Source: a virus
Lineage: Duplodnaviria; Caudoviricetes
Length of the DNA stretch: 64,000 bases
Direction: 5' to 3' (one strand)
Virus record (IMG/VR): IMGVR_UViG_3300026549_000040
Span: 80,876 to 144,875 of that record
Numbering within the stretch: the first letter of the stretch is position 1; each line of letters starts with the position of its first letter. This document shows, piece after piece, positions 1-64,000 of this stretch. A model generated the notes under the pieces. It did no database searches. It was not told the DNA's origin and worked only from the letters and a program-made list of their open reading frames with translations. The position numbers and the translations under genes are program-made.

Positions 1-174
1 TTAAAGCGTATTGTTCAGTTAGCAAAATATGATAGAATGCCTGGAGTATACAAGGTTATTAATGTTTCTTATAGAGAATATAAAGAAAAGTATAAAGAGT
101 ATGAAGTAGTACATGGTAGTTTTAAGAGAACTGATCATGGTAGCTATGTTGATATTATTATTTATAGGGGGTGA
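1..174 (+). CDS. Hypothetical protein, 5'-truncated by window edge
   Basis: Open frame from base 1 (LKRIVQLAKY...IIIYRG) to TGA at 172-174, overlapping the next start. Confidence 0.6.
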   Translation, partial: LKRIVQLAKYDRMPGVYKVINVSYREYKEKYKEYEVVHGSFKRTDHGSYVDIIIYRG

Positions 175-374
175 TTAATATGACAACCTTAACAGAAAGA
201 GCTAATATGCACATCTGCTGTATTTGTGGAAAAGAATATAATGGTCATGGTAATAATCCATACCCTATTGGTTGGGATATCTATTCAGAAGATGATAGAT
301 GTTGTGATGAATGTAATAGAAAATATGTTATACCAGCTAGAATTGCAGAATTGTACTCTGGGAAGAGGAGGTGA
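171..374 (+). CDS. Small Zn-binding phage protein
   Basis: CCICG...GNNPYP...RCCDECN cysteine pairs; true start may be ATG 180 or 208. Confidence 0.7.
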   Translation: MINMTTLTERANMHICCICGKEYNGHGNNPYPIGWDIYSEDDRCCDECNRKYVIPARIAELYSGKRR

Positions 375-943
375 TTTGTATGAGAGAGTTATTATTCTAT
401 CCGGCATTTAAAAGATCTGACAATGGCGAGTATATTCCACTAGTTTATAATTATAAAGGAAAACCTTCACAAATTTTTTGGAAGAGTCAGAGTTTTATTG
501 ATATAGATTATTTTATAGAGAAGTTTCCTATGGTAAAAAGAGAAAATCTTATAAACAGTGATTTTAAAGATTTAGTCTTTACACTTGATGATGATCGTAA
601 AGATGGTCCTTCATACGTGTATGAAATAACAGAAAAAGATCTTATTCAAGAATCTAAAGATATGGGCATAGTTTCTGGATATTGCCCAAAAGAAGAAGTT
701 AAACTGTATTACGAAGTTGATAATCCCCAAGAGTATCTATATTGGGAAATGAGTAAACCTATAAGGGCAGATTTTATAGCAGAGTTATCCGAAGAAGAAA
801 GAAGTAAGTATATGAAATTTTATACTGTAGATATGTATAGCTCAAGTTATGTATGTAATATATTGTATGAGACTCTAGATAGATTGGATATACCCTGGGA
901 TATAGATGGAGAATCATGTATACTAATTAACTATTCTTTTTAA
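371..943 (+). CDS. Hypothetical protein
   Basis: 190-aa ORF with GAGGAGG SD; probable start ATG 380. Confidence 0.75.
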   Translation: MICMRELLFYPAFKRSDNGEYIPLVYNYKGKPSQIFWKSQSFIDIDYFIEKFPMVKRENLINSDFKDLVFTLDDDRKDGPSYVYEITEKDLIQESKDMGIVSGYCPKEEVKLYYEVDNPQEYLYWEMSKPIRADFIAELSEEERSKYMKFYTVDMYSSSYVCNILYETLDRLDIPWDIDGESCILINYSF

Positions 944-950
944 GATAATG

Positions 951-979
951 TTTACATTATGCATAATGTAATATATAAT
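951..979 (+). promoter_or_regulatory. SigmaA-type promoter with overlapping 20-bp palindromic operator
   Basis: TTTACA (951-956), 17 nt, TATAAT (974-979); perfect palindrome TTACATTATGCATAATGTAA at 952-971. Confidence 0.75.
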
Positions 980-1022
980 AAATTTGTACTTAATAAAACT
1001 AATTGTTGAGAGGAGAAAAATT

Positions 1023-1376
1023 ATGACAAAGAAGGAACTTATTAATTCATCAGATTATGTAGTTGATAAGGCTGTTAAGATCGCTGGTACTAACTATGAC
1101 AGACGCAGAAAAGTTACAAAATCTATGAAGAGAAGAATGAATCAGATGTACGAAGCTGGTAAAAGTATTTATTCCATCTCAGAGCATTTTAATGTTTCTT
1201 ATGACTCTGTAAAGAGAGCTGTCAATAGTATGTTTAATGAAGCTGAAAAAGCAAGGAAAAGGGAAGTAAATAAGAAGCATGGCCCATATACGGATTACGA
1301 TCCATCAAATCTTTCTAACAGAGCTAACTATAAAAGACAGCTGCTTATGGAAAATAAGCGTTTAGTTATTTCATAA
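1023..1376 (+). CDS. Helix-turn-helix DNA-binding protein
   Basis: GAGGAG SD before ATG 1023; MYEAGKSIYSISEHFNVSYDSVKRAV is HTH-like; basic protein. Confidence 0.7.
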   Translation: MTKKELINSSDYVVDKAVKIAGTNYDRRRKVTKSMKRRMNQMYEAGKSIYSISEHFNVSYDSVKRAVNSMFNEAEKARKREVNKKHGPYTDYDPSNLSNRANYKRQLLMENKRLVIS

Positions 1377-1406
1377 TATAAAGGGATTATATATAATCCC
1401 TTTATA
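1377..1406 (+). terminator. Terminator-like hairpin (perfect 30-bp palindrome)
   Basis: TATAAAGGGATTATA|TATAATCCCTTTATA directly after the stop codon, followed by T-rich sequence. Confidence 0.6.
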
Positions 1407-1448
1407 CCTTTTATATTTAGATTAATGTGAGTATTTAGGAGGTATGGT

Positions 1449-1883
1449 ATGAACATTAACTATTATGCAGGGAAGATCATTTATTATATCAAGAGATTCG
1501 TAATTGTGGTTTTTAATATTAAAACTTATGAAACAGAAGTAGAAAGACTTAACAATCTGAGGAAGATAGATAAAGAAATGATGGAGCTGTATGAAGAGAC
1601 TATTTCATACTATTCCAGAGAGCTAAAAGAACTTGAGCATATTTGTAAAGAACCTTTATCTGTTGTAGAGGCTGTTGATAGAATAAAGCATAGTTCATAT
1701 GCACAAGGACGCAAAGATGCCTATTCACAAATGGGTATAAAAGCACTTAATGCAAGGGTAGATGGTAATACATTGTTAGTTGATGAAGAAGGAAAACTTA
1801 TAGAAGTAATCACAACACCAACACTTGAAGAAGTGTGTATGGATGAAGGAATTGATATTAATGAATTGGAGAATGTATCATAA
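1449..1883 (+). CDS. Hypothetical protein
   Basis: 144-aa ORF with AGGAGG SD. Confidence 0.75.
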   Translation: MNINYYAGKIIYYIKRFVIVVFNIKTYETEVERLNNLRKIDKEMMELYEETISYYSRELKELEHICKEPLSVVEAVDRIKHSSYAQGRKDAYSQMGIKALNARVDGNTLLVDEEGKLIEVITTPTLEEVCMDEGIDINELENVS

Positions 1884-2798
1884 ATGAAATTAGAAAATTT
1901 AGAAGTATTTAATTTTAAGGGTGCTTTTAGAGGCATGCGTAATCCTATGAATAGCTGGGATAGAAGTGACAGTTATTTTGGTTTGGCAAATTTTGATTAT
2001 GATAATCCGATATCTAAGCTATCAAATAAGTGGGTTGAAAATGAAAATAAAATAAGAGAAATAACAGGGAAGAATGTATTTGAAAAAGGTACAGAAAAAT
2101 ATTATGAAGTATGGTCAAAATATTATGATTGGTTAGAAGGATATAGTAAATTAAATGTAGATAGTTATACTACTGAACTTATATGTATTGGGCCTGAAGA
2201 TATGAAATTAGCTCAGAGGTTGATAAGATCTGGAAGTGAACATCGTAAATTTTTAAGACAGATTATTATTTGTTTTGATCTTGAAGCCCCATTATATTTC
2301 TGGAAAGAATTTGATACCTATAAAGTAGGTACAGCATCGAATTCTACTTCAACAATGCATAAATTAGCTTCTACACCAATAACATTAGATTGTTTTGAAA
2401 CAGATGATTATGAACCTAATTTAATCTATCTTACTGGTGTAGATGATAGTGGAGATAATATGTTTTCATATCAGTTGACAGTTAGAGATATTGTTGAATC
2501 TCAAGGTATGAATACATATGATGAACCTACAATTATTCAATTTCTTGAAGAACTTCGTGTAAAATATAATAAAACTAAATATAAAAAATATTGGAAAGAA
2601 CTAATAAGATGGTTACCTGAAAGTTGGTTACAGAAAAGAACTATAACTATGAATTATGAAACAGCTTTTAATATTATACATCAGAGAAAAAATCATAAAC
2701 TTTCAGAGTGGCACTATCTAATAGATAAATTTAAAGAACTATTACCATACGCTAATGAACTATTGTTTATTGAAGAACAGGATGTAAAACTGCCATAG
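1884..2798 (+). CDS. Divergent ThyX-like (flavin-dependent thymidylate synthase fold) protein
   Basis: HRKFLRQI...APLYFWKEFDTYKVGT.SNSTSTMHKL...LPESWLQKRTITMNY...QRKNHKLSEW, a pattern I recognise from phage ThyX-like proteins; canonical RHR motif absent. Confidence 0.6.
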   Translation: MKLENLEVFNFKGAFRGMRNPMNSWDRSDSYFGLANFDYDNPISKLSNKWVENENKIREITGKNVFEKGTEKYYEVWSKYYDWLEGYSKLNVDSYTTELICIGPEDMKLAQRLIRSGSEHRKFLRQIIICFDLEAPLYFWKEFDTYKVGTASNSTSTMHKLASTPITLDCFETDDYEPNLIYLTGVDDSGDNMFSYQLTVRDIVESQGMNTYDEPTIIQFLEELRVKYNKTKYKKYWKELIRWLPESWLQKRTITMNYETAFNIIHQRKNHKLSEWHYLIDKFKELLPYANELLFIEEQDVKLP

Positions 2799-2823
2799 GT
2801 ATTTATTAAGAGGATTTTTAATT

Positions 2824-3159
2824 ATGTTAGAAGATAGTCATGTGCAATTTATATCTTATACTGGTAAATATCCAAATCTTTGTAGTGGTATCTTAACTTT
2901 AAAAATTGATAATAAAGAAGTTTCTTTTGGCAAAGATTACTCATTACCAGATTCTGAAAATAAATCAAATTTTAATTCTTTTTGGTCTTCTGGTGGTGGG
3001 TGTAGTTTTAACGATGATTGGACAGAATCTTTCGTTAATCGTGATGAGTGGATTATTTATGAAGATGATCTTCCAGAAGAGTATCAGAAGTATGCAGAAG
3101 AGATTGAAGAAGTTTTTAATGAAAACGTGAAACATGGATGCTGTGGTGGATGTCTTTAA
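2824..3159 (+). CDS. Hypothetical protein with C-terminal CCGGC
   Basis: 111 aa; YPNLCSG...FWSSGGGC...HGCCGGCL. Confidence 0.75.
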   Translation: MLEDSHVQFISYTGKYPNLCSGILTLKIDNKEVSFGKDYSLPDSENKSNFNSFWSSGGGCSFNDDWTESFVNRDEWIIYEDDLPEEYQKYAEEIEEVFNENVKHGCCGGCL

Positions 3160-3172
3160 TTAGGAGGCACTT

Positions 3173-4366
3173 ATGATTATAAATGGTAAACGAGCTCTTG
3201 CTCACACTGAAAAAATTGAATGGATAAAACCTATAGAAGGTGCAGATAATATAGAGCTAGTAGGAATTCTTGGTTGGACTTGCATTGCAAAGATAGGTGA
3301 GTTCAAAGAAGGAGATACTTGTGTATATATTGAAATAGATTCTAAAGTACCTGAAAAAGAATGGTCTGAATTTCTTAGGGGAAAACATTTTAAAGTAAAG
3401 ACAATGAAACTTGGTAAATTTAAAGTTATTTCTCAAGGATTAGCTTTACCGATTGATTCTTTTGATGTAGAAATTCCTAATAAGATAGGTATTGATGTTA
3501 CAGATATTCTTGGTATTAAATATTCTGTAAAAGAGGATAATAGGAGAAAAGGGAAGGGTATTGATAAATATCAGTCTATGGCTCAACGTAGACCAGATAT
3601 ATTTAAACGTCCTTGGGCTCGCTGGGTGATGCGTAGAATGTGGGGAAAGAGAATTATGTTTTTCTTTTTTGGTAAGAAGAAAGATACCGATAGAAAGTTC
3701 CCTACAAAGTTTGAATATATTCATAAAACAGATCAAGAGCGGGTTGAAAATATGCCTTGGGTTCTTGAAGACAAAACTCCTTTTATTCGTACACAAAAAT
3801 GTGATGGGTCAAGTGCTACTTATATTCTTGAAAGAAAAGGTAGGGGGAAATATGAATTCTATGTGTGTTCAAGAAATGTAAGGATGATAGATGAGAAGTC
3901 AGAAAATTTCTTTGGTGAAGACAATCCATATTGGGAAATGGCGATAAAATATGATATCGAAAATAAACTTAAAGACTATTTAGAATGGTTCAAAACTGTT
4001 GATTATGTATGTTGGCAAGGGGAAATATGTGGACCTAAGATCCAAAAAAATCCTCATAAATTAAAAGAAAATCATTTATATCTGTTTCATATGATTGATA
4101 GCGAAATAGGTATGTTTGATATAAGAAAAGCTAAGTATTTTTGGGATAGATACTTTATGGAGTCTGTTCCTATTATGGAAGATGATTATATATTACCAGA
4201 TAGTCTTGAAGAGTTTAAGTTAAGTGCCGATGGGTATTATGACTCACAAGTATGCGAAGGAATAATGAATTGTAAAAGAGAGGGGTGGGTATACTATAAA
4301 ACAGATGATCCAACATTTAGCTTTAAGAATGTATCAAGAGAGTATTTATTGAAAAAGGGTGAGTAA
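3173..4366 (+). CDS. RNA ligase (DRB0094/Rnl2-like)
   Basis: N-terminal IEGADNIE module; KTDQER; nucleotidyltransferase motifs KCDGSS, QGEICG, REGWV, FKNVS. Confidence 0.85.
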   Translation: MIINGKRALAHTEKIEWIKPIEGADNIELVGILGWTCIAKIGEFKEGDTCVYIEIDSKVPEKEWSEFLRGKHFKVKTMKLGKFKVISQGLALPIDSFDVEIPNKIGIDVTDILGIKYSVKEDNRRKGKGIDKYQSMAQRRPDIFKRPWARWVMRRMWGKRIMFFFFGKKKDTDRKFPTKFEYIHKTDQERVENMPWVLEDKTPFIRTQKCDGSSATYILERKGRGKYEFYVCSRNVRMIDEKSENFFGEDNPYWEMAIKYDIENKLKDYLEWFKTVDYVCWQGEICGPKIQKNPHKLKENHLYLFHMIDSEIGMFDIRKAKYFWDRYFMESVPIMEDDYILPDSLEEFKLSADGYYDSQVCEGIMNCKREGWVYYKTDDPTFSFKNVSREYLLKKGE

Positions 4367-4512
4367 TGAAATATCAATTAGTATTTATATTTGGGTTATC
4401 TGTAGGATTTTTTATAAGCTCTTTACATGGTGCCAATAAAATAAATGATATACATGCAGGATATGGTCAAATATTAAAACATATATCTGAAAGGGATAAA
4501 GATGAAAACTAA
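4366..4512 (+). CDS. Small membrane protein (48 aa, not in ORF track)
   Basis: ATG overlaps the ligase stop (TAATG); MKYQLVFIFGLSVGFFISSLHG hydrophobic N-terminus. Confidence 0.5.
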   Translation: MKYQLVFIFGLSVGFFISSLHGANKINDIHAGYGQILKHISERDKDEN

Positions 4513-4861
4513 AGTATTTACAAAAAATAAAGATGGAAAGATTGAGTTCACAGAGTTAGAACTTAAAAGATTATTAGATGAAATTTATAATGATGGGTAT
4601 AATGATGGAAAGAAGAATTGTACTTATACATATACAACTCCATATAGATACCCATATACACCTTGGTATTATACTTATTGTAATAGTAATAATATAACAT
4701 CAGGTTCAAGTGCAGAGGGTTATACTCTTTCAACTGTAACTTCTTCTACTTGTAGTGATAATACAAAATGTAATTGTAGTGATAAGAAGAAAGATGATGA
4801 TAAATATACGTTTACATATACATTTGATAATACAAATAAGAAGAAGGGGAATAATAAATGA
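4502..4861 (+). CDS. Hypothetical protein
   Basis: 119 aa, Y/T/S-rich, coupled to neighbours. Confidence 0.7.
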   Translation: MKTKVFTKNKDGKIEFTELELKRLLDEIYNDGYNDGKKNCTYTYTTPYRYPYTPWYYTYCNSNNITSGSSAEGYTLSTVTSSTCSDNTKCNCSDKKKDDDKYTFTYTFDNTNKKKGNNK

Positions 4862-5262
4862 ATTTAAAAACATTGGTAGAAGAGGGTTATAGTATACTTA
4901 ATGGAAGAATAGTAGATTTTTCTATTGAAAGTACTGGAACAGCTCTTGTATCTAAAGTTATTATAGAAGGTGATAATTGGACATGTAACTTTGGTATCTA
5001 TGATTTACTAAGAAGTGATTTCGATGGTTTGGCTTTTATTAAAGGGCTGATGGATGTTCTAGAAACACCCAAGATTTCTGATCTTACAGGTAAGATAATA
5101 AGGTTAGCAGCTAAGCCCGATGAACAAGTTAAGATAATTGGTAACATCTTATATGATGTATGGCTTAATTGTGAGGACTATGAATCAAAAGAATCAGATT
5201 TAGAAGATACTGAAATTCAAGTTAATAATAATGAAGATGAGCTTATAGAGGAGGAAGAATAA
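4858..5262 (+). CDS. Hypothetical protein, acidic tail
   Basis: 134 aa; start codon overlaps the upstream stop. Confidence 0.75.
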   Translation: MNLKTLVEEGYSILNGRIVDFSIESTGTALVSKVIIEGDNWTCNFGIYDLLRSDFDGLAFIKGLMDVLETPKISDLTGKIIRLAAKPDEQVKIIGNILYDVWLNCEDYESKESDLEDTEIQVNNNEDELIEEEE

Positions 5263-5264
5263 GA

Positions 5265-6128
5265 ATGTTCTATCCAACAGATACTGGTGTACATCTTATT
5301 ATAGATGGTGATCATATTGAAACCATATCTAATACAGAAGATGTACCCGAACAATTTTGTACTGAGTGTATAAATTATATAGAAGATACCACAGAAAGTA
5401 AAGAAAAGCACTTTAATGTTCATTTTGATTGTACTTCCGGTGAGGAACTAAGCTTTGTACAGATTGGAGAATATGGATTTAATATTTGCATTTCTACAGA
5501 AGAAGAACCCTGTACTAAAGTTGTTTTAGATCTTCCTACAGAAAATAATTTTCCTCATAATTATATGTCACTTAGTAATAAGGAATTAGTAAAATGCTTA
5601 TTAGTAGAAGCTGTAGAAGATTTTGAAAGAGATTTCTCAAAATGGGTCAATATCTTGTGTGTAGATAAATCAAATAAAAAAGTAAGAGATGAAAAAGCTA
5701 TAGAATTACATAAACTATTGCTAAGAGCGAGGGCTGTAATTCAAGATTATGAAAGTAAAACTAAGGTAAATATTAAAACTTCCTCGGGTAATAATTATCC
5801 GATAAAAGATAGAGCTGCTTGGGAAAAAGTATTTTATACACTATTTGAACCAGAGTTTGATTCATATATGTATTATCAAGATATAGATAATCCAGATGCC
5901 AAATCATTCCTTACAGATAGAGGTGGATATGAAAATGATGTTTTTTTGATTAATCCATATTATTGGGGGGATGATGAAAAAATAGCTGGAGAACCTAATT
6001 TTATATATAAGCCTTCAGATCTAAAAATATATTGGTATAAATATCCTTTTAGAGGAGCTTATATGAATAAAGATATAAAGTTAGAAGAATTTATAAGGAT
6101 TCTTCAAAAGTGTAAGACTTCTATGTAG
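5265..6128 (+). CDS. Hypothetical protein
   Basis: 287 aa; GAGGAGG SD; C-terminal PYYWG..PNF..WYKYPFR segment. Confidence 0.75.
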   Translation: MFYPTDTGVHLIIDGDHIETISNTEDVPEQFCTECINYIEDTTESKEKHFNVHFDCTSGEELSFVQIGEYGFNICISTEEEPCTKVVLDLPTENNFPHNYMSLSNKELVKCLLVEAVEDFERDFSKWVNILCVDKSNKKVRDEKAIELHKLLLRARAVIQDYESKTKVNIKTSSGNNYPIKDRAAWEKVFYTLFEPEFDSYMYYQDIDNPDAKSFLTDRGGYENDVFLINPYYWGDDEKIAGEPNFIYKPSDLKIYWYKYPFRGAYMNKDIKLEEFIRILQKCKTSM

Positions 6129-6131
6129 TAG

Positions 6132-6165
6132 AAAAGGGTCTAGGTTATATCCTGGGCTCTTTTTT
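6132..6165 (+). terminator. Intrinsic terminator ending the early block
   Basis: AAAAGGGTCTAGG-TTATAT-CCTGGGCTCTTTT stem followed by a T run. Confidence 0.75.
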
Positions 6166-6181
6166 AGTATTAAAATAATAA

Positions 6182-6204
6182 AATTTAATGCTAAATTATT
6201 TATA
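6182..6204 (+). promoter_or_regulatory. Putative phage late-promoter motif, copy 1
   Basis: AATTTAATGCTAAATTATTTATA matches 21952-21974 at 21 of 23 nt; heads the structural operon. Confidence 0.6.
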
Positions 6205-6249
6205 TTAATAGGAATAGATCTACTTATTAAGGTGGTGAAATATTAAACA

Positions 6250-6645
6250 ATGAATAGTAAATATTATGTAGAAAAAGAAGGAAAATATTATTACATATAC
6301 GAATATGATAATTCTTCAGGAGAAAGTCATTTTGTAAAAGCCGTATCTTCAAAAGATGACTTAGCAGAGTTTGATCCTGAATTAGTTAAGATACAGGGAA
6401 GTTTAGAAAAAGAAAAACTAAAAGAAGCTATGAAGTCAAATAGAAGAATATGGAATCCAGATAGGCATTTAGATGAAGTTTGTAATCTGTATAGAAAATG
6501 GGCTGGCTGGGATGACGATGAAGTGATAACAGAAGAACATTTTAAAAATCAAGATTGGCGATTAAGAAAGATGAGTGCTTTAAAGAACACTCCTGTTAAT
6601 AAGATAAAAGAAGGATTATTAAATCAAAGGATTCAGAATAAATGA
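6250..6645 (+). CDS. Hypothetical late protein
   Basis: 131 aa, first gene after the motif; internal LKEA. Confidence 0.7.
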   Translation: MNSKYYVEKEGKYYYIYEYDNSSGESHFVKAVSSKDDLAEFDPELVKIQGSLEKEKLKEAMKSNRRIWNPDRHLDEVCNLYRKWAGWDDDEVITEEHFKNQDWRLRKMSALKNTPVNKIKEGLLNQRIQNK

Positions 6646-7745
6646 AAATTAGGAAAGTATTAAACGAAGCTACTATAGAACAAGCTGCTAAAGAATATGG
6701 CAGTGGAGTTAAAAAAGCTGCAAATGATATACAAGCAGGACAAGTAGTAGATGGTGAAGAGCCATTAGGTATGATGGGTAGAGAACTAGATGCTGCTCTT
6801 GCTGCTGCCAGAGAGGCTCAAGATTTTGGTGAAATTGGTGGTGTAAATGTATTATTTGTAGGCCGTGGTGGTACAGGTAAAACATATACTGTTAAAAAAT
6901 GGGCACAGCAAAGAGGTATCAATTTAGTAGAAAAAGATGCTAAAACTATGGACCCTTCAGATTTAGGTGGTGTTGTTGCCAGAAGATATGATGATGAAGG
7001 TAATGCTACTAATACTGTTACAAAACTTTCTAATACAGAATTCGATGAATTAGATAAACCTAATTCTGTATTATTCTTAGATGAGTTAAACAGAGCAAGA
7101 AAAGATGTTGCTGGTGCATTATTAACTTTAATTAATGACCATGTTATTAATGACCAGACTCAACCTTCTGGCAAGAGATTATTAAAAGGATTCTTATTTA
7201 CTATTGCTGCTATTAACCCGAATAAATCAGGTAATGAAGTAAATAGTTTAGATAATCCTATGAGATCAAGATTTAAGACAGTTGATGTTGAATCTAATCC
7301 GCAGGAAAGTATTGAACACTTTGAGTATAAGTTTGGTAAACAGATTGAAAAACTGAAAGCTATGGGTAAGCCAGAAAGAATACCTGTTGTTCAAGGTAGA
7401 TTAGAGCTTGCTAAGAAATTATTATCAGATCCAAGATTTGAATTTGATGGTGATGAAGAAGAAGAAATCGCACAGGATGAAGGACTTCCAGTACTCAATC
7501 CAAGATCTTTCTCAAGATTATTAACTGCTACAAATGGTACTAAAGAATCTTTATTAGCTAACTGGAGTGGTTTCTGTAATCCAGAAAAGTATAATGTTGT
7601 AGAAGATATATTATCAGATTATGTTGATGTAGATGATAAGGCTAATGATGCTTTAAAATTTGATGGGGATAATCCATTTGCAAAAGCTAAAGCTCAACAA
7701 AGAGCACAAAAGAGTATTTACGATCAAATAGCTGATCTCATTTAG
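6642..7745 (+). CDS. MoxR/AAA_5-clade AAA+ ATPase
   Basis: Walker A GRGGTGKT, Walker B VLFLDELNRA, sensor-1 AAINP, Arg finger LDNPMRSRF, sensor-2 NPRS. Confidence 0.9.
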   Translation: MKIRKVLNEATIEQAAKEYGSGVKKAANDIQAGQVVDGEEPLGMMGRELDAALAAAREAQDFGEIGGVNVLFVGRGGTGKTYTVKKWAQQRGINLVEKDAKTMDPSDLGGVVARRYDDEGNATNTVTKLSNTEFDELDKPNSVLFLDELNRARKDVAGALLTLINDHVINDQTQPSGKRLLKGFLFTIAAINPNKSGNEVNSLDNPMRSRFKTVDVESNPQESIEHFEYKFGKQIEKLKAMGKPERIPVVQGRLELAKKLLSDPRFEFDGDEEEEIAQDEGLPVLNPRSFSRLLTATNGTKESLLANWSGFCNPEKYNVVEDILSDYVDVDDKANDALKFDGDNPFAKAKAQQRAQKSIYDQIADLI

Positions 7746-7759
7746 TGGGGTGATTTAAT

Positions 7760-8488
7760 ATGGCTATGACAAAAGAAGAAAAAATCGCTAAGAACTATTT
7801 GATGAGAGTATTGGCTACAGATGGTTATTCTACATACGCTAAGATATTTAGTAAGTTTGATTTTAATTTTACCAGTGATCCTGATGTTGTAGCCTATTTA
7901 GATCCAGCCAGAGGCGTTATTGTAGCTAATAGAGGCTTAGATGAGTTTCAAATAAGTGTAATAATAAGACATGAAATATTACACGATTATTTAAAACATG
8001 AGAAAAGGTTACTGACAAAGTTAGCAGTTGAGCATGGTTTAGATCCAGATGATTTAGATGATATTGCTATAAGAGATTTAAAGAATGAACTCTATGGTAA
8101 TAAAGATTTTAATATTGCTGGTGACTATGAGATTTCTAATAAGGGCTATACTGACAAAGATAAGAAAACAATTAGAAATATTATTCTAAATGGTAGAACA
8201 TTATCTGGATTAGTTACAGAAGATGACCATCCTGAATGGACAGAGCTATCCATAGAAGAAATGTTCGATGAGTTAAGAAAAGAGAAGCAAAAGATGAAGC
8301 CAGACGAGGACGTGATCATAGGTGTGTTACTTCCTCTTAAATCTGCATTAGATAGTGTTATACAAACTGGTGGTTGTGATATCTTCGTAGGTGTTGATGG
8401 TGTTATGTATTCTTCACAGTCTGTAGTAGACTATGCTAAACAGAATGGAATAGGAAATATTATTAGACAGAATGGAGGAACTAAATGA
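7760..8488 (+). CDS. HExxH metallopeptidase-like protein (DUF2201 N-terminal type)
   Basis: RHEILHDYLKH plus FNIAGDYEIS; adjacent to a MoxR-type ATPase. Confidence 0.8.
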   Translation: MAMTKEEKIAKNYLMRVLATDGYSTYAKIFSKFDFNFTSDPDVVAYLDPARGVIVANRGLDEFQISVIIRHEILHDYLKHEKRLLTKLAVEHGLDPDDLDDIAIRDLKNELYGNKDFNIAGDYEISNKGYTDKDKKTIRNIILNGRTLSGLVTEDDHPEWTELSIEEMFDELRKEKQKMKPDEDVIIGVLLPLKSALDSVIQTGGCDIFVGVDGVMYSSQSVVDYAKQNGIGNIIRQNGGTK

Positions 8489-9117
8489 AAAAAAATGTAT
8501 TACTAGAGGCTCCTTCAAAACCTCCTGTCCATATTCATCATGGTTCACTAAAAGATTTAAAAACTTTCTTAGACAAAGATGGTAATCCTTATGACTTAAA
8601 AGTATCTTCTATGAATCCTATGGATCAAGGTTCTGGTGATGGAACTGAAAGTTCTTCAGGACAAAATAATAATCAACAGGGTAACCAAGGTAATTCACAA
8701 AGTAGTAGACAAGGTGGTTCCAGTGGTGGTCAACAAGGTAACCAATCTGGTAATCAAGGTAATCAGAGTGGTACACAGAATGGACAATCTGGTAGTCAAG
8801 GTCAACAAGGTGACCAAGGACAACAAGGTGCTCAAGGTCAACAAGGAAATCAAGGTCGACAAGGTGGTCAGCAAGGTGATCAAGGAGATGGCCAAGGCAA
8901 TCAAGGAGATAGTCAAGATAACCAACAAGGTGGACAACAAAGTAGTCAAGGTGGTAACCAACAAGATAATCAAGGTAACGGTCAACAAAGTAATCAACAG
9001 TCTAACAACGAAGATAAGTTTAAAGTCCCAGAAAAAGGTCAGATGTTTAGGGATATAAATACAGGAAAGACTTATGAATGGGACGGTTCTAAGTTTGTTG
9101 GAACAAGAGGAGTTTAA
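8485..9117 (+). CDS. Q/G/N-rich low-complexity linker protein with short ordered termini
   Basis: About 120 aa of QQG(N/D)QG-type repeats between two short non-repetitive segments; GGAGG SD. Confidence 0.8.
   Translation: MKKNVLLEAPSKPPVHIHHGSLKDLKTFLDKDGNPYDLKVSSMNPMDQGSGDGTESSSGQNNNQQGNQGNSQSSRQGGSSGGQQGNQSGNQGNQSGTQNGQSGSQGQQGDQGQQGAQGQQGNQGRQGGQQGDQGDGQGNQGDSQDNQQGGQQSSQGGNQQDNQGNGQQSNQQSNNEDKFKVPEKGQMFRDINTGKTYEWDGSKFVGTRGV
8640..9005 (+). repeat. Imperfect CAAGGT/CAACAAGG coding repeat
   Basis: Many copies of caaggt/caagga encoding Gln-Gly. Confidence 0.8.
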
Positions 9118-9119
9118 TT

Positions 9120-10073
9120 GTGCCAGATAATAAAGTACCAAATGTAAATGAATTGGGCGAGGTACATATCTATAAAGATGATGCTACTGGAGATATGTAC
9201 ATATTTGATGGAACCCAATTAGTAAAGATTGGAAATTCAACTCCTCAAATAGGTGATAAAGGGGATCGTGAATTTCAAGATAAAGAAGAAGAAGAAAGAA
9301 AAGCTCAGATTGAAAAAGAAAGAGCTGAAGCTGAAGAAAACGGAGAAGAGGTAGACGAAGAAGAAACCGAAGAAGAAAAACAGCAACGTATTGATGATAT
9401 AAAAAACATGATGGGTGATGAAGGTATAGCAGATGATATACAAAATGAAACCCGTGGTCATGTAGATAAAGAGTTAAAGAAAAAGCGTGCTGCTAAAGAA
9501 AAAGAAGTAAAAAAGTATACTTCTTCTATGCAAAGATTTAGAGAATCTTTAAGAAGATTCATTGCTAACCAAGTTAGCGAAATAAGAGATAGAACATTCA
9601 AACGTGAAGATCCTTCTTATGAAGGTTCTGGTATTATAAGACCTGGTCGAATGATAGATGATAATAATAAAATACCTAAAATTAATGTTTACTTTGACCA
9701 GTCCAGCTCTTGGGGAGATGCTGATATTAGAAAAGGTGAAGAAGCAATTGGTGTTTTGAATAATTATGTTAAAAGAGGCGAGATCACAATAGATGTATAT
9801 TATTTTAGTGACTTTGTTTCTGATAACAAAGAACAAGTAGCTGGTGGTGGAACAGCTGCTGGTGCAGAGTTAATCGAGCACATACAGGCAACGAAGCCGG
9901 ATAATGTAATTGTAATGACAGATGCTGATTTTGATCATTGGGGAGAAATTAACGAAGCACCTAATATAAAGGTTCCGGGTGCTGTATGGCTTTTATTCAG
10001 AAAGGGTGAAAGATCAATATTATTGCAACAACACCTTAAAGGTAGAAAGCAAACAAGAGTATTTGATTTTTAA
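9120..10073 (+). CDS. vWA-domain protein (DUF2201 C-terminal type)
   Basis: MIDAS VYFDQSSSW, GGGT, VMTDAD; E/K-rich coiled coil; GTG start after GAGGAG. Confidence 0.85.
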   Translation: MPDNKVPNVNELGEVHIYKDDATGDMYIFDGTQLVKIGNSTPQIGDKGDREFQDKEEEERKAQIEKERAEAEENGEEVDEEETEEEKQQRIDDIKNMMGDEGIADDIQNETRGHVDKELKKKRAAKEKEVKKYTSSMQRFRESLRRFIANQVSEIRDRTFKREDPSYEGSGIIRPGRMIDDNNKIPKINVYFDQSSSWGDADIRKGEEAIGVLNNYVKRGEITIDVYYFSDFVSDNKEQVAGGGTAAGAELIEHIQATKPDNVIVMTDADFDHWGEINEAPNIKVPGAVWLLFRKGERSILLQQHLKGRKQTRVFDF

Positions 10074-10094
10074 TTTAATAAGGATTAAGTTATA

Positions 10095-10652
10095 ATGATA
10101 AAATTAGAAGACAACGAAAAAGAAATTCTTAGAGAACTTGGGAAAAAGTATCTTAAGAATAATGATATACTTGGATTCTGTAGGGCACAAGATTCAGCTG
10201 GTGCCATTAATCCAGGAAGAATAATGCAGTTTTTAATGGAAAATGGTGTGCCAGTGTTTGACTATTTAGAATTTATACCTGATAAAATGTTTCTAGGAGC
10301 AGAAATTGAATCTATTTCTATTCCAAATCATATAACTAGAATAGGAAAATCAGCATTCCGTAATTGTAGTGATTTAACTTCTGTGAATATAGGCGATTCT
10401 GTTATTCAGATAGGGGATCATGCATTTGGAAATTGTGGAAAGCTTACAGAAGTTTTCTTACCAAACTCTGTTAGAGTGCTTGGGTCTGATGTTTTTGAGG
10501 ATTGTTCAAATAATCTTATTATATATGCTGAGAAGAGAGGTCCTGGAAATAGATTAAAATGTAAACAAGGGGAAATACCTTGGTATAAAGAGCATCTATT
10601 TAGACAGCCAGAAACTACTGAAGAAGATGCAGAACAAGAAGAACAACTATAG
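10095..10652 (+). CDS. BspA-type leucine-rich-repeat protein
   Basis: Three IPxxIxxIGxxAFxxCxxL-type repeats. Confidence 0.85.
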   Translation: MIKLEDNEKEILRELGKKYLKNNDILGFCRAQDSAGAINPGRIMQFLMENGVPVFDYLEFIPDKMFLGAEIESISIPNHITRIGKSAFRNCSDLTSVNIGDSVIQIGDHAFGNCGKLTEVFLPNSVRVLGSDVFEDCSNNLIIYAEKRGPGNRLKCKQGEIPWYKEHLFRQPETTEEDAEQEEQL

Positions 10653-10667
10653 ATTGGATTTATTAGA

Positions 10668-11798
10668 ATGTTAAGATTAAGAAATTTAACAGAAAGTTTA
10701 GAAAAAAGATATAATTTAAGTGAATCTCGTGACTTGAATGAATCTGATAAGTTAAATGAGAAACTTAGTGACGATATGCCAGATTGGTTTGCGAAAAGAT
10801 TATTAACTACAAAATATACTGATTCAAGTCGTATTTATAAGAGGGATCTAGGAGGCTCTGCACATTTTGCCGGAGGTAACAATTATACTTATCTTAAGGG
10901 TAAAGGCGCTAAGAAAAATCCTAATTATGGTAAAGTACCAGATTATAAACAATCTGAATATGATGATCAATCACTATTTACAGGGTTACTACATAAGGGC
11001 ATAAGTCTAGATAATGTGAAAATTATAGAAGGCCCAGTACCAATTTCTGATACAGATAAAAGATTACAGCCGCCTAATATCCCAATTTTTCTTCTTAATG
11101 ATGGTGTAGTATATATTCCTGGTGTAAATGATGAAGAAAAACTTGGAAGTAGAAAGACATTAGGAGCGTATAAAATAAGTGCTTTATTGCCTCAATGTAA
11201 AAAATTTGCTTACATAGATGGAAATGACCCAGATAATTTTAAAAGAGAATATAAACGGAATACAAGATACAAAGACCGTAGTGGTTCAATATATAGAGCT
11301 GATAGTCCTGAAAAAGATAGAGATGGAAATCCAATAGGCGGTCTAAAAAATACTTATTGGAATAAATATGATAAATCAGGATATAAGATTATTCCTCCAG
11401 CAGAGAAATATAAAGATAAATTAGATGAAATAAAAGCTAAGAAAATTTATGAAATTATGAAGAAATATGAAGATTATCTTACTGATGCACAGCAAGAAAT
11501 TGCAAACTATATTTCTTCTTTATCTATGAAAGAATATCGTTTAAATAATGATACCATAGAACGATTACAAACTATATTAAATAATGCTATAGGATATTAT
11601 GTAGCTGTCGATAAACATATAAACGAAATAGTTAATGATACGTCTACTACTGATGAAGAAAAAAGAGATAGGTTAGTTGATCTAATAAACTCAAATTATC
11701 CTTATAGATGGGAAGGAGTTAAACAATTAGATAGAGAAGTAGTTAGATTAAAAGATGCTTCAAAAGACGTATTTAACGCAACTATAGATTGGATATAA
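10668..11798 (+). CDS. Putative internal virion protein with N-terminal LxE array
   Basis: LTES, LSES, LNES and LNEK within the first 32 aa. Confidence 0.6.
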   Translation: MLRLRNLTESLEKRYNLSESRDLNESDKLNEKLSDDMPDWFAKRLLTTKYTDSSRIYKRDLGGSAHFAGGNNYTYLKGKGAKKNPNYGKVPDYKQSEYDDQSLFTGLLHKGISLDNVKIIEGPVPISDTDKRLQPPNIPIFLLNDGVVYIPGVNDEEKLGSRKTLGAYKISALLPQCKKFAYIDGNDPDNFKREYKRNTRYKDRSGSIYRADSPEKDRDGNPIGGLKNTYWNKYDKSGYKIIPPAEKYKDKLDEIKAKKIYEIMKKYEDYLTDAQQEIANYISSLSMKEYRLNNDTIERLQTILNNAIGYYVAVDKHINEIVNDTSTTDEEKRDRLVDLINSNYPYRWEGVKQLDREVVRLKDASKDVFNATIDWI

Positions 11799-11812
11799 AT
11801 TAAGGATATTAT

Positions 11813-12856
11813 ATGAATATAAGAACATTAACAGAATGTTTAGATACTAAACTAAAAACAGAAGCTTTTGAGTATGAATTTGATGATGAATTAGATTATA
11901 TAATGGATGATGATTCATTATCAGATGAAGAAAAAGAACAAGCTATAAAGGATCTGTATAATAAATACAACATAGATGAAAGTTGGAGTGATGAAGATAT
12001 ATCTTCAATACCATTTTCAGAATTAATTAGTGGTAATTGGTTTGGTGCAAAAGAGAGTGATTATGGTGGAACTGTAGATAAGTCATTCTTTTCTAAATGG
12101 GGAGATACAGAAGATACCAAGTTTTCAGATGAAGATCCTGAATCATTAAATGAAGATTGGGATGATGATTCATTATCTGATATTGAAAGAGAACAAGCTA
12201 TCAGTGATTTATATTCTAAATATAATTTGCACGAAAGTAATTCTTGTGATGGGTGGATAGCTTTTTATAATGGTAAGAAATTAGAAATACCAAAATCTGA
12301 TGTAGACGGCGGTATATATGAAGCAAAACAAAAAGCTATTAAAGAGTTAAAAGTTCCTAAATCTAAGATTGGTCTTTTAAGTATAAAGCCTGCTTATAAT
12401 GAATCCTTAAATGAAGGAAGAAAATCAACAAAGAAAAAATTTATAATTCGTAGAGAGCAACGTGGGTCTATATTTAATGATGACTGGCATGAAATAAGAC
12501 CGCTTGAAGTAATGGCTAAAAATGCTCAAGAAGCACAGGATAAATATCGCAGGATACTAAGAAGCAGAGGTAAAACTGCTAATCAATATGAAAGACATAT
12601 AGATATTAAGGAAGCTGATCCACAGAATGAATCATTAACTGAAAGTGTTGCAGGAGATATTATTTGGGAAAAAGTTAGAGATTATATTCAAGAATTAATA
12701 GAAACAGAAGTAGTAGATAATCTGGCTAGTGTTGTTTCTTCAGAAATACCTGAATATAATCCAGATTGGTGCGGTGATTCATCTTTTACAAGTCAACGCG
12801 CAGTTGAAAAGCTTGCAGAAGAATTAGCTACAGAATTAATGTTTAATCTAGAATAA
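11813..12856 (+). CDS. Putative virion polyprotein of short modules separated by ESLNE-like sites
   Basis: Boundaries LTE, IDES, ESLNED, LHES, ESLNEG, ESLTES; duplicated DDDSLSDxExEQAIxDLYxKYN. Confidence 0.6.
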   Translation: MNIRTLTECLDTKLKTEAFEYEFDDELDYIMDDDSLSDEEKEQAIKDLYNKYNIDESWSDEDISSIPFSELISGNWFGAKESDYGGTVDKSFFSKWGDTEDTKFSDEDPESLNEDWDDDSLSDIEREQAISDLYSKYNLHESNSCDGWIAFYNGKKLEIPKSDVDGGIYEAKQKAIKELKVPKSKIGLLSIKPAYNESLNEGRKSTKKKFIIRREQRGSIFNDDWHEIRPLEVMAKNAQEAQDKYRRILRSRGKTANQYERHIDIKEADPQNESLTESVAGDIIWEKVRDYIQELIETEVVDNLASVVSSEIPEYNPDWCGDSSFTSQRAVEKLAEELATELMFNLE

Positions 12857-12871
12857 ATATAAAGGAAATAA

Positions 12872-13366
12872 ATGTTAGTATATGAAAAGAAAGTAGATGG
12901 CACAAGACATCTTTATGGAAAAGTAGAAGGAACAGTTCCGGCTGTTGATGATGTTCAACTAACTTATAAAGATGCTGATGGTCAAGAATTAGAGTTAGTA
13001 GAAAAAGATACATACAAAGATAATGGTAAGGGTGGTATTTATAGAGTATCAGATAATGCTGCTGTAAATGTATTTATTGGTGATACTCAAATTATTGGTG
13101 AAGAGATTGAAGAACCCGATACTCCTTTAATTACAAGTATTACAGTAACTCCTCCGACTAAGACTACTTATAATGGTGGTGAAACTTTAGATTTAACTGG
13201 TATGGTAGTAACTGCTAATTTTGATAATGGAGATACAGAAGTATTAACTGAAGGATTTACAACATCTCCTGCTGAAGGGGCTACGTTACAAGGCGGTGAA
13301 ACAGTGACAGTTACTGTTTCTTATTATGAATTAACAGATACGTTTGAAGTAACTGTTGGACAATAA
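12872..13366 (+). CDS. Ig-like domain virion decoration protein
   Basis: SITVTPPTKTTYNGGETLDLTGMVVTA...VTVSY...FEVTV bacterial Ig-like pattern. Confidence 0.75.
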   Translation: MLVYEKKVDGTRHLYGKVEGTVPAVDDVQLTYKDADGQELELVEKDTYKDNGKGGIYRVSDNAAVNVFIGDTQIIGEEIEEPDTPLITSITVTPPTKTTYNGGETLDLTGMVVTANFDNGDTEVLTEGFTTSPAEGATLQGGETVTVTVSYYELTDTFEVTVGQ

Positions 13367-13388
13367 GTATAATAATTAAGGTAGTATA

Positions 13389-14129
13389 ATGCATATTGAT
13401 GATTTTAGAGATGAGGTAAAGTTAAAATTAACTGGAGATATTCTTGAATCTGAATTAGATGATGATACATTAAATAAAATTATCAAAAGTGCATTAAGAG
13501 AACTTCAAAGATATATAAATCATACAAAGTTAATTACAATACCTTATAAGCCTTGTATTGATTTATCTAACGAAGAAGATACTAATAATGTAAAGATAGA
13601 TGTTAATTCTGTTGTAATGGTATACAGAACAGAAGATTTAGCAGGAACAACTTCAGGAGAAGGTGATGGTGGAACTTCTGATCCTATGCAGGTAGCACAA
13701 TGGCAATTATTAAGTGGTATGGGGAATATAATGTATTTCCAAGATGCTGTATACAACTATGGAGCTTGGACTACATTACAACAAATAAGGAATACTACTT
13801 CAACAGACTTAGCATTTAGATTTGATAAAGATTCAAGTAAGTTATATATTAATGTTCCTAATGGTACACCAAGCAAGATCACATTAGAGTATGTTCCGAT
13901 TATACATAATGTAGATGAAATTAAATCTCCTTACTGGATAGATATGTTAGTAAGATTATCAGTAGCACTAACAAAAGTAACAGTAGGGAGAATAAGAACA
14001 AGATATACTCAAAGTAATGCTTTATGGCAAAGCGATGGTGATACTATTCTTTCAGAAGGAAAAGAAGAATTAAATAGTTTACGGGAAATGTTACTTCAGA
14101 ATTCAGAATTAACATACCCAATAGATTAA
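13389..14129 (+). CDS. Neck/head-tail adaptor (T4 gp13-like)
   Basis: ELDDDTL..II..AL N-terminus; W...L..AL.K...GRIR.RY...DG..ILSEGKEEL..L C-terminus; position. Confidence 0.65.
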   Translation: MHIDDFRDEVKLKLTGDILESELDDDTLNKIIKSALRELQRYINHTKLITIPYKPCIDLSNEEDTNNVKIDVNSVVMVYRTEDLAGTTSGEGDGGTSDPMQVAQWQLLSGMGNIMYFQDAVYNYGAWTTLQQIRNTTSTDLAFRFDKDSSKLYINVPNGTPSKITLEYVPIIHNVDEIKSPYWIDMLVRLSVALTKVTVGRIRTRYTQSNALWQSDGDTILSEGKEELNSLREMLLQNSELTYPID

Positions 14130-14144
14130 TAGGAGAATAATTTA

Positions 14145-15686
14145 ATGGATAAAAATTTTATTCAGGAAGCATTTAAGCAAGTTTATCTAACAGAAGATGC
14201 TGAAGAATTTTCATTAAATGTTTCTGGTCCAGACGATACTGAATCATTCATGGATATTGTTAATTCTGATGAATACGCAGATGATGAAATGATATCTGAT
14301 GTTTATGATTTAGAGGCTGAAGCAAAAGAAGACTTAAAGCAATCATATATCGGTAAAGTAATATTAGACTGTAATGTATGTCATAGTAATGTATTCGTTG
14401 ATAAAGATGAGATTACTGAAAATGAAGATGGTGTTTGTTGTGAAGAATTAGAATGCCCGTATTGCATGTCTAATGAAGGTTACACTATTATAGGTGAAGT
14501 TAAACCTTATCAAGAAGCTGATGAAAATACGGACGAGATAGAAGATATTGAAGTAAATACTTCAGATGATGAACCAGTAGAAATAGAAGCTGATGAAGAA
14601 CCTGAAGAAGATGAAGATTTAGAAGAAGGCCTTAAAGCAGACAAAGTAAAAGCTCTTCAAAGAAACGACAAACTTGATGGACAAAAGGGTCTTGGAAGAG
14701 GTAAAGGTTTAGAAGCATCAGATGATATTCGTGGTCCTAAGTATAAAGAACTGAATGAATGTGGTGATCCAGAAGAAATAAATGAATGTGGTGATACAGA
14801 AGAACTTAATGAAGCCAAGAAAAAAGGCACCCCTTGGGTAGTAGAGTCTGATGTAGATGGTGAAATAGCAAGAGTAAAATCAGAAAATGAAGCTAAAGAA
14901 ACCATAGCGGAATTAAAGAAAGAAGATAAAAAACTGAGAAAGGGTAAGAAAGTTAAATATTCTTACAAATTTGATGAATCAGTTGATAAGAGTTTATATG
15001 ATAAAGTTCAAAACACTATGAATGAAGATATAGAAGATATATCTGTTTCTACTTCTAATGAAACCACAACTATATCTACAAAAGATGATGGTGGAGTGGT
15101 AGTAGAAACTTCCCCTAAAGAAGATGAAGATTCATTTGAAGAATATACGGGTGATGAAATGATTGCACCTATAGAACCTGAAACTGAGTCAGACATATCT
15201 GATACCTTAGAAGCTGATACTGAAGATACAGAAGAAATTCCAGAAGATGAAATTCCAGAAGAGGAAACTTCAGAAGAGGAGACTCCAGAAGGTGAAGGAG
15301 AAGATGAATTCGAAGAGTTTGATGAAGAATCATTTAATGATTTAGGTGAATCTTATCTTAAAAGATGTTATGAAAATGTAACTTCTTTTGAAACTTCCAG
15401 AGTAACCTTAAATGAGAATAAAGACTTCGTGGTAGAAGGTAATATTGGTTTTGATTCAGGAAATAAGAAAGCTACTCAATTTGTATTTTCACAGAAGTCA
15501 AATAATGATGGAAAATTAAAGTTGGAAGGTTATAATAAACAAATCAGCAGAGGCAAGAAAACATTTAAACTTAATTGCTCAGTCAATAACAAAACTCTAG
15601 TATGTGAATCATTAAACTATAATTACAAAGGCAAGAATGATTTAAATGAATCTGTAAGAGTTTATGGCACTGTTAAACGGAAATAA
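14145..15686 (+). CDS. Acidic prohead core/scaffold-like protein with Zn ribbon
   Basis: Very D/E-rich; CNVC...CPYC; many LNE/INE/LEE sites. Confidence 0.55.
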   Translation: MDKNFIQEAFKQVYLTEDAEEFSLNVSGPDDTESFMDIVNSDEYADDEMISDVYDLEAEAKEDLKQSYIGKVILDCNVCHSNVFVDKDEITENEDGVCCEELECPYCMSNEGYTIIGEVKPYQEADENTDEIEDIEVNTSDDEPVEIEADEEPEEDEDLEEGLKADKVKALQRNDKLDGQKGLGRGKGLEASDDIRGPKYKELNECGDPEEINECGDTEELNEAKKKGTPWVVESDVDGEIARVKSENEAKETIAELKKEDKKLRKGKKVKYSYKFDESVDKSLYDKVQNTMNEDIEDISVSTSNETTTISTKDDGGVVVETSPKEDEDSFEEYTGDEMIAPIEPETESDISDTLEADTEDTEEIPEDEIPEEETSEEETPEGEGEDEFEEFDEESFNDLGESYLKRCYENVTSFETSRVTLNENKDFVVEGNIGFDSGNKKATQFVFSQKSNNDGKLKLEGYNKQISRGKKTFKLNCSVNNKTLVCESLNYNYKGKNDLNESVRVYGTVKRK

Positions 15687-15700
15687 AATTGGGAGTTTTA

Positions 15701-15934
15701 ATGAAGTATAGAAATATATGTACTAGTGATGCTTTTAATGAGGCTTATTCACTAGAAGAAGCTAATGCGAATTTAGCTACTAGATTTTATGAGCTTACTA
15801 AAGATTGGGATCCATATGAAGTTATGCAAGATTTTTTAGAATTTGTTCCAGATAAAGTATTACAGGATTATGTAGATTGGCTTGAGGAAACAAGTTTAGA
15901 TGAATCTTATAATTTAAAAAAAAGTAAAGATTAA
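15701..15934 (+). CDS. Small acidic LxE-bounded protein
   Basis: GGAG SD before ATG 15701; module resembles the C-terminus of 21132..21932. Confidence 0.6.
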   Translation: MKYRNICTSDAFNEAYSLEEANANLATRFYELTKDWDPYEVMQDFLEFVPDKVLQDYVDWLEETSLDESYNLKKSKD

Positions 15935-16041
15935 TGAAGCATTAAGAGTTACAAAAGCAAGAGATTATAATACTAAGTTCAGAACTAGTATATGTACTTT
16001 ATGAAAATAATCTAACTATGTGATTTAAACTGAGGAACTAA

Positions 16042-16611
16042 ATGGAACATCAGAAATATGGTCAATTATTAACTCCAGATATAAAAATACATAGACAATA
16101 TTTTAGAGAAATGGTAAAACTCTTAGGAATAAGGGTTTTATATAGAGCTCCTAAGATTAATAAAGATTACAGTTTGTATCGGGAACTCGAGTCAGACTAT
16201 GAAGATCCAATATTAATAGGTTGTATTTTTGATGAACATCCTACTCAACAAACTTTAAGAAAAATTGGTTGGGTTTCAGAATTAAATGAGAATTCTTCAT
16301 TTATTCATGTAGATTATGATCTACCTGGTTTACAACAAGGAGCTTTATTTATTATACCAAGTGGTTTAGATGATGGAAAAGGTAGAGTATTTCGTGTTGT
16401 AAAAATGGTAACAGAAATAGTTTATCCATCATCTATAACTTGTGAAATAGTGCCTCAATATGAGAATGATTTTAAATCAATATCTGGAGGAAAAGATATA
16501 AAAGAATTAGTGGAATCAGAAGAGCTTAATATATTAAATAATGAAAGTATAAGGCCAATGACTTCCTATTTAGAAGATTTAGAAAAAGAATTGGCATTGA
16601 ATGGAGATTAG
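16042..16611 (+). CDS. Head-closure/neck protein (T4 gp14-like)
   Basis: F.EM..L.G..V.Y N-terminus; lies between adaptor and terminator. Confidence 0.5.
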   Translation: MEHQKYGQLLTPDIKIHRQYFREMVKLLGIRVLYRAPKINKDYSLYRELESDYEDPILIGCIFDEHPTQQTLRKIGWVSELNENSSFIHVDYDLPGLQQGALFIIPSGLDDGKGRVFRVVKMVTEIVYPSSITCEIVPQYENDFKSISGGKDIKELVESEELNILNNESIRPMTSYLEDLEKELALNGD

Positions 16612-17346
16612 ATGTCTACATATTTATATGATGAAGCAATAGTTAAAAAATTTAAAAATTGGACTTCAACTTCCAAAACACAAATATATGGGCCTTCTGA
16701 AACTAGAAGATTATTTGAAATAATAGCAGATAAGACTACTGATTCAAAAATAAAATTACCATTTATATCTATAAATAGAGAACTTGGATATGATATTATT
16801 AATGATGGCACTACAAGACGTCCATTGTCCTATGACGGTGTAAATAGAATGTATGACCCATCCACTAAGACAATGACTATAATGAATGCCATACCTATTA
16901 CTATTAGATATCAAGTTAATGTATATGCAAGGTATGCTCAAGAAGCAGATATATTAATGCGTAATTTAATATTTAATATTGTTAATTTTCCTGCTATGAC
17001 AATAGATGTTCCAGCAGCAGATCAAGAACATACTGCTAGAATATCTATTGCTGATACTACTATAAGAGATACTTCTAATATTGCAGAAAGATTTATAGAA
17101 GGAAATTTAACTTGTTTAAGTATTTCTATTGAAATTAGAGATGCTTACTTATGGGATGTTAGAAAACACCGCGATGCGGAAATTGAATTAAGAATAGATG
17201 ACATTTATGAGAATAAGAATTTTGAATGTCTTTCTTGTGGGTTTATATATCAAGGTTATATACCGCCTGCAGCATGTCCTATGTGTGGTGAAAATAACTG
17301 GCAAGTAAAACCCTATAGCAGAGAATTAAATTCTAATCAAGATTAA
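16612..17346 (+). CDS. Tail terminator/completion protein (T4 gp15-like) with C-terminal rubredoxin-like domain
   Basis: KLPFISI.R...PITI.YQV.VYA pattern; immediately before the sheath; FECLSCGFIY...CPMCG. Confidence 0.6.
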   Translation: MSTYLYDEAIVKKFKNWTSTSKTQIYGPSETRRLFEIIADKTTDSKIKLPFISINRELGYDIINDGTTRRPLSYDGVNRMYDPSTKTMTIMNAIPITIRYQVNVYARYAQEADILMRNLIFNIVNFPAMTIDVPAADQEHTARISIADTTIRDTSNIAERFIEGNLTCLSISIEIRDAYLWDVRKHRDAEIELRIDDIYENKNFECLSCGFIYQGYIPPAACPMCGENNWQVKPYSRELNSNQD

Positions 17347-17367
17347 TTAAATGGAGAATAAAAATTA

Positions 17368-19536
17368 ATGGAAAGAATTATAATCAGAGAAGAAGATAAT
17401 ACTTCGAATGTTGAACAATTATCTTCATATGATGTTGTGTACGTTCCAGGTTTTTCTGATGATTTAAGTGACAAGAATCTTTTTAGAACACCAACACTTG
17501 TTACATCTAAGTATAAATTTGTAAGCTTATATGGTGGTAATTGTCCTACATTTGATATTCCACAGGATTGGCCTGAAGCTACAGCTACTACTGAAGGTTT
17601 TCCATCTTATGCGATTCCAAATTATTCAGACTTAGTTGTAGATAATTCACCTATAGTATTAGATTCATTTGTAGACATAGATACAGGATCTGATTTTGCA
17701 AGTTACTTTACTAGAGTAAATATTGTAGCAGGAGAAGCTCAAACAGACTTTGTACCAGTTGATAATTTAAATTATTTTATCGCTGAAAGAGCTGTTGGAT
17801 CTGAAGGAAGTTATACTGTTTCTTATACAGATTTACCAAGAGATACGAATCCTGAAACAGGTGAACCGTATACATATATAGAAATGTATGGTACAGATGG
17901 TAGATATTGGAAAACATATAGCGATGAAGAAGATGAAGAAGGTACTGTAACTAAGCAAGGTTGTGTATGTGTTTCTAGTGTAGATCCGTATGAGAATCGT
18001 TGGTACGAAAATATAGGTACTACAGATGCTCCATATTATAGAGTTTCTGGTGATAGACAAATATCTTATGTAACTCCACAAGATGGTGGTGATAGAGTTA
18101 TGAAAGCTTATTATGAAGCTTCAAAGAGTACTCCACCAATGTTTGATGCTGGAGATAGAGACCCAGGTTATAGATACGCATTATATTTATTATCTTTAGG
18201 TATTCCTGTTTATTATGAATGTATGAATTGTGGTTCTCATTGGGAAGAAGTTGAAGTATTATATAGTGATTTTAATACTGCAATGATCTTATATGGAGAC
18301 ATTCCTGAAGGTAATACTAATGATGATGAGACAGCTACAAAGGTAATAAGTCCATATAGACAAGGTTGGTATTATTACGATGGGCCAAGCAATAGTTATA
18401 AGAAAGCTGGTGAAGATGCACCTGTGTATGCTACTGCAGATGATGTATCTAGAGGTGGTACTACTACTTGGTACAAAGGTGCTGACATGAGTCTGGAAAG
18501 TATGTATACAGGCCTAAAGAAAAGATTTATGACAGATCCTACAACGCCTGATTACTCATTTGATAGTATGGGTGACTACTCTATTAAATATATGACAACA
18601 GGTGGATATCCAGTATTTGAATATGGTATGGCAACAGAAAATGCTTCCGATACAGGAGATGTTACTTCTGGTTTAGCTTTTGCTATGATGGATTTATGTC
18701 AAAAACGTGGTGATGCAATTGCTCTTATAGATCATACAGATAATCCAGATAGAACTATATATAATGAAGATGAATTATCTGTAAGTAGTGTAGCAAGAAG
18801 AGACTTTATGAATATAGATGATAAGGTTGCTTCTCATGGTGCTATGTTCACACCTTGGTATCATTGCACACATGCAACTATAGCTGGTGAAACAACTGAT
18901 GCAAATAGCTCAGATTTAATGCCTGCTTCATTAGCATACCTAAGCAGTTTAGCTATACAACTTAGAAATTATAATCCATGGTTAGCAGTATCTGGTGTTA
19001 CTAGAGGTAAAGTTCCATACTTTGGTGGTCTTCATACTAATTACACGTTAACTAATAATGTAGCTGACTCATATCAATATGTTCCAAGTGGAATAGCTAC
19101 TGATGAAGCTCTTGTTTCAATTAACCCAATAACATACATAAGACAATATGGATATTGTATCTGGGGTAATAGAACTTTAAGAAATAATAAGTTAGGTACA
19201 AAAGCAACGTCCTTCTTAAATATTAGAAACTTAGTTTCAGATATTAAGAAAGTATTGTATGAAACTTCTCAACAGTTATTATTCGAACAGAATACGGATA
19301 TACTGTGGATCAACTTTAAGTCAAAAGTAACTCCGTTGTTAGATACTATGGTTTCTAACTATATATTAAGTGATTATAAACTAACTAAATTTAATATTGA
19401 TCCAGATTCAGGTGAGCCAGTACCAGCATATATGGTATTAGCTAACTTAAAGATTATGCCAATAAATTCTGTAGAAGTATTTGACTTAACAATACAGTTA
19501 GAAAATAACGAAGTAGAAGTTTCGGAAGAAGAATAA
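17368..19536 (+). CDS. Tail sheath protein
   Basis: RGDAIALID, MFTPW, MPAS, PWLAVSG..RG, INPI, IWGNRTL, LNIR.L, LLFEQN. Confidence 0.9.
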   Translation: MERIIIREEDNTSNVEQLSSYDVVYVPGFSDDLSDKNLFRTPTLVTSKYKFVSLYGGNCPTFDIPQDWPEATATTEGFPSYAIPNYSDLVVDNSPIVLDSFVDIDTGSDFASYFTRVNIVAGEAQTDFVPVDNLNYFIAERAVGSEGSYTVSYTDLPRDTNPETGEPYTYIEMYGTDGRYWKTYSDEEDEEGTVTKQGCVCVSSVDPYENRWYENIGTTDAPYYRVSGDRQISYVTPQDGGDRVMKAYYEASKSTPPMFDAGDRDPGYRYALYLLSLGIPVYYECMNCGSHWEEVEVLYSDFNTAMILYGDIPEGNTNDDETATKVISPYRQGWYYYDGPSNSYKKAGEDAPVYATADDVSRGGTTTWYKGADMSLESMYTGLKKRFMTDPTTPDYSFDSMGDYSIKYMTTGGYPVFEYGMATENASDTGDVTSGLAFAMMDLCQKRGDAIALIDHTDNPDRTIYNEDELSVSSVARRDFMNIDDKVASHGAMFTPWYHCTHATIAGETTDANSSDLMPASLAYLSSLAIQLRNYNPWLAVSGVTRGKVPYFGGLHTNYTLTNNVADSYQYVPSGIATDEALVSINPITYIRQYGYCIWGNRTLRNNKLGTKATSFLNIRNLVSDIKKVLYETSQQLLFEQNTDILWINFKSKVTPLLDTMVSNYILSDYKLTKFNIDPDSGEPVPAYMVLANLKIMPINSVEVFDLTIQLENNEVEVSEEE

Positions 19537-19556
19537 TTAAGGAGAGGAAATAAATA

Positions 19557-20129
19557 ATGCCAATTAGACCAGATCAAGGTGCTTATCATTTCTCTGCTGA
19601 GAAACAAATATACGAAATTCAAAGAGGAAATAACTTTGAAGTAGTACTTAATACTGATTTTATAAATCGGTTAACTGCTTTAGGAAGCCCAGCTACTTCA
19701 TTCCCAAAAGCACAGGATTATATTAGAATTTCTGTTGCTTCTTTCTCAGTACCACATTTTTCACAAAACCCAATAGAAGTTAGAAGAGGTAATACTTCTG
19801 TAAAATATGCAGGTGTAATGTCCTTCAATTCAGGGTCACTTCAGTGCTATGATTTTATTGGTACTAGAACTAAAGATATATTAATGGCTTGGCAGGCTAG
19901 ATCGGGTAATCCATTAGATCAAACAGTAGGATTACAAGCACAATATAAGACAGATTGTACTTTATTAGAGTACCCACCAGACTACAGTAGAATAGTAAGA
20001 ACGTGGAAACTTGAAGGATGTTGGATATCTGAAATATCAGAACCAGAGTATTCAGCAGATTCTAATGATGCAAGAAGAATATCTGTTACTATACAGTATG
20101 ATAGAGCATATCCTGTATATGATGTATGA
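19557..20129 (+). CDS. Tail tube protein (T4 gp19-like)
   Basis: Follows the sheath; VKYAG, W..., RTWKLEGCWISEI, ISVTIQYDRA. Confidence 0.85.
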   Translation: MPIRPDQGAYHFSAEKQIYEIQRGNNFEVVLNTDFINRLTALGSPATSFPKAQDYIRISVASFSVPHFSQNPIEVRRGNTSVKYAGVMSFNSGSLQCYDFIGTRTKDILMAWQARSGNPLDQTVGLQAQYKTDCTLLEYPPDYSRIVRTWKLEGCWISEISEPEYSADSNDARRISVTIQYDRAYPVYDV

Positions 20130-20133
20130 TTTA

Positions 20134-20165
20134 TAGTGGGCTGGTTGTAACTAATCAGCCCACTA
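20134..20165 (+). terminator. Strong hairpin after the tube gene (no U tail)
   Basis: TAGTGGGCTGGTT-GTAACT-AATCAGCCCACTA, 13-bp stem with one G-U pair. Confidence 0.6.
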
Positions 20166-20185
20166 ATATTAGAAAAGTATTAAAA

Positions 20186-21130
20186 TTGAAAAATTTATTA
20201 TTAGAGGATAAAAGAAGTCAGTTATTATCCAGATCTAAAACTGGAGATCCGTATGTACCTTGGAATCAGTTCCGGGGTAAGAACAGATACCAAAGAAGAT
20301 TATATTCTAGATTAGCCTCATCTGTTAAAAATTTTAATTCTATTGATATGAATAAACTTTTTAAAGATGATATATTAGATGTAGACATTGATGTTAAAGG
20401 TGAAACAAATGTTTATGTCGTTAGAATTTCTTTTGGTGGTTTTCTGGATGAATTGCATAACTTCTTAAAAACACAAGAATTAAATAGAAAAATAATTGCT
20501 AAGGCTTTATCAAAGGCTTTTAATGGAGATCAGGTATATATAAACTGCACATGTCCAGATTTTAGATATAGAGGTAAATATTGGGCAACTAAGAATAATA
20601 TTCTTATAGGTGCTCCTGAGACAAGACCTTCTAATATAACAAATCCAAATGATACAAAAGGTCCTGGATGTAAGCATATTACATTAGCTTTAAGTGATAG
20701 CTCTTGGCTAGTAAAAGTAAGTTCTGTTATATATAACTATATAGAATATATGAAAGAGCATGATGAAAGGCTTTATCAAAAATATATATATCCAGCTATT
20801 TATCAAAAACCGTATGAAGCAGATGAGATACAATTAGATATGACAGATATTGATAATAGAGGATTAGATATAAGATTTAGTGAGTATCAGGAATTAGTAG
20901 ATGATGATATGGCTAGATATGGTAAAGTAACTAACACTACAAAAGAATTGATAGCCGATGCAGGATTATATATCGAAGAAACAGATAAAGGGCCAGTAGT
21001 ATCTGGAAGTACCTTATCAAAAGCAAATAAAGCAGCTGTGGAACGTGGTAGATTTAAAAAAGATAATGAATATAGGTTTACAAAACCTAATAAGGAATTT
21101 GAAGACCAAGTAGAAATGGAATTAGATTAA
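20186..21130 (+). CDS. SWIM-type Zn-finger protein
   Basis: CTCPDF...GCKHI; start placed at in-frame TTG 20186, beyond the hairpin (ORF track starts 20126). Confidence 0.65.
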   Translation: MKNLLLEDKRSQLLSRSKTGDPYVPWNQFRGKNRYQRRLYSRLASSVKNFNSIDMNKLFKDDILDVDIDVKGETNVYVVRISFGGFLDELHNFLKTQELNRKIIAKALSKAFNGDQVYINCTCPDFRYRGKYWATKNNILIGAPETRPSNITNPNDTKGPGCKHITLALSDSSWLVKVSSVIYNYIEYMKEHDERLYQKYIYPAIYQKPYEADEIQLDMTDIDNRGLDIRFSEYQELVDDDMARYGKVTNTTKELIADAGLYIEETDKGPVVSGSTLSKANKAAVERGRFKKDNEYRFTKPNKEFEDQVEMELD

Positions 21131-21131
21131 A

Positions 21132-21932
21132 ATGAAATTACAAGAATTTACAGATAGATTATATGACATGGGTGGCATAGAACAAAATGGAAAAAGAAGA
21201 ATACTAACAGAAGCAAGAAATCCTGAAAATGATGAAGTAAATGCAGTTATAAGGAAGTGGGCTAATTCTAGTAGAAATAGATTATCTAAACGTGACCAAA
21301 AAATATTAGCGGATAATGGTATTTCATTAGAAGATATGACCGGTGAATATCAGAAAAAAGAATTATCAGGTCCAGGAAGGTCAACCGGAGTTTCAGGATC
21401 TTATCCTCAAGTTCTATCGAAAGAAGAAGTGAAAAGTTACCATCCAGATGCAGATTTATTAGGTGTTTTAAGCAAAGACAGAGATAGGGAAGAGGTTGAA
21501 TATGATTATCCTGATTATAAGCATGGGGACCATAGAATAACCGATTCTGATAAATCACATTGGTTAACATCAGGAAAGACTAAAAAGGGTGCTAAAGTTA
21601 AGATGCCTACAAAAAGTCAGATGGATGCTTTACAACCTTATAGAAAAGAAAAAGATGAGCTCAAGAGAGCAAAGAAAGAGTATGAAAAGCAGCGGGAAAG
21701 AATAAAGGATAGGGCAGAATATAAGAGATGGAAGAGAAAGAATGAATCATTAAACTTAAATGAATCTAAGCAAGGATTAGTAGATTATTTTAATGAATTA
21801 ATGTCTACTTTTGGTGTAAAGCCTTATGAACAAGTAGATTACCTATTGGGTTATATGAATGAAAGTGAATTATTAGATGCTATAGATGATTTTAAGGAAT
21901 ATATGGATATAGATGATGAAGATATAATGTAA
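21132..21932 (+). CDS. Putative internal virion protein (LxE-bounded modules)
   Basis: LQE, ILTEA and NESLNLNES sites. Confidence 0.6.
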   Translation: MKLQEFTDRLYDMGGIEQNGKRRILTEARNPENDEVNAVIRKWANSSRNRLSKRDQKILADNGISLEDMTGEYQKKELSGPGRSTGVSGSYPQVLSKEEVKSYHPDADLLGVLSKDRDREEVEYDYPDYKHGDHRITDSDKSHWLTSGKTKKGAKVKMPTKSQMDALQPYRKEKDELKRAKKEYEKQRERIKDRAEYKRWKRKNESLNLNESKQGLVDYFNELMSTFGVKPYEQVDYLLGYMNESELLDAIDDFKEYMDIDDEDIM

Positions 21933-21951
21933 AATTATTATAAATCATTTG

Positions 21952-21974
21952 AATTTATTGCTAAATTATATATA
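21952..21974 (+). promoter_or_regulatory. Putative phage late-promoter motif, copy 2
   Basis: AATTTATTGCTAAATTATATATA. Confidence 0.6.
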
Positions 21975-22116
21975 AAAACTGAAAAATAGAATCTCAATAG
22001 ATAACTAAATAGATGAATAAAATAGAGATAACTTATGATTGATAATATATAATATGAGATTCAGTTGAGATTATTAAAGTCAACATGAACCTATTTGTTT
22101 TGTGTTGACTTTTTTT
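21975..22116 (+). ncRNA. Candidate ~140-nt sRNA or attenuator leader
   Basis: Bounded by the promoter motif and a terminator; GAATCTCA (21989-96) can pair with TGAGATTC (22055-62); no plausible ORF. Confidence 0.35.
22076..22116 (+). terminator. Intrinsic terminator
   Basis: AAAGTCAACATGAAC-CTATTT-GTTTTGTGTTGACTTT followed by a T run. Confidence 0.7.
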
Positions 22117-22141
22117 ATTATAAAATACGGAAATAAAAAGA

Positions 22142-22525
22142 ATGACTGATAAAACAGATTTACAGAAGTTTATAGAGTGGTGTAGAAGCTACACAGATAT
22201 GCCTGAATCTCTTAAGAACAGTATGCTTCAAGATGCACTTGAAGAAATAAAGCAGCATGGATTTGATAATCTAAGCTCCAATATATATTTAAGACTAATT
22301 TCATTCTATACGTGCAAGTTATTAGACGATAAATCTACATCTAAGTATGTCCCATCTTTACTAAATAATTCTAATATTGATATGTCCTCATTAGATACTA
22401 TGTATAAGAATACTGCAGGCTTGAGAGAATTATCAAAATCATTGATAAAATTTAATAAGGGCTATAAGACAGCAGATGGAGAATACTTAAAATACTTGCA
22501 AAGACTTATAAATGATGGTGTATAG
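22142..22525 (+). CDS. Hypothetical protein
   Basis: 127-aa ORF. Confidence 0.65.
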   Translation: MTDKTDLQKFIEWCRSYTDMPESLKNSMLQDALEEIKQHGFDNLSSNIYLRLISFYTCKLLDDKSTSKYVPSLLNNSNIDMSSLDTMYKNTAGLRELSKSLIKFNKGYKTADGEYLKYLQRLINDGV

Positions 22526-22563
22526 TATATTATAAATAATAACTAGAGGAGAAATGATAATAA

Positions 22564-23322
22564 ATGGAAAATGCAAGAATAGTAGAAGAAATATGTTTAC
22601 CTTCAAAAGGACTAATTTATGAAGAAGAAGTTAATCCTAATATTGAATTAAGTAGTATGAAAACAAAGCATGAAATGCTTAGATTATCTGCTACAGAAGA
22701 CAGTCAAAAGGTTATGTCTAAAATAGTAGATGATTGTATCGTATCTGATATGGGAATAAGTTCTTATGATTTATGTTTAGGAGATTTTCAATATCTTCTT
22801 TATAAATTAAGAGTTGTTACGTTTGGTCCAGATTATGAAATGCAGGCAAAATGCCCGTACTGTAATTTTGAAAATACCCTTAAACTAAATATTGATGAAT
22901 TAGAAGTTAATGAATATGATGATTCTTTACTTGATTTATTAGAAATGGATCTTCCTATTAGTGGTAATCATATTAAATTAACTATGCAAACTCCAAGGAT
23001 GATCGATAGAATAAATTCAAGGATAAGGGAACATAATAAAAGAAGAAAAACTACTAATGAAAATTTAACTGTTCTATATACTATAATGGCAAGTCTAGAA
23101 GAAATTGATGGTGAACCAGTTGAAGTATCTACATTAGAAAATTGGATTAGAGAATTACCACTGGCTGACTCTAATGCAATATTATATAGAATAGATGAAA
23201 TAAATAGTTCAATAGGTGTAGAGATAGATTCAGTTGCAACTTGTGGGGTTTGTGGGTCCTCATTTATTGCCCCCTTTCGTGTCAACGACTCATTTTTTAG
23301 ACCTAATCCTTCCATCAGGTAG
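22564..23322 (+). CDS. Tail/baseplate-hub assembly chaperone (T4 gp26/gp51-like)
   Basis: LPSKG.Y start, CPYC and CGVC Zn pairs, FF near the C-terminus; upstream of the tape measure. Confidence 0.75.
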   Translation: MENARIVEEICLPSKGLIYEEEVNPNIELSSMKTKHEMLRLSATEDSQKVMSKIVDDCIVSDMGISSYDLCLGDFQYLLYKLRVVTFGPDYEMQAKCPYCNFENTLKLNIDELEVNEYDDSLLDLLEMDLPISGNHIKLTMQTPRMIDRINSRIREHNKRRKTTNENLTVLYTIMASLEEIDGEPVEVSTLENWIRELPLADSNAILYRIDEINSSIGVEIDSVATCGVCGSSFIAPFRVNDSFFRPNPSIR

Positions 23323-23506
23323 ATATAAATCCGTTATGCTTGAGAACTTAACAAAAGAAAAGTATGTAATATCAAGAAAACTACATACATCATTTCTTGA
23401 TTTAGATGAGATAACTCCTATAGAAAGGAAGATGATATTAAAATTTATCACAGAAGATTTACAAGAACAAAGTGAAGCCATGCAAAAAGCTAGAAAAGGC
23501 TCTTAA
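23294..23506 (+). CDS. gp51-like C-terminal extension, reached by +1 frameshift or from ATG 23336
   Basis: DEITPIERKMILKFI resembles the T4 gp51 C-terminus (MIPAERGFVLKLI, recalled from memory); overlaps the chaperone in the +1 frame at TTTTTTA. Confidence 0.6.
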   Translation, partial: FLDLILPSGRYKSVMLENLTKEKYVISRKLHTSFLDLDEITPIERKMILKFITEDLQEQSEAMQKARKGS

Positions 23507-26055
23507 TGTCAGATGTCAACAAAAATGAAGATAAAACAGTATTAATAAATGAGATGCCTACGGATAAATTGGTTGAGGCTCTTAGAAAAGCTTCTAAAGA
23601 AGAAGACGAGTATATCCGTAAGTATAAAGAAGAGCAAACAACTAAGCTAGTAAAGCTTATTCAAAATGCAAAAAAGCATAGAGATGCTTTACAAAAAGCC
23701 AAAGCACAATTAAAATCCATGAAACCGTCTGATGAAAACTATGAAGATTTTAAGAATCAGATAGAAGAATTACAGCGTGTTTCTAATGGTGCTGAAAAAG
23801 AGAGAGACTCTTTTATGAAGGCATTAAGAGAGTCAAATCAGCAAAATATAATTAATCAAGCAAAAGAAGCAGCTGCTACAAGTCGTATGAAGGCTGCTAT
23901 GGAAAAGTCAAAGGAAAGTCTTGACAAAGCTAATGAAGATTTAGCTAGAGCAGAATACGAACAATTTTGGCAAGAAGCATTAGATGATAGAGATGGCAGT
24001 ACAGCTCAACAAAAGGAACATTTAGAACGCTCCAGACAAAAAACTGAAAAAGCTAGGCAAGAAAAAAATAAAGCAGAGGAATCTTATATTAGAACTTCTA
24101 ATCCTTCTAATTATGAAGATGAAGATTTAGAGAAAAAAATTGCAAAAGCTATGGGCTCTATGCCGACTTTACTTCAAAATATAGCAGAAGGACTATTTAG
24201 TAAGGAACATACTTCCGAATCAGGTAAGATAGCAGCTACTCTAAGTGAAAAATTATCAGATTCAAGCCCTCTTGGAAAAATTGGTTCAGCATCACTTAAA
24301 GTATTAGGAAAAATTCTTGACGTTGCAATGGCTGCAAGAAAAACATTAGATGGTTATGTTGATGATGCTGCAAATGTATTAGCACTTAATGTAGGTAAAA
24401 TAAATGCAGCTTTAGAGGGAACAGGAAAAACTTATAAAAGTGCTTTATCAGAAGCAGTAGAAGGTTTAGGTATAAATAGATTTGTAAGACAAACAGATTA
24501 CTTAGCACAAATAGCAAATCTTACAACTCAAGGTGTAACCTTTAATGTAGAGCAACGTGCGTTATTAGAAACAATTAAAGATAAAACAATAAATTCATTT
24601 AGTTCTTTAGATGCTAATATATTAAGATTAGTTCGGTTAACAGAAGCAGATGTTACTGCTAACCAATTTGGATTAGAAGTTGCACTAAGAAATACTTTAA
24701 ATAAAGTGTTTAAAGATTCAACTTATTTACAAGGTATATATGATTCAATATCAAGTGCTATAACAGATGCTGTCATGATATCCGGTAGATCAGATATTAC
24801 TCAATACAGTTCAGTAGCACAAACTTGGATGGGTGCTATGTATGAATCAGGTATAGATTCAAGTACTGTAAATAAGTTTGCTAATGCTATAAACTATTTA
24901 GGTTCTGGTAATGTGCAAGGTTTATCTTCAGATGCAGATATGCAAAGATTAATATTATTAAGTATGGATACTATAGGTATGGACTATGCTGATATATTAC
25001 AACAAGGTTTATCTGCTTCTGATATAACTAAACTTATGGCTGCTATGGTAGATTACTTATCACAAATAGCAAAGAGTACAAAAGATAATAATGTACTACA
25101 ATCATCATATACTCAATTATTTGGTATGAGCATGTCAGATTTACAAGGATTCAAAAACCTACAATCCAAAATGAATGCTCTACAATACGTTACAAATGCT
25201 AGCTCACTTAAAGTAGTAGAACAAGAATTAGCAAGATATCAATCAGATGAAAGAGTAATGATAAATGAGCAGATTGCTAATGTATTTGATAATGCTAAAT
25301 TTATTTATGGTAGTGATATAGCAGAGGATGCTTCACAATATATTGCTTGGAAAACAACAAATCTTATATTAGATATAACAAGTGCAGTACTTTCGAATCC
25401 ATCATTATCAACAGGAGCAATAGGTAAAGCATTTTCAAAAGGTGTTGGTGCTATAGGTGTTGGTGCTGAAATTGCATTATTCTTACAAACTTTACATCCA
25501 TTTTTAGAAACTATGAAAGGTTTACCTGCAGCATTTAAGAGTGGAGAAAATGGTATTTTACAAAGTTATATAACTGGCCCTGCTACTATGGGGGGTACTT
25601 CTGCTAGTAGTGGTGCAGCAGTAACTACATCTTCTAATACAATAAAAACTACTAATGCTAGTGCACTTGCTTCTATACGAGGTGATACTTATAACACTGA
25701 AATTAAAAAATTCAAAGATGTAGATTGGTATCATCCAGAAGAAGAAAAGAATGAAACATTAGAAGAAATTAAGAAGATAACTGCAACAATAGTTGAGTCT
25801 AAAGAAGCTAAGAAAGCATTAGCCACTTATCTTGTTGGAATGACAGATGATACATTAAGATCATTTGCGTCTATATTTGCTGATGAAAATGCTATGCAAG
25901 ATACTTTCCAAGGTAAGAATAAAACACTTCAAGCTAACCTCTTTAACTTTGCTGATGATAAAACAAGTAATAGCAGTAAAAAAACTACTAAAACTACTGC
26001 AAATAAATCTAAAACTTCATCAAACACTGTTTCTGGTAATATAAAAACAACATAG
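23506..26055 (+). CDS. Tape measure protein
   Basis: 849 aa, A/K/E-rich coiled coil, directly after the chaperone pair. Confidence 0.75.
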   Translation: MSDVNKNEDKTVLINEMPTDKLVEALRKASKEEDEYIRKYKEEQTTKLVKLIQNAKKHRDALQKAKAQLKSMKPSDENYEDFKNQIEELQRVSNGAEKERDSFMKALRESNQQNIINQAKEAAATSRMKAAMEKSKESLDKANEDLARAEYEQFWQEALDDRDGSTAQQKEHLERSRQKTEKARQEKNKAEESYIRTSNPSNYEDEDLEKKIAKAMGSMPTLLQNIAEGLFSKEHTSESGKIAATLSEKLSDSSPLGKIGSASLKVLGKILDVAMAARKTLDGYVDDAANVLALNVGKINAALEGTGKTYKSALSEAVEGLGINRFVRQTDYLAQIANLTTQGVTFNVEQRALLETIKDKTINSFSSLDANILRLVRLTEADVTANQFGLEVALRNTLNKVFKDSTYLQGIYDSISSAITDAVMISGRSDITQYSSVAQTWMGAMYESGIDSSTVNKFANAINYLGSGNVQGLSSDADMQRLILLSMDTIGMDYADILQQGLSASDITKLMAAMVDYLSQIAKSTKDNNVLQSSYTQLFGMSMSDLQGFKNLQSKMNALQYVTNASSLKVVEQELARYQSDERVMINEQIANVFDNAKFIYGSDIAEDASQYIAWKTTNLILDITSAVLSNPSLSTGAIGKAFSKGVGAIGVGAEIALFLQTLHPFLETMKGLPAAFKSGENGILQSYITGPATMGGTSASSGAAVTTSSNTIKTTNASALASIRGDTYNTEIKKFKDVDWYHPEEEKNETLEEIKKITATIVESKEAKKALATYLVGMTDDTLRSFASIFADENAMQDTFQGKNKTLQANLFNFADDKTSNSSKKTTKTTANKSKTSSNTVSGNIKTT

Positions 26056-26063
26056 GTTATTAA

Positions 26064-28301
26064 ATGATTGAATTTAACAAAGTTTCTACAGAATCAAATT
26101 TTATAAAGAATTTATTACATAGTACTTTTTTACCCAGACTTAGAACGGTTAGGGATGATGATTATATCATAAAAGATAGAATATATGTCTATAAGTGTAA
26201 TATAATTAAGTGTACTAATAGTGGTTATATAGCAGTTAAGAATGCTAATCTTGATCCTAACTTATATCCTAAAGCAACTTTAAGAAAAACAGATGATGAA
26301 AAGGTTAAAAAGGATCAAGTTTATTATACTTATGTTAATGGTAACATTAGAAAAATACAATCTACGTCTAATGATTTAAGAAGCCCTATGGCAGAAGGTT
26401 GGTATGAACTTAATGTTGCATCTTATGTTATATTAGAAGAATATTTCTTTGGTGAAAGAAATGATAAGTTGTGTACTAACTTTCTATCAAGTTCAGAAGG
26501 ATATGATTATAAAACACATGAAAGGTTAGGACAATATCTTAGAGGTCTTAGAGATATGTATGGATTAAATTTAATGCCTCTATATAATTGTTTCGATAAT
26601 GTGTTGTTAGAAAATATTCATATAACTAATCATGAAATAGTAAGAACATCAGAAGACTTCCAGACAAAAGTATATAAAGTACCAATTAGGTTTAATGTAG
26701 ACTATACCATTTGTATGGAAAATATTGGTATGACTACATTCGCTCCAGCTTTTATACGACATGGTACATTAGCGAAATTAAATAACACAAGATTCGGTAA
26801 TGGCTTAGATATAACAAATAAGTACATAAAGTTAAATCATGAGGATGTTATATATAATAAACCAAACCTTAGGTTTAAAGATCCTATAACACTTAGGTTT
26901 GATAATATACCACAGAATAAAAAAGTAAGATATAGTCAATTTGTATATACTGAAATTCCTGCTAAATATATGTCTGAATATTACAGGAAGAGTGATGGTA
27001 CGTATCCAATATATTTTAAGAAATATATAACAGAACCAGAAACTTATAGATTTTTTAAATACACAATTGATGGTAGTGATACTGTAATTCCAGATGGTAT
27101 TCCTGTTAAGCAACCTGGATATGCTTATATATTACAAGAAGATGGGGGTAGTGGCCAAGAAGCATTATATCCATCAGATACTGAATTATATCCAGGAGAT
27201 AATGTAGTATTACCACCATTACTAGATGATGCTTATGAAAGTGTAAATCCAAGTATAGGTACTTTTGATAGTGTAGCCGGTTCTTTTAAAAAATGCAGTG
27301 AAGATGAAACTGTATTTAATAAAAAAATATTTGACAGTGATAAAAATAAATACTATGTATATGATACAACTGAGAATAAATTTGTACAATGCACAGAAGA
27401 CTGGACTTATTCTGAGTCAGATATATACTACTATAAAAGTTTAGATACGGATTTAGGCTGGTATGAATTTATTGATGGAGAATTTGTTAAGACTGAAGAT
27501 ACGTTTATAAAGAATACATTCTATAAATGTGCAGATACCTTTAGTGAAGATGAATTTAACAAGGATAAAACTAAGTATTACATATATGATTCTATAGAAG
27601 ATACTTATACTCAATGTACATCAGAAGATGAATTTTATAGTGACTCATTGTATTTTTATAAAGATACAAAGAAATATTATAAAAAAGATATGACAGAAAT
27701 AATAACATCATATAACTATGATATAACTGAAGAAAATTGCTGTATGTACGATTATGTAGAAGATGAATTATATCTATTGATACAAGTACCGCAATCATTT
27801 AATTCAAGCATAGTTATATTAGAAGGTGATTATACTAATTTTGCTAATGAACGAATATATGATAATGTAAAATTTGAATTATTCAATGATAGAAAATTAG
27901 ATTACTTATTTACCAAAAATCTAAAACTAATGGAATCTGGTGGAGATACTATAGTACCTTTTTCTGATACACTAATTCAGTTCTTATTATGGCACGTTAT
28001 TTGTAGTTTGGATACTATAAATGGTGATATGAATAGAGTTGTATATCAATTAGGTTCTTCTGGTAGTCTTCCAGTTTATCCTATTAATAACTATTGGTAT
28101 TCCAGATATAGAGAATTAGTATTTAATTATGCTGATACATATCCTAAAAAATATATTTCAGATAATCTTGGTTATATAACAACTGATATAGAAAATATAA
28201 TAGAGTCTGGTGCTACTTATTTCAATGAACAAACAACTGTAGACAATGAAAATATACCAGAACCACCAAATGCTTATTTAGAAGAGGAAGGTATTAAATG
28301 A
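26064..28301 (+). CDS. Baseplate/tail structural protein with aromatic insertion repeats
   Basis: Position; SPMAEGWYE, DLGWYE; duplicated FxxDKxKYYxYD...QCT...YxYK unit. Confidence 0.55.
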   Translation: MIEFNKVSTESNFIKNLLHSTFLPRLRTVRDDDYIIKDRIYVYKCNIIKCTNSGYIAVKNANLDPNLYPKATLRKTDDEKVKKDQVYYTYVNGNIRKIQSTSNDLRSPMAEGWYELNVASYVILEEYFFGERNDKLCTNFLSSSEGYDYKTHERLGQYLRGLRDMYGLNLMPLYNCFDNVLLENIHITNHEIVRTSEDFQTKVYKVPIRFNVDYTICMENIGMTTFAPAFIRHGTLAKLNNTRFGNGLDITNKYIKLNHEDVIYNKPNLRFKDPITLRFDNIPQNKKVRYSQFVYTEIPAKYMSEYYRKSDGTYPIYFKKYITEPETYRFFKYTIDGSDTVIPDGIPVKQPGYAYILQEDGGSGQEALYPSDTELYPGDNVVLPPLLDDAYESVNPSIGTFDSVAGSFKKCSEDETVFNKKIFDSDKNKYYVYDTTENKFVQCTEDWTYSESDIYYYKSLDTDLGWYEFIDGEFVKTEDTFIKNTFYKCADTFSEDEFNKDKTKYYIYDSIEDTYTQCTSEDEFYSDSLYFYKDTKKYYKKDMTEIITSYNYDITEENCCMYDYVEDELYLLIQVPQSFNSSIVILEGDYTNFANERIYDNVKFELFNDRKLDYLFTKNLKLMESGGDTIVPFSDTLIQFLLWHVICSLDTINGDMNRVVYQLGSSGSLPVYPINNYWYSRYRELVFNYADTYPKKYISDNLGYITTDIENIIESGATYFNEQTTVDNENIPEPPNAYLEEEGIK

Positions 28302-28840
28302 CTATAAAAGTTAAGAAAAATTTAGCAATACCTACAGATAATTTTGTAATATTGCATCATACTGGACAATCCTATGTGATACCAGTGGATCCAGATTCAA
28401 TAGCTGATCAAATGTCAGCTTCTTTCGCTTCTAATTTCCCATTAAGTAGAAGTGCTCCTATATATTCTTATCAAAATTCAGGACCAAGATCTGTTCAAGT
28501 ATCATTTACTTTACATCGTGATCTATGTAATGAATTTAATCCTAAATCTAAAGATATGGTAGAAGAGTTGATTAATAATTTAGAAGCAATGGTACTGCCA
28601 GAATATAACTCTTCTAAAAAGGTAGTTAATCCTCCTATAGTTACTTTAAAGATACGTGATGAGATAACTATAAAAGGGGTAGTTACTAATGTAGGTAAAT
28701 CATTTAATTTACCCTTACTAAATTATGGTGGAGCATATAAATATGCTGTAGTGAATCTTAACTTTTCAGTTTCTGAAGTTCAACCACAAAGCGCAAGTAT
28801 TCTTTCTTCAATAAAAGGTGGAAGAAGATTAGGACAATAA
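28298..28840 (+). CDS. Tube-initiator/baseplate hub protein
   Basis: SRSAPIYSYQNSGPRSV.VSF.L...P.Y...PP.V.L pattern; precedes the LysM gene. Confidence 0.55.
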   Translation: MTIKVKKNLAIPTDNFVILHHTGQSYVIPVDPDSIADQMSASFASNFPLSRSAPIYSYQNSGPRSVQVSFTLHRDLCNEFNPKSKDMVEELINNLEAMVLPEYNSSKKVVNPPIVTLKIRDEITIKGVVTNVGKSFNLPLLNYGGAYKYAVVNLNFSVSEVQPQSASILSSIKGGRRLGQ

Positions 28841-28841
28841 A

Positions 28842-29246
28842 ATGGATGTATTAACTGGTAAAACAACTAAAACAAGTGATTACTTTTCTAGGTATAATGG
28901 ATTTTCATATTATTATAATAAGCTAAGTGAAAAAAGAATTCCTATAAAAGATACCTGGGGTCGTACTTCTACTGATGAGACTACAGGTGAATTATTATAT
29001 AGAATAGACGGCAGATATAATATGTCTACTTCTTCTTGGCTTAAAGATACAGATCAGTACGAAGCATATACTGTGCAAGAAGGAGATACTTATGATTATA
29101 TTGCATTGAAGAAATATAACAATCCAACGCAATATTGGATTATTTGTGACTTTAATAAAATAATAGATCCTTTTAAAGAACCGAAACCCGGAGATGTTTT
29201 ATTTCTTCCTGCTAAAGGTAAAGACTTAGAGTTCGAACATTATTAA
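28842..29246 (+). CDS. LysM-domain baseplate protein (gp53/gpX-like)
   Basis: YTVQEGDTYDYIALKKYNNPTQYWIICDFNKIIDP...PGDVLFLP. Confidence 0.85.
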   Translation: MDVLTGKTTKTSDYFSRYNGFSYYYNKLSEKRIPIKDTWGRTSTDETTGELLYRIDGRYNMSTSSWLKDTDQYEAYTVQEGDTYDYIALKKYNNPTQYWIICDFNKIIDPFKEPKPGDVLFLPAKGKDLEFEHY

Positions 29247-29248
29247 TA

Positions 29249-31714
29249 ATGATATTAACATATAATAAAAATTTAATACAGAAAACTCTTGGTAAGCAAG
29301 GTAGTTCACAATGCGGGGTATACGCTGTTGCCTATGGTTTCACAATATTAGAAGGAAAATGTAGAGTTTCCGGGAGTCCTGCCTCTCATCAGTCAGTTGC
29401 TAATAAATATAATGGGGGTCATTTTGCTATTTGTTACTGGAGCACAATGGGTGTTGCTAGTAAAAGTGCAAGTTCTGTTAAAAACAGATATGGTAAGATA
29501 CTTGATGAATTAAAAAAAGGAAAACCCACTGTAGTTGCTACTAAAGGTTCTTCTTCCAATCACTATGTTCTAGTTATTGGAGTTAAAGATGGTAAAACAG
29601 CAGATACTATTGATCCTTCTGATTTCTATATTATAGATCCAGCAGATAATAAAATAGGCTATTTTGGTTCTACATGGGCTCATGGATTTAATAATAGTAG
29701 TTATGGTTTACAATATATAACTTTTCCTGGCAAAGGTGTAGGGGCAACAGGGGCTGTAGGAGGTGCAGATCATCCAAGATCTTGGTATACTAAAAAATAC
29801 GGTAATGAAGCTAAGGTTTATTTTTGGATGAGAGATCTTGGTTATAGTCATAAAGGTACTTGCGCAATTATGGGTAATATTGCCCAAGAATCTAATTTTA
29901 ATACCTCTGTAACTAGTAGGGATGGTTATGGCTCAAAGGGCATGTGTCAGTGGACAGGTGGCAGACTTACTAATTTAAAGAATTTTGCAAAAGATAAAGG
30001 CTTATCCTGGACAAGTGTAGAATGTCAATGTAAGTTTCTTGATAAAGAATTAAAAAGCTATAAAAAATTACATTCTAGTTTAGTAAAAGGATCTGGAAAA
30101 TTATATGATTTAACATATGATTTTTGTTTTACTTTTGAGCGTCCCGCTAAAGCTTACGCCAATATGAGCAACAGAAGTAGTAAAGCAGAGACTTATTATA
30201 GTCGGTATGCTAAAGCTTTTGGTGCAGATGGAGGTATGAGTGGTGATGAATATGCAATGGGTACTGCCGCAGTTAATATGCAGCAACGTAGTTCTCAATT
30301 ATATTCATCTGCTAATTATGAATGGGCTTCACAAAAAGAAAAAGAAAAGTATGAATCAAAATCAGATAAATTTGCAAGAGAAAATACAGAAGCAATACGT
30401 GATTATTTAAATAGTATATCTATTGATTATAATTCAAGCACAACTTTTGCTATACCTGATTATACTAATATTAAAATTGTAAAGTCAAGTAATAATCTTA
30501 TAAGAAGTTCAACAGATATTTTACCAATAGCAACAGCTATGGTTGAAGCACCATTCGTTGAAGTTAATTTTAAAGATATAACTGTAGGTACAGTTAATAA
30601 TTCATTAGATGAATTTCCTAATCATATATCACAGTTAGAAGTACAGAAAATTAATGGTGAGATAAATAAATACTCATTTAATTTAGTTCATCAAATAAGA
30701 GCTGGTGAAGATCCGAATTTATTTGATAAGATATTTTCTCATGTAAGATATGAAAGAATATCTATAAAGTATGGTGATTATGCTTCAAATACTATTTACG
30801 GAGATGAAAAAGCATTCATTACAGATGTTGTTATGAATAGAGACTATGTGAGTAATCGTATTAATTATACTGTTCATGCTACATCTGCTGGGTCATTAGT
30901 AACATCTTATAAGCTTAATTTTTCGACCAGAACAGATAAGCCATCAACTGTTATAAATGATTTATTGTATAAAAACTCAACAACCTCTAAATTACTATTA
31001 GATGCCTTTCCTGGTATGCGTAATAAAACAAAAGTTAATTCTAGCAATCTACTACCTAATACCGATAGTGTAGTAGAACTAGAAGACCAGGTAAATAAGA
31101 GTCCTATAGAATATATAAATTACTTAGTAGGTTGTATGAGTAATGCTTCTAATCCTGTTGATAGCGTAATTAGAAATTCTTCCTATTATATATCATATGA
31201 AAATGATTTTAATGGTAATATGGGAGGAGCCTTTTTTAAGGTAACAGAAGTAAAGCCTAATTCCTTATCAAAATATTATAGTAATAATATATATGAAATT
31301 ACAGTAGGATATCCAGATAATAATTTTGTTTTAGGGTTTTCCGTTAGTAATGAATCAGCATGGTCATTACTATATAAAAATTCAAGTATTGCAAGTGAAT
31401 ATATTTATTCCTTAGATAGTAAAGGAAACAGTGTAAAACAATACTCTCCAAATCTAATGAGTTCATCTAATCCTTTTAATGAAATACAAAAGAATTGGTG
31501 GACTAATATGACTCAATTTCCTATAAATGCTACATTAACACTAAAAGGTCTTATGAAACCTGTAATGCTTATGGATTATGTTATAGTTAATGTTGTATTT
31601 TATGGACAAAAACATATAACAAGTGGTGTATATACTATAACTGGACAAACTGATACATTATCTGGTGATGGTTTTAGAACTGCTTTATCATTAACAAGAA
31701 TAGGTGCTATTTAA
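29249..31714 (+). CDS. Hub paralogue 1: C39-like peptidase + phage tail lysozyme + hub domain
   Basis: QCG...HYVLVIG...IIDPA; AIMGNIAQESNFN...GMCQWTGGR...FERP; shared C-terminal domain from ~30296. Confidence 0.8.
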   Translation: MILTYNKNLIQKTLGKQGSSQCGVYAVAYGFTILEGKCRVSGSPASHQSVANKYNGGHFAICYWSTMGVASKSASSVKNRYGKILDELKKGKPTVVATKGSSSNHYVLVIGVKDGKTADTIDPSDFYIIDPADNKIGYFGSTWAHGFNNSSYGLQYITFPGKGVGATGAVGGADHPRSWYTKKYGNEAKVYFWMRDLGYSHKGTCAIMGNIAQESNFNTSVTSRDGYGSKGMCQWTGGRLTNLKNFAKDKGLSWTSVECQCKFLDKELKSYKKLHSSLVKGSGKLYDLTYDFCFTFERPAKAYANMSNRSSKAETYYSRYAKAFGADGGMSGDEYAMGTAAVNMQQRSSQLYSSANYEWASQKEKEKYESKSDKFARENTEAIRDYLNSISIDYNSSTTFAIPDYTNIKIVKSSNNLIRSSTDILPIATAMVEAPFVEVNFKDITVGTVNNSLDEFPNHISQLEVQKINGEINKYSFNLVHQIRAGEDPNLFDKIFSHVRYERISIKYGDYASNTIYGDEKAFITDVVMNRDYVSNRINYTVHATSAGSLVTSYKLNFSTRTDKPSTVINDLLYKNSTTSKLLLDAFPGMRNKTKVNSSNLLPNTDSVVELEDQVNKSPIEYINYLVGCMSNASNPVDSVIRNSSYYISYENDFNGNMGGAFFKVTEVKPNSLSKYYSNNIYEITVGYPDNNFVLGFSVSNESAWSLLYKNSSIASEYIYSLDSKGNSVKQYSPNLMSSSNPFNEIQKNWWTNMTQFPINATLTLKGLMKPVMLMDYVIVNVVFYGQKHITSGVYTITGQTDTLSGDGFRTALSLTRIGAI

Positions 31715-34320
31715 TGGCAAAAGTTATAGGTGCTCTTTCAACAAAACCATATATAAGACATTTTTCATCTAGTAAAGGTCTAGGAAAAACACTAGTATTT
31801 AGACCTAATGATAAAACTACAAGAAATCTTATATTAAAAGCTGCTTTTCTTATGCAGTCTAATACAGGTAAATACTATTATGATAATACTGGATGGAAGT
31901 GGGTAAATACTGTTAAGAAAAATAAAGCTAGCACTCTATTAGCTCCTAATGTAATTGGTAAAACACACGTAACAAGTTTAGCATTCGTAGTAGCAGTATG
32001 TAGATTTGCAGGTATAACAAAAGCCACTTCTTGTAATTCTTTTGGTGCATTAAGAGATAAATTAGAAAATGCTACTAAACTTACTAAACAAAGAAAGGTT
32101 GCTTCTCAAGTTACTTTAAAGCCTGGTGATATACTAATAAGACCCAAAAGCTCATCTATGAAGGGTTATGGGTGTATATATGTAGGTAATACAAAACGTA
32201 CAAGTGTATTGCCAAGTAAGTCAAGTGGTTCTTCAGGCACTAATAAAGAAACTAAGAAAAAAGATTTAGGAGAATTTGCTAAAGGCTTATGCTGGCCATC
32301 TGTAAAAGGTAATTCTAATCCAAAAGGTGAATATCCTAATGGGAAAAGAACAGTAGCATATGATGCAGCTTATAAGGCGATAAAGTCTAAATTAAAAATA
32401 AAAGATAAAAGGTATCAAGTTGGTGCTAGTTGTGATGTATTTGTTTTTGCTGCTTGTAGAGCTTATGGTATAGATAATTTTCCTAATAGATTATCCGCAC
32501 AATGTGAGTACTTTTTTAAGAGCGATAAATATAAAACTTATTTTACAAAAGTACAAACTGATAAAGGCAGCACTGCAAAAATGAAAAGTGGAGATGTAGT
32601 ATGTAGGATTAATTCAGGATCTAAAAATAATGGTCAAGGTCATATCTTAATAGTATGTGTAGAAAATGGTAAGAAGAGAACAGCTAATGCACATCACGAA
32701 AAAAAGCATAATGGTGTTAAAGGTTATTATGGTGTAGTAGATGGCTTTAGTTCTAAAGATACTAACAAAGCTTCTGGGAAAAACAAATACTATGGAGTCT
32801 TTAGATTAAAACCAGGTGTTGCACTTGGTGATGGTACAATAGCTGGTGCTAGTGGTGATAGTTCAGATTCTGTAGTAGTTATGGATGATGGTAGTGCTTT
32901 AGTTCTTGATACTATAAATACATTATTTTCTTCACAAGGATATGATTGGGCAAAGGCAGAAGAAAAGAAAGAATCAGAGTCAGATAAATTTGCAAGAGAG
33001 ACAACAGACGATATAAGGAATTTCTTAGATAATTTAAAGATTGATCAATCTAGTTTTACTTATGCCCCACCTGCTGATGTTCAGGTTATGTCTTCTATGA
33101 AGGCTTCTAATAAAGCAGTTTATAAGACAGAATTATATAAAGGAAAATCAGGCGGAAATAAACTAACTTCATATCCAAATATGGTTCAAGCTCCAATTAT
33201 AGAGCTTTCTTTTAATGGTACTATTATCGGTGGTTATGGTAATGTAGGGGATGAATTCCCTAATTATATTAATTCTTTACAAGTACAAAAAGTAAATGGA
33301 AGAATTAATAGATATACAATAGGTTTATCTTATCAAGTAAGGCCGGGTGAAGATCCAAACTTTATAGATGGGTTATTAGGAAAAGTAGGTTATACTAATC
33401 CATTAAAAATTAGATATGGTGATGGGACAAGTCCTGGATTAATATTTAGAGAAGATAGTGCAGTTGTTATTGATGTAAAACATAAAGAAGATGTTGCATC
33501 AAGTTCTATTACGTACACTATATCAGCAATATCTTCTATAGCTAGTGCTAATAATTCTTCTTTTACGTTTACACCAACTGTAGATAGACCATCAAATGTT
33601 ATAAATAATTTATTATACGGTAAGAATAATGTAAGTAAACAATTAAGAGATGCTTTTCCTGCTATGACTAATAAAACATTCGTAAGTTCTAATAACTTAA
33701 TACCTACAACTGATGGTGTTATTAGTATAGGTGGTATGAACAATACGAGTCCACTTACTTATTTAAGTCATTTAGTAAGCTGCATGAATAACAAAGGGTC
33801 TAGTTTTTTCTTGACCTTTCATGATGGAAAAGATGGTGCCTATTTTAAAATAACAGAAGTTAAAAAACAAACAAGTTCTCAAGTAGCTGGATTATATGAA
33901 ATAGATGTAGGTTATCCAGGTGATAATTTTGTAACTAATTTTCAATTATGCAATAATATCTATTGGCCATTGGTTTATGAGTATAATGGAAATGTACCAA
34001 AGTATAACTATGATATAGACAGTAATGGAAGTATCTTTAGTAGTTCAAGTAACAGATTATTGAGTGATAATAAATTTTTAGCTGATAGTGTTATAAATGA
34101 GAATTGGTGGTCATCAATTACAGAATTTCCAGTATCTGCTAAGATAACATTAAAAGGCTTAACAGCACCTGTTATGCTTATGACTTATATAAAAGTCAAT
34201 ACATTATTTTATGGTCAAAAAGATATGGCAAGTGGTTTATATGTAGTTACAGATCAAGAAGATTCCGTATCTGGTAATGGCTGTTCAACTACATTGACTA
34301 TGTTAAGAGTTGGAGAATAA
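31714..34320 (+). CDS. Hub paralogue 2: degenerate amidase-like + NlpC/P60-like domain + hub domain
   Basis: LKPGDIL..GYGCIYVG; ASCDVFV...MKSGDVV...GHILI; shared C-terminal domain from ~32923. Confidence 0.7.
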   Translation: MAKVIGALSTKPYIRHFSSSKGLGKTLVFRPNDKTTRNLILKAAFLMQSNTGKYYYDNTGWKWVNTVKKNKASTLLAPNVIGKTHVTSLAFVVAVCRFAGITKATSCNSFGALRDKLENATKLTKQRKVASQVTLKPGDILIRPKSSSMKGYGCIYVGNTKRTSVLPSKSSGSSGTNKETKKKDLGEFAKGLCWPSVKGNSNPKGEYPNGKRTVAYDAAYKAIKSKLKIKDKRYQVGASCDVFVFAACRAYGIDNFPNRLSAQCEYFFKSDKYKTYFTKVQTDKGSTAKMKSGDVVCRINSGSKNNGQGHILIVCVENGKKRTANAHHEKKHNGVKGYYGVVDGFSSKDTNKASGKNKYYGVFRLKPGVALGDGTIAGASGDSSDSVVVMDDGSALVLDTINTLFSSQGYDWAKAEEKKESESDKFARETTDDIRNFLDNLKIDQSSFTYAPPADVQVMSSMKASNKAVYKTELYKGKSGGNKLTSYPNMVQAPIIELSFNGTIIGGYGNVGDEFPNYINSLQVQKVNGRINRYTIGLSYQVRPGEDPNFIDGLLGKVGYTNPLKIRYGDGTSPGLIFREDSAVVIDVKHKEDVASSSITYTISAISSIASANNSSFTFTPTVDRPSNVINNLLYGKNNVSKQLRDAFPAMTNKTFVSSNNLIPTTDGVISIGGMNNTSPLTYLSHLVSCMNNKGSSFFLTFHDGKDGAYFKITEVKKQTSSQVAGLYEIDVGYPGDNFVTNFQLCNNIYWPLVYEYNGNVPKYNYDIDSNGSIFSSSSNRLLSDNKFLADSVINENWWSSITEFPVSAKITLKGLTAPVMLMTYIKVNTLFYGQKDMASGLYVVTDQEDSVSGNGCSTTLTMLRVGE

Positions 34321-34322
34321 AA

Positions 34323-37067
34323 ATGGCATCGAGGGATGTTAAAGCTACTATAAAATTATCAAAATGCAAAAGTGATATAGTTTTATCTATGAATAAACAA
34401 CCACAATCTATGACTGTTATAAGTTCTACAAATAGGGTAATAGCTTATGAAGGAGATCAACTAAAGAGGTTTTCTGATAAGATAGAATGGCCAAGTAGTA
34501 ACCCTGGTGGACTTAAAGCTAAAGCATCTACTAAAAATCTAGGGCATGCTAATGGTTGCACCTATTGTGATGTGACTAATGAAATAATGGTATGTGATGG
34601 TGGTGGAAGTAATAAAAAAAGAGTTCGTGTATTTGATGCTAATTCATTTAAGCATAAACGAGATATACATTTACCAAAAAGTGTTTCTGCATTAGCTTAT
34701 GATAGAGTTACTGGTGAATTTTATACTGCCTATGGACATTCTTTAAGTATTTATTCTTATAAAAATTTTATGGCAGGTAAATCTCGTAAAAAGAATTTTA
34801 ATTGTAAAGATTTTAAACATAAGCACTGGCAGGATATAGGTGGTTATAACGGAATATTATATAGGGTTGTAACAGCTTCCACCGGAGTTAATTATATAGA
34901 TGCTTATAGAGTCTCTTCTGGAAAATACTTAGGATCTATAAAGCTTAGTATGGGTGAAATGGAATCATGCGCAATTGATGAAAATCATCAACTACATGTA
35001 TCAACTTTAAATCCAAGGCATTTATTACATACTAATATTAATATTAATTCAGTATTTCAGGGTACAAATGCTGCAGTTAATAATAATAAAAAAGTTTCAG
35101 CTGGTACTGGAAAAAGAATGTCAGCGCCACAAGCATTTGTTGCAACTGCAAAAAAAGAATTAGGCACAAGGGAATCTGGAAATAATGATAATAAATATGG
35201 TAAATGGTATGGAATGAATCATCAGCCTTGGTGTGCTATATTTGTATGCTGGTGTGCACATGAAACTTTTGGGGAATCATGGACTAAATTTTTTAAAAAG
35301 AATGCATCAGCTTATGGTGTTGGAGAAGGAGTAGTTGATAAAGGTGGTAAATGGTTAAAAAAAGCCTCTAAAGGTCCTACTACTCACGTAGGTATTATTG
35401 CATCAGTTAATTCAAAAGGTGTAGCAACTACAGTAGAAGGTAATGCCGGGGATAAAGTTTCTTCCAGAACTATTAAAGTTCCTTCTGGCACTCGTACTGG
35501 AGATTTAATTATATTTTATAACGGAAGAGTAGGTGGAATAGCAAGACCCAAATGGCCTGATGGTTCTTTTTTTGTTGGTGGTATGGGAATGGAAGGCGAA
35601 GTTCCAGAAGAATTAACTTTAAAAGTAAGCCCTGAACAACTATACTCATCTGCTGGCTGGAATTATATGGAGCAAAAAGAAAAGGAAGAATCTGCAGCAG
35701 ATAAATTTTCAAAAGAAACTACTGAAGCTATTAGAGATTATTTAAGTGATATATCTATAACTAATTTGAGCTATAATGCTATACCAGATATTAAATTAGA
35801 TGGTCTTTTTTCTGTTAAGCAAGACAGTAAACCAAAAACAAAAGTTTATGGTAATATAAAAGGATCTCACTTACCTTCAACTATAAGTTATGTAGAAGCA
35901 CCATATATAAAACTTACAATAGGTGGAGTTCAGATAGGTACTTACAGAAATGGTAACTATCCAAATTATGTAAATAATTTATCTGTTAAGAAGACTAATG
36001 GGTCTATGAATGAGTATACTATTGGATTAACTCATCAAATATTTCCAGGTGATAATCCAAATTATATAGATAATCTTATATCTGCAAATAGTTATAATAA
36101 GATAAAGATTGAATATGGAGATTCACAATCTGGTGTAACTTTTAGAGATGATAATGCTTTACTGATAGATGTTAAAAGTAATTTTGATTTTTTTAATAAT
36201 AATATTAACTATACTTTATCAGCAACCAGTTCTTCAATTGCTTCTGTAATAGTTACAAGAAATTATCCAGAAGTTACAGATAAGCCGTCAACTATCATTA
36301 ATAACATGCTGTATGGTACTGGTGAATTATTATCTTATTTTCCAGGCATGCAGAATAAAACATTTACAAGTTCAAATAATTTAATTCCTACAACAGATAA
36401 GCCTGTAACGATAGGTGCAGTAGATAGTATAACTTCATTTGATTATTTAAAACTTTTAGTATCTTCCATGAAACCACTTGATAGCAAAAATAATTCTACT
36501 TATTTTTTAGACATAAAAGATAGTGGATCAAATGGTACTTATTTTCAAGTGAAAGAAGTTAATCCAAGTACTGCTAATTCATCATCAGCATTTATGTATG
36601 AAGTAGATATTAATTATCCAGATGAAAATTCTTTGGTTTATAATTTTTCAGTTGATGAAGATTTTGCTTGGCCATTGGCTTATAAATATTCTGGTAGTTT
36701 TGGTACATATAATTATCATATAGATAGTAACGGAAGAACATCTGCTTATAATTCTTCTTCTAATTTAAAAAACATATCTTCAGTAACAGGTGTTAGTGTA
36801 ACAGATCAAAATTGGTGGAGAAATGTTACAGAATTTCCTGTAAGAGCTTCCTTAGAAATAAAAGGACTATCTACTTATGTTTTATTGCTAAATTATATAA
36901 AAGTTAATGTTTATTATTTTGGTAAGAAAAGAAGTTCCTCAGGTGTTTACATAGTCACTGGTCAAGAAGATAGTTTATCAGGAAATGGATTTAGAACAAA
37001 GCTAGATTTATTAAGAGTTGCAGGCGATAATCAATATATAAACGTAGATGGAAGAGTCATAACTTAG
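34323..37067 (+). CDS. Hub paralogue 3: beta-propeller-like domain + CHAP + hub domain
   Basis: PQSM..LGHANGCTY..ALAYD..QDIG..EMES; WCAIFVCWC..HVGII..VEGN; shared C-terminal domain from ~35637. Confidence 0.75.
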   Translation: MASRDVKATIKLSKCKSDIVLSMNKQPQSMTVISSTNRVIAYEGDQLKRFSDKIEWPSSNPGGLKAKASTKNLGHANGCTYCDVTNEIMVCDGGGSNKKRVRVFDANSFKHKRDIHLPKSVSALAYDRVTGEFYTAYGHSLSIYSYKNFMAGKSRKKNFNCKDFKHKHWQDIGGYNGILYRVVTASTGVNYIDAYRVSSGKYLGSIKLSMGEMESCAIDENHQLHVSTLNPRHLLHTNININSVFQGTNAAVNNNKKVSAGTGKRMSAPQAFVATAKKELGTRESGNNDNKYGKWYGMNHQPWCAIFVCWCAHETFGESWTKFFKKNASAYGVGEGVVDKGGKWLKKASKGPTTHVGIIASVNSKGVATTVEGNAGDKVSSRTIKVPSGTRTGDLIIFYNGRVGGIARPKWPDGSFFVGGMGMEGEVPEELTLKVSPEQLYSSAGWNYMEQKEKEESAADKFSKETTEAIRDYLSDISITNLSYNAIPDIKLDGLFSVKQDSKPKTKVYGNIKGSHLPSTISYVEAPYIKLTIGGVQIGTYRNGNYPNYVNNLSVKKTNGSMNEYTIGLTHQIFPGDNPNYIDNLISANSYNKIKIEYGDSQSGVTFRDDNALLIDVKSNFDFFNNNINYTLSATSSSIASVIVTRNYPEVTDKPSTIINNMLYGTGELLSYFPGMQNKTFTSSNNLIPTTDKPVTIGAVDSITSFDYLKLLVSSMKPLDSKNNSTYFLDIKDSGSNGTYFQVKEVNPSTANSSSAFMYEVDINYPDENSLVYNFSVDEDFAWPLAYKYSGSFGTYNYHIDSNGRTSAYNSSSNLKNISSVTGVSVTDQNWWRNVTEFPVRASLEIKGLSTYVLLLNYIKVNVYYFGKKRSSSGVYIVTGQEDSLSGNGFRTKLDLLRVAGDNQYINVDGRVIT
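36881..36899 (+). promoter_or_regulatory. Putative late-promoter motif, copy 3, inside a CDS
   Basis: TTTATTGCTAAATTATATA identical to 21954-21972; ~180 nt before the 2312-aa gene. Confidence 0.55.
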
Positions 37068-37077
37068 AGGAAATTAG

Positions 37078-40000
37078 ATGATTCAAAAAGGTAGAATTGA
37101 AAGAGTAATAGACAAATATACTTATAAGGTTAGAATACCTAAGTATGATAAAGTATTAGAAGATCCAGAAGGTACAAGAACAGAAGATTTAGCAGAAGGT
37201 CTTGTATGTATAACTCCTGGAATGAATGTTGCTTATACTGTAGGTGATATTGTTATTGTATCTTTTGAAAATGATGAAATAAGTAAACCTGTAATACTTG
37301 GTTTACTTTATAGAGATAACAATGAGAATATTGATTCAGGTGCAGCGTTAACACTTGTTGACGATAATATAAAACAACTAAAGTCGTCTATAAGCGGTAT
37401 TAAAAATTCTTCTTCTGTTTATACTCATGTAAGATATTCTAATGATAATGGAGTTACCTTTACGAGTTTATATAATCCAAACATATCAGAACGAACTGAT
37501 AGTGAAGGAAATATATATTGTATTCCAGTATGGTCAACTAGAGGATTAAATGGTATACAAATAGATAAAGATTCTGACTTCTTAACTTGGTTTATACTAG
37601 ATGAAAATAAACATAATATAACAAATCAAATAGGAATAGATACTATCTTTTTTGATTCAGAAGGAAATATACTAAGAACGGTTCCTAAAGAAGATAGAGA
37701 GTATACTATTCAACTTAATAATCTAACTGACATAGAAGGTGCTTTATATCTTACTTATAGAATATATGCACCTAAGAACTATTTAGATAAATTACATATA
37801 TCATTAAGCTCTGATAAAAATGTTTTAGGAACAGTAGAAGGAAAATATTTAGGTTTATATATAACAAATTCTCCTGAAGCATCTTTAGATTGTTCTGATT
37901 ATCAATGGATTTCTTTTGCTTCTGGTGGTATGTCTAATGATGTTACTGAAGCTATAGCTGAATTAGAAGAAACTACTGGTGATATAAAAGAACAAATAAC
38001 AGAAGTAGTTACAGATGTAGATGGATTTAGAGTATCTGTTACAGAAGCTGTAGCTACATCTAAACAAGCAGAAGATATGGCTAAAGCAGTACAAGATGCT
38101 GCAGATAGAGGAGATTTTGATGGCGTAGGTGTTTATAGCACTGTTGTAACTTATCAAGCAAGTTCAAGTAATACAGAAGTTCCTTCTGGTACATGGTATG
38201 ATGAAGATCATATGCCGGAAGTTCCTGATGGTCATTATTTATGGACTAAAACTTATATTACTTATACAAATAATACACATAGTACTTCTTATTCAGTTGC
38301 TAGACAAGGTATTAAAGGTGATACTGGTGATACAGGATTAAATGTATCTAATGTTTCATTATATCAAAGAGGAAGTACTGCGCCTTCAAAGCCAACAGGT
38401 AATTTAATATACTCATTCATTACAGGAGATATAACATTAGATCCAGAAGACATTACTTCAAATCTAAATGGTTGGACAAAAAATATACCAGAAATAGACG
38501 GACACCCGTGTTGGGTTATTTCAACAACTGTAAGTGCTAATACTTCAACAACTATAATAGAAGATACAAGTTGGAGCGCACAGGTAAAGTTTGTTGAAGA
38601 TGGAGAAAGTGGTGGAATTGGTGCTCATGGTATTAATACTGCTCCGATTTATTTATATCAGAGAAGTTCTTCTACTCCAAAGAAACCAGTAAATACTTTA
38701 ACTTATACTTTCTCTACTAGAGCTATAAGTGGAACAATAGATAATAATTGGGTAGTAGATATAGGAACTTTAACTGGTACTGATCCAATATGGGTAATTG
38801 GGGCTGTTGCAAGTTCTAATACTGATTCTGATACTATAGGAAGTAATGAATGGTCTGCTCCTATAATTCTTTCACAAGACGGAAATGATGGTTCTGATGG
38901 TCAAGATGGAAGTGATGGAATAAGTATTAGTTCTGTTACGAATTATTATTTAGCTACATCTTTATCAAGTGGTGTTACTCCTTCAACATCTGGGTGGACA
39001 ACCACTATTCAAACTATGGATTCCACTAATCAATATCTTTGGAATTATGAAGTTGTAACAGGTTCTGATAGTTCTATAATAAATACAACTACACCGATTA
39101 TTATAGGAAGATATGGGCAAGATGGAAGTCAAGGTCCTTCAGGGTCTGACGGAAAAGGTATAACAAGTATTACAGAATATTACTTAGCAACATCTGCTTC
39201 TTCTGATGTTACTCCTTCAACATCTGGGTGGACTACTGAAGTTCAAACAACTGATTCTACAAATAAGTATTTATGGAATTATGAAGTAATTGCTTATACA
39301 GTTGGAAGTCCTTATACTTCAGAACCAAGAATAATTGGAACGCAAGGAGAAGATGGTCAGGACGGTCAAGATGGTATTGATGGAATTAATGGATTAAATC
39401 AAGCAACTGTTTATATTTATAAAAGAAGTAGTGTAATTCCAGATACGCCTGAAGAATCAGGTATCTATACTTTTGCTACCGGTGAATTAACTGGTGATGT
39501 TATAGATATCGAAGGATGGGAAACATCTGTTCCAAATGGATCTAACCCTTGTTATGTAAGTACAGCATTAGCAATAAGTAGAGAATCAGAGGCTACTATT
39601 GAAGCCTGGTCAGATGTTGTTAAATTTGTAGAAAATGGTATTAATGGTTATAATCAAGCGACATTAAATTTATATCAAAGAACATCATCTACTTTAACAG
39701 GAAGTGATGTACCTACTAATACCTCTTATAATTTTAATACTAAGCAGATTTCAGGTTCTATCGGAAATTGGTCTACATCTATACCTAATGGAACTGCTCC
39801 TTGTTGGTCTACTTCTGCTGTAGCAATAAGTAGAGAGCAATCTGTAAGTTTAGTTTGGTCAGCGCCTGTAAAAATAGTTCAAAATGGACAAGATGGACAG
39901 AGTGGTTTAAATCAAGCAACAATAAACTTATATAAAAGAGCAGCATCCGTAACTGCTCCTACAATTTCTGTTAGATATAAATTTAGTGATGGTACTTTAA

Positions 40001-43000
40001 GAAATAATAGTGATGTAATAATTGATACACTCCAAGGGTGGGGAAGAAATATCCCTACAGGTACAGAACAATGCTGGATAGTTTCAGCTTCTGCAATAAG
40101 TAGAGAAGATTATGTTACTATATCTTCCTGGTCATCTCCAATCAAATTAGTAAAAGATGGTACATCTGCTACTCAATATTATACTTATGTAAAATATGCG
40201 ACAGATAGTAGTGGTTCTAATATGAGAGATACTCCTATGGCGGGTTATAATTATATTGGAACTTACACAGGTACTACACAAACCCCATCTGCTAATTTGT
40301 ATACATGGAGCAAATATGTAGGAGATAATGGGCAAGATGGTACGAGTGTTACAGTAACAAGTATTGAATATGCTGTAACAGATACAGAAGATGAACCAAT
40401 TAGTTGGGAATCACAAATACCTGAAGTTGGAGAAGATCAATGGTTGTGGTCTAAAGTAACTTTATCAGGCAGCGATAATGTTATAATAAGTAAATCTTAT
40501 TCAGGAAAATCAGGGACTGACGGCTATAATCAGGCTACTATTAATTTATATCAAAGAGCATCATCTGCATCTAAACCATCTTCTACTGTTACATATAGAT
40601 TTAGTGATGGAAAATTTTCTACTAATGGTACTACATGGTCAGATAGTGTAGGTAGCTGGGTTAAGTCTATGCCAGCTATCAATACGAGTCATCCAGAATA
40701 TCCTTGTTGGGTTATAAGTGCTGTAGCTATTAGTCAAGATTCAACTGATGATATAAGTACAACTGAATGGTCAGGTCCTAATAAATGCGCTGAAAATGGA
40801 TTAAATCAGGCAGTAATTAGATTATATAAAAGAGCTTCATCAAAACCTGTTGATACTGAAATTAGACCAAACAGAAATTTAACTTATACATTTAAAACAT
40901 CTACTCTATCACCGACTGATTCAGATGGTAAGTTTAATGGATGGTCTAAAGACATTCCAGAATCAGATTCAAATAAAAATCCTTGTTGGTTTATATCTGC
41001 CGTAGCTTCAGGAACTGGTTTAACAGATACTATACTTACTACTGATTGGAATCCTCCATTAAAACTTATGAATGATGGAGTTGGTATAACAAGGGTAGAA
41101 GAAGAATATAGATTATCAGATAGAGAAGATAAATTAGATCCTGAAACATCTTCCGTTTCAAAATATACTTGGAGTACTACTCAACCTGCTTACGAATATG
41201 GGAAATTCTATTGGGTAAGACAACATATATTTTATGATAATGGAAGTAATGATTATTCAACTCCAGTATGCGATAAATCTATAAATGGAGCAATAAATCA
41301 TGTAGAAACATATTATCTTTCTACGGCATCTTTTGATGTAGCAAAGGATCAAATACAGAGTAGAGTAGCTAAGACTCAATTAGAATTAATTGGTCAGACC
41401 TATGCTTTATGTCAAACTGCATCAGAAACTTCTACTAAAGAAGCTATAATAACTCCTCAAGATCAATCTTGGACATTACAAACTGATACAGAAATTACTG
41501 TTCAATTTGAATATAGGAATACTACAAATAATCCTAAATTAAGTATAAATGGTCAGCCACAAAATGGGGCATCATTAAAAGATAAAGATGGAAATACTTT
41601 AACTGAAGAAAAACTTCATTGGGAAGCTGGTAGCATTTTCTTATTCAAATATGATGGTACTAACTGGAGATTACAAGATAATCTAAAGTTTGAAAGACTA
41701 GATAAAGCAGAGAGTGCTATTACACAGAATGCAAATAATATAGAATTAAAAGTTTCTGATTCTGATCTTACTGGTAATAATGTTATATCCAGAATAAACT
41801 TAAATAGTACTACAGCTACTATAAAAGCTGCTAGAGTACAAATAGATGGTGCTGCAATATTTAATAATTCTGATTTTCAATCTCTTGCTAATAATGCATA
41901 TGATGAAAATGGTGCTGCGAATATTGCTAAACAACAAGCTATAAGTTATACAGATAATAAAACTGCTAATATGGCTACAACTACTGATATTAATCAGTTA
42001 AAAGCTAATTATGGCACTTGTTCTACTAGTGCTTCTACAAGAATAAAAGTAGTAACCTGTTCTAATTTTGAATTGGTAGATGGTAATGAATTAACTGTTT
42101 ATTTTTCTATTGCTAATACACAGTATAGCAGTTCTGTTCAGCTAAATATAAATAATAAAGGTGCGAAAGATGTGTGGGTAGCGAATGCTGTTACTTCATC
42201 TTCAAATCAATTACTTTGGGGAGCTGGTGCATATATTACTTTTAAATATGTAACAGTTGGAAGTAGTTCATACTTTATAGTAATTGGTGAACCACGTTCA
42301 TGGTATGGAGCTTCCACTACTGCTGCAAGCACAGCATCAAAAACTGATACTACAGCGATTACAGGCTGTGTTATTTGTAAAGGTGCAAAAATAGAGTTGG
42401 CTATGTCTAATAAAAATACTAATGATAGTGCCACTCTAAATATAAGAAGTACTGGTGCTAAAGCTATTTATTATGGTAATACTTCAACTAGACCGACTGT
42501 TGATAACGGTCATTCTTGGATTGATAGTACTACTGCAACATTTACTTTTGATGGTTCAGCTTATCGTATGGCTGGTCAAACAGTAATTAATGGTGATAAT
42601 ATAGTTACAGGAAGTATTTCTGCAAATGAGTTAAACGTAAATAATATAAATGCAAGTGGAATATTTTCTGCTGGATCATTTAATAGTGATGCAAAGCGTA
42701 ATATAAATAAAAGATCACAAAGAATTTATTATAAAACAAATCAAGAATCTACACCTGGTACACCTAATAGTTGGGTAAGTAGAAGTGATACTGTAACTAA
42801 TAATTGGACTACTTGTTATATGTCATATGATAACAATAATCCTTGTTTATTTACTTGTATTCAGTATGAATCTCTTGATGGATATCTTACTTATTCTGAA
42901 GTTATAGAAGATACTACTCAGAGTGATGCTAGATTTTATACTGATGGAGAGTTATCATTCAAGGCAGCTTCAGCAGATTTAATAGAAAAACAACAAACTC

Positions 43001-44016
43001 TTTATCGTAGGTCTTTAATCAGACTTAATCCAGCTACTATAAAACCTTCTGCTTGGGTAGAACAACAAGATGCTGATGGATGGACCACTACAAATCCTGA
43101 AGTAAGAAGTGAAAATGATGGAATTTATCTTTATACTTGCACTCAGATGTTAACTAATGGTGGTGAATGTATTACTTCTGATGTTGTATTAGATGAATCT
43201 ATGAAAGGTTTAGCTTTTACTGATGGAGTAGAAAACAGATTTAAGTCTTTATCTAGTACATATACTAAAAAGTCTGACTCTATAAAAAGAACACAAAGGA
43301 TATATCTTAGAAATAATGATCCAAATCAATTACCTGCAGAACCATCTAGTGATTCTTGGATAGAGGATTCTGAGGATTATAATTATAGTCCCAGTCTTGG
43401 ATGGGTAAATTATATACCTGAATATAATTCAGATTTTAAAATATTATGGACTTGTGAACAATACGAATTATCTGATAATAGCTTTGGTCATACTCCTATA
43501 AAAGTAGATAATACTACAACCGTTATTGATGGAGATAATATAACTACTGGTACTATAAATGCTAATAGAATAAATTTAGCTCCATATATGACTTTTGAGA
43601 ATAGAGACTATGCTGCAGTAGATGCTTCAGGTACTAAACCTACTTTTGGAACCAATACGTACTATATACATACTACTGCAGATGAATATATATTAATTGA
43701 AGATTTTTATTCAACAACTCCTCCTGGTTCATCTGGATGGGATACTATATGGAATGATAATTGGAAAAATTGTTATATAAAATCTCAAACTTCTCAAACG
43801 CCTTATTTAAAGATAGGAAATAAAGATACATTTGCTATTACAGTTGATAACAAGCAGATAATATTTTGGAATGAGAATGAAAGAGTTGCATTTATAGATG
43901 GTAAATTAATGAGCATACCAAAATCTGTTATGTTAGAAGAAATGATGATTGGACAAGATAAATGGTCTTGGAAAGAACATAATGGTAATTTACAGTTAAA
44001 GTGGTTAGGAGAATAA
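37078..44016 (+). CDS. Central spike (gp5/gpV-like OB fold) fused to a long repeat fibre
   Basis: G.IERVIDKY.YKVRIP...YTVGDIVIVSFENDEISKPVILG; GxDG collagen-like linkers; several repeat families. Confidence 0.75.
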   Translation: MIQKGRIERVIDKYTYKVRIPKYDKVLEDPEGTRTEDLAEGLVCITPGMNVAYTVGDIVIVSFENDEISKPVILGLLYRDNNENIDSGAALTLVDDNIKQLKSSISGIKNSSSVYTHVRYSNDNGVTFTSLYNPNISERTDSEGNIYCIPVWSTRGLNGIQIDKDSDFLTWFILDENKHNITNQIGIDTIFFDSEGNILRTVPKEDREYTIQLNNLTDIEGALYLTYRIYAPKNYLDKLHISLSSDKNVLGTVEGKYLGLYITNSPEASLDCSDYQWISFASGGMSNDVTEAIAELEETTGDIKEQITEVVTDVDGFRVSVTEAVATSKQAEDMAKAVQDAADRGDFDGVGVYSTVVTYQASSSNTEVPSGTWYDEDHMPEVPDGHYLWTKTYITYTNNTHSTSYSVARQGIKGDTGDTGLNVSNVSLYQRGSTAPSKPTGNLIYSFITGDITLDPEDITSNLNGWTKNIPEIDGHPCWVISTTVSANTSTTIIEDTSWSAQVKFVEDGESGGIGAHGINTAPIYLYQRSSSTPKKPVNTLTYTFSTRAISGTIDNNWVVDIGTLTGTDPIWVIGAVASSNTDSDTIGSNEWSAPIILSQDGNDGSDGQDGSDGISISSVTNYYLATSLSSGVTPSTSGWTTTIQTMDSTNQYLWNYEVVTGSDSSIINTTTPIIIGRYGQDGSQGPSGSDGKGITSITEYYLATSASSDVTPSTSGWTTEVQTTDSTNKYLWNYEVIAYTVGSPYTSEPRIIGTQGEDGQDGQDGIDGINGLNQATVYIYKRSSVIPDTPEESGIYTFATGELTGDVIDIEGWETSVPNGSNPCYVSTALAISRESEATIEAWSDVVKFVENGINGYNQATLNLYQRTSSTLTGSDVPTNTSYNFNTKQISGSIGNWSTSIPNGTAPCWSTSAVAISREQSVSLVWSAPVKIVQNGQDGQSGLNQATINLYKRAASVTAPTISVRYKFSDGTLRNNSDVIIDTLQGWGRNIPTGTEQCWIVSASAISREDYVTISSWSSPIKLVKDGTSATQYYTYVKYATDSSGSNMRDTPMAGYNYIGTYTGTTQTPSANLYTWSKYVGDNGQDGTSVTVTSIEYAVTDTEDEPISWESQIPEVGEDQWLWSKVTLSGSDNVIISKSYSGKSGTDGYNQATINLYQRASSASKPSSTVTYRFSDGKFSTNGTTWSDSVGSWVKSMPAINTSHPEYPCWVISAVAISQDSTDDISTTEWSGPNKCAENGLNQAVIRLYKRASSKPVDTEIRPNRNLTYTFKTSTLSPTDSDGKFNGWSKDIPESDSNKNPCWFISAVASGTGLTDTILTTDWNPPLKLMNDGVGITRVEEEYRLSDREDKLDPETSSVSKYTWSTTQPAYEYGKFYWVRQHIFYDNGSNDYSTPVCDKSINGAINHVETYYLSTASFDVAKDQIQSRVAKTQLELIGQTYALCQTASETSTKEAIITPQDQSWTLQTDTEITVQFEYRNTTNNPKLSINGQPQNGASLKDKDGNTLTEEKLHWEAGSIFLFKYDGTNWRLQDNLKFERLDKAESAITQNANNIELKVSDSDLTGNNVISRINLNSTTATIKAARVQIDGAAIFNNSDFQSLANNAYDENGAANIAKQQAISYTDNKTANMATTTDINQLKANYGTCSTSASTRIKVVTCSNFELVDGNELTVYFSIANTQYSSSVQLNINNKGAKDVWVANAVTSSSNQLLWGAGAYITFKYVTVGSSSYFIVIGEPRSWYGASTTAASTASKTDTTAITGCVICKGAKIELAMSNKNTNDSATLNIRSTGAKAIYYGNTSTRPTVDNGHSWIDSTTATFTFDGSAYRMAGQTVINGDNIVTGSISANELNVNNINASGIFSAGSFNSDAKRNINKRSQRIYYKTNQESTPGTPNSWVSRSDTVTNNWTTCYMSYDNNNPCLFTCIQYESLDGYLTYSEVIEDTTQSDARFYTDGELSFKAASADLIEKQQTLYRRSLIRLNPATIKPSAWVEQQDADGWTTTNPEVRSENDGIYLYTCTQMLTNGGECITSDVVLDESMKGLAFTDGVENRFKSLSSTYTKKSDSIKRTQRIYLRNNDPNQLPAEPSSDSWIEDSEDYNYSPSLGWVNYIPEYNSDFKILWTCEQYELSDNSFGHTPIKVDNTTTVIDGDNITTGTINANRINLAPYMTFENRDYAAVDASGTKPTFGTNTYYIHTTADEYILIEDFYSTTPPGSSGWDTIWNDNWKNCYIKSQTSQTPYLKIGNKDTFAITVDNKQIIFWNENERVAFIDGKLMSIPKSVMLEEMMIGQDKWSWKEHNGNLQLKWLGE

Positions 44017-44017
44017 T

Positions 44018-47000
44018 ATGGCTTTTACAATTTATTACAAAATAGAAAACAATACATCTTTACACCTAAGAAATAATTCAGCAACTGGATATACTGCTGC
44101 TACATTCGGTGATGATACTACAACGCCATCTTGGGTGTCAAGTACTACACAATCGAATATTAGTAACGTAATAATTGATAATGTTTTATCTCCAACTAGT
44201 TGCTATCATTGGTTTTATGGATTTAAAAATTTAAAGTCTATAACTAATCTTAATAAACTTGATACTAATAATATTGTAAGTATGAACTCTATGTTTTATA
44301 ATTGTTCCTCATTAACCAACTTAGATCTAAGTAGTTGGAATTCTAATATATGGGGTACCTATCGTGTTCTATTTATGACATCCATGTTTTATGGTTGCTC
44401 TTCATTAACTAGTCTAAACTTAGGTAATTTTAATACTAGTGGTGTTACTAACATGCGTTCTATGTTTTATAATTGTTCTTCATTAACTAGCCTGGATCTA
44501 AGTAATTTTAATACTAGTGGTGTTACTAGTATGCTCTCTATGTTTTATGGGTGTTCTTCATTAACTAGTTTAAATCTAAGTAATTTTAATACTTCTAATG
44601 TTAGGTTTATGGATCATATGTTTTATGGTTGCTCCTTACTAACTAGTTTAAACCTAAGTAATTTTAATACTTTTAATGTTGAAGATATGAGCTATATGTT
44701 TAGTAAGTGTTCTTCATTAACTAGCCTGGATCTAAGTAATTTTAATACTAGTGGTGTTAAAAATATGTCAGGGATGTTTAATTATTGTGGAAGTTTATCC
44801 TCAATAATTTTTGGTAATAATTGGGATACTTCTAAAGTTGAAAATATGTATTGTATGTTTCAAAATTGCTCCTCACTAACTAGTTTAAACCTAAGTAATT
44901 TTAATACTTCTAATGTTGAAAATATGGAGTTTATATTTGATTCTTGCGAAAGCTTGTCTAGAATTACTTTTGGTAGTAATTGGAAAACTATTAATGTTCA
45001 AAGTATGCGTTGCATGTTTCAAGATTGCCCTTTATTAACTAATTTAGATCTAAGTAGTTGGAATACTATTGATAATGTTATTACTAACAATGCTAGTACT
45101 AATATGCGTTTAATGTTTTGGGGTTGCTCTTCATTAACTAGTTTAAACCTAACTAATTTTGATACTTCAAATGTTAAAGATATGAATCAGATGTTTTATA
45201 ATTGCTCTTCATTAACTAGTTTAGATTTAAGTAGTTTTAATACTTCTAATGTTGAAAATATGAAATATATGTTTAGCCATTGTAGAAGTTTACCATCAAT
45301 AATTTTTGGTAATAATTGGGATACTTCTAAAGTTGAAAATATGGAATATATGTTTCAATTATCTTCATTAACTAGTTTAGATTTAAGTAGTTGGAATACT
45401 TCTAATGTTAAAACTATGGAAGGTATGTTTAATTATTGTGAAAGTTTATCTGGAATTACTTTTAGCAGTAATTGGAATACTTCTAAAGTTGAAACTATGT
45501 ATCGTATGTTTCAACAATGTTCTTCATTAACTAATTTAGATTTAAGTAGTTGGACTACTGCTAATAATGTTACTACTAGCATGTGTCGTATGTTTAATAA
45601 CTGCTCCTCACTAACTAGTTTAAACCTAACTAATTTTGATACTTCAAATGTTGAAGATATGAGCTATATGTTTGGTAATTGCTCTTCATTAATTGGTTTA
45701 GATTTAAGTAGTTTTAATACTTCTAATGTTGAAAATATGGAGTGCATGTTTCAACTTTGCTCCTCATTAACTAGCTTAGATATAAGTAGTTTTAATACTT
45801 CTAATGTTCTTAATATGGGGTTTATGTTTAATCACTGTGAAAGGTTACCTTCAATTACTTTTGGTAATAATTGGAATACTTCTAAGGTAACTAATATGCA
45901 CTGTATATTTCAAGCATGTTTTTCATTAAATGAGTTAGATATAAGTAGATGGGATACTCATAATGTTAATAACATGAGTCATATGTTTTGGCGTTGTGAA
46001 AGTCTGCCCTCAATAACTTTTGGTAATAATTGGGATACTAGTATGGTTACTGATATGAACTCTATGTTTCAGCAGTGTTATTTATTAACTAGTTTAGATC
46101 TAAGCAGCTGGGATACCAGTAATGTTACCAATATGCTTGATATGTTTTATGGTTGTTCTTCATTATCTAGTTTAAATTTAAGTAATTGGAATACCAATAA
46201 TGTTACTAACATGTCTGGGATGTTTAATTCTTGTGAAAATCTAACATTTAGGTTTACAATAAATGGTAAACAGATTTCTAATGTAGAAAATATGTTTATC
46301 GATACAAAAAAAGATATACTTTTATTAGGTGATGCACCTAATCTTAATTTAATGGCAGAAACTGCTAATAATAAAAATGTAAAAGTATGGAGACTTTCTA
46401 ATACATTTTCTGCTCAAAGAGATGATAGCCTAACTTCTAATATAGATATATCACTGACAGTAAATAGACCTGTACTTTCTACTTTTAGTAATAGTATTAA
46501 AATACATTTAATTATAGATGGTATTGAATATATTTATCCAGGAAATAATAATTTAATATTATATACCGATGAAAATTATACTCAAAGGTTTACAGGTACT
46601 GTTACTGAGTCTTCTACTAAGTTATATGCTTACGTGCAAAATATGGATGAAAATATTGCCCATGCACTTAGTGTATATATTACAGATGACTATGGGAATT
46701 CTTCTACACAATATTCTAGAATTCCTATTGTATACTATACAATAGATTTCTTACATGGAGGCAAAGGTGTATCATTTGGAGAAAAAGCTATAACTGATGA
46801 TATGTATTTTCCTTTACAGGGGGTCACGCCATTTGAAGCAGATAAATACTATAGTAGAGGGGTATCATCTAGTGGTGAACATGAATTTAATAAGATTCAT
46901 ACAAAACCAGATGATTGGGATGAAGAACCAGAAAATTATTACATTTTAGAAAATCCTGGTGGATTATTCAAGAATGATATGAATTCTCTATTTAAGAGGA

Positions 47001-47743
47001 AATTAGATCTATATGAAGATGGTTCACCTGATGGAGAAGAGAGAGGATATGTAGATAGCATACTAACAGAAATGCTAGAAACAAGAGGGTGGAACGATTG
47101 TATATCTTATGTAGATGGTTCTGGCATGATATCTACTTTGCATGTAAGAGAAATATTAAAAAATCTTTTAGATATGAGCCTAGTAGGAGAAATAAAAGCC
47201 TATGCTGGTACTAATATTCCAAGAGGTTGGTTAGATTGTGATGGAAGATTAGTAAATATATCTGATTACCCATATTTATTTTCAGTTATTGGTGATACAT
47301 GGGGAACGCCTACAGCAACGCAATTCTATTTGCCTGACTTACGAGGTAGAACTTTAATAGGTTCACAAAGTGGTACGTATAGTGTTGGGGGTACAGGAGG
47401 AAGCCCATATATACAAGCACATACTCATTCAGATAACCTTACATTACCAAACCATTTGCACTCGACTGGCGGCACTGCGTCAGAGGGAACGGACAGATTT
47501 ATGACTATGGGGTCAGGTGATGGATGGGGGGTTATCAGAAGAACTATCAAAAATGGAACAGGGACATCACTCGCTGGTAACTTTTATAACGAAAACCATC
47601 CAATGACAAGAAAAGCCAATACAGGAAATCCAACAACAAATCCAAGTATTGCAGGCTCTGTTGGTGCAGTTAATAATGTTTCTACAGGTACTAGCGGAAA
47701 TTATCCACCATATAAAGTAGTTAGATATATAATAAAATATTAA
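44018..47743 (+). CDS. Tail fibre with DUF285/BspA-like LRR array and tail-collar domain
   Basis: 25 MxxMFxxC repeats; VGEIKAYAG..IPRGWLDCDG..YPYLFSVIG..F.LPDLRGR collar; HxH motifs; NYPPY.VVRYIIKY end. Confidence 0.85.
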   Translation: MAFTIYYKIENNTSLHLRNNSATGYTAATFGDDTTTPSWVSSTTQSNISNVIIDNVLSPTSCYHWFYGFKNLKSITNLNKLDTNNIVSMNSMFYNCSSLTNLDLSSWNSNIWGTYRVLFMTSMFYGCSSLTSLNLGNFNTSGVTNMRSMFYNCSSLTSLDLSNFNTSGVTSMLSMFYGCSSLTSLNLSNFNTSNVRFMDHMFYGCSLLTSLNLSNFNTFNVEDMSYMFSKCSSLTSLDLSNFNTSGVKNMSGMFNYCGSLSSIIFGNNWDTSKVENMYCMFQNCSSLTSLNLSNFNTSNVENMEFIFDSCESLSRITFGSNWKTINVQSMRCMFQDCPLLTNLDLSSWNTIDNVITNNASTNMRLMFWGCSSLTSLNLTNFDTSNVKDMNQMFYNCSSLTSLDLSSFNTSNVENMKYMFSHCRSLPSIIFGNNWDTSKVENMEYMFQLSSLTSLDLSSWNTSNVKTMEGMFNYCESLSGITFSSNWNTSKVETMYRMFQQCSSLTNLDLSSWTTANNVTTSMCRMFNNCSSLTSLNLTNFDTSNVEDMSYMFGNCSSLIGLDLSSFNTSNVENMECMFQLCSSLTSLDISSFNTSNVLNMGFMFNHCERLPSITFGNNWNTSKVTNMHCIFQACFSLNELDISRWDTHNVNNMSHMFWRCESLPSITFGNNWDTSMVTDMNSMFQQCYLLTSLDLSSWDTSNVTNMLDMFYGCSSLSSLNLSNWNTNNVTNMSGMFNSCENLTFRFTINGKQISNVENMFIDTKKDILLLGDAPNLNLMAETANNKNVKVWRLSNTFSAQRDDSLTSNIDISLTVNRPVLSTFSNSIKIHLIIDGIEYIYPGNNNLILYTDENYTQRFTGTVTESSTKLYAYVQNMDENIAHALSVYITDDYGNSSTQYSRIPIVYYTIDFLHGGKGVSFGEKAITDDMYFPLQGVTPFEADKYYSRGVSSSGEHEFNKIHTKPDDWDEEPENYYILENPGGLFKNDMNSLFKRKLDLYEDGSPDGEERGYVDSILTEMLETRGWNDCISYVDGSGMISTLHVREILKNLLDMSLVGEIKAYAGTNIPRGWLDCDGRLVNISDYPYLFSVIGDTWGTPTATQFYLPDLRGRTLIGSQSGTYSVGGTGGSPYIQAHTHSDNLTLPNHLHSTGGTASEGTDRFMTMGSGDGWGVIRRTIKNGTGTSLAGNFYNENHPMTRKANTGNPTTNPSIAGSVGAVNNVSTGTSGNYPPYKVVRYIIKY
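44255..46250 (+). repeat. Tandem ~78-bp coding repeats (25 copies)
   Basis: Recurrent ATGTTT...TGxTCTTCATTAACTAG...AATACTTCTAATGTT. Confidence 0.9.
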
Positions 47744-47754
47744 GAGAGGAAAAT

Positions 47755-48129
47755 ATGTATTCAATAGCATTTCCAAAGATATTTAATGGATCTAAAGTGA
47801 ATCTTAATAAAGATTATGACGCTGTAAAAGTTAACTTAAAATCTTTATTAATGTCAAATAGAAAAGGCTTATATGGAGATCCTTATTATGGAGTTAATTT
47901 AAAGCAGATATTGTGGCATCAAGCAGCAAAACCAGTAGTTGTTGAATTATTGAAAGATGAAATATTTCAAGCTATTTATTCATATATGCCTCAAGTTGAG
48001 GTTACTAAAGATGATATAGATATAGAGGTAGATGGTAATACAGTATATGCTTCAATTGATGTATCATTAGATGCTTCTATACCATCTGATTTGTTTAAGA
48101 TAAAAATAATATTAGATGATGAAATATAG
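47755..48129 (+). CDS. Baseplate wedge/sheath initiator (gp25/gpW-like)
   Basis: VKVNLKSLL....G....DPYYG.NL..L...I..AI..YMP. Confidence 0.8.
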   Translation: MYSIAFPKIFNGSKVNLNKDYDAVKVNLKSLLMSNRKGLYGDPYYGVNLKQILWHQAAKPVVVELLKDEIFQAIYSYMPQVEVTKDDIDIEVDGNTVYASIDVSLDASIPSDLFKIKIILDDEI

Positions 48130-48158
48130 TTTACAATTTTATGATTTTATGTTATAAT
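48130..48158 (+). promoter_or_regulatory. SigmaA-type promoter with extended -10
   Basis: TTTACA, 17 nt, TATAAT, with TG at 48150-51. Confidence 0.65.
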
Positions 48159-48191
48159 ATATAATTAAAAAAATAATTAGAGGAGAATTAA

Positions 48192-51100
48192 ATGGCTCAA
48201 GATATTGTTAATAACAATCAGGGCATTTCTTATACTAATCTAGATTTTTCTTCTATATACATAGAGGTACTGGATTTAATAAAGAAATTAACTTATAAGT
48301 GGGATCCATCTATTTCTGATGAATCTGATCCTGGTGTTATTCTAGTAAAGTTGTCAGCGTTATTGGCTGATAAATGTAATTATAATATAGATAAGAGTGT
48401 ACTTGAAGCATTTCCATTATCCGTAACACAAGAAGCTAATGCAAGACAACTTTATGAACAGCTTGGATATTACATGGACTGGTATGAAGCCGCGACTGTA
48501 CCTGTATTATTAAGTTGGATAAATGAATCAGGTAATACTAATGAGGAAGTAAAAGAATATACTATACCTTTATTCACACCGATTTCAAATAAAGACGGAA
48601 GTATAAAATATACTTTAATCGGAGTAGAAGGTCCTGATGGTGTTGTAGTTTCTAATGGCATGCTTACTACTGATTCAAGAGAATTAAAGATGATTGCCAT
48701 GGAAGGTATTGCTGTAAAATATTCATATCAAAATAATGGGAGTAACATTGTTACATCTCAAATGGTTGATAAAGATACTCATAGAATTTATTTTACTGGT
48801 GATTCTTTTGCCCAAAGAATAGTACAAAATGGTATCTTTATAACGAATACAGGTCAATCAAATTATTCAAGTTGGAAAAGAGTTAATAATATATATGAAC
48901 AATCTTATAATGAATTAAGATATAAATTTGGATATGACCAATTTTCACAAAATTGTTATCTTGAATTTCCTGATAATTATAGTGAGCTTATTGGTGACGG
49001 AATAGAGATTACTTATATATTATTAGAAGATGAGGAAAGAGCACAAGATATTCCAGCACAGGAATTAGAGCAATTTATTTCTCCGTTTGTTACATTAGAA
49101 GATCCTAATGTTACTTTAAGTTCTTCCAACGTAAAAATAAGTAATTATGCTGCTGCTTCAGGACATAAAAATTCTGAAAGTATAAACGAAGCATATTCTA
49201 ACTATAAGAAAACTGTAGGTACTTTTAAAACTTTAATTACTTTAAGAGACTACTTAAATTATATAAAATCAAAAGATTTAGATATATGCTCAAATGCTTT
49301 TGTATGTGATAGAACAAATGATGTTCAATCTACTTATAAAGTTGTAAGTAAGCAACACGGATTAGACAGTATTATTGTTAACGTAGAGCAAATAGTAGAT
49401 AAGACAAAAGTTACATCTAATTTTGATTATACTTTTACTGTTTCAAGAGATGGACATAGTATAGCTGGAAAAGAATATTATATAATTGAAAATGATACAC
49501 TAAGAGCAGTTCAAGATACTACTGGTGGTCATCCTGCAGAAGCTGGCTGGTATGAATTTACATCAAGAGCAGCAAAGAAAAGAGATGCTTTGGATGCGTT
49601 CTCATTAAAATTCTATATGCTGAAAAATTCTATACTATTAAACAGCAGTAGTGCATTTAATGAAACATTTGAAATGTCAAATGAAAAATTGGATATAGAT
49701 TCGATTTTAGGTGATACTGCTCACTTAGAACATAAGTTTGAAGATATATTACCATTAGGTACTAATAGTTACAAAGTCACTTCTGATACTCATTACTTAG
49801 AAAATAAAGCATATTATATACAAGATAATGAGATTAACACGTTTAAGCTCTATACAAATTATACACCTGGTGATGTTATAAACTCACTGACTAATACGGT
49901 GTATGAATTAGACGTAGAAGCATTATTACCTCATATAGTCTTTTATAAAAACATCTATCCGTTAGTAGTAAATGTTTCTACTTATGATAACTTAAATGAA
50001 AAGACACAGCAAGAAGTTCAGAAGAATATATTAACTGCTTTATATAATGGTTTAAATAGTTCGGAATTAAACTTTGGTGAATCTATTAGTACTGCATATT
50101 TAGAAGAATTAGTTAAGTCAAGTGATACACATATAAGGTCAGCTTCTTTTGATCCATTTACTTATGTCACTAAAGCAATATATTATAAGGATGGTCAGTT
50201 TAAGTCTGTAACTTTACCATCTTCTGTAACCGATATGCAAATAGACCAGAAAGACGAAGATAGTGTATTAGCTTATTTTGTATCTAAAGATATAGTTGCA
50301 AAATCTATATTATCTGGTGTAACTAGTTTATTAACACCCGATGATATATTCACGTACCATCTGAATCATAAATTTATAAATTATTATGATAATGTTTATT
50401 CTATTACAAGTCAAGCAGTAATAGATATTGGTGGTGATGATGCTATAACCACATATTCGTATAACTCTTCTAAACCTTATATTACCAGAAGTTATACATT
50501 AAAAGAAAATGAAGCATTGCATCTGTATAGACCAAAGTTAGAAAATGTAAAAGAATTTTCTTCTGGAATTCATTATGAATATCTGCTTTATAATAACATA
50601 GAAGCAGGTCAATCTTATGAGTTACAAAACGGTGAATATTTTATATTTTACCAATCTATAAACACAGAAAATCAACCATATCAGCAACCAGATGGATACT
50701 CAGTACATGCTTGCACAAAGGGTTGTATAGTAAATCCTTCTATGGAAATAATTTCACAGACTGATGTTGCATCATTATCTAACTTTGCTATGGCAAATGT
50801 AATTTCATGGTTTGAGGCTAATCCATCTGAAAATATATATGAGACAAATACTTATGCTTCTCATTATGTTACAGAAATATATAATAGTCCAATCATAGGT
50901 GATAATGCCATAACTGGTACTAATACTATAAAGTTCCAGAAAATATTTGAAGTTACACTAAATGAAAGTGATAACTATAGATTTTTCTGGGTATTAAAGA
51001 CACCGAGATATTCAAATGAGAATAAAGTAAAATCTTATACTTTATTCCCAGAATACGATATGAAGGTGAATAGATTATCTGATAAAGAAAGAAATTCATA

Positions 51101-54100
51101 TACCTTAAAAACTGGAGAAAGATTATATTATACTGATAGTTCAAATTCAAGTTTAGCTATATATGGTCCTGGTACTACTATTTATAGAAATTGTGGTATT
51201 ACCAGTGAATACGAAGATGATAATGCAGATACTTGTACAGAATTTGTTAATATAAATAAATTTAGTTCAACAGGTGATGATGAAAGATTCCGGAATGGAA
51301 AATTAGAATTAATAGTAAATCAAGATAATGGTATCAACCCAAAACTTAACGGTTTTTATGAAGTAGCTCCTGAAGGATCGGAACAGGTTTATATAAGAAC
51401 ACAAGATGAGCAGTTAGGTGATAAATCTTATTATGTATTAGTAGCAAGGGATAATTCCGGTCTGTTTAGAAGGATTGGAGATTCAGCACCGTTCCAGCAT
51501 ACTCCAACATTACAATCAAGTGAAGTATTTTCCGAAGTAAACCCTGAGTCATATATGTCTAATATAAATCCTAAAGAAGATGGTTTATATGAAATAGTAT
51601 CTACAATGGGACATGGTATACAAGATAATTATGCGTTAAGCTCTGGTGCTATGTACGAAGATCGTTTTAGATATACTGAAACATTAGATGATACTATATT
51701 AACTAGAAAAATATTTACTCATCCTTCTTTTGCTGATATAGATATAAGTGATGTAAGTACTTACAAAACAATAACTATATCTGAGTCTACTCAAGAAGAA
51801 TTTAATTATGTGGCAAATAAATTATTAGTCCCTTCAGATGGTGATAAGTCTTATAAATCTTACTTTACATTTGATGAAGGCACGGGTACTTATAATAAAG
51901 TAAATAATATTTCTATATTAGATAATCCTTCAGATCCTGAAAAGAATCATATTGGATTACCTTGGTATGAATTAAATAATGATTCTTATACACTATCTAC
52001 AGATACAAGAGCTCAGATTTCTTCTAAAGTTAATTCTTTAAGCTACCCAGATGTTATAACTTCAGATTATTGTTTTGAAGAAGTACCATTTACACAATGG
52101 CCATCTGGTGGTGTACTAAACTATAGTGATAATGGATATTTCCGCAAGTATAATGCTTCAACATTAGATTATATATTCCCAACATATATAAAAGTATCAG
52201 AGGAAGAAACAATTCCTGATCAAACGTATGCAAGTGAAGTAACTATGGAGTTATTAACTTATCTTGTAAAATTATTAGCAGAAGCTGAAAATACACATGG
52301 TAGTACTTCTTATACTAGCATTATAAACTATATTATAGATAATTGGGATAAGAGTGCTTGTTATATTCATCCATTTAAAACATTTGATAAAATAGGATGG
52401 CGTATAAAGAATTTCGTATTAAGTGAGGAATCACAAGGTACTCATTATGGATTTACAAGTGAATACTTTAAAGAATATATCGTTCCTCGGTTATCTTCAA
52501 CAGCTACTATATATCCAAGATGTTCTATAAATATAGATTATGATTCTTATTCAGACTTAGATAAAGTAGACATTATTGTAAAGAAATCAGATGTAGATAT
52601 ATCAACTGCTGTTGGTGATAGTTCATCAGAACAGAGTTCCTCTATACTAGATGGCGCTATTGAATTAAGTGAAGCATCAGATCCATATATAGAAATATTT
52701 GATAGACGTGGTGATGTATCTGATAAAATGCTATGTGATTATATTAATAACTTAGCTGAATCATTTACTGGACTAGCTTCTTGTTATATGGAATATCCAC
52801 CAAATGTTTATAAATTTAAAGACTTATTTAGAAGATACGATAAGATATACTACACACCGAACTTATATGTTGAAAAGATATTTGATGCAGTTAGCCCGTG
52901 GTCTTGTGAAGCATTAAACATGGATGAGTTGGCAAAAGATCCAATTTCAGTAATATCTGATAAATGGCAAAGCTTACAGCCAAACACATCTATAACAATA
53001 GATGAAACTGAAATATGGGATTTTGCTGAAGGTGATGTTGTAAGATTTACTACAGAAGAATCTTCTAGTAATTCTGTAACATGGCCTAGATTTTCAAATA
53101 CAGAGATACCTCTTAATTTAGATAAGTATTCTATTTCTTATCAAAAAAAGGGTCAATCAATAGAAGACTTAGATAATCTTGTATTAAATGGTCATTCTTG
53201 GCAAGGTTATTCACAGTTATTGTTAAATACTTCAAGTAAAGAGGGACAAAAGCTAGATTATAATCATTCTGTTATTTTATATGATGAGAATAATAAAGAA
53301 ATCGCAATATTAAACGGAAGAGATTATACTAATCTATCATTACAACTAAAGTCACCAGTGAGTAATGTTGCAGGTAGATATATAGATGTTACTACAACAG
53401 ATATGTTTGGAAATCTAATTCCAAATGGTATATACGAGTTCGTACCACTTATAAGTAATAACACTAACTATAGGTATGGTTCAGATAATAGAACTTATTC
53501 CATATTTAATACAGAATTAAACAGCAATAACGAAAGACATATTATAAACTCCCAGGTAAGAATTCCTGTAATGCTTCCTGAAGGAAAGTATATACTTCCA
53601 GTTTATACTGAAACTGATAACGTATTATATAGTGTCAATTATTGTATAACCACAAGAACACCAGATTCAAGTAATCTTCAATATTGTGTTAATATGAGTC
53701 CTGAATTTTCTGGAACTTCTACTGGCACAATAAGGATACATGGAAATGAGAATGGTGAACATCTGTATGGATATAATAAAGATAAATCTTTAGGGTTTGA
53801 TATAACTAATACAGATTATAACTATTTAGATATTACAAATGAGCTGTTTAATGAAAAAATAGAATCCTATGAAAGTGTTAGTAGGGCTTACCTTCCTAAC
53901 TTTAATGAAAGAGATTACTATGAATATACTGATCAAGGTGAATATAAATTATTAGATTCTATGCCAGAAGATTGGGAAAGTAACTGGTGGTCATACTTTA
54001 TAAGAAATATTACTATAAATTATTATAGGAAAGTGAAGTTGCCTGCATATATAACTGCTGAGTACTTTGATGAAGGTCTTATTACAAAATCACCTCAGGA

Positions 54101-54860
54101 TTTACAGTGGTATGAATTAGATTCTTCTGGACATTTTGTATTAAGTTTTAATACAGATATAGGAGAAGATTTACTACAAGAAGTAGAGTTAAATCTTAAT
54201 TCTTATGATTGGGTAAAACATACAAATCCAAGTACTGAAGGTTGGTACGAAAGATTAGGTGTAGAAGGTTCTTACTATTACGTTCTTACATCAGATACTC
54301 GTGTTAATATGTCTAAGCTCATAGAATATAATCATATAGATTATGTTGTCGCTCCTAGTTTTGAGGACGGAGAATATTTCTCATATGATGAAGATACTGG
54401 TACTTATATTTACTTAGAAGAAAAACCAGATGATTGGGAAACTAACTGGACAAATTATTATATACAGTCTTATAAAGATAAAGTATACTTTAAAGATAAA
54501 GAATTCTATATTCCTACAGACGTTTTAAGTGATCCACAATTAAGAATAAATGCAGAGAATCTTTTTACAAATGTGAATTCCGATATTGTATATATCATAT
54601 TTGATGATATATATAAGTACAATAACAATCCAATATTTACTAAAGAAGTATTCAACGACTTAAAAGAAAAGGTTGGTAAATTAGATGTAGATGATAAGTA
54701 TAATTATACTTTTAAGCCAGATAAGAATAGCGATATAGAGGATCCATTAAATCCATTATCTTTCTTTGAAGCAAATCATCCGTTCAATAAATATGTAATT
54801 TCACAATTAGATTTAGATAATCTTTCATTCAGATTCCCAGCAATTAGAGGGAGGAGATAG
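48192..54860 (+). CDS. Large baseplate wedge protein (gp6/gpJ-like N-terminus)
   Basis: SYTNLDF.SI...SDPG..L..L.A.L.D...Y.ID...EAF; SG..ESINEA..LITLRDY; follows the gp25-like gene. Confidence 0.75.
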   Translation: MAQDIVNNNQGISYTNLDFSSIYIEVLDLIKKLTYKWDPSISDESDPGVILVKLSALLADKCNYNIDKSVLEAFPLSVTQEANARQLYEQLGYYMDWYEAATVPVLLSWINESGNTNEEVKEYTIPLFTPISNKDGSIKYTLIGVEGPDGVVVSNGMLTTDSRELKMIAMEGIAVKYSYQNNGSNIVTSQMVDKDTHRIYFTGDSFAQRIVQNGIFITNTGQSNYSSWKRVNNIYEQSYNELRYKFGYDQFSQNCYLEFPDNYSELIGDGIEITYILLEDEERAQDIPAQELEQFISPFVTLEDPNVTLSSSNVKISNYAAASGHKNSESINEAYSNYKKTVGTFKTLITLRDYLNYIKSKDLDICSNAFVCDRTNDVQSTYKVVSKQHGLDSIIVNVEQIVDKTKVTSNFDYTFTVSRDGHSIAGKEYYIIENDTLRAVQDTTGGHPAEAGWYEFTSRAAKKRDALDAFSLKFYMLKNSILLNSSSAFNETFEMSNEKLDIDSILGDTAHLEHKFEDILPLGTNSYKVTSDTHYLENKAYYIQDNEINTFKLYTNYTPGDVINSLTNTVYELDVEALLPHIVFYKNIYPLVVNVSTYDNLNEKTQQEVQKNILTALYNGLNSSELNFGESISTAYLEELVKSSDTHIRSASFDPFTYVTKAIYYKDGQFKSVTLPSSVTDMQIDQKDEDSVLAYFVSKDIVAKSILSGVTSLLTPDDIFTYHLNHKFINYYDNVYSITSQAVIDIGGDDAITTYSYNSSKPYITRSYTLKENEALHLYRPKLENVKEFSSGIHYEYLLYNNIEAGQSYELQNGEYFIFYQSINTENQPYQQPDGYSVHACTKGCIVNPSMEIISQTDVASLSNFAMANVISWFEANPSENIYETNTYASHYVTEIYNSPIIGDNAITGTNTIKFQKIFEVTLNESDNYRFFWVLKTPRYSNENKVKSYTLFPEYDMKVNRLSDKERNSYTLKTGERLYYTDSSNSSLAIYGPGTTIYRNCGITSEYEDDNADTCTEFVNINKFSSTGDDERFRNGKLELIVNQDNGINPKLNGFYEVAPEGSEQVYIRTQDEQLGDKSYYVLVARDNSGLFRRIGDSAPFQHTPTLQSSEVFSEVNPESYMSNINPKEDGLYEIVSTMGHGIQDNYALSSGAMYEDRFRYTETLDDTILTRKIFTHPSFADIDISDVSTYKTITISESTQEEFNYVANKLLVPSDGDKSYKSYFTFDEGTGTYNKVNNISILDNPSDPEKNHIGLPWYELNNDSYTLSTDTRAQISSKVNSLSYPDVITSDYCFEEVPFTQWPSGGVLNYSDNGYFRKYNASTLDYIFPTYIKVSEEETIPDQTYASEVTMELLTYLVKLLAEAENTHGSTSYTSIINYIIDNWDKSACYIHPFKTFDKIGWRIKNFVLSEESQGTHYGFTSEYFKEYIVPRLSSTATIYPRCSINIDYDSYSDLDKVDIIVKKSDVDISTAVGDSSSEQSSSILDGAIELSEASDPYIEIFDRRGDVSDKMLCDYINNLAESFTGLASCYMEYPPNVYKFKDLFRRYDKIYYTPNLYVEKIFDAVSPWSCEALNMDELAKDPISVISDKWQSLQPNTSITIDETEIWDFAEGDVVRFTTEESSSNSVTWPRFSNTEIPLNLDKYSISYQKKGQSIEDLDNLVLNGHSWQGYSQLLLNTSSKEGQKLDYNHSVILYDENNKEIAILNGRDYTNLSLQLKSPVSNVAGRYIDVTTTDMFGNLIPNGIYEFVPLISNNTNYRYGSDNRTYSIFNTELNSNNERHIINSQVRIPVMLPEGKYILPVYTETDNVLYSVNYCITTRTPDSSNLQYCVNMSPEFSGTSTGTIRIHGNENGEHLYGYNKDKSLGFDITNTDYNYLDITNELFNEKIESYESVSRAYLPNFNERDYYEYTDQGEYKLLDSMPEDWESNWWSYFIRNITINYYRKVKLPAYITAEYFDEGLITKSPQDLQWYELDSSGHFVLSFNTDIGEDLLQEVELNLNSYDWVKHTNPSTEGWYERLGVEGSYYYVLTSDTRVNMSKLIEYNHIDYVVAPSFEDGEYFSYDEDTGTYIYLEEKPDDWETNWTNYYIQSYKDKVYFKDKEFYIPTDVLSDPQLRINAENLFTNVNSDIVYIIFDDIYKYNNNPIFTKEVFNDLKEKVGKLDVDDKYNYTFKPDKNSDIEDPLNPLSFFEANHPFNKYVISQLDLDNLSFRFPAIRGRR

Positions 54861-54863
54861 TAA

Positions 54864-55649
54864 ATGATAAGATTTCAAGAAAGCGTTCCAGATTATTATA
54901 TAGAAGAATCTAGAGATTTTCAAGTATTATGTAGATTATATGATTTTACTTATAATGCTTTAAAATATAATATAGATTCTATGAGCACTATAACAAATAC
55001 AAGGTTTGCTAAAGATACTATACTTCCTCTTATAGGAGATAAATTTGGTATATATGATAAAGATTCATATTCTAATAGATATTTGTTAGAAGCTCTTCCT
55101 ATAGCAATAAAATATAAAGGCAGCATAAAAGCAGTTAATATATTAATAAATGCTTTTCTAGATAGTGAAGAAGTATTTGATTATGTTACAGCTTTTCATT
55201 GTACTGATGAAGAATCTGCAAAAGAAGTTTCAGAGCTATTGAATAGGGAAGTAAAACCCTATTCAATAGTTATATTCTTATCAACATATCCGAGTATGGT
55301 GAATCTTCATGTACTAGATGAATACTTAAAAATGGTTATACCATCAGGCATGATAGTTGAATATATGTTTGGTATGAATATTAGAGTACTGGAACAGTTC
55401 AGATATAAAGAATATGTATTCTTATTCTTTACGAATATGTCTACTGAAGTGGATGAGGTTAGAGAAAAAATGACTAAGGTACAAGATGTTTCTACTATAG
55501 CTGACAAGCATACTAAGTATACAGGTGAGTTTCCAGAAGGAGTTGAGCCTACACCGTTTACAGAAAAAGTACTTTCATCTATTGATGTTAATAGTGTGGC
55601 TATAGCTTCAGTTTCAAGTGCTCCAGAAGAAGAATCAATAGAGGGATAA
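54864..55649 (+). CDS. Baseplate wedge protein (gpI/gp7-like)
   Basis: VP.YY....RDFQ...LP.IG...R.LL......KYKGS.KAV; IPSG. Confidence 0.6.
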   Translation: MIRFQESVPDYYIEESRDFQVLCRLYDFTYNALKYNIDSMSTITNTRFAKDTILPLIGDKFGIYDKDSYSNRYLLEALPIAIKYKGSIKAVNILINAFLDSEEVFDYVTAFHCTDEESAKEVSELLNREVKPYSIVIFLSTYPSMVNLHVLDEYLKMVIPSGMIVEYMFGMNIRVLEQFRYKEYVFLFFTNMSTEVDEVREKMTKVQDVSTIADKHTKYTGEFPEGVEPTPFTEKVLSSIDVNSVAIASVSSAPEEESIEG

Positions 55650-55650
55650 A

Positions 55651-56241
55651 ATGTTAGAAAAAACTAGATATAGAGGTAAAGTAAATATTACATTAAAAAG
55701 ACATAATAGAGTATTAAGGCATACCACACATAATACCGGGTTACCCGATATGGCATTGTTATTTGCGAAAACATTATCTGGTAACTTAACGCCGATAGAT
55801 GATCTACCAAGATTATTAGATATAGGTTATATTCCTGTAAAGGAAGATACTTCTGAGAATTATTATAACAATGGTGTATGGATGTCAATACTAAATTCTC
55901 CGGTTAATATAGGTGGAAGGCAGTACCAGTATGATTCAGAACTTAATAACTGGGTAGCTATATTAACTTCCACCGTTTATTATTCAGACCTAAACGGAGC
56001 AATATTAGATGATGTTATACAGAATGTTAAAGAAGGTAATATAGAATTAAGAGCCAGACTTTGTTCTTATAATAAGAATAATAGAAAATATTTGGCGGAG
56101 ATATTATTGTCTTTAGAAGATATAACTGATCTTAAAGATAAAACATCTGCAATATTTACTTGGTATGCAGAACTATTATATAATGAAAATGATTCTTCTG
56201 ATGTTATAAGCTCAGATGTTACTAGAGGACAGGTGAGATAA
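55651..56241 (+). CDS. Putative baseplate/fibre attachment protein
   Basis: RGKVNI.L......HN.G N-terminus; position. Confidence 0.45.
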   Translation: MLEKTRYRGKVNITLKRHNRVLRHTTHNTGLPDMALLFAKTLSGNLTPIDDLPRLLDIGYIPVKEDTSENYYNNGVWMSILNSPVNIGGRQYQYDSELNNWVAILTSTVYYSDLNGAILDDVIQNVKEGNIELRARLCSYNKNNRKYLAEILLSLEDITDLKDKTSAIFTWYAELLYNENDSSDVISSDVTRGQVR

Positions 56242-56258
56242 GGAAAGGATATAACTAA

Positions 56259-57020
56259 ATGGCATATATACATAGTTTTCCTACTACTAAAAGAGAAAGC
56301 GTTAATAAGCTTCTCACAGAAAACAGTATAACAAGATTAATAAATAGACTTTTAGATATAGATGGGTTTGTAATTTCTGATGGACTAGCAAAAAAGCAGG
56401 ATGGTTCTGGAAGTGAAGTTATAGGTAACGGTGGCCAACATCTTGAAATAAATACGAATTTAAATCTAGAACAGATAACTTTTAAAGATGATATATTTGA
56501 ATTTGTACTTCGTGGGTATTATTTTTCTACTGGACTAAAAGATTTCTTAACTGCTACTAATTGGAATACATACATAACAACTCATACGCAATACGATAAA
56601 ATAGGATTGTTTGCAAGAATCTATATAGATAATACTAATGCTGATTATCCTGAATTAGTAGGTCAAGAAGCAGTTGAAATACAGTTAAATGAAAATACAG
56701 TAGATGTAGAAGCATTAAATGCACAATACATGTATTTAGAGGATTCTGGACATCCTTATTATGGAATTCAATTTTTTATATGTCCTATAAATAATGAAGG
56801 TGTACCTGATAAACCAACCCCGTATCATCCCAGCCTTCCTATAGATGCAGAAACTGGTACTATAGATGGTCTTGGTAGTGCTTATACTTATTATGACTTA
56901 TTACTTATTGAATACATTAGAAACAATGATGAATATGCAGATGGAAGTTACATACCATTTGATTCTTTAAGTAAATTTGATAGTCATTCTGTAAGAATTA
57001 TTGATGGTGGGCAGTTTTAA
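56259..57020 (+). CDS. Hypothetical structural protein
   Basis: 253 aa; last gene before a terminator; ends IDGG. Confidence 0.6.
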   Translation: MAYIHSFPTTKRESVNKLLTENSITRLINRLLDIDGFVISDGLAKKQDGSGSEVIGNGGQHLEINTNLNLEQITFKDDIFEFVLRGYYFSTGLKDFLTATNWNTYITTHTQYDKIGLFARIYIDNTNADYPELVGQEAVEIQLNENTVDVEALNAQYMYLEDSGHPYYGIQFFICPINNEGVPDKPTPYHPSLPIDAETGTIDGLGSAYTYYDLLLIEYIRNNDEYADGSYIPFDSLSKFDSHSVRIIDGGQF

Positions 57021-57032
57021 TTGAAATTTCTA

Positions 57033-57061
57033 TTTACAATTTGATACTGATATATTATAAT
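57033..57061 (+). promoter_or_regulatory. SigmaA-type promoter
   Basis: TTTACA (57033-38), 17 nt, TATAAT (57056-61). Confidence 0.7.
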
Positions 57062-57090
57062 AGAGTATATAAATATATACTCTATTTTTT
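57059..57090 (+). terminator. Intrinsic terminator of the structural region
   Basis: AATAGAGTATAT-AAAT-ATATACTCTATT followed by a T run. Confidence 0.65.
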
Positions 57091-57109
57091 ATATTTAGGA
57101 GAATTAATC

Positions 57110-57256
57110 ATGACAGATAAAGAATGGTTAAAAATTATTTTGTTTTTACTTGATGCATTAGAACAAGAACATAGAGGACTAAAAAACAATTATATAACAA
57201 TATTAGAAGAAGAATTTGGAATAAAGGCGATAATGAAAGGCGGTGACGATGAATGA
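57110..57256 (+). CDS. Small hypothetical protein (48 aa)
   Basis: AGGAG SD before ATG 57110. Confidence 0.55.
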   Translation: MTDKEWLKIILFLLDALEQEHRGLKNNYITILEEEFGIKAIMKGGDDE

Positions 57257-57326
57257 GGCATTCTATAGAAGTGGGAGAAATTCAAAACAGTTAATAAATA
57301 TAAATGATTATTAAATGGAGGAATAA

Positions 57327-57620
57327 ATGAAAAAGATAATTTGTCCAGTATGTAAAGCAGAATATACAATTCAAGAAATCTTTATTCCGGAGTCATTTTT
57401 CGGGACTATAAATAATGTAGAAAAAGACTCCTCAGGAAAGATTATTGACTATTTAGGAAATGACATGGATTTGAAAGAATCCTATAAATGTGATTATTGC
57501 AATTCTAAATTCAGTGTAACTGCTAATGTTAACTTTAAATGCTTTTCAAAAGTTAATGATTTTAATAAGAAATATTCAACAAAGTTAAAGAACCCAAAAT
57601 TGGTATTTAAAGAAGATTAA
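57327..57620 (+). CDS. Zn-ribbon protein
   Basis: CPVC...CDYC; GGAGG SD. Confidence 0.75.
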   Translation: MKKIICPVCKAEYTIQEIFIPESFFGTINNVEKDSSGKIIDYLGNDMDLKESYKCDYCNSKFSVTANVNFKCFSKVNDFNKKYSTKLKNPKLVFKED

Positions 57621-59321
57621 ATGATATATATAAAAGAAGTAAGTCCACCTGTAAAACTACCAGGACTATCCTCATTAACTGTAAAATTTAATTATGATAA
57701 AAGATTAGTGGATTCGATACATCAAGTTCCTAATGCTATTTGGCATAAGAAATTAGGTGTGTGGGAAATACCATTAACTTCATTATCTCGTGCAATTAAT
57801 CTACTAAGCAACTATGATGATATAGAGTTAGACATTGAAGGATCAGATATTGAAACTCTTTATTACCATAAGAATAATAAAGATTCACTTCACGAAGATT
57901 TATATAAAGTAGATTTATTTGATCATCAAAAGGAAGGAGTTAAGTACGGGTTAACTCATGATAGATTTTTACTTCTTGACCAACCCGGACTTGGAAAAAC
58001 CCTTCAAATGATTTATCTTGCAGAGGAATTAAAACTCAGAGATAGTATAGAGCATTGTTTTATAATTTGTGGGTTGAATACGTTAAAATATAATTGGAAG
58101 AAAGAAATAGAAAAGTTTTCCAATTTATCATGTAGAATGCTCGGTGAAAGAATAAATAAAAAAGGAAAGGCTTCTATAGGGTCTGTAAAAGATAGATTAG
58201 ATGATTTGAAAAATCCTATTGAAGATTTTTTTATCATAACGAATATAGAAACTTTAAGGAATCAAGAAATAATAGCTGAGCTTAGAAAGAAAAAACCTGC
58301 GAATAAAATTGATATGATGGTGTTAGATGAATGTCATGTTTGTAAAAATCCATCTTCTCAGCAAGGTAAAAATTTACTTAAAATATCTTCAAAGTATATG
58401 GTAGGTTTGACTGGTACTTTATTATTAAATTCACCATTAGATGCTTATGTTCCTTTAAAATGGTTAGGTATAGAAAATTCAACATATACTAATTATAAAT
58501 ATTACTATTGTAAGTTTACAGGAGTATTCAATAATATATTAGAAGGTTATCAAAATACACAAGTACTAAAGGATGAATTAGAAAAGTATTCACTTAGAAG
58601 AACTAAAGATCTGTTGAGTCTTCCTGAAAAAAATATTATACATGAAGAATTAAATATGGAGCAGGATCAAAATAAGTTCTACACAAACATAGTTAATGGT
58701 ATAGTGCAGGAAGTAGATAAAGTACATATAAATACATCTACTATATTATCCATGGTCACAAGATTAAGACAAGCTACAGCATGCCCATCTATTTTATCTT
58801 CCAGTAATATAAGTTCTGTCAAGATAAATAGGACAGTAGATCTTACAGAACAAATAGTTAATAATGGTGATAAGGTTGTTATATTTTCTGTTTTTAAACA
58901 GACATTGAATGAGTTAGCTGAAAAATTAAAGGCTTATAATCCATTAATATGCACCGGTGATTTAAAAGATAGTGAGATATCAAGCAGTATAGATAAATTT
59001 CAAAATAATAATGACAATAAAGTAATGCTTGCTACAACTGCTAAGATGGGAACTGGTATAACATTAAATAGAGCTTCTTATGCTATCTTTATTGACACTC
59101 CATGGACAGCCGCACAAGCAGAACAGTGTGAAGATAGAATTCATAGAATCGGTAGTAAAAATTCTGTATTTATTTATTATTTATGGGTAAAAGATACGAT
59201 AGATGAAAGAGTAAGGTCCATTTTAGAAACCAAAGAAGCTATGTCAGACTATATCATAGATGATAAGCTAGATAATTCTTTATTAAATAATCTAAAACAA
59301 TATATACTAGATATCGTTTAA
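57621..59321 (+). CDS. SNF2-family helicase with N-terminal HARP-like segment
   Basis: DQPGLGKT, DECH, LTGT, RLRQ, GTGITL, QCEDRIHRIG. Confidence 0.92.
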   Translation: MIYIKEVSPPVKLPGLSSLTVKFNYDKRLVDSIHQVPNAIWHKKLGVWEIPLTSLSRAINLLSNYDDIELDIEGSDIETLYYHKNNKDSLHEDLYKVDLFDHQKEGVKYGLTHDRFLLLDQPGLGKTLQMIYLAEELKLRDSIEHCFIICGLNTLKYNWKKEIEKFSNLSCRMLGERINKKGKASIGSVKDRLDDLKNPIEDFFIITNIETLRNQEIIAELRKKKPANKIDMMVLDECHVCKNPSSQQGKNLLKISSKYMVGLTGTLLLNSPLDAYVPLKWLGIENSTYTNYKYYYCKFTGVFNNILEGYQNTQVLKDELEKYSLRRTKDLLSLPEKNIIHEELNMEQDQNKFYTNIVNGIVQEVDKVHINTSTILSMVTRLRQATACPSILSSSNISSVKINRTVDLTEQIVNNGDKVVIFSVFKQTLNELAEKLKAYNPLICTGDLKDSEISSSIDKFQNNNDNKVMLATTAKMGTGITLNRASYAIFIDTPWTAAQAEQCEDRIHRIGSKNSVFIYYLWVKDTIDERVRSILETKEAMSDYIIDDKLDNSLLNNLKQYILDIV

Positions 59322-59384
59322 GTTATATAATAAGTATGTAAGGAGTAGGATTATTCTTGAAAGTTATGAAAGGAGAGCTACAAA

Positions 59385-59615
59385 ATGATTAGAAAGTATG
59401 GTTCAGGAATGAGTGATAGAACACAAACAACGGTAAATGGTGGAGTAGGATTTACAGGGTTATTAACCATTGTATTTATCGTATTAAAACTTTTAGGTGT
59501 AATTTCATGGAGTTGGCTATGGGTACTATCACCTATATGGATTGAGACCATAATTGTGCTTATAGTATTAGTAGTGTTGATTATTTTGTACAGGAGAGAT
59601 ACAAAATGGTTGTAA
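59385..59615 (+). CDS. Small two-TM membrane protein
   Basis: GFTGLLTIVFIVLKLLGVISWSWLWVLSPIWI. Confidence 0.75.
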   Translation: MIRKYGSGMSDRTQTTVNGGVGFTGLLTIVFIVLKLLGVISWSWLWVLSPIWIETIIVLIVLVVLIILYRRDTKWL

Positions 59616-59677
59616 GAATCTTGAACATAACTGATTAATTTTGTGTAAAAGAAACGACAGAAAGAGGATAGTAAAGT

Positions 59678-59935
59678 ATGAAATTGATTGATGCAGATTT
59701 ATTTGCAAGTACAGTTTTTGAGTTAAGTGATAAAAGAAATATGACCACAACTACAGAGACAATACTTGATATTATAAAATATATGGCAACTATAGATGCT
59801 GTAGTGGTGTGTAGATGTCGGGATTGCAAGCATAGTTGTGAAATTGTAGAAATGCCTTGTTTTTATTGGTGTAAACTTTTTGATCGTCCTGTGGAAGATA
59901 CAGATTATTGCTCATGTGGAAAGGAATCGAAATAA
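59678..59935 (+). CDS. LIDAD-type Cys-rich small phage protein
   Basis: MKLIDAD...VCRCRDCKH...DYCSCG. Confidence 0.7.
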   Translation: MKLIDADLFASTVFELSDKRNMTTTTETILDIIKYMATIDAVVVCRCRDCKHSCEIVEMPCFYWCKLFDRPVEDTDYCSCGKESK

Positions 59936-59990
59936 AAAATGGTAGGAGTAGTATTAAGACATGAATATTAAAAGAAAGTGAGGTAGAGGA

Positions 59991-60413
59991 ATGATAATCA
60001 CATGGATATTAATATTAATGATGCTATGTGGAATTGGTTGGGCTGTATTTGCGATCTTAGAATGTGAAACAAAAGTTGGTAAGATTGGTATAGCAGTAGC
60101 ATCAATTATCATTGCAATAAGTTTGAGTGGAGTGTTGTTTTGGCATTTATATTACACAGAAAGTGGTAAAAGAGCACAGAAAACTTTCCACTCAGAAGTG
60201 GATGGAGGACTATACAGAATTGTAAAAGTTTACGACATGCAAGGTGAACAAATAGCAGAGTACAAAGGCAAGTTTGATATTGAGGAAAATCAAACAGATG
60301 GAGTGACTAAAATTAAATTCGATTTAGGTGGTGAACGACACATCATATATTGCTCAACAGGAACAGTAATTATCGACGAGATACCAACAAACAAAGGAAG
60401 TGATGGTGAATGA
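59991..60413 (+). CDS. Membrane-anchored hypothetical protein
   Basis: Two N-terminal TM segments followed by a soluble domain. Confidence 0.7.
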   Translation: MIITWILILMMLCGIGWAVFAILECETKVGKIGIAVASIIIAISLSGVLFWHLYYTESGKRAQKTFHSEVDGGLYRIVKVYDMQGEQIAEYKGKFDIEENQTDGVTKIKFDLGGERHIIYCSTGTVIIDEIPTNKGSDGE

Positions 60414-60589
60414 CATTTGAAGAAGTATTAAATAAATTTAAAGATGTGTTTCCATTTGTTGATTTCGATGATTATAGACCAATATGCCATGAATTGTTCA
60501 CAGACGGAAAATCAGGAATCACGGTGTGGTTAAAAAATGGAGATATTATTGAATATTATCCGAATGATGAAAGTGAGTTAGAGAAATGA
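60410..60589 (+). CDS. Hypothetical protein (59 aa, not in ORF track)
   Basis: MTFEEVL...VWLKNGDIIEYYP; ATGA overlaps at both ends. Confidence 0.65.
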   Translation: MTFEEVLNKFKDVFPFVDFDDYRPICHELFTDGKSGITVWLKNGDIIEYYPNDESELEK

Positions 60590-60870
60590 GCATATACATA
60601 AAAGATATAGATATGCCAAAAGAAAATAATATACTAGAGGTAAGAATATATCCCAGTGGAAAAGTGTCGATGGTATATGACATAAAATGTGAACAGATTG
60701 CAACAGCTATAGAATTATCAACACCACATGGAGATTTAGTTGATCATTCAGAAATTGGGCCTATTCTTATAAAAGCGTTAGATGAATGTGAAATATCAGA
60801 AGCAGATAAAGGTCACGTAATAAGAGCAGTATGGATGGCGCCAACAGTTATAGAAGGTGAGGTAGAATAA
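60586..60870 (+). CDS. Cassette-family protein (YIK..MPK / PHGxL.D / PTVIE)
   Basis: Paralogous blocks shared with the next gene. Confidence 0.7.
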   Translation: MSIYIKDIDMPKENNILEVRIYPSGKVSMVYDIKCEQIATAIELSTPHGDLVDHSEIGPILIKALDECEISEADKGHVIRAVWMAPTVIEGEVE

Positions 60871-61193
60871 TGGGCGTATACATAAAGGGTGTGAAGATGC
60901 CGAAATGTTGTGCAGAATGTTCATTTGAAACATTATTTTCTGACGATATACATTATTGCACTGTCAGAGAGATTGCCAAAGAGATTCCTACAGAAGATTA
61001 TTGGGAATGTAGACCATCGTTCTGTCCAATGAGTGAAGTACCAGAGCCACACGGACGGCTGATAGATGCAGATGCGTTGGCAGATGATTTAGAAACAGAC
61101 GGTAAAGAATTTGGCGATGAAATGAAACTTAATTGCGCTTCATGGCTACGCTCAAATGCCACACCAACCGTCATAGAAAGGAGCGACAAATGA
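60870..61193 (+). CDS. Cassette-family Cys-rich protein (YIKG..MPK / PHGRLIDAD / PTVIE)
   Basis: CCAEC, CP motifs. Confidence 0.7.
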   Translation: MGVYIKGVKMPKCCAECSFETLFSDDIHYCTVREIAKEIPTEDYWECRPSFCPMSEVPEPHGRLIDADALADDLETDGKEFGDEMKLNCASWLRSNATPTVIERSDK

Positions 61194-61492
61194 GCGATTC
61201 AATCAGCAGACAGGATGCGGTCAGCGAAATAGATGAATGGATTCAGATGGCTACTGGCAACGAAACTGATATGGCAATAAAAGATTTTTTATCATTTCTC
61301 AAAAAACGCATCGAATCGCTCCCATCCGCAGAGCCGAAGACAGGGAAGTGGGTGAAGATAATAGATGAAGAAACGCCTAACTTAACTAAATGGCATTACG
61401 AATGCGACCAGTGCGGAGCAGGACGATGGGAAGAAGGGCAACGGTATTGCCAAAACTGCGGAGCGGATATGAGAGGTGAACAGGATGAATGA
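61190..61492 (+). CDS. DLISRQ-family Zn-ribbon protein
   Basis: MSDSISRQDA...LPSAEP.TGKW...CDQCG...CQNCGADM; AAGGAG SD. Confidence 0.75.
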   Translation: MSDSISRQDAVSEIDEWIQMATGNETDMAIKDFLSFLKKRIESLPSAEPKTGKWVKIIDEETPNLTKWHYECDQCGAGRWEEGQRYCQNCGADMRGEQDE

Positions 61493-61856
61493 CTTAATCA
61501 GCAGACAGGCGGCGATTGATGCGCTTGATGAAATCGAGTCTGAAGTCGCAGATGGATATGGTTATCAATACGAGAAGTGGAGAAAATATTTCTGTGGCTT
61601 GCCATCCGCACAGCCTGAACCTAAATGGATTCCGTGTGATAAAGGTGAGCCAGACGAAGACACGGAGTGTTGGGTGACGGTCAAAACCACAGATGCTCTT
61701 TATCGTGGGAACTTTACAAAACGCTATGGTGAACGGAGAGATAAAGGCTTCATCACAAACGGCGGCTTTATGTGGTGGAACACGGCGCTTGCATGGATGC
61801 CGATTTACGAACCTGAGCCGTACCGCCCGGAAGGAGATGACAAGCATGAAGGATGA
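61485..61856 (+). CDS. DLISRQ-family protein with DUF551-like C-terminus
   Basis: MNDLISRQAAIDAL...LPSAQPEPKWIP...AWMP..EPY. Confidence 0.75.
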   Translation: MNDLISRQAAIDALDEIESEVADGYGYQYEKWRKYFCGLPSAQPEPKWIPCDKGEPDEDTECWVTVKTTDALYRGNFTKRYGERRDKGFITNGGFMWWNTALAWMPIYEPEPYRPEGDDKHEG

Positions 61857-62112
61857 TTTAATAAGCAGACAGGATGCGATAGATGCGTTGATGAATGATT
61901 CTGATTGGGCAGACGCAATACCGACAATCAAATCACTCCCTCCCGCACAGCCAGAACGCAAGAAGGGGCAATGGATGAAAGAAGATAGAGGTCATGTTGA
62001 ATACTGTGCGGTCTGCGACCAATGCGGATTTGATTGGATATGGAGCGACAGGGAGTATTTTAAGTTCTGCCCCAACTGCGGTGCGGATATGAGAGGTGAG
62101 AACGATGGATGA
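61846..62112 (+). CDS. DLISRQ-family Zn-ribbon protein
   Basis: MKDDLISRQDAIDAL...LPPAQP..KGQW..CDQCG..CPNCGADM. Confidence 0.75.
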   Translation: MKDDLISRQDAIDALMNDSDWADAIPTIKSLPPAQPERKKGQWMKEDRGHVEYCAVCDQCGFDWIWSDREYFKFCPNCGADMRGENDG

Positions 62113-62246
62113 TTTAATAAGCAGACAGGATGCGATAGATGCGTTGAAAGGTTTGCCGACATGGTGGGCGGACGGCGGAATACAAAACGAAGTATTGTCC
62201 TGAGTGTGGAGCAAAAATGGACGGAAAGGAGCAAGAGCATGAATAA
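62105..62246 (+). pseudogene. Internally deleted DLISRQ-family gene
   Basis: MDDLISRQDAIDALKGLPTWWADGG joined out of frame to EYKTKYCPECGAKMDGKEQEHE*. Confidence 0.65.
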
Positions 62247-62388
62247 GCGTATCAAAAAGAAAAAGCTCAAACAATGGGTTAAAAACAATGTGAAAGTGGC
62301 ATATTCGATACAACCACTAGATAATGGCAACTGTAAATTGTATGCAACAATAAAGGAGCAAGAGCATGAAAGTGAGGATAAGGAATGA
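62239..62388 (+). CDS. Small basic protein (49 aa) between 19-bp direct repeats
   Basis: MNKRIKKKKLKQW...; AAAGGAGCAAGAGCATGAA at 62225 and 62352. Confidence 0.6.
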   Translation: MNKRIKKKKLKQWVKNNVKVAYSIQPLDNGNCKLYATIKEQEHESEDKE

Positions 62389-63017
62389 CAGATATTATAA
62401 AATCTATCTCTTATGATAATGATGAAATTATAGCAAATATATTAGAATTGCACGTTCCTAATCATTTCATAGATTGTGACCCTACTTATAGCAAAGGTGT
62501 TTTTTATAAAAATAACATTCCACAACCAAAGTATAAATATGATATTAATCCCGTTGTAGATGGTGTAATAAAAGCTGATTGTAGAAACTTACCATTGGCT
62601 GATAGTAGTATAAATTGTCTTATGTTTGACCCACCATTTTTAGCAACAACAGGAAAATCATTAACAAATAATAGTGGCAATATAATAAATAAAAGATTTG
62701 GAGTATATCCATCAGAATCGGAACTACATCAATTCTATATTGATAGTATGAAAGAGTTTTATCGAGTATTGAGATATGATGGTGTTTTGATTTTTAAGTG
62801 TCAAGACAAGGTAAGTAGTGGAAAGCAGTATATGACACATTGTTTTATTTATGAAGAGGCGATGCGAATCGGCTTTTATCCCAAAGACTTATTTATACTT
62901 TTAGCAAAAAGTAGGATTGTTGCGGATTGGCAAAAGAAATCACAAAAGCATAGTAGAAAATTTCATAGTTATTTTTGGGTATTCACTAAAAACAACAAAA
63001 AGATAACTTATATATGA
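62385..63017 (+). CDS. DNA amino-methyltransferase (N6-A/N4-C type)
   Basis: DPTY..G, DI, ADCRNLPL, FDPPF, EFYRVL..GVLIFK. Confidence 0.8.
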   Translation: MTDIIKSISYDNDEIIANILELHVPNHFIDCDPTYSKGVFYKNNIPQPKYKYDINPVVDGVIKADCRNLPLADSSINCLMFDPPFLATTGKSLTNNSGNIINKRFGVYPSESELHQFYIDSMKEFYRVLRYDGVLIFKCQDKVSSGKQYMTHCFIYEEAMRIGFYPKDLFILLAKSRIVADWQKKSQKHSRKFHSYFWVFTKNNKKITYI

Positions 63018-63035
63018 CACGCATAGGCAAAGAAT

Positions 63036-63136
63036 AAAGTGAGGATAAGGAATGAGTGATTTAATCAGCAGACAGGCGGCGATTGATGCGCTACAAGGCA
63101 GAAAGTGAGGATAAGGAATGAGTGATTTAATCAGCA
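63036..63136 (+). repeat. 35-bp direct repeat enclosing an 18-codon mini-ORF
   Basis: AAAGTGAGGATAAGGAATGAGTGATTTAATCAGCA at 63036-63070 and 63102-63136; first 20 nt also at 62369-62388. Confidence 0.9.
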
Positions 63137-63459
63137 AAAGGTTTATTCAAGATGCGTTGATAGAAAAAATATCGAATCTAAATGCGGAAGGTGCAACACA
63201 AACAGCAAGAGAATTGATTCGCTTAAAGAAGTTCGTTGATGGTTTGACGCCACCCGCATCAGCCGAAGCTGTACATGGTGAGTGGATAGAGGTGGAAGTG
63301 TTTCCAGAAGTATATGACATTGAAGGTGTTAAGACTTGGGGAAGTGAGATGCAATGCGACCAATGCGGATTTAGACATACGGCTATTGAAGGGCACATGG
63401 CACAGTACAACTTCTGCCCTCATTGCGGAGCGAAGATGGACGGAGAAAGGAGCGAGTGA
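63118..63459 (+). CDS. DLIS-family Zn-ribbon protein
   Basis: MSDLISK...HGEW...CDQCG...FCPHCGAKMDG. Confidence 0.75.
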   Translation: MSDLISKRFIQDALIEKISNLNAEGATQTARELIRLKKFVDGLTPPASAEAVHGEWIEVEVFPEVYDIEGVKTWGSEMQCDQCGFRHTAIEGHMAQYNFCPHCGAKMDGERSE

Positions 63460-63716
63460 TGAGAGCAATAATCGGTGATGTAGTTATTGATAAGACATAC
63501 CACAAGAACGGAAGGCTTTCTATTGTTGTAGGCGAAGGAATCAGCCAACCAATTCTTTTGCACCATAAAAGCGGTATCACGATGGATAAACTTGGGGATT
63601 CCTTTTCAACATGGGAAGGACTCGAAGTAATCGGTCATATCGACTTTGAAAAGATATGGGTAGAAGCGGAAAAGATAGCCGATACTCCGCAGACGGAAAG
63701 GAGTGAGGACGAATGA
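63459..63716 (+). CDS. Hypothetical protein
   Basis: AAGGAG SD; ends ADTPQTERSEDE. Confidence 0.6.
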   Translation: MRAIIGDVVIDKTYHKNGRLSIVVGEGISQPILLHHKSGITMDKLGDSFSTWEGLEVIGHIDFEKIWVEAEKIADTPQTERSEDE

Positions 63717-64000
63717 CAAGGGAAGAAGCGATTGCAAGAATCAAAGACCACATTGAGATACATAGATACCATGAGCGGAATGCAGTAAAGATATTCGAAG
63801 CACTTGACATGGCAATAGAAGCACTAAGGGCCGAGCCAAAGACAGGGGAGTGGATAAAAGCGACAGGCATGATGCCACCAGAATTTCATGGTCATCATTG
63901 TTGCTCAGAATGTGGCAATTTTGCAAATATGGAACCACCGTTTGGAAACCGAGAAGACTTGGGTAGGTTCTGCCCCAACTGCGGAGCAAGGATGACACCA
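63713..64000 (+). CDS. MTREEAI-family Zn-ribbon protein, 3'-truncated by window (not in ORF track)
   Basis: MTREEAI...ALDMAIEAL.AEPKTGEW...CSECG...FCPNCGARM. Confidence 0.75.
   Translation, partial: MTREEAIARIKDHIEIHRYHERNAVKIFEALDMAIEALRAEPKTGEWIKATGMMPPEFHGHHCCSECGNFANMEPPFGNREDLGRFCPNCGARMTP

Follow-up and report, generated by a model that had tools for sequence, protein, structure and literature searches.

Can a protein that is normally encoded as one chain be rejoined once its gene has been broken into three, and if so, by what means? The question is raised by a late operon of a 145-kb phage that carries genes for an ATPase, three proteins (A, B, and C), and a leucine-rich repeat (LRR) protein, and is located between T4-type head genes and neck/tail genes. 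The features discussed below all lie in the window, that is, the whole 64,000-nucleotide stretch of DNA analyzed (Table 1). Here, peptidase, linker, and vWA domains were found in three genes instead of in a single polypeptide. An ORF check bore out all gene places and peptide strings quoted in the first-pass annotation, and the three-way split that it proposed for the DUF2201-type peptidase-linker-vWA partner of a MoxR-class ATPase is genuine, A and C matching the two halves of one phage family, phrog_1314 (positions 65 to 152 by A and 130 to 370 by C).

Table 1. Features of the ATPase-A-B-C locus (positions in the window)
Feature	Position	Strand	Size and basis
NorQ/MoxR-class AAA+ ATPase	6642..7745	+	367 aa; Pfam AAA_5
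Gene A, HExxH metallopeptidase domain	7760..8488	+	242 aa; phrog_1314 match
A tail, derived t1 module	8288..8410	+	A-tail profile
Gene B: leader, t1 head, low-complexity spacer, t2 tail	8485..9117	+	210 aa; module profiles
B head, t1 module (HHGS-F-D..TFLD..GNP)	8533..8610	+	B-head profile, 64 bits
B tail, t2 module (P-E-K-G-x-x-F-x-D-x-x-T-G-x-x-Y-x-W-D-G-x-x-F)	9013..9108	+	B-tail profile, 63 bits
Gene C, t2 head + vWA, GTG start	9120..10073	+	317 aa; phrog_1314 match
C head, t2 module (VHIYKDDATGDMYIFDGTQLVKIG)	9159..9233	+	C-head profile, 54.5 bits
BspA-type LRR protein	10095..10652	+	Pfam LRR_5, E = 5e-22

The DUF2201-type partner of the MoxR-class ATPase is broken into three separately translated proteins. 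In the window, A, B, and C occupy three different frames with separate starts, A and B overlap by ATGA, and a GGAGG-type ribosome-binding site precedes both B and C. The order ATPase, A, B, C is kept in more than 30 loci. Across loci the relative frames of the three genes vary and every piece is equipped with a ribosome-binding site and start of its own, with an A/B relation that is -1 or in-frame (window, L005) and other offsets elsewhere. Downstream of the vWA gene, the LRR gene is a conserved neighbor, whether the locus is of the three-gene, two-gene, or fused kind. We find it very hard to credit that the split is only apparent, through programmed frameshifting or stop read-through yielding a single polypeptide, or that it is an assembly or annotation artefact. 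TGA or TAG is recoded in some relatives, there is an A8 run at the A/B overlap, and a database entry (P0013) presents B and C as a fusion; however, P0013 is a gene-caller artefact and was rejected as a natural fusion, a single in-frame TAG at the B stop having been read as Q, with a ribosome-binding site and then a TTG start downstream of it. We rejected programmed frameshifting on account of the relative frames, which differ from locus to locus and so leave no conserved shift site. Furthermore, code 11 gives a clean reading of the window genome and the same split occurs in more than 15 independent assemblies. Searching 50,697 phage records (INPHARED) with A and C by tblastn gave no match and no cultured relative, a DNA search of INPHARED phages for the locus gave no useful match, and an NCBIfam search with A, B, C, and one fused relative returned no family.

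The ATPase matched Pfam AAA_5 at 43.9 bits (cut-off 22) and has a Walker A motif GRGGTGKT, a Walker B motif LFLDE, and invariant residues G74, G77, G79, K80, D147, and E148. Its AF2 model, disordered over the first 39 residues, retrieved NorQ at Foldseek ranks 1 to 8 (E about 1e-9, TM 0.56 to 0.63 by target) and CbbQ2 at rank 29. The best match of its sequence profile was ClpA D2, in the P-loop region (2.7e-10), with MoxR 2r44 at 6e-3. As expected of the MoxR class (NorQ/CbbQ group), it is encoded next to a vWA-domain partner. Gene A encodes the N-terminal third of a DUF2201-type protein, with HEILH at residues 71 to 75 and H71, E72, H75, and H80 invariant among 42 homologs. Matches of the A profile to TAL effectors were discarded as likely spurious, no stretch passing alone. 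In C, a t2 head is followed by a conserved PQIGDKGD, an acidic helical region, and a vWA domain whose MIDAS residues (D193-x-S195-x-S197) are invariant among homologs, of which 346 were found. The vWA part of an ortholog (P0013, residues 196 to 547, 64% identical to C) was predicted by AF2 with pLDDT above 90, and its top Foldseek matches were almost all vWA/I-domains (probability at least 0.97, with weak E-values of 2e-3 to 2e-2). The predicted models thereby show the fold classes of the ATPase and C. Window A scored 14.4 bits against PF13203 (DUF2201_N; gathering score 23.2) and window C 13.8 bits against PF09967 (gathering score 26.4), both below threshold; PF13203 or PF09967 was matched by fused and some split relatives, PF09967 by 5 of 17 family members.

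Gene B matched no Pfam family. Conservation of its head and tail extends over 17 loci and 15 database proteins, and the spacer between them varies freely in composition and in length (roughly 35 to 240 residues). In the window this spacer is a Q/G/N/S low-complexity stretch with nine G-X-Y triplets. A collagen-like reading of B was dropped because the triplets are confined to window B and other spacers are S/N/D/E- or P-rich.

The conserved ends of B belong to modules of about 22 residues that also occur on its neighbors: t1 at the C-end of A and the N-end of B, t2 at the C-end of B and the N-end of C. The first-pass annotation had described a strong match across the B/C junction and a weaker one across A/B. 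For B/C, BLASTP aligned the window B tail and C head with 7 of 20 residues identical and 13 of 20 similar (E = 6e-5), the C-head profile recovered the B tail as its second-best match in the 169-ORF proteome (E = 6e-4), and comparison of the two profiles by hhalign gave P = 1.2e-9. The A/B match falls short of significance within the window itself, because BLASTP returned no alignment of A tail and B head, but it held at the family level (hhalign P = 1.9e-8 over 27 columns). In window A, an insertion of 18 residues interrupts the t1 module and a C-terminal extension of 25 residues comes after it, the A-tail profile matching residues 177 to 190 and 209 to 217. Crossed pairs of profiles reached P values of only 1e-3 to 0.18, i.e., up to about 0.2, in agreement with the claim of two distinct module types at the two junctions. 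AF2 predicted each t2 module as a three-stranded meander with pLDDT of about 67 to 83; for this, the tethered sequence of P0013 was used only to view the predicted fold of its two t2 modules. A Pfam search with the isolated modules gave nothing significant, and a PDB sequence search with the module profiles found no solved relative (best, 8hif VP88, E = 0.018, not significant).

To compare split and fused relatives, we surveyed 239 homolog clusters (120 A-only, 108 C-only, and 11 fused), calling modules at E < 1e-3. End motifs were conserved in split homologs: t1 occurred in 101 of the 120 A-only proteins, ending within five residues of the C-terminus in 84 of these, and t2 in 95 of the 108 C-only proteins, always starting within the first 30 residues. 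No A carried t2 and no C carried t1. The first-pass annotation had predicted that fused homologs would lack the motifs, and indeed neither module was present in any of the 11 fused A-C proteins or the seven fused loci (L009, L011, L018, L033, L041, L042, and L050; fused phrog_1314 members include P0064, P0088, P0096, and P0119). The difference between split and fused forms gave a Fisher p of 2e-9, although many loci are related and the counts are not independent events. In 17 three-gene loci, modules flank both junctions on both sides. In five two-gene relatives (L015, L016, L020, L062, and L063) a t1 tail faces a t2 head, and in L021 B is reversed, reading t2-linker-t1.

The modules could also be neutral leftovers of the duplication or recombination that split the gene, with A, B, and C acting apart or B a dead linker remnant. 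Tandem duplication followed by a stop and start would leave similar sequence on both sides of a boundary, and the A tail has drifted in the window clade, by the insertion and extension noted above. We nevertheless consider this quite improbable: loci that share only 35 to 45% identity in A and C still have conserved modules, with an entirely different spacer between them, and B is retained in 17 of 17 three-gene loci, even at 93 to 112 aa.

That t1 and t2 are docking modules is the best reading of these patterns, and one that we hold with somewhat more confidence than doubt, because modules are found on split ends and none on fused proteins, with the same plan in 17 loci. They sit where inter-subunit docking modules sit, at the upstream C-end and the downstream N-end, and are absent when the chain is fused. 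Since the broken ends carry a conserved module and the unbroken relatives do not, the modules are probably snap-fasteners that rejoin the pieces. They most likely bind from one chain to another, and A, B, and C would thereby re-form a peptidase-tether-vWA assembly noncovalently; the vWA domain of C would then engage the ATPase ring in the way that NorD does with NorQ. Binding of module to module across chains is what the sequences suggest. The first-pass annotation had envisaged like-with-like pairs. On the sequences, adjacent like-with-like pairing (t1:t1 and t2:t2) and heterotypic t1:t2 pairing appear equally possible, the latter because of the five two-gene t1/t2 junctions and the reversed B of L021. 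A single rule read from the sequences, A side t1, C side t2, and B one of each, fits every architecture and is equally compatible with t1 binding t2. A complex prediction for window A with residues 1 to 60 of B, run with alignments, scored 0.02 against a mark of 0.32 and was counted neither way.

The wider occurrence of t2 bears on whether the modules bind each other at all. The module belongs to a widespread, uncurated fiber-type motif matched by 278 representative proteins (E <= 1e-3), with 3 to 16 copies in large proteins, and could hence be a general oligomerization or fiber motif and not a dedicated docking tag. In one of these proteins, which is collagen-like, G-X-Y runs lie between the copies, a setting in which identical modules of three chains would stand side by side, and all four modules of our locus are distantly alike, being mutually alignable by MAFFT. 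The modules may, on this evidence, be oligomerization or targeting tags, such as a foldon-like trimerizer, or handles to which a third partner common to the pieces would attach, such as the portal, the scaffold core, or the ATPase ring, with the pieces joined indirectly or acting separately. We judge this possible but rather unlikely, given that a tag for a third partner should be needed by the fused forms as well, which carry none, and that a homo-oligomer tag leaves unexplained why modules lie precisely where the chain is broken, each junction always being flanked by one on either side.

Besides docking, the first-pass annotation had claimed L-x-E leaders on the ATPase and B and none on A. 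The ATPase begins with a basic leader, MKIRKVLNE (residues 1 to 9, ending L-N-E), and B with MKKNVLLE. An (L/I)-x-E leader was counted, by reading N-termini by eye, in 34 of 39 loci for the ATPase, and it was present in all 13 B homologs examined; elsewhere, B lacks the leader in some loci, and in L005 neither B nor C has a clear one. Leaders were absent from A in the window and in 120 of 120 homologs, and none was found on fused forms. The claim stands for these proteins and needs correcting for C, whose homologs usually carry an L-x-E leader, that of window C being ambiguous (VNE, LGE). The basic (L/I)-x-E leaders are a real and conserved feature; a loose version of the pattern is also matched by 15% of the ORFs in this genome. 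The genome has a T4-like head module (Portal_T4, Peptidase_S77, and Gp23), including a gp21-type prohead protease (PF03420, Peptidase_S77; 35.6 bits; genome positions 75086 to 75487). Proteases of the gp21 family cut after Glu and strip T4 internal proteins of their N-terminal targeting propeptides (PMC5694885, PMC9958956). Because of this protease, loading of leader-bearing proteins into the capsid is plausible: the leaders of the ATPase and B, and of C in most relatives, may be propeptides of the gp21 type by which these proteins enter the prohead, and leaderless A would ride along. A carrier role for B, bringing A and C into the prohead, is speculative, and injection of the system into the host is plausible only. 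Taken further, t1 and t2 would form a portable two-letter docking code, with T4-headed phages cutting an AAA+ partner into capsid-targeted, protease-trimmed pieces that re-assemble in the head and are delivered with the DNA as an ATP-driven remodeling/proteolysis machine; this whole scenario we regard as unlikely.

Because a single protein family includes fused, two-piece, and three-piece versions, the docking idea is open to direct testing. If the modules dock, the locus shows neatly how nature can make up for gene fission with small connectors that are transferable, and protein engineering would gain a pair of very short beta-sheet tags that may be orthogonal; if the docking code is true, modules of about 22 residues could serve elsewhere as compact, orthogonal links between proteins. 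If the leaders mark capsid cargo, the MoxR-class ATPase and its peptidase/vWA partner would represent a novel type of phage machine that is packaged and perhaps injected, which would also provide a first functional handle on the DUF2201 family.

Among known systems, the DUF2201-type MoxR partners (PF13203 + PF09967; PHROG 1314) have the same domain order, i.e., HExxH peptidase, low-complexity linker, and vWA with MIDAS, and likewise an AAA_5-type ATPase neighbor. They differ in that the chain is here divided over three genes, or two in some relatives, each cut end bearing an added beta-meander module, and in that the window proteins fall below the Pfam cut-offs. A literature search for DUF2201 together with MoxR found no paper. 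NorQ-NorD and CbbQ-CbbO resemble our locus in the ATPase, whose model best matches NorQ and also CbbQ2, and in a partner that ends in a vWA/MIDAS domain; NorQ binds the vWA domain of NorD (PMC9976466, PMC13036017). Unlike those systems, no metalloenzyme client gene is nearby, the partner carries a peptidase, the genes lie in a phage late operon and bear protease-type leaders, and the P-loop sequence is closest to ClpA D2.

The leaders recall T4 capsid-targeting sequences and gp21 propeptides (IPs, Alt), which are also about 10 basic N-terminal residues ending in hydrophobic-x-Glu (PMC9958956, PMC5694885). The likeness extends to the gp21-family protease, T4-type portal, and T4-type capsid protein of the same genome. 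Unlike the IPs and Alt, the putative cargo would be an AAA+ ATPase with a vWA/peptidase partner; to our knowledge, such a pair has no report as cargo of a T4-type head.

The t2 module aligns column for column with the fiber-type motif GD-I-Y-V-D-x-S-T-G-D-x-Y-x-Y-D-G-x-x-W, its D, T, and Y being invariant in 26 sequences. That motif, for which the hairpin of the T4 fibritin foldon is a comparison, is internal and repeated in large proteins, whereas t2 here is a single copy at the chain end beside a gene boundary. The docking domains of multi-subunit PKS/NRPS megasynthases are likewise short regions, at the C-end of one subunit and the N-end of the next; they set assembly order, are dispensable in fused subunits, and have a use in the artificial splitting of a synthetase (PMC9113145, PMC7496407). 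Sequences and families are unrelated and docking is, for our locus, deduced from sequence. Unlike any piece of those synthetases, B is little more than two putative docking modules and a spacer.

Both A, the HExxH peptidase, and C, the vWA protein, matched phrog_1314, A at positions 65-152 and C at positions 130-370, and therefore correspond to the halves of a single protein family. The window proteins scored below cut-off against Pfam DUF2201_N and DUF2201, a level reached by their relatives, and both HExxH in A and the D-x-S-x-S MIDAS motif in C were invariant. The fold of C was read from the AF2 model of residues 196-547 of P0013, a 64%-identical orthologue, spanning the tail of the low-complexity protein B and the whole of C. 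The C-terminal domain of this model was confident and its Foldseek matches were almost all vWA/I-domains, with weak E-values. Pfam assigned the ATPase to AAA_5 and its sequence profile scored best with ClpA D2, whereas NorQ supplied the top eight Foldseek matches to its AF2 model (E about 1e-9), with CbbQ2 also matched. Sequence-profile and fold evidence are therefore not in full agreement, and the ATPase is accepted as MoxR-class on its predicted fold.

The five genes from the ATPase to the LRR_5 protein all lie on the same strand, with no terminator-like site on the coding strand within that stretch. A, B and C occupy three frames, A and B overlap by ATGA, and a GGAGG-type ribosome-binding site precedes B and another precedes C. 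A conserved frameshift joining the three was excluded, the relative frames varying between loci. In the standard bacterial code the window genome gives clean reading frames. In related phages, in-frame TGA (L012, L014, L015, L016, L022, L044, L046) or TAG (L017, L021, L023, L042) fell inside conserved ATPase, peptidase and vWA domains, TGA at conserved Trp, from which we infer that these lineages use recoded stop codons; since the junctions are in different frames, recoding does not fuse A, B and C there. P0013 (L059:278-1921), an apparent B+C fusion, was an artefact of gene calling, in which the single TAG that ends B was taken as Gln. Where recoding-aware callers have produced comparable 'fusions' in protein collections, the underlying DNA should be inspected.

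Locations of the ATPase-A-B-C locus and of the head genes upstream of the window (window positions unless stated)
Feature	Position	Remark
Portal_T4	just upstream of window	T4-type head module
Peptidase_S77 (gp21-type) prohead protease	genome 74969-78424 (= L052:10970-14425), just upstream of window	coordinates are those of the 1151-residue ORF, the domain being only residues 40-172
Gp23-type capsid protein	just upstream of window	T4-type head module
ATPase	6642-7745	ORF listing
A	7760-8488	ORF listing
B	8485-9117	ORF listing
C	9120-10073	GTG start
LRR_5 protein	10095-10652	ORF listing

In the window (10095-11798), the LRR_5 protein and the next, 376-aa protein, at whose start several L-x-E sites occur, each have a gene of their own. 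At two fused-type loci (L009:5848-8061; L033:5802-7436) the LRR_5 protein and the next operon protein are encoded by one ORF, and L-x-E sites (FLTE|A, KLTE|D; KLKE|A) lie precisely where the two meet. The operon thus holds a second fission/fusion pair, which resembles polyprotein logic.

The first-pass annotation had noted similar motifs on both sides of each junction, strong at B/C and weaker at A/B. The match of B tail to C head was borne out for the window pair (BLASTP, 7/20 identical, E = 6e-5) and for the family profiles (hhalign, P = 1.2e-9). BLASTP gave no alignment for the window A tail and B head, but their family profiles matched (hhalign, P = 1.9e-8). Crossed profile pairs gave P = 1e-3 to 0.18, and comparison with the matched pairs distinguishes two types of roughly 22-residue module, t1 (A C-end and B N-end) and t2 (B C-end and C N-end). 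Their consensus sequences are hydrophobic-x-G-x-hydrophobic-x-D-x-x-T-F-hydrophobic-D-x-x-G for t1 and hydrophobic-x-hydrophobic-x-D-x-x-T-G-x-x-Y-x-W/F-D/N-G-x-x-hydrophobic for t2, each t2 being predicted by AF2 as a three-stranded meander. The window A tail is a t1 with an 18-residue interruption and a 25-residue extension, a form typical among its closest relatives. Neither module has a Pfam family or solved relative, and module-profile searches found neither in any other ORF of the genome. The t2 profile matched 278 representative proteins at E <= 1e-3, led by large proteins (300-3400 aa; P0255-P0270) with 3-16 copies of the motif P..P..GD-I-Y-V-D-x-S-T-G-D-x-Y-x-Y-D/N-G-x-x-W (alignment A9), which in P0260 alternate with collagen G-X-Y runs. 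The t2-like motif, for which there is likewise neither a Pfam family nor a solved structure, is thus a widespread uncurated module.

Among 239 cluster representatives, t1 was found at the C-end of 101/120 A-only proteins and t2 at the N-end of 95/108 C-only proteins. A-only proteins without t1 were mostly a window-clade variant, and C-only proteins without t2 were mostly fragments or had a different, helical head. As predicted in the first-pass annotation, fused versions lacked the motifs: none of 11 fused A-C proteins carried any module (split versus fused, Fisher p = 2e-9, among sequences related to one another), nor did 7 fused loci. Its expectation that split homologues keep the motifs also held, 17 three-gene loci having a module on both sides of both junctions. 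A putative docking function of the end modules is thus well supported by comparative evidence. Jumbo-phage relatives (the L024-L051 group; L013; P0103, P0105) have the protein split in two without t1 or t2, A carrying an extra C-terminal domain of roughly 200 residues and a helical 'GDAKRGAxDAL' segment lying at the start of, or within, C; these phages may have solved the joining problem in another way. The existence of fused, two-piece and three-piece forms makes the docking idea directly testable.

The proposal that like pairs with like is complicated by three features of the architectures. By profile classification, a t1 tail faces a t2 head in five two-gene relatives (A-linker-t1 followed by t2-C), and in L021, where B is t2-linker-t1, both junctions are t1|t2. 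No A ending in t2 and no C beginning with t1 occurred in the 239-representative sample, so the intermediates expected under like-with-like pairing (t1|t1 only, t2|t2 only) were not seen. A single rule would fit every architecture: the A side carries t1, the C side t2 and B one of each. Binding of t1 to t2, with B bound reversed in most loci, would also satisfy it. The multi-copy t2-like proteins favour homotypic contacts, as identical modules of neighbouring chains would be expected to associate.

Apart from L021, B in three-gene loci is ordered t1, spacer, t2, with a spacer of roughly 35 to 240 residues that is Q/G/N-, S/D/E- or P-rich, a pattern that would fit selection acting on the ends only. 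In the window, the spacer has a run of nine G-X-Y triplets (GSQ GQQ GDQ GQQ GAQ GQQ GNQ GRQ GGQ; 8795-8821 region, about residues 104-130), which explain a weak PHROG 'tail fiber' match of B and are absent from other B homologues.

The virus record (144,875 bp, rated complete by CheckV, the window being its right-hand 64 kb) is that of a myovirus whose head module is of T4 type, and adaptor, sheath and tube genes lie downstream of the ATPase-A-B-C locus. The capsid protein shares only ~30% identity with the nearest cultured phages, none of which was found to have the locus; the samples behind the loci are metagenomes of rumen or gut. The 1151-residue ORF with the gp21-type protease domain has a coiled-coil region at its end. 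Upstream of the ATPase, a few genes away, is an RNA ligase (3173-4366; PHA02142 OB-fold + RNA_ligase; phrog_968, E = 1e-55).

A short basic leader ending in (L/I)-x-E was present in 13/13 database B homologues examined and in most C homologues, and absent from every A homologue aligned and from fused proteins. Read by eye, the ATPase leader (M-K-x...-L/I/V-x-E) occurred at 34/39 loci, and three further loci had a long N-terminal extension ending L-T-E directly before the conserved start; residues 1-39 of the ATPase model were disordered. B lacked the leader in L001, L057 and L061, and in L005 neither B nor C had a clear one. A loose leader pattern was enriched at 64-97 kb of the genome (12/38 genes versus 14/131, p = 0.004), though the test is weak, the region having been picked after looking. 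In T4, an N-terminal stretch of ~10 residues directs internal proteins to the core, and cleavage by gp21-family proteases falls after Glu (PMC9958956, PMC5694885). Consistency of the leaders with this targeting and cleavage makes capsid loading and trimming of leader-bearing proteins a reasonable, if tentative, suggestion. The further proposals that B acts as a carrier and that the machine is injected into the host are speculative.

The window system belongs, in split form, to the DUF2201/MoxR kind, and its ATPase-vWA logic is similar to that of NorQ-NorD. Its leaders resemble the capsid-targeting propeptides of T4, and its end modules, as putative docking elements, behave like PKS/NRPS docking domains (PMC9113145), although the sequences are unrelated.
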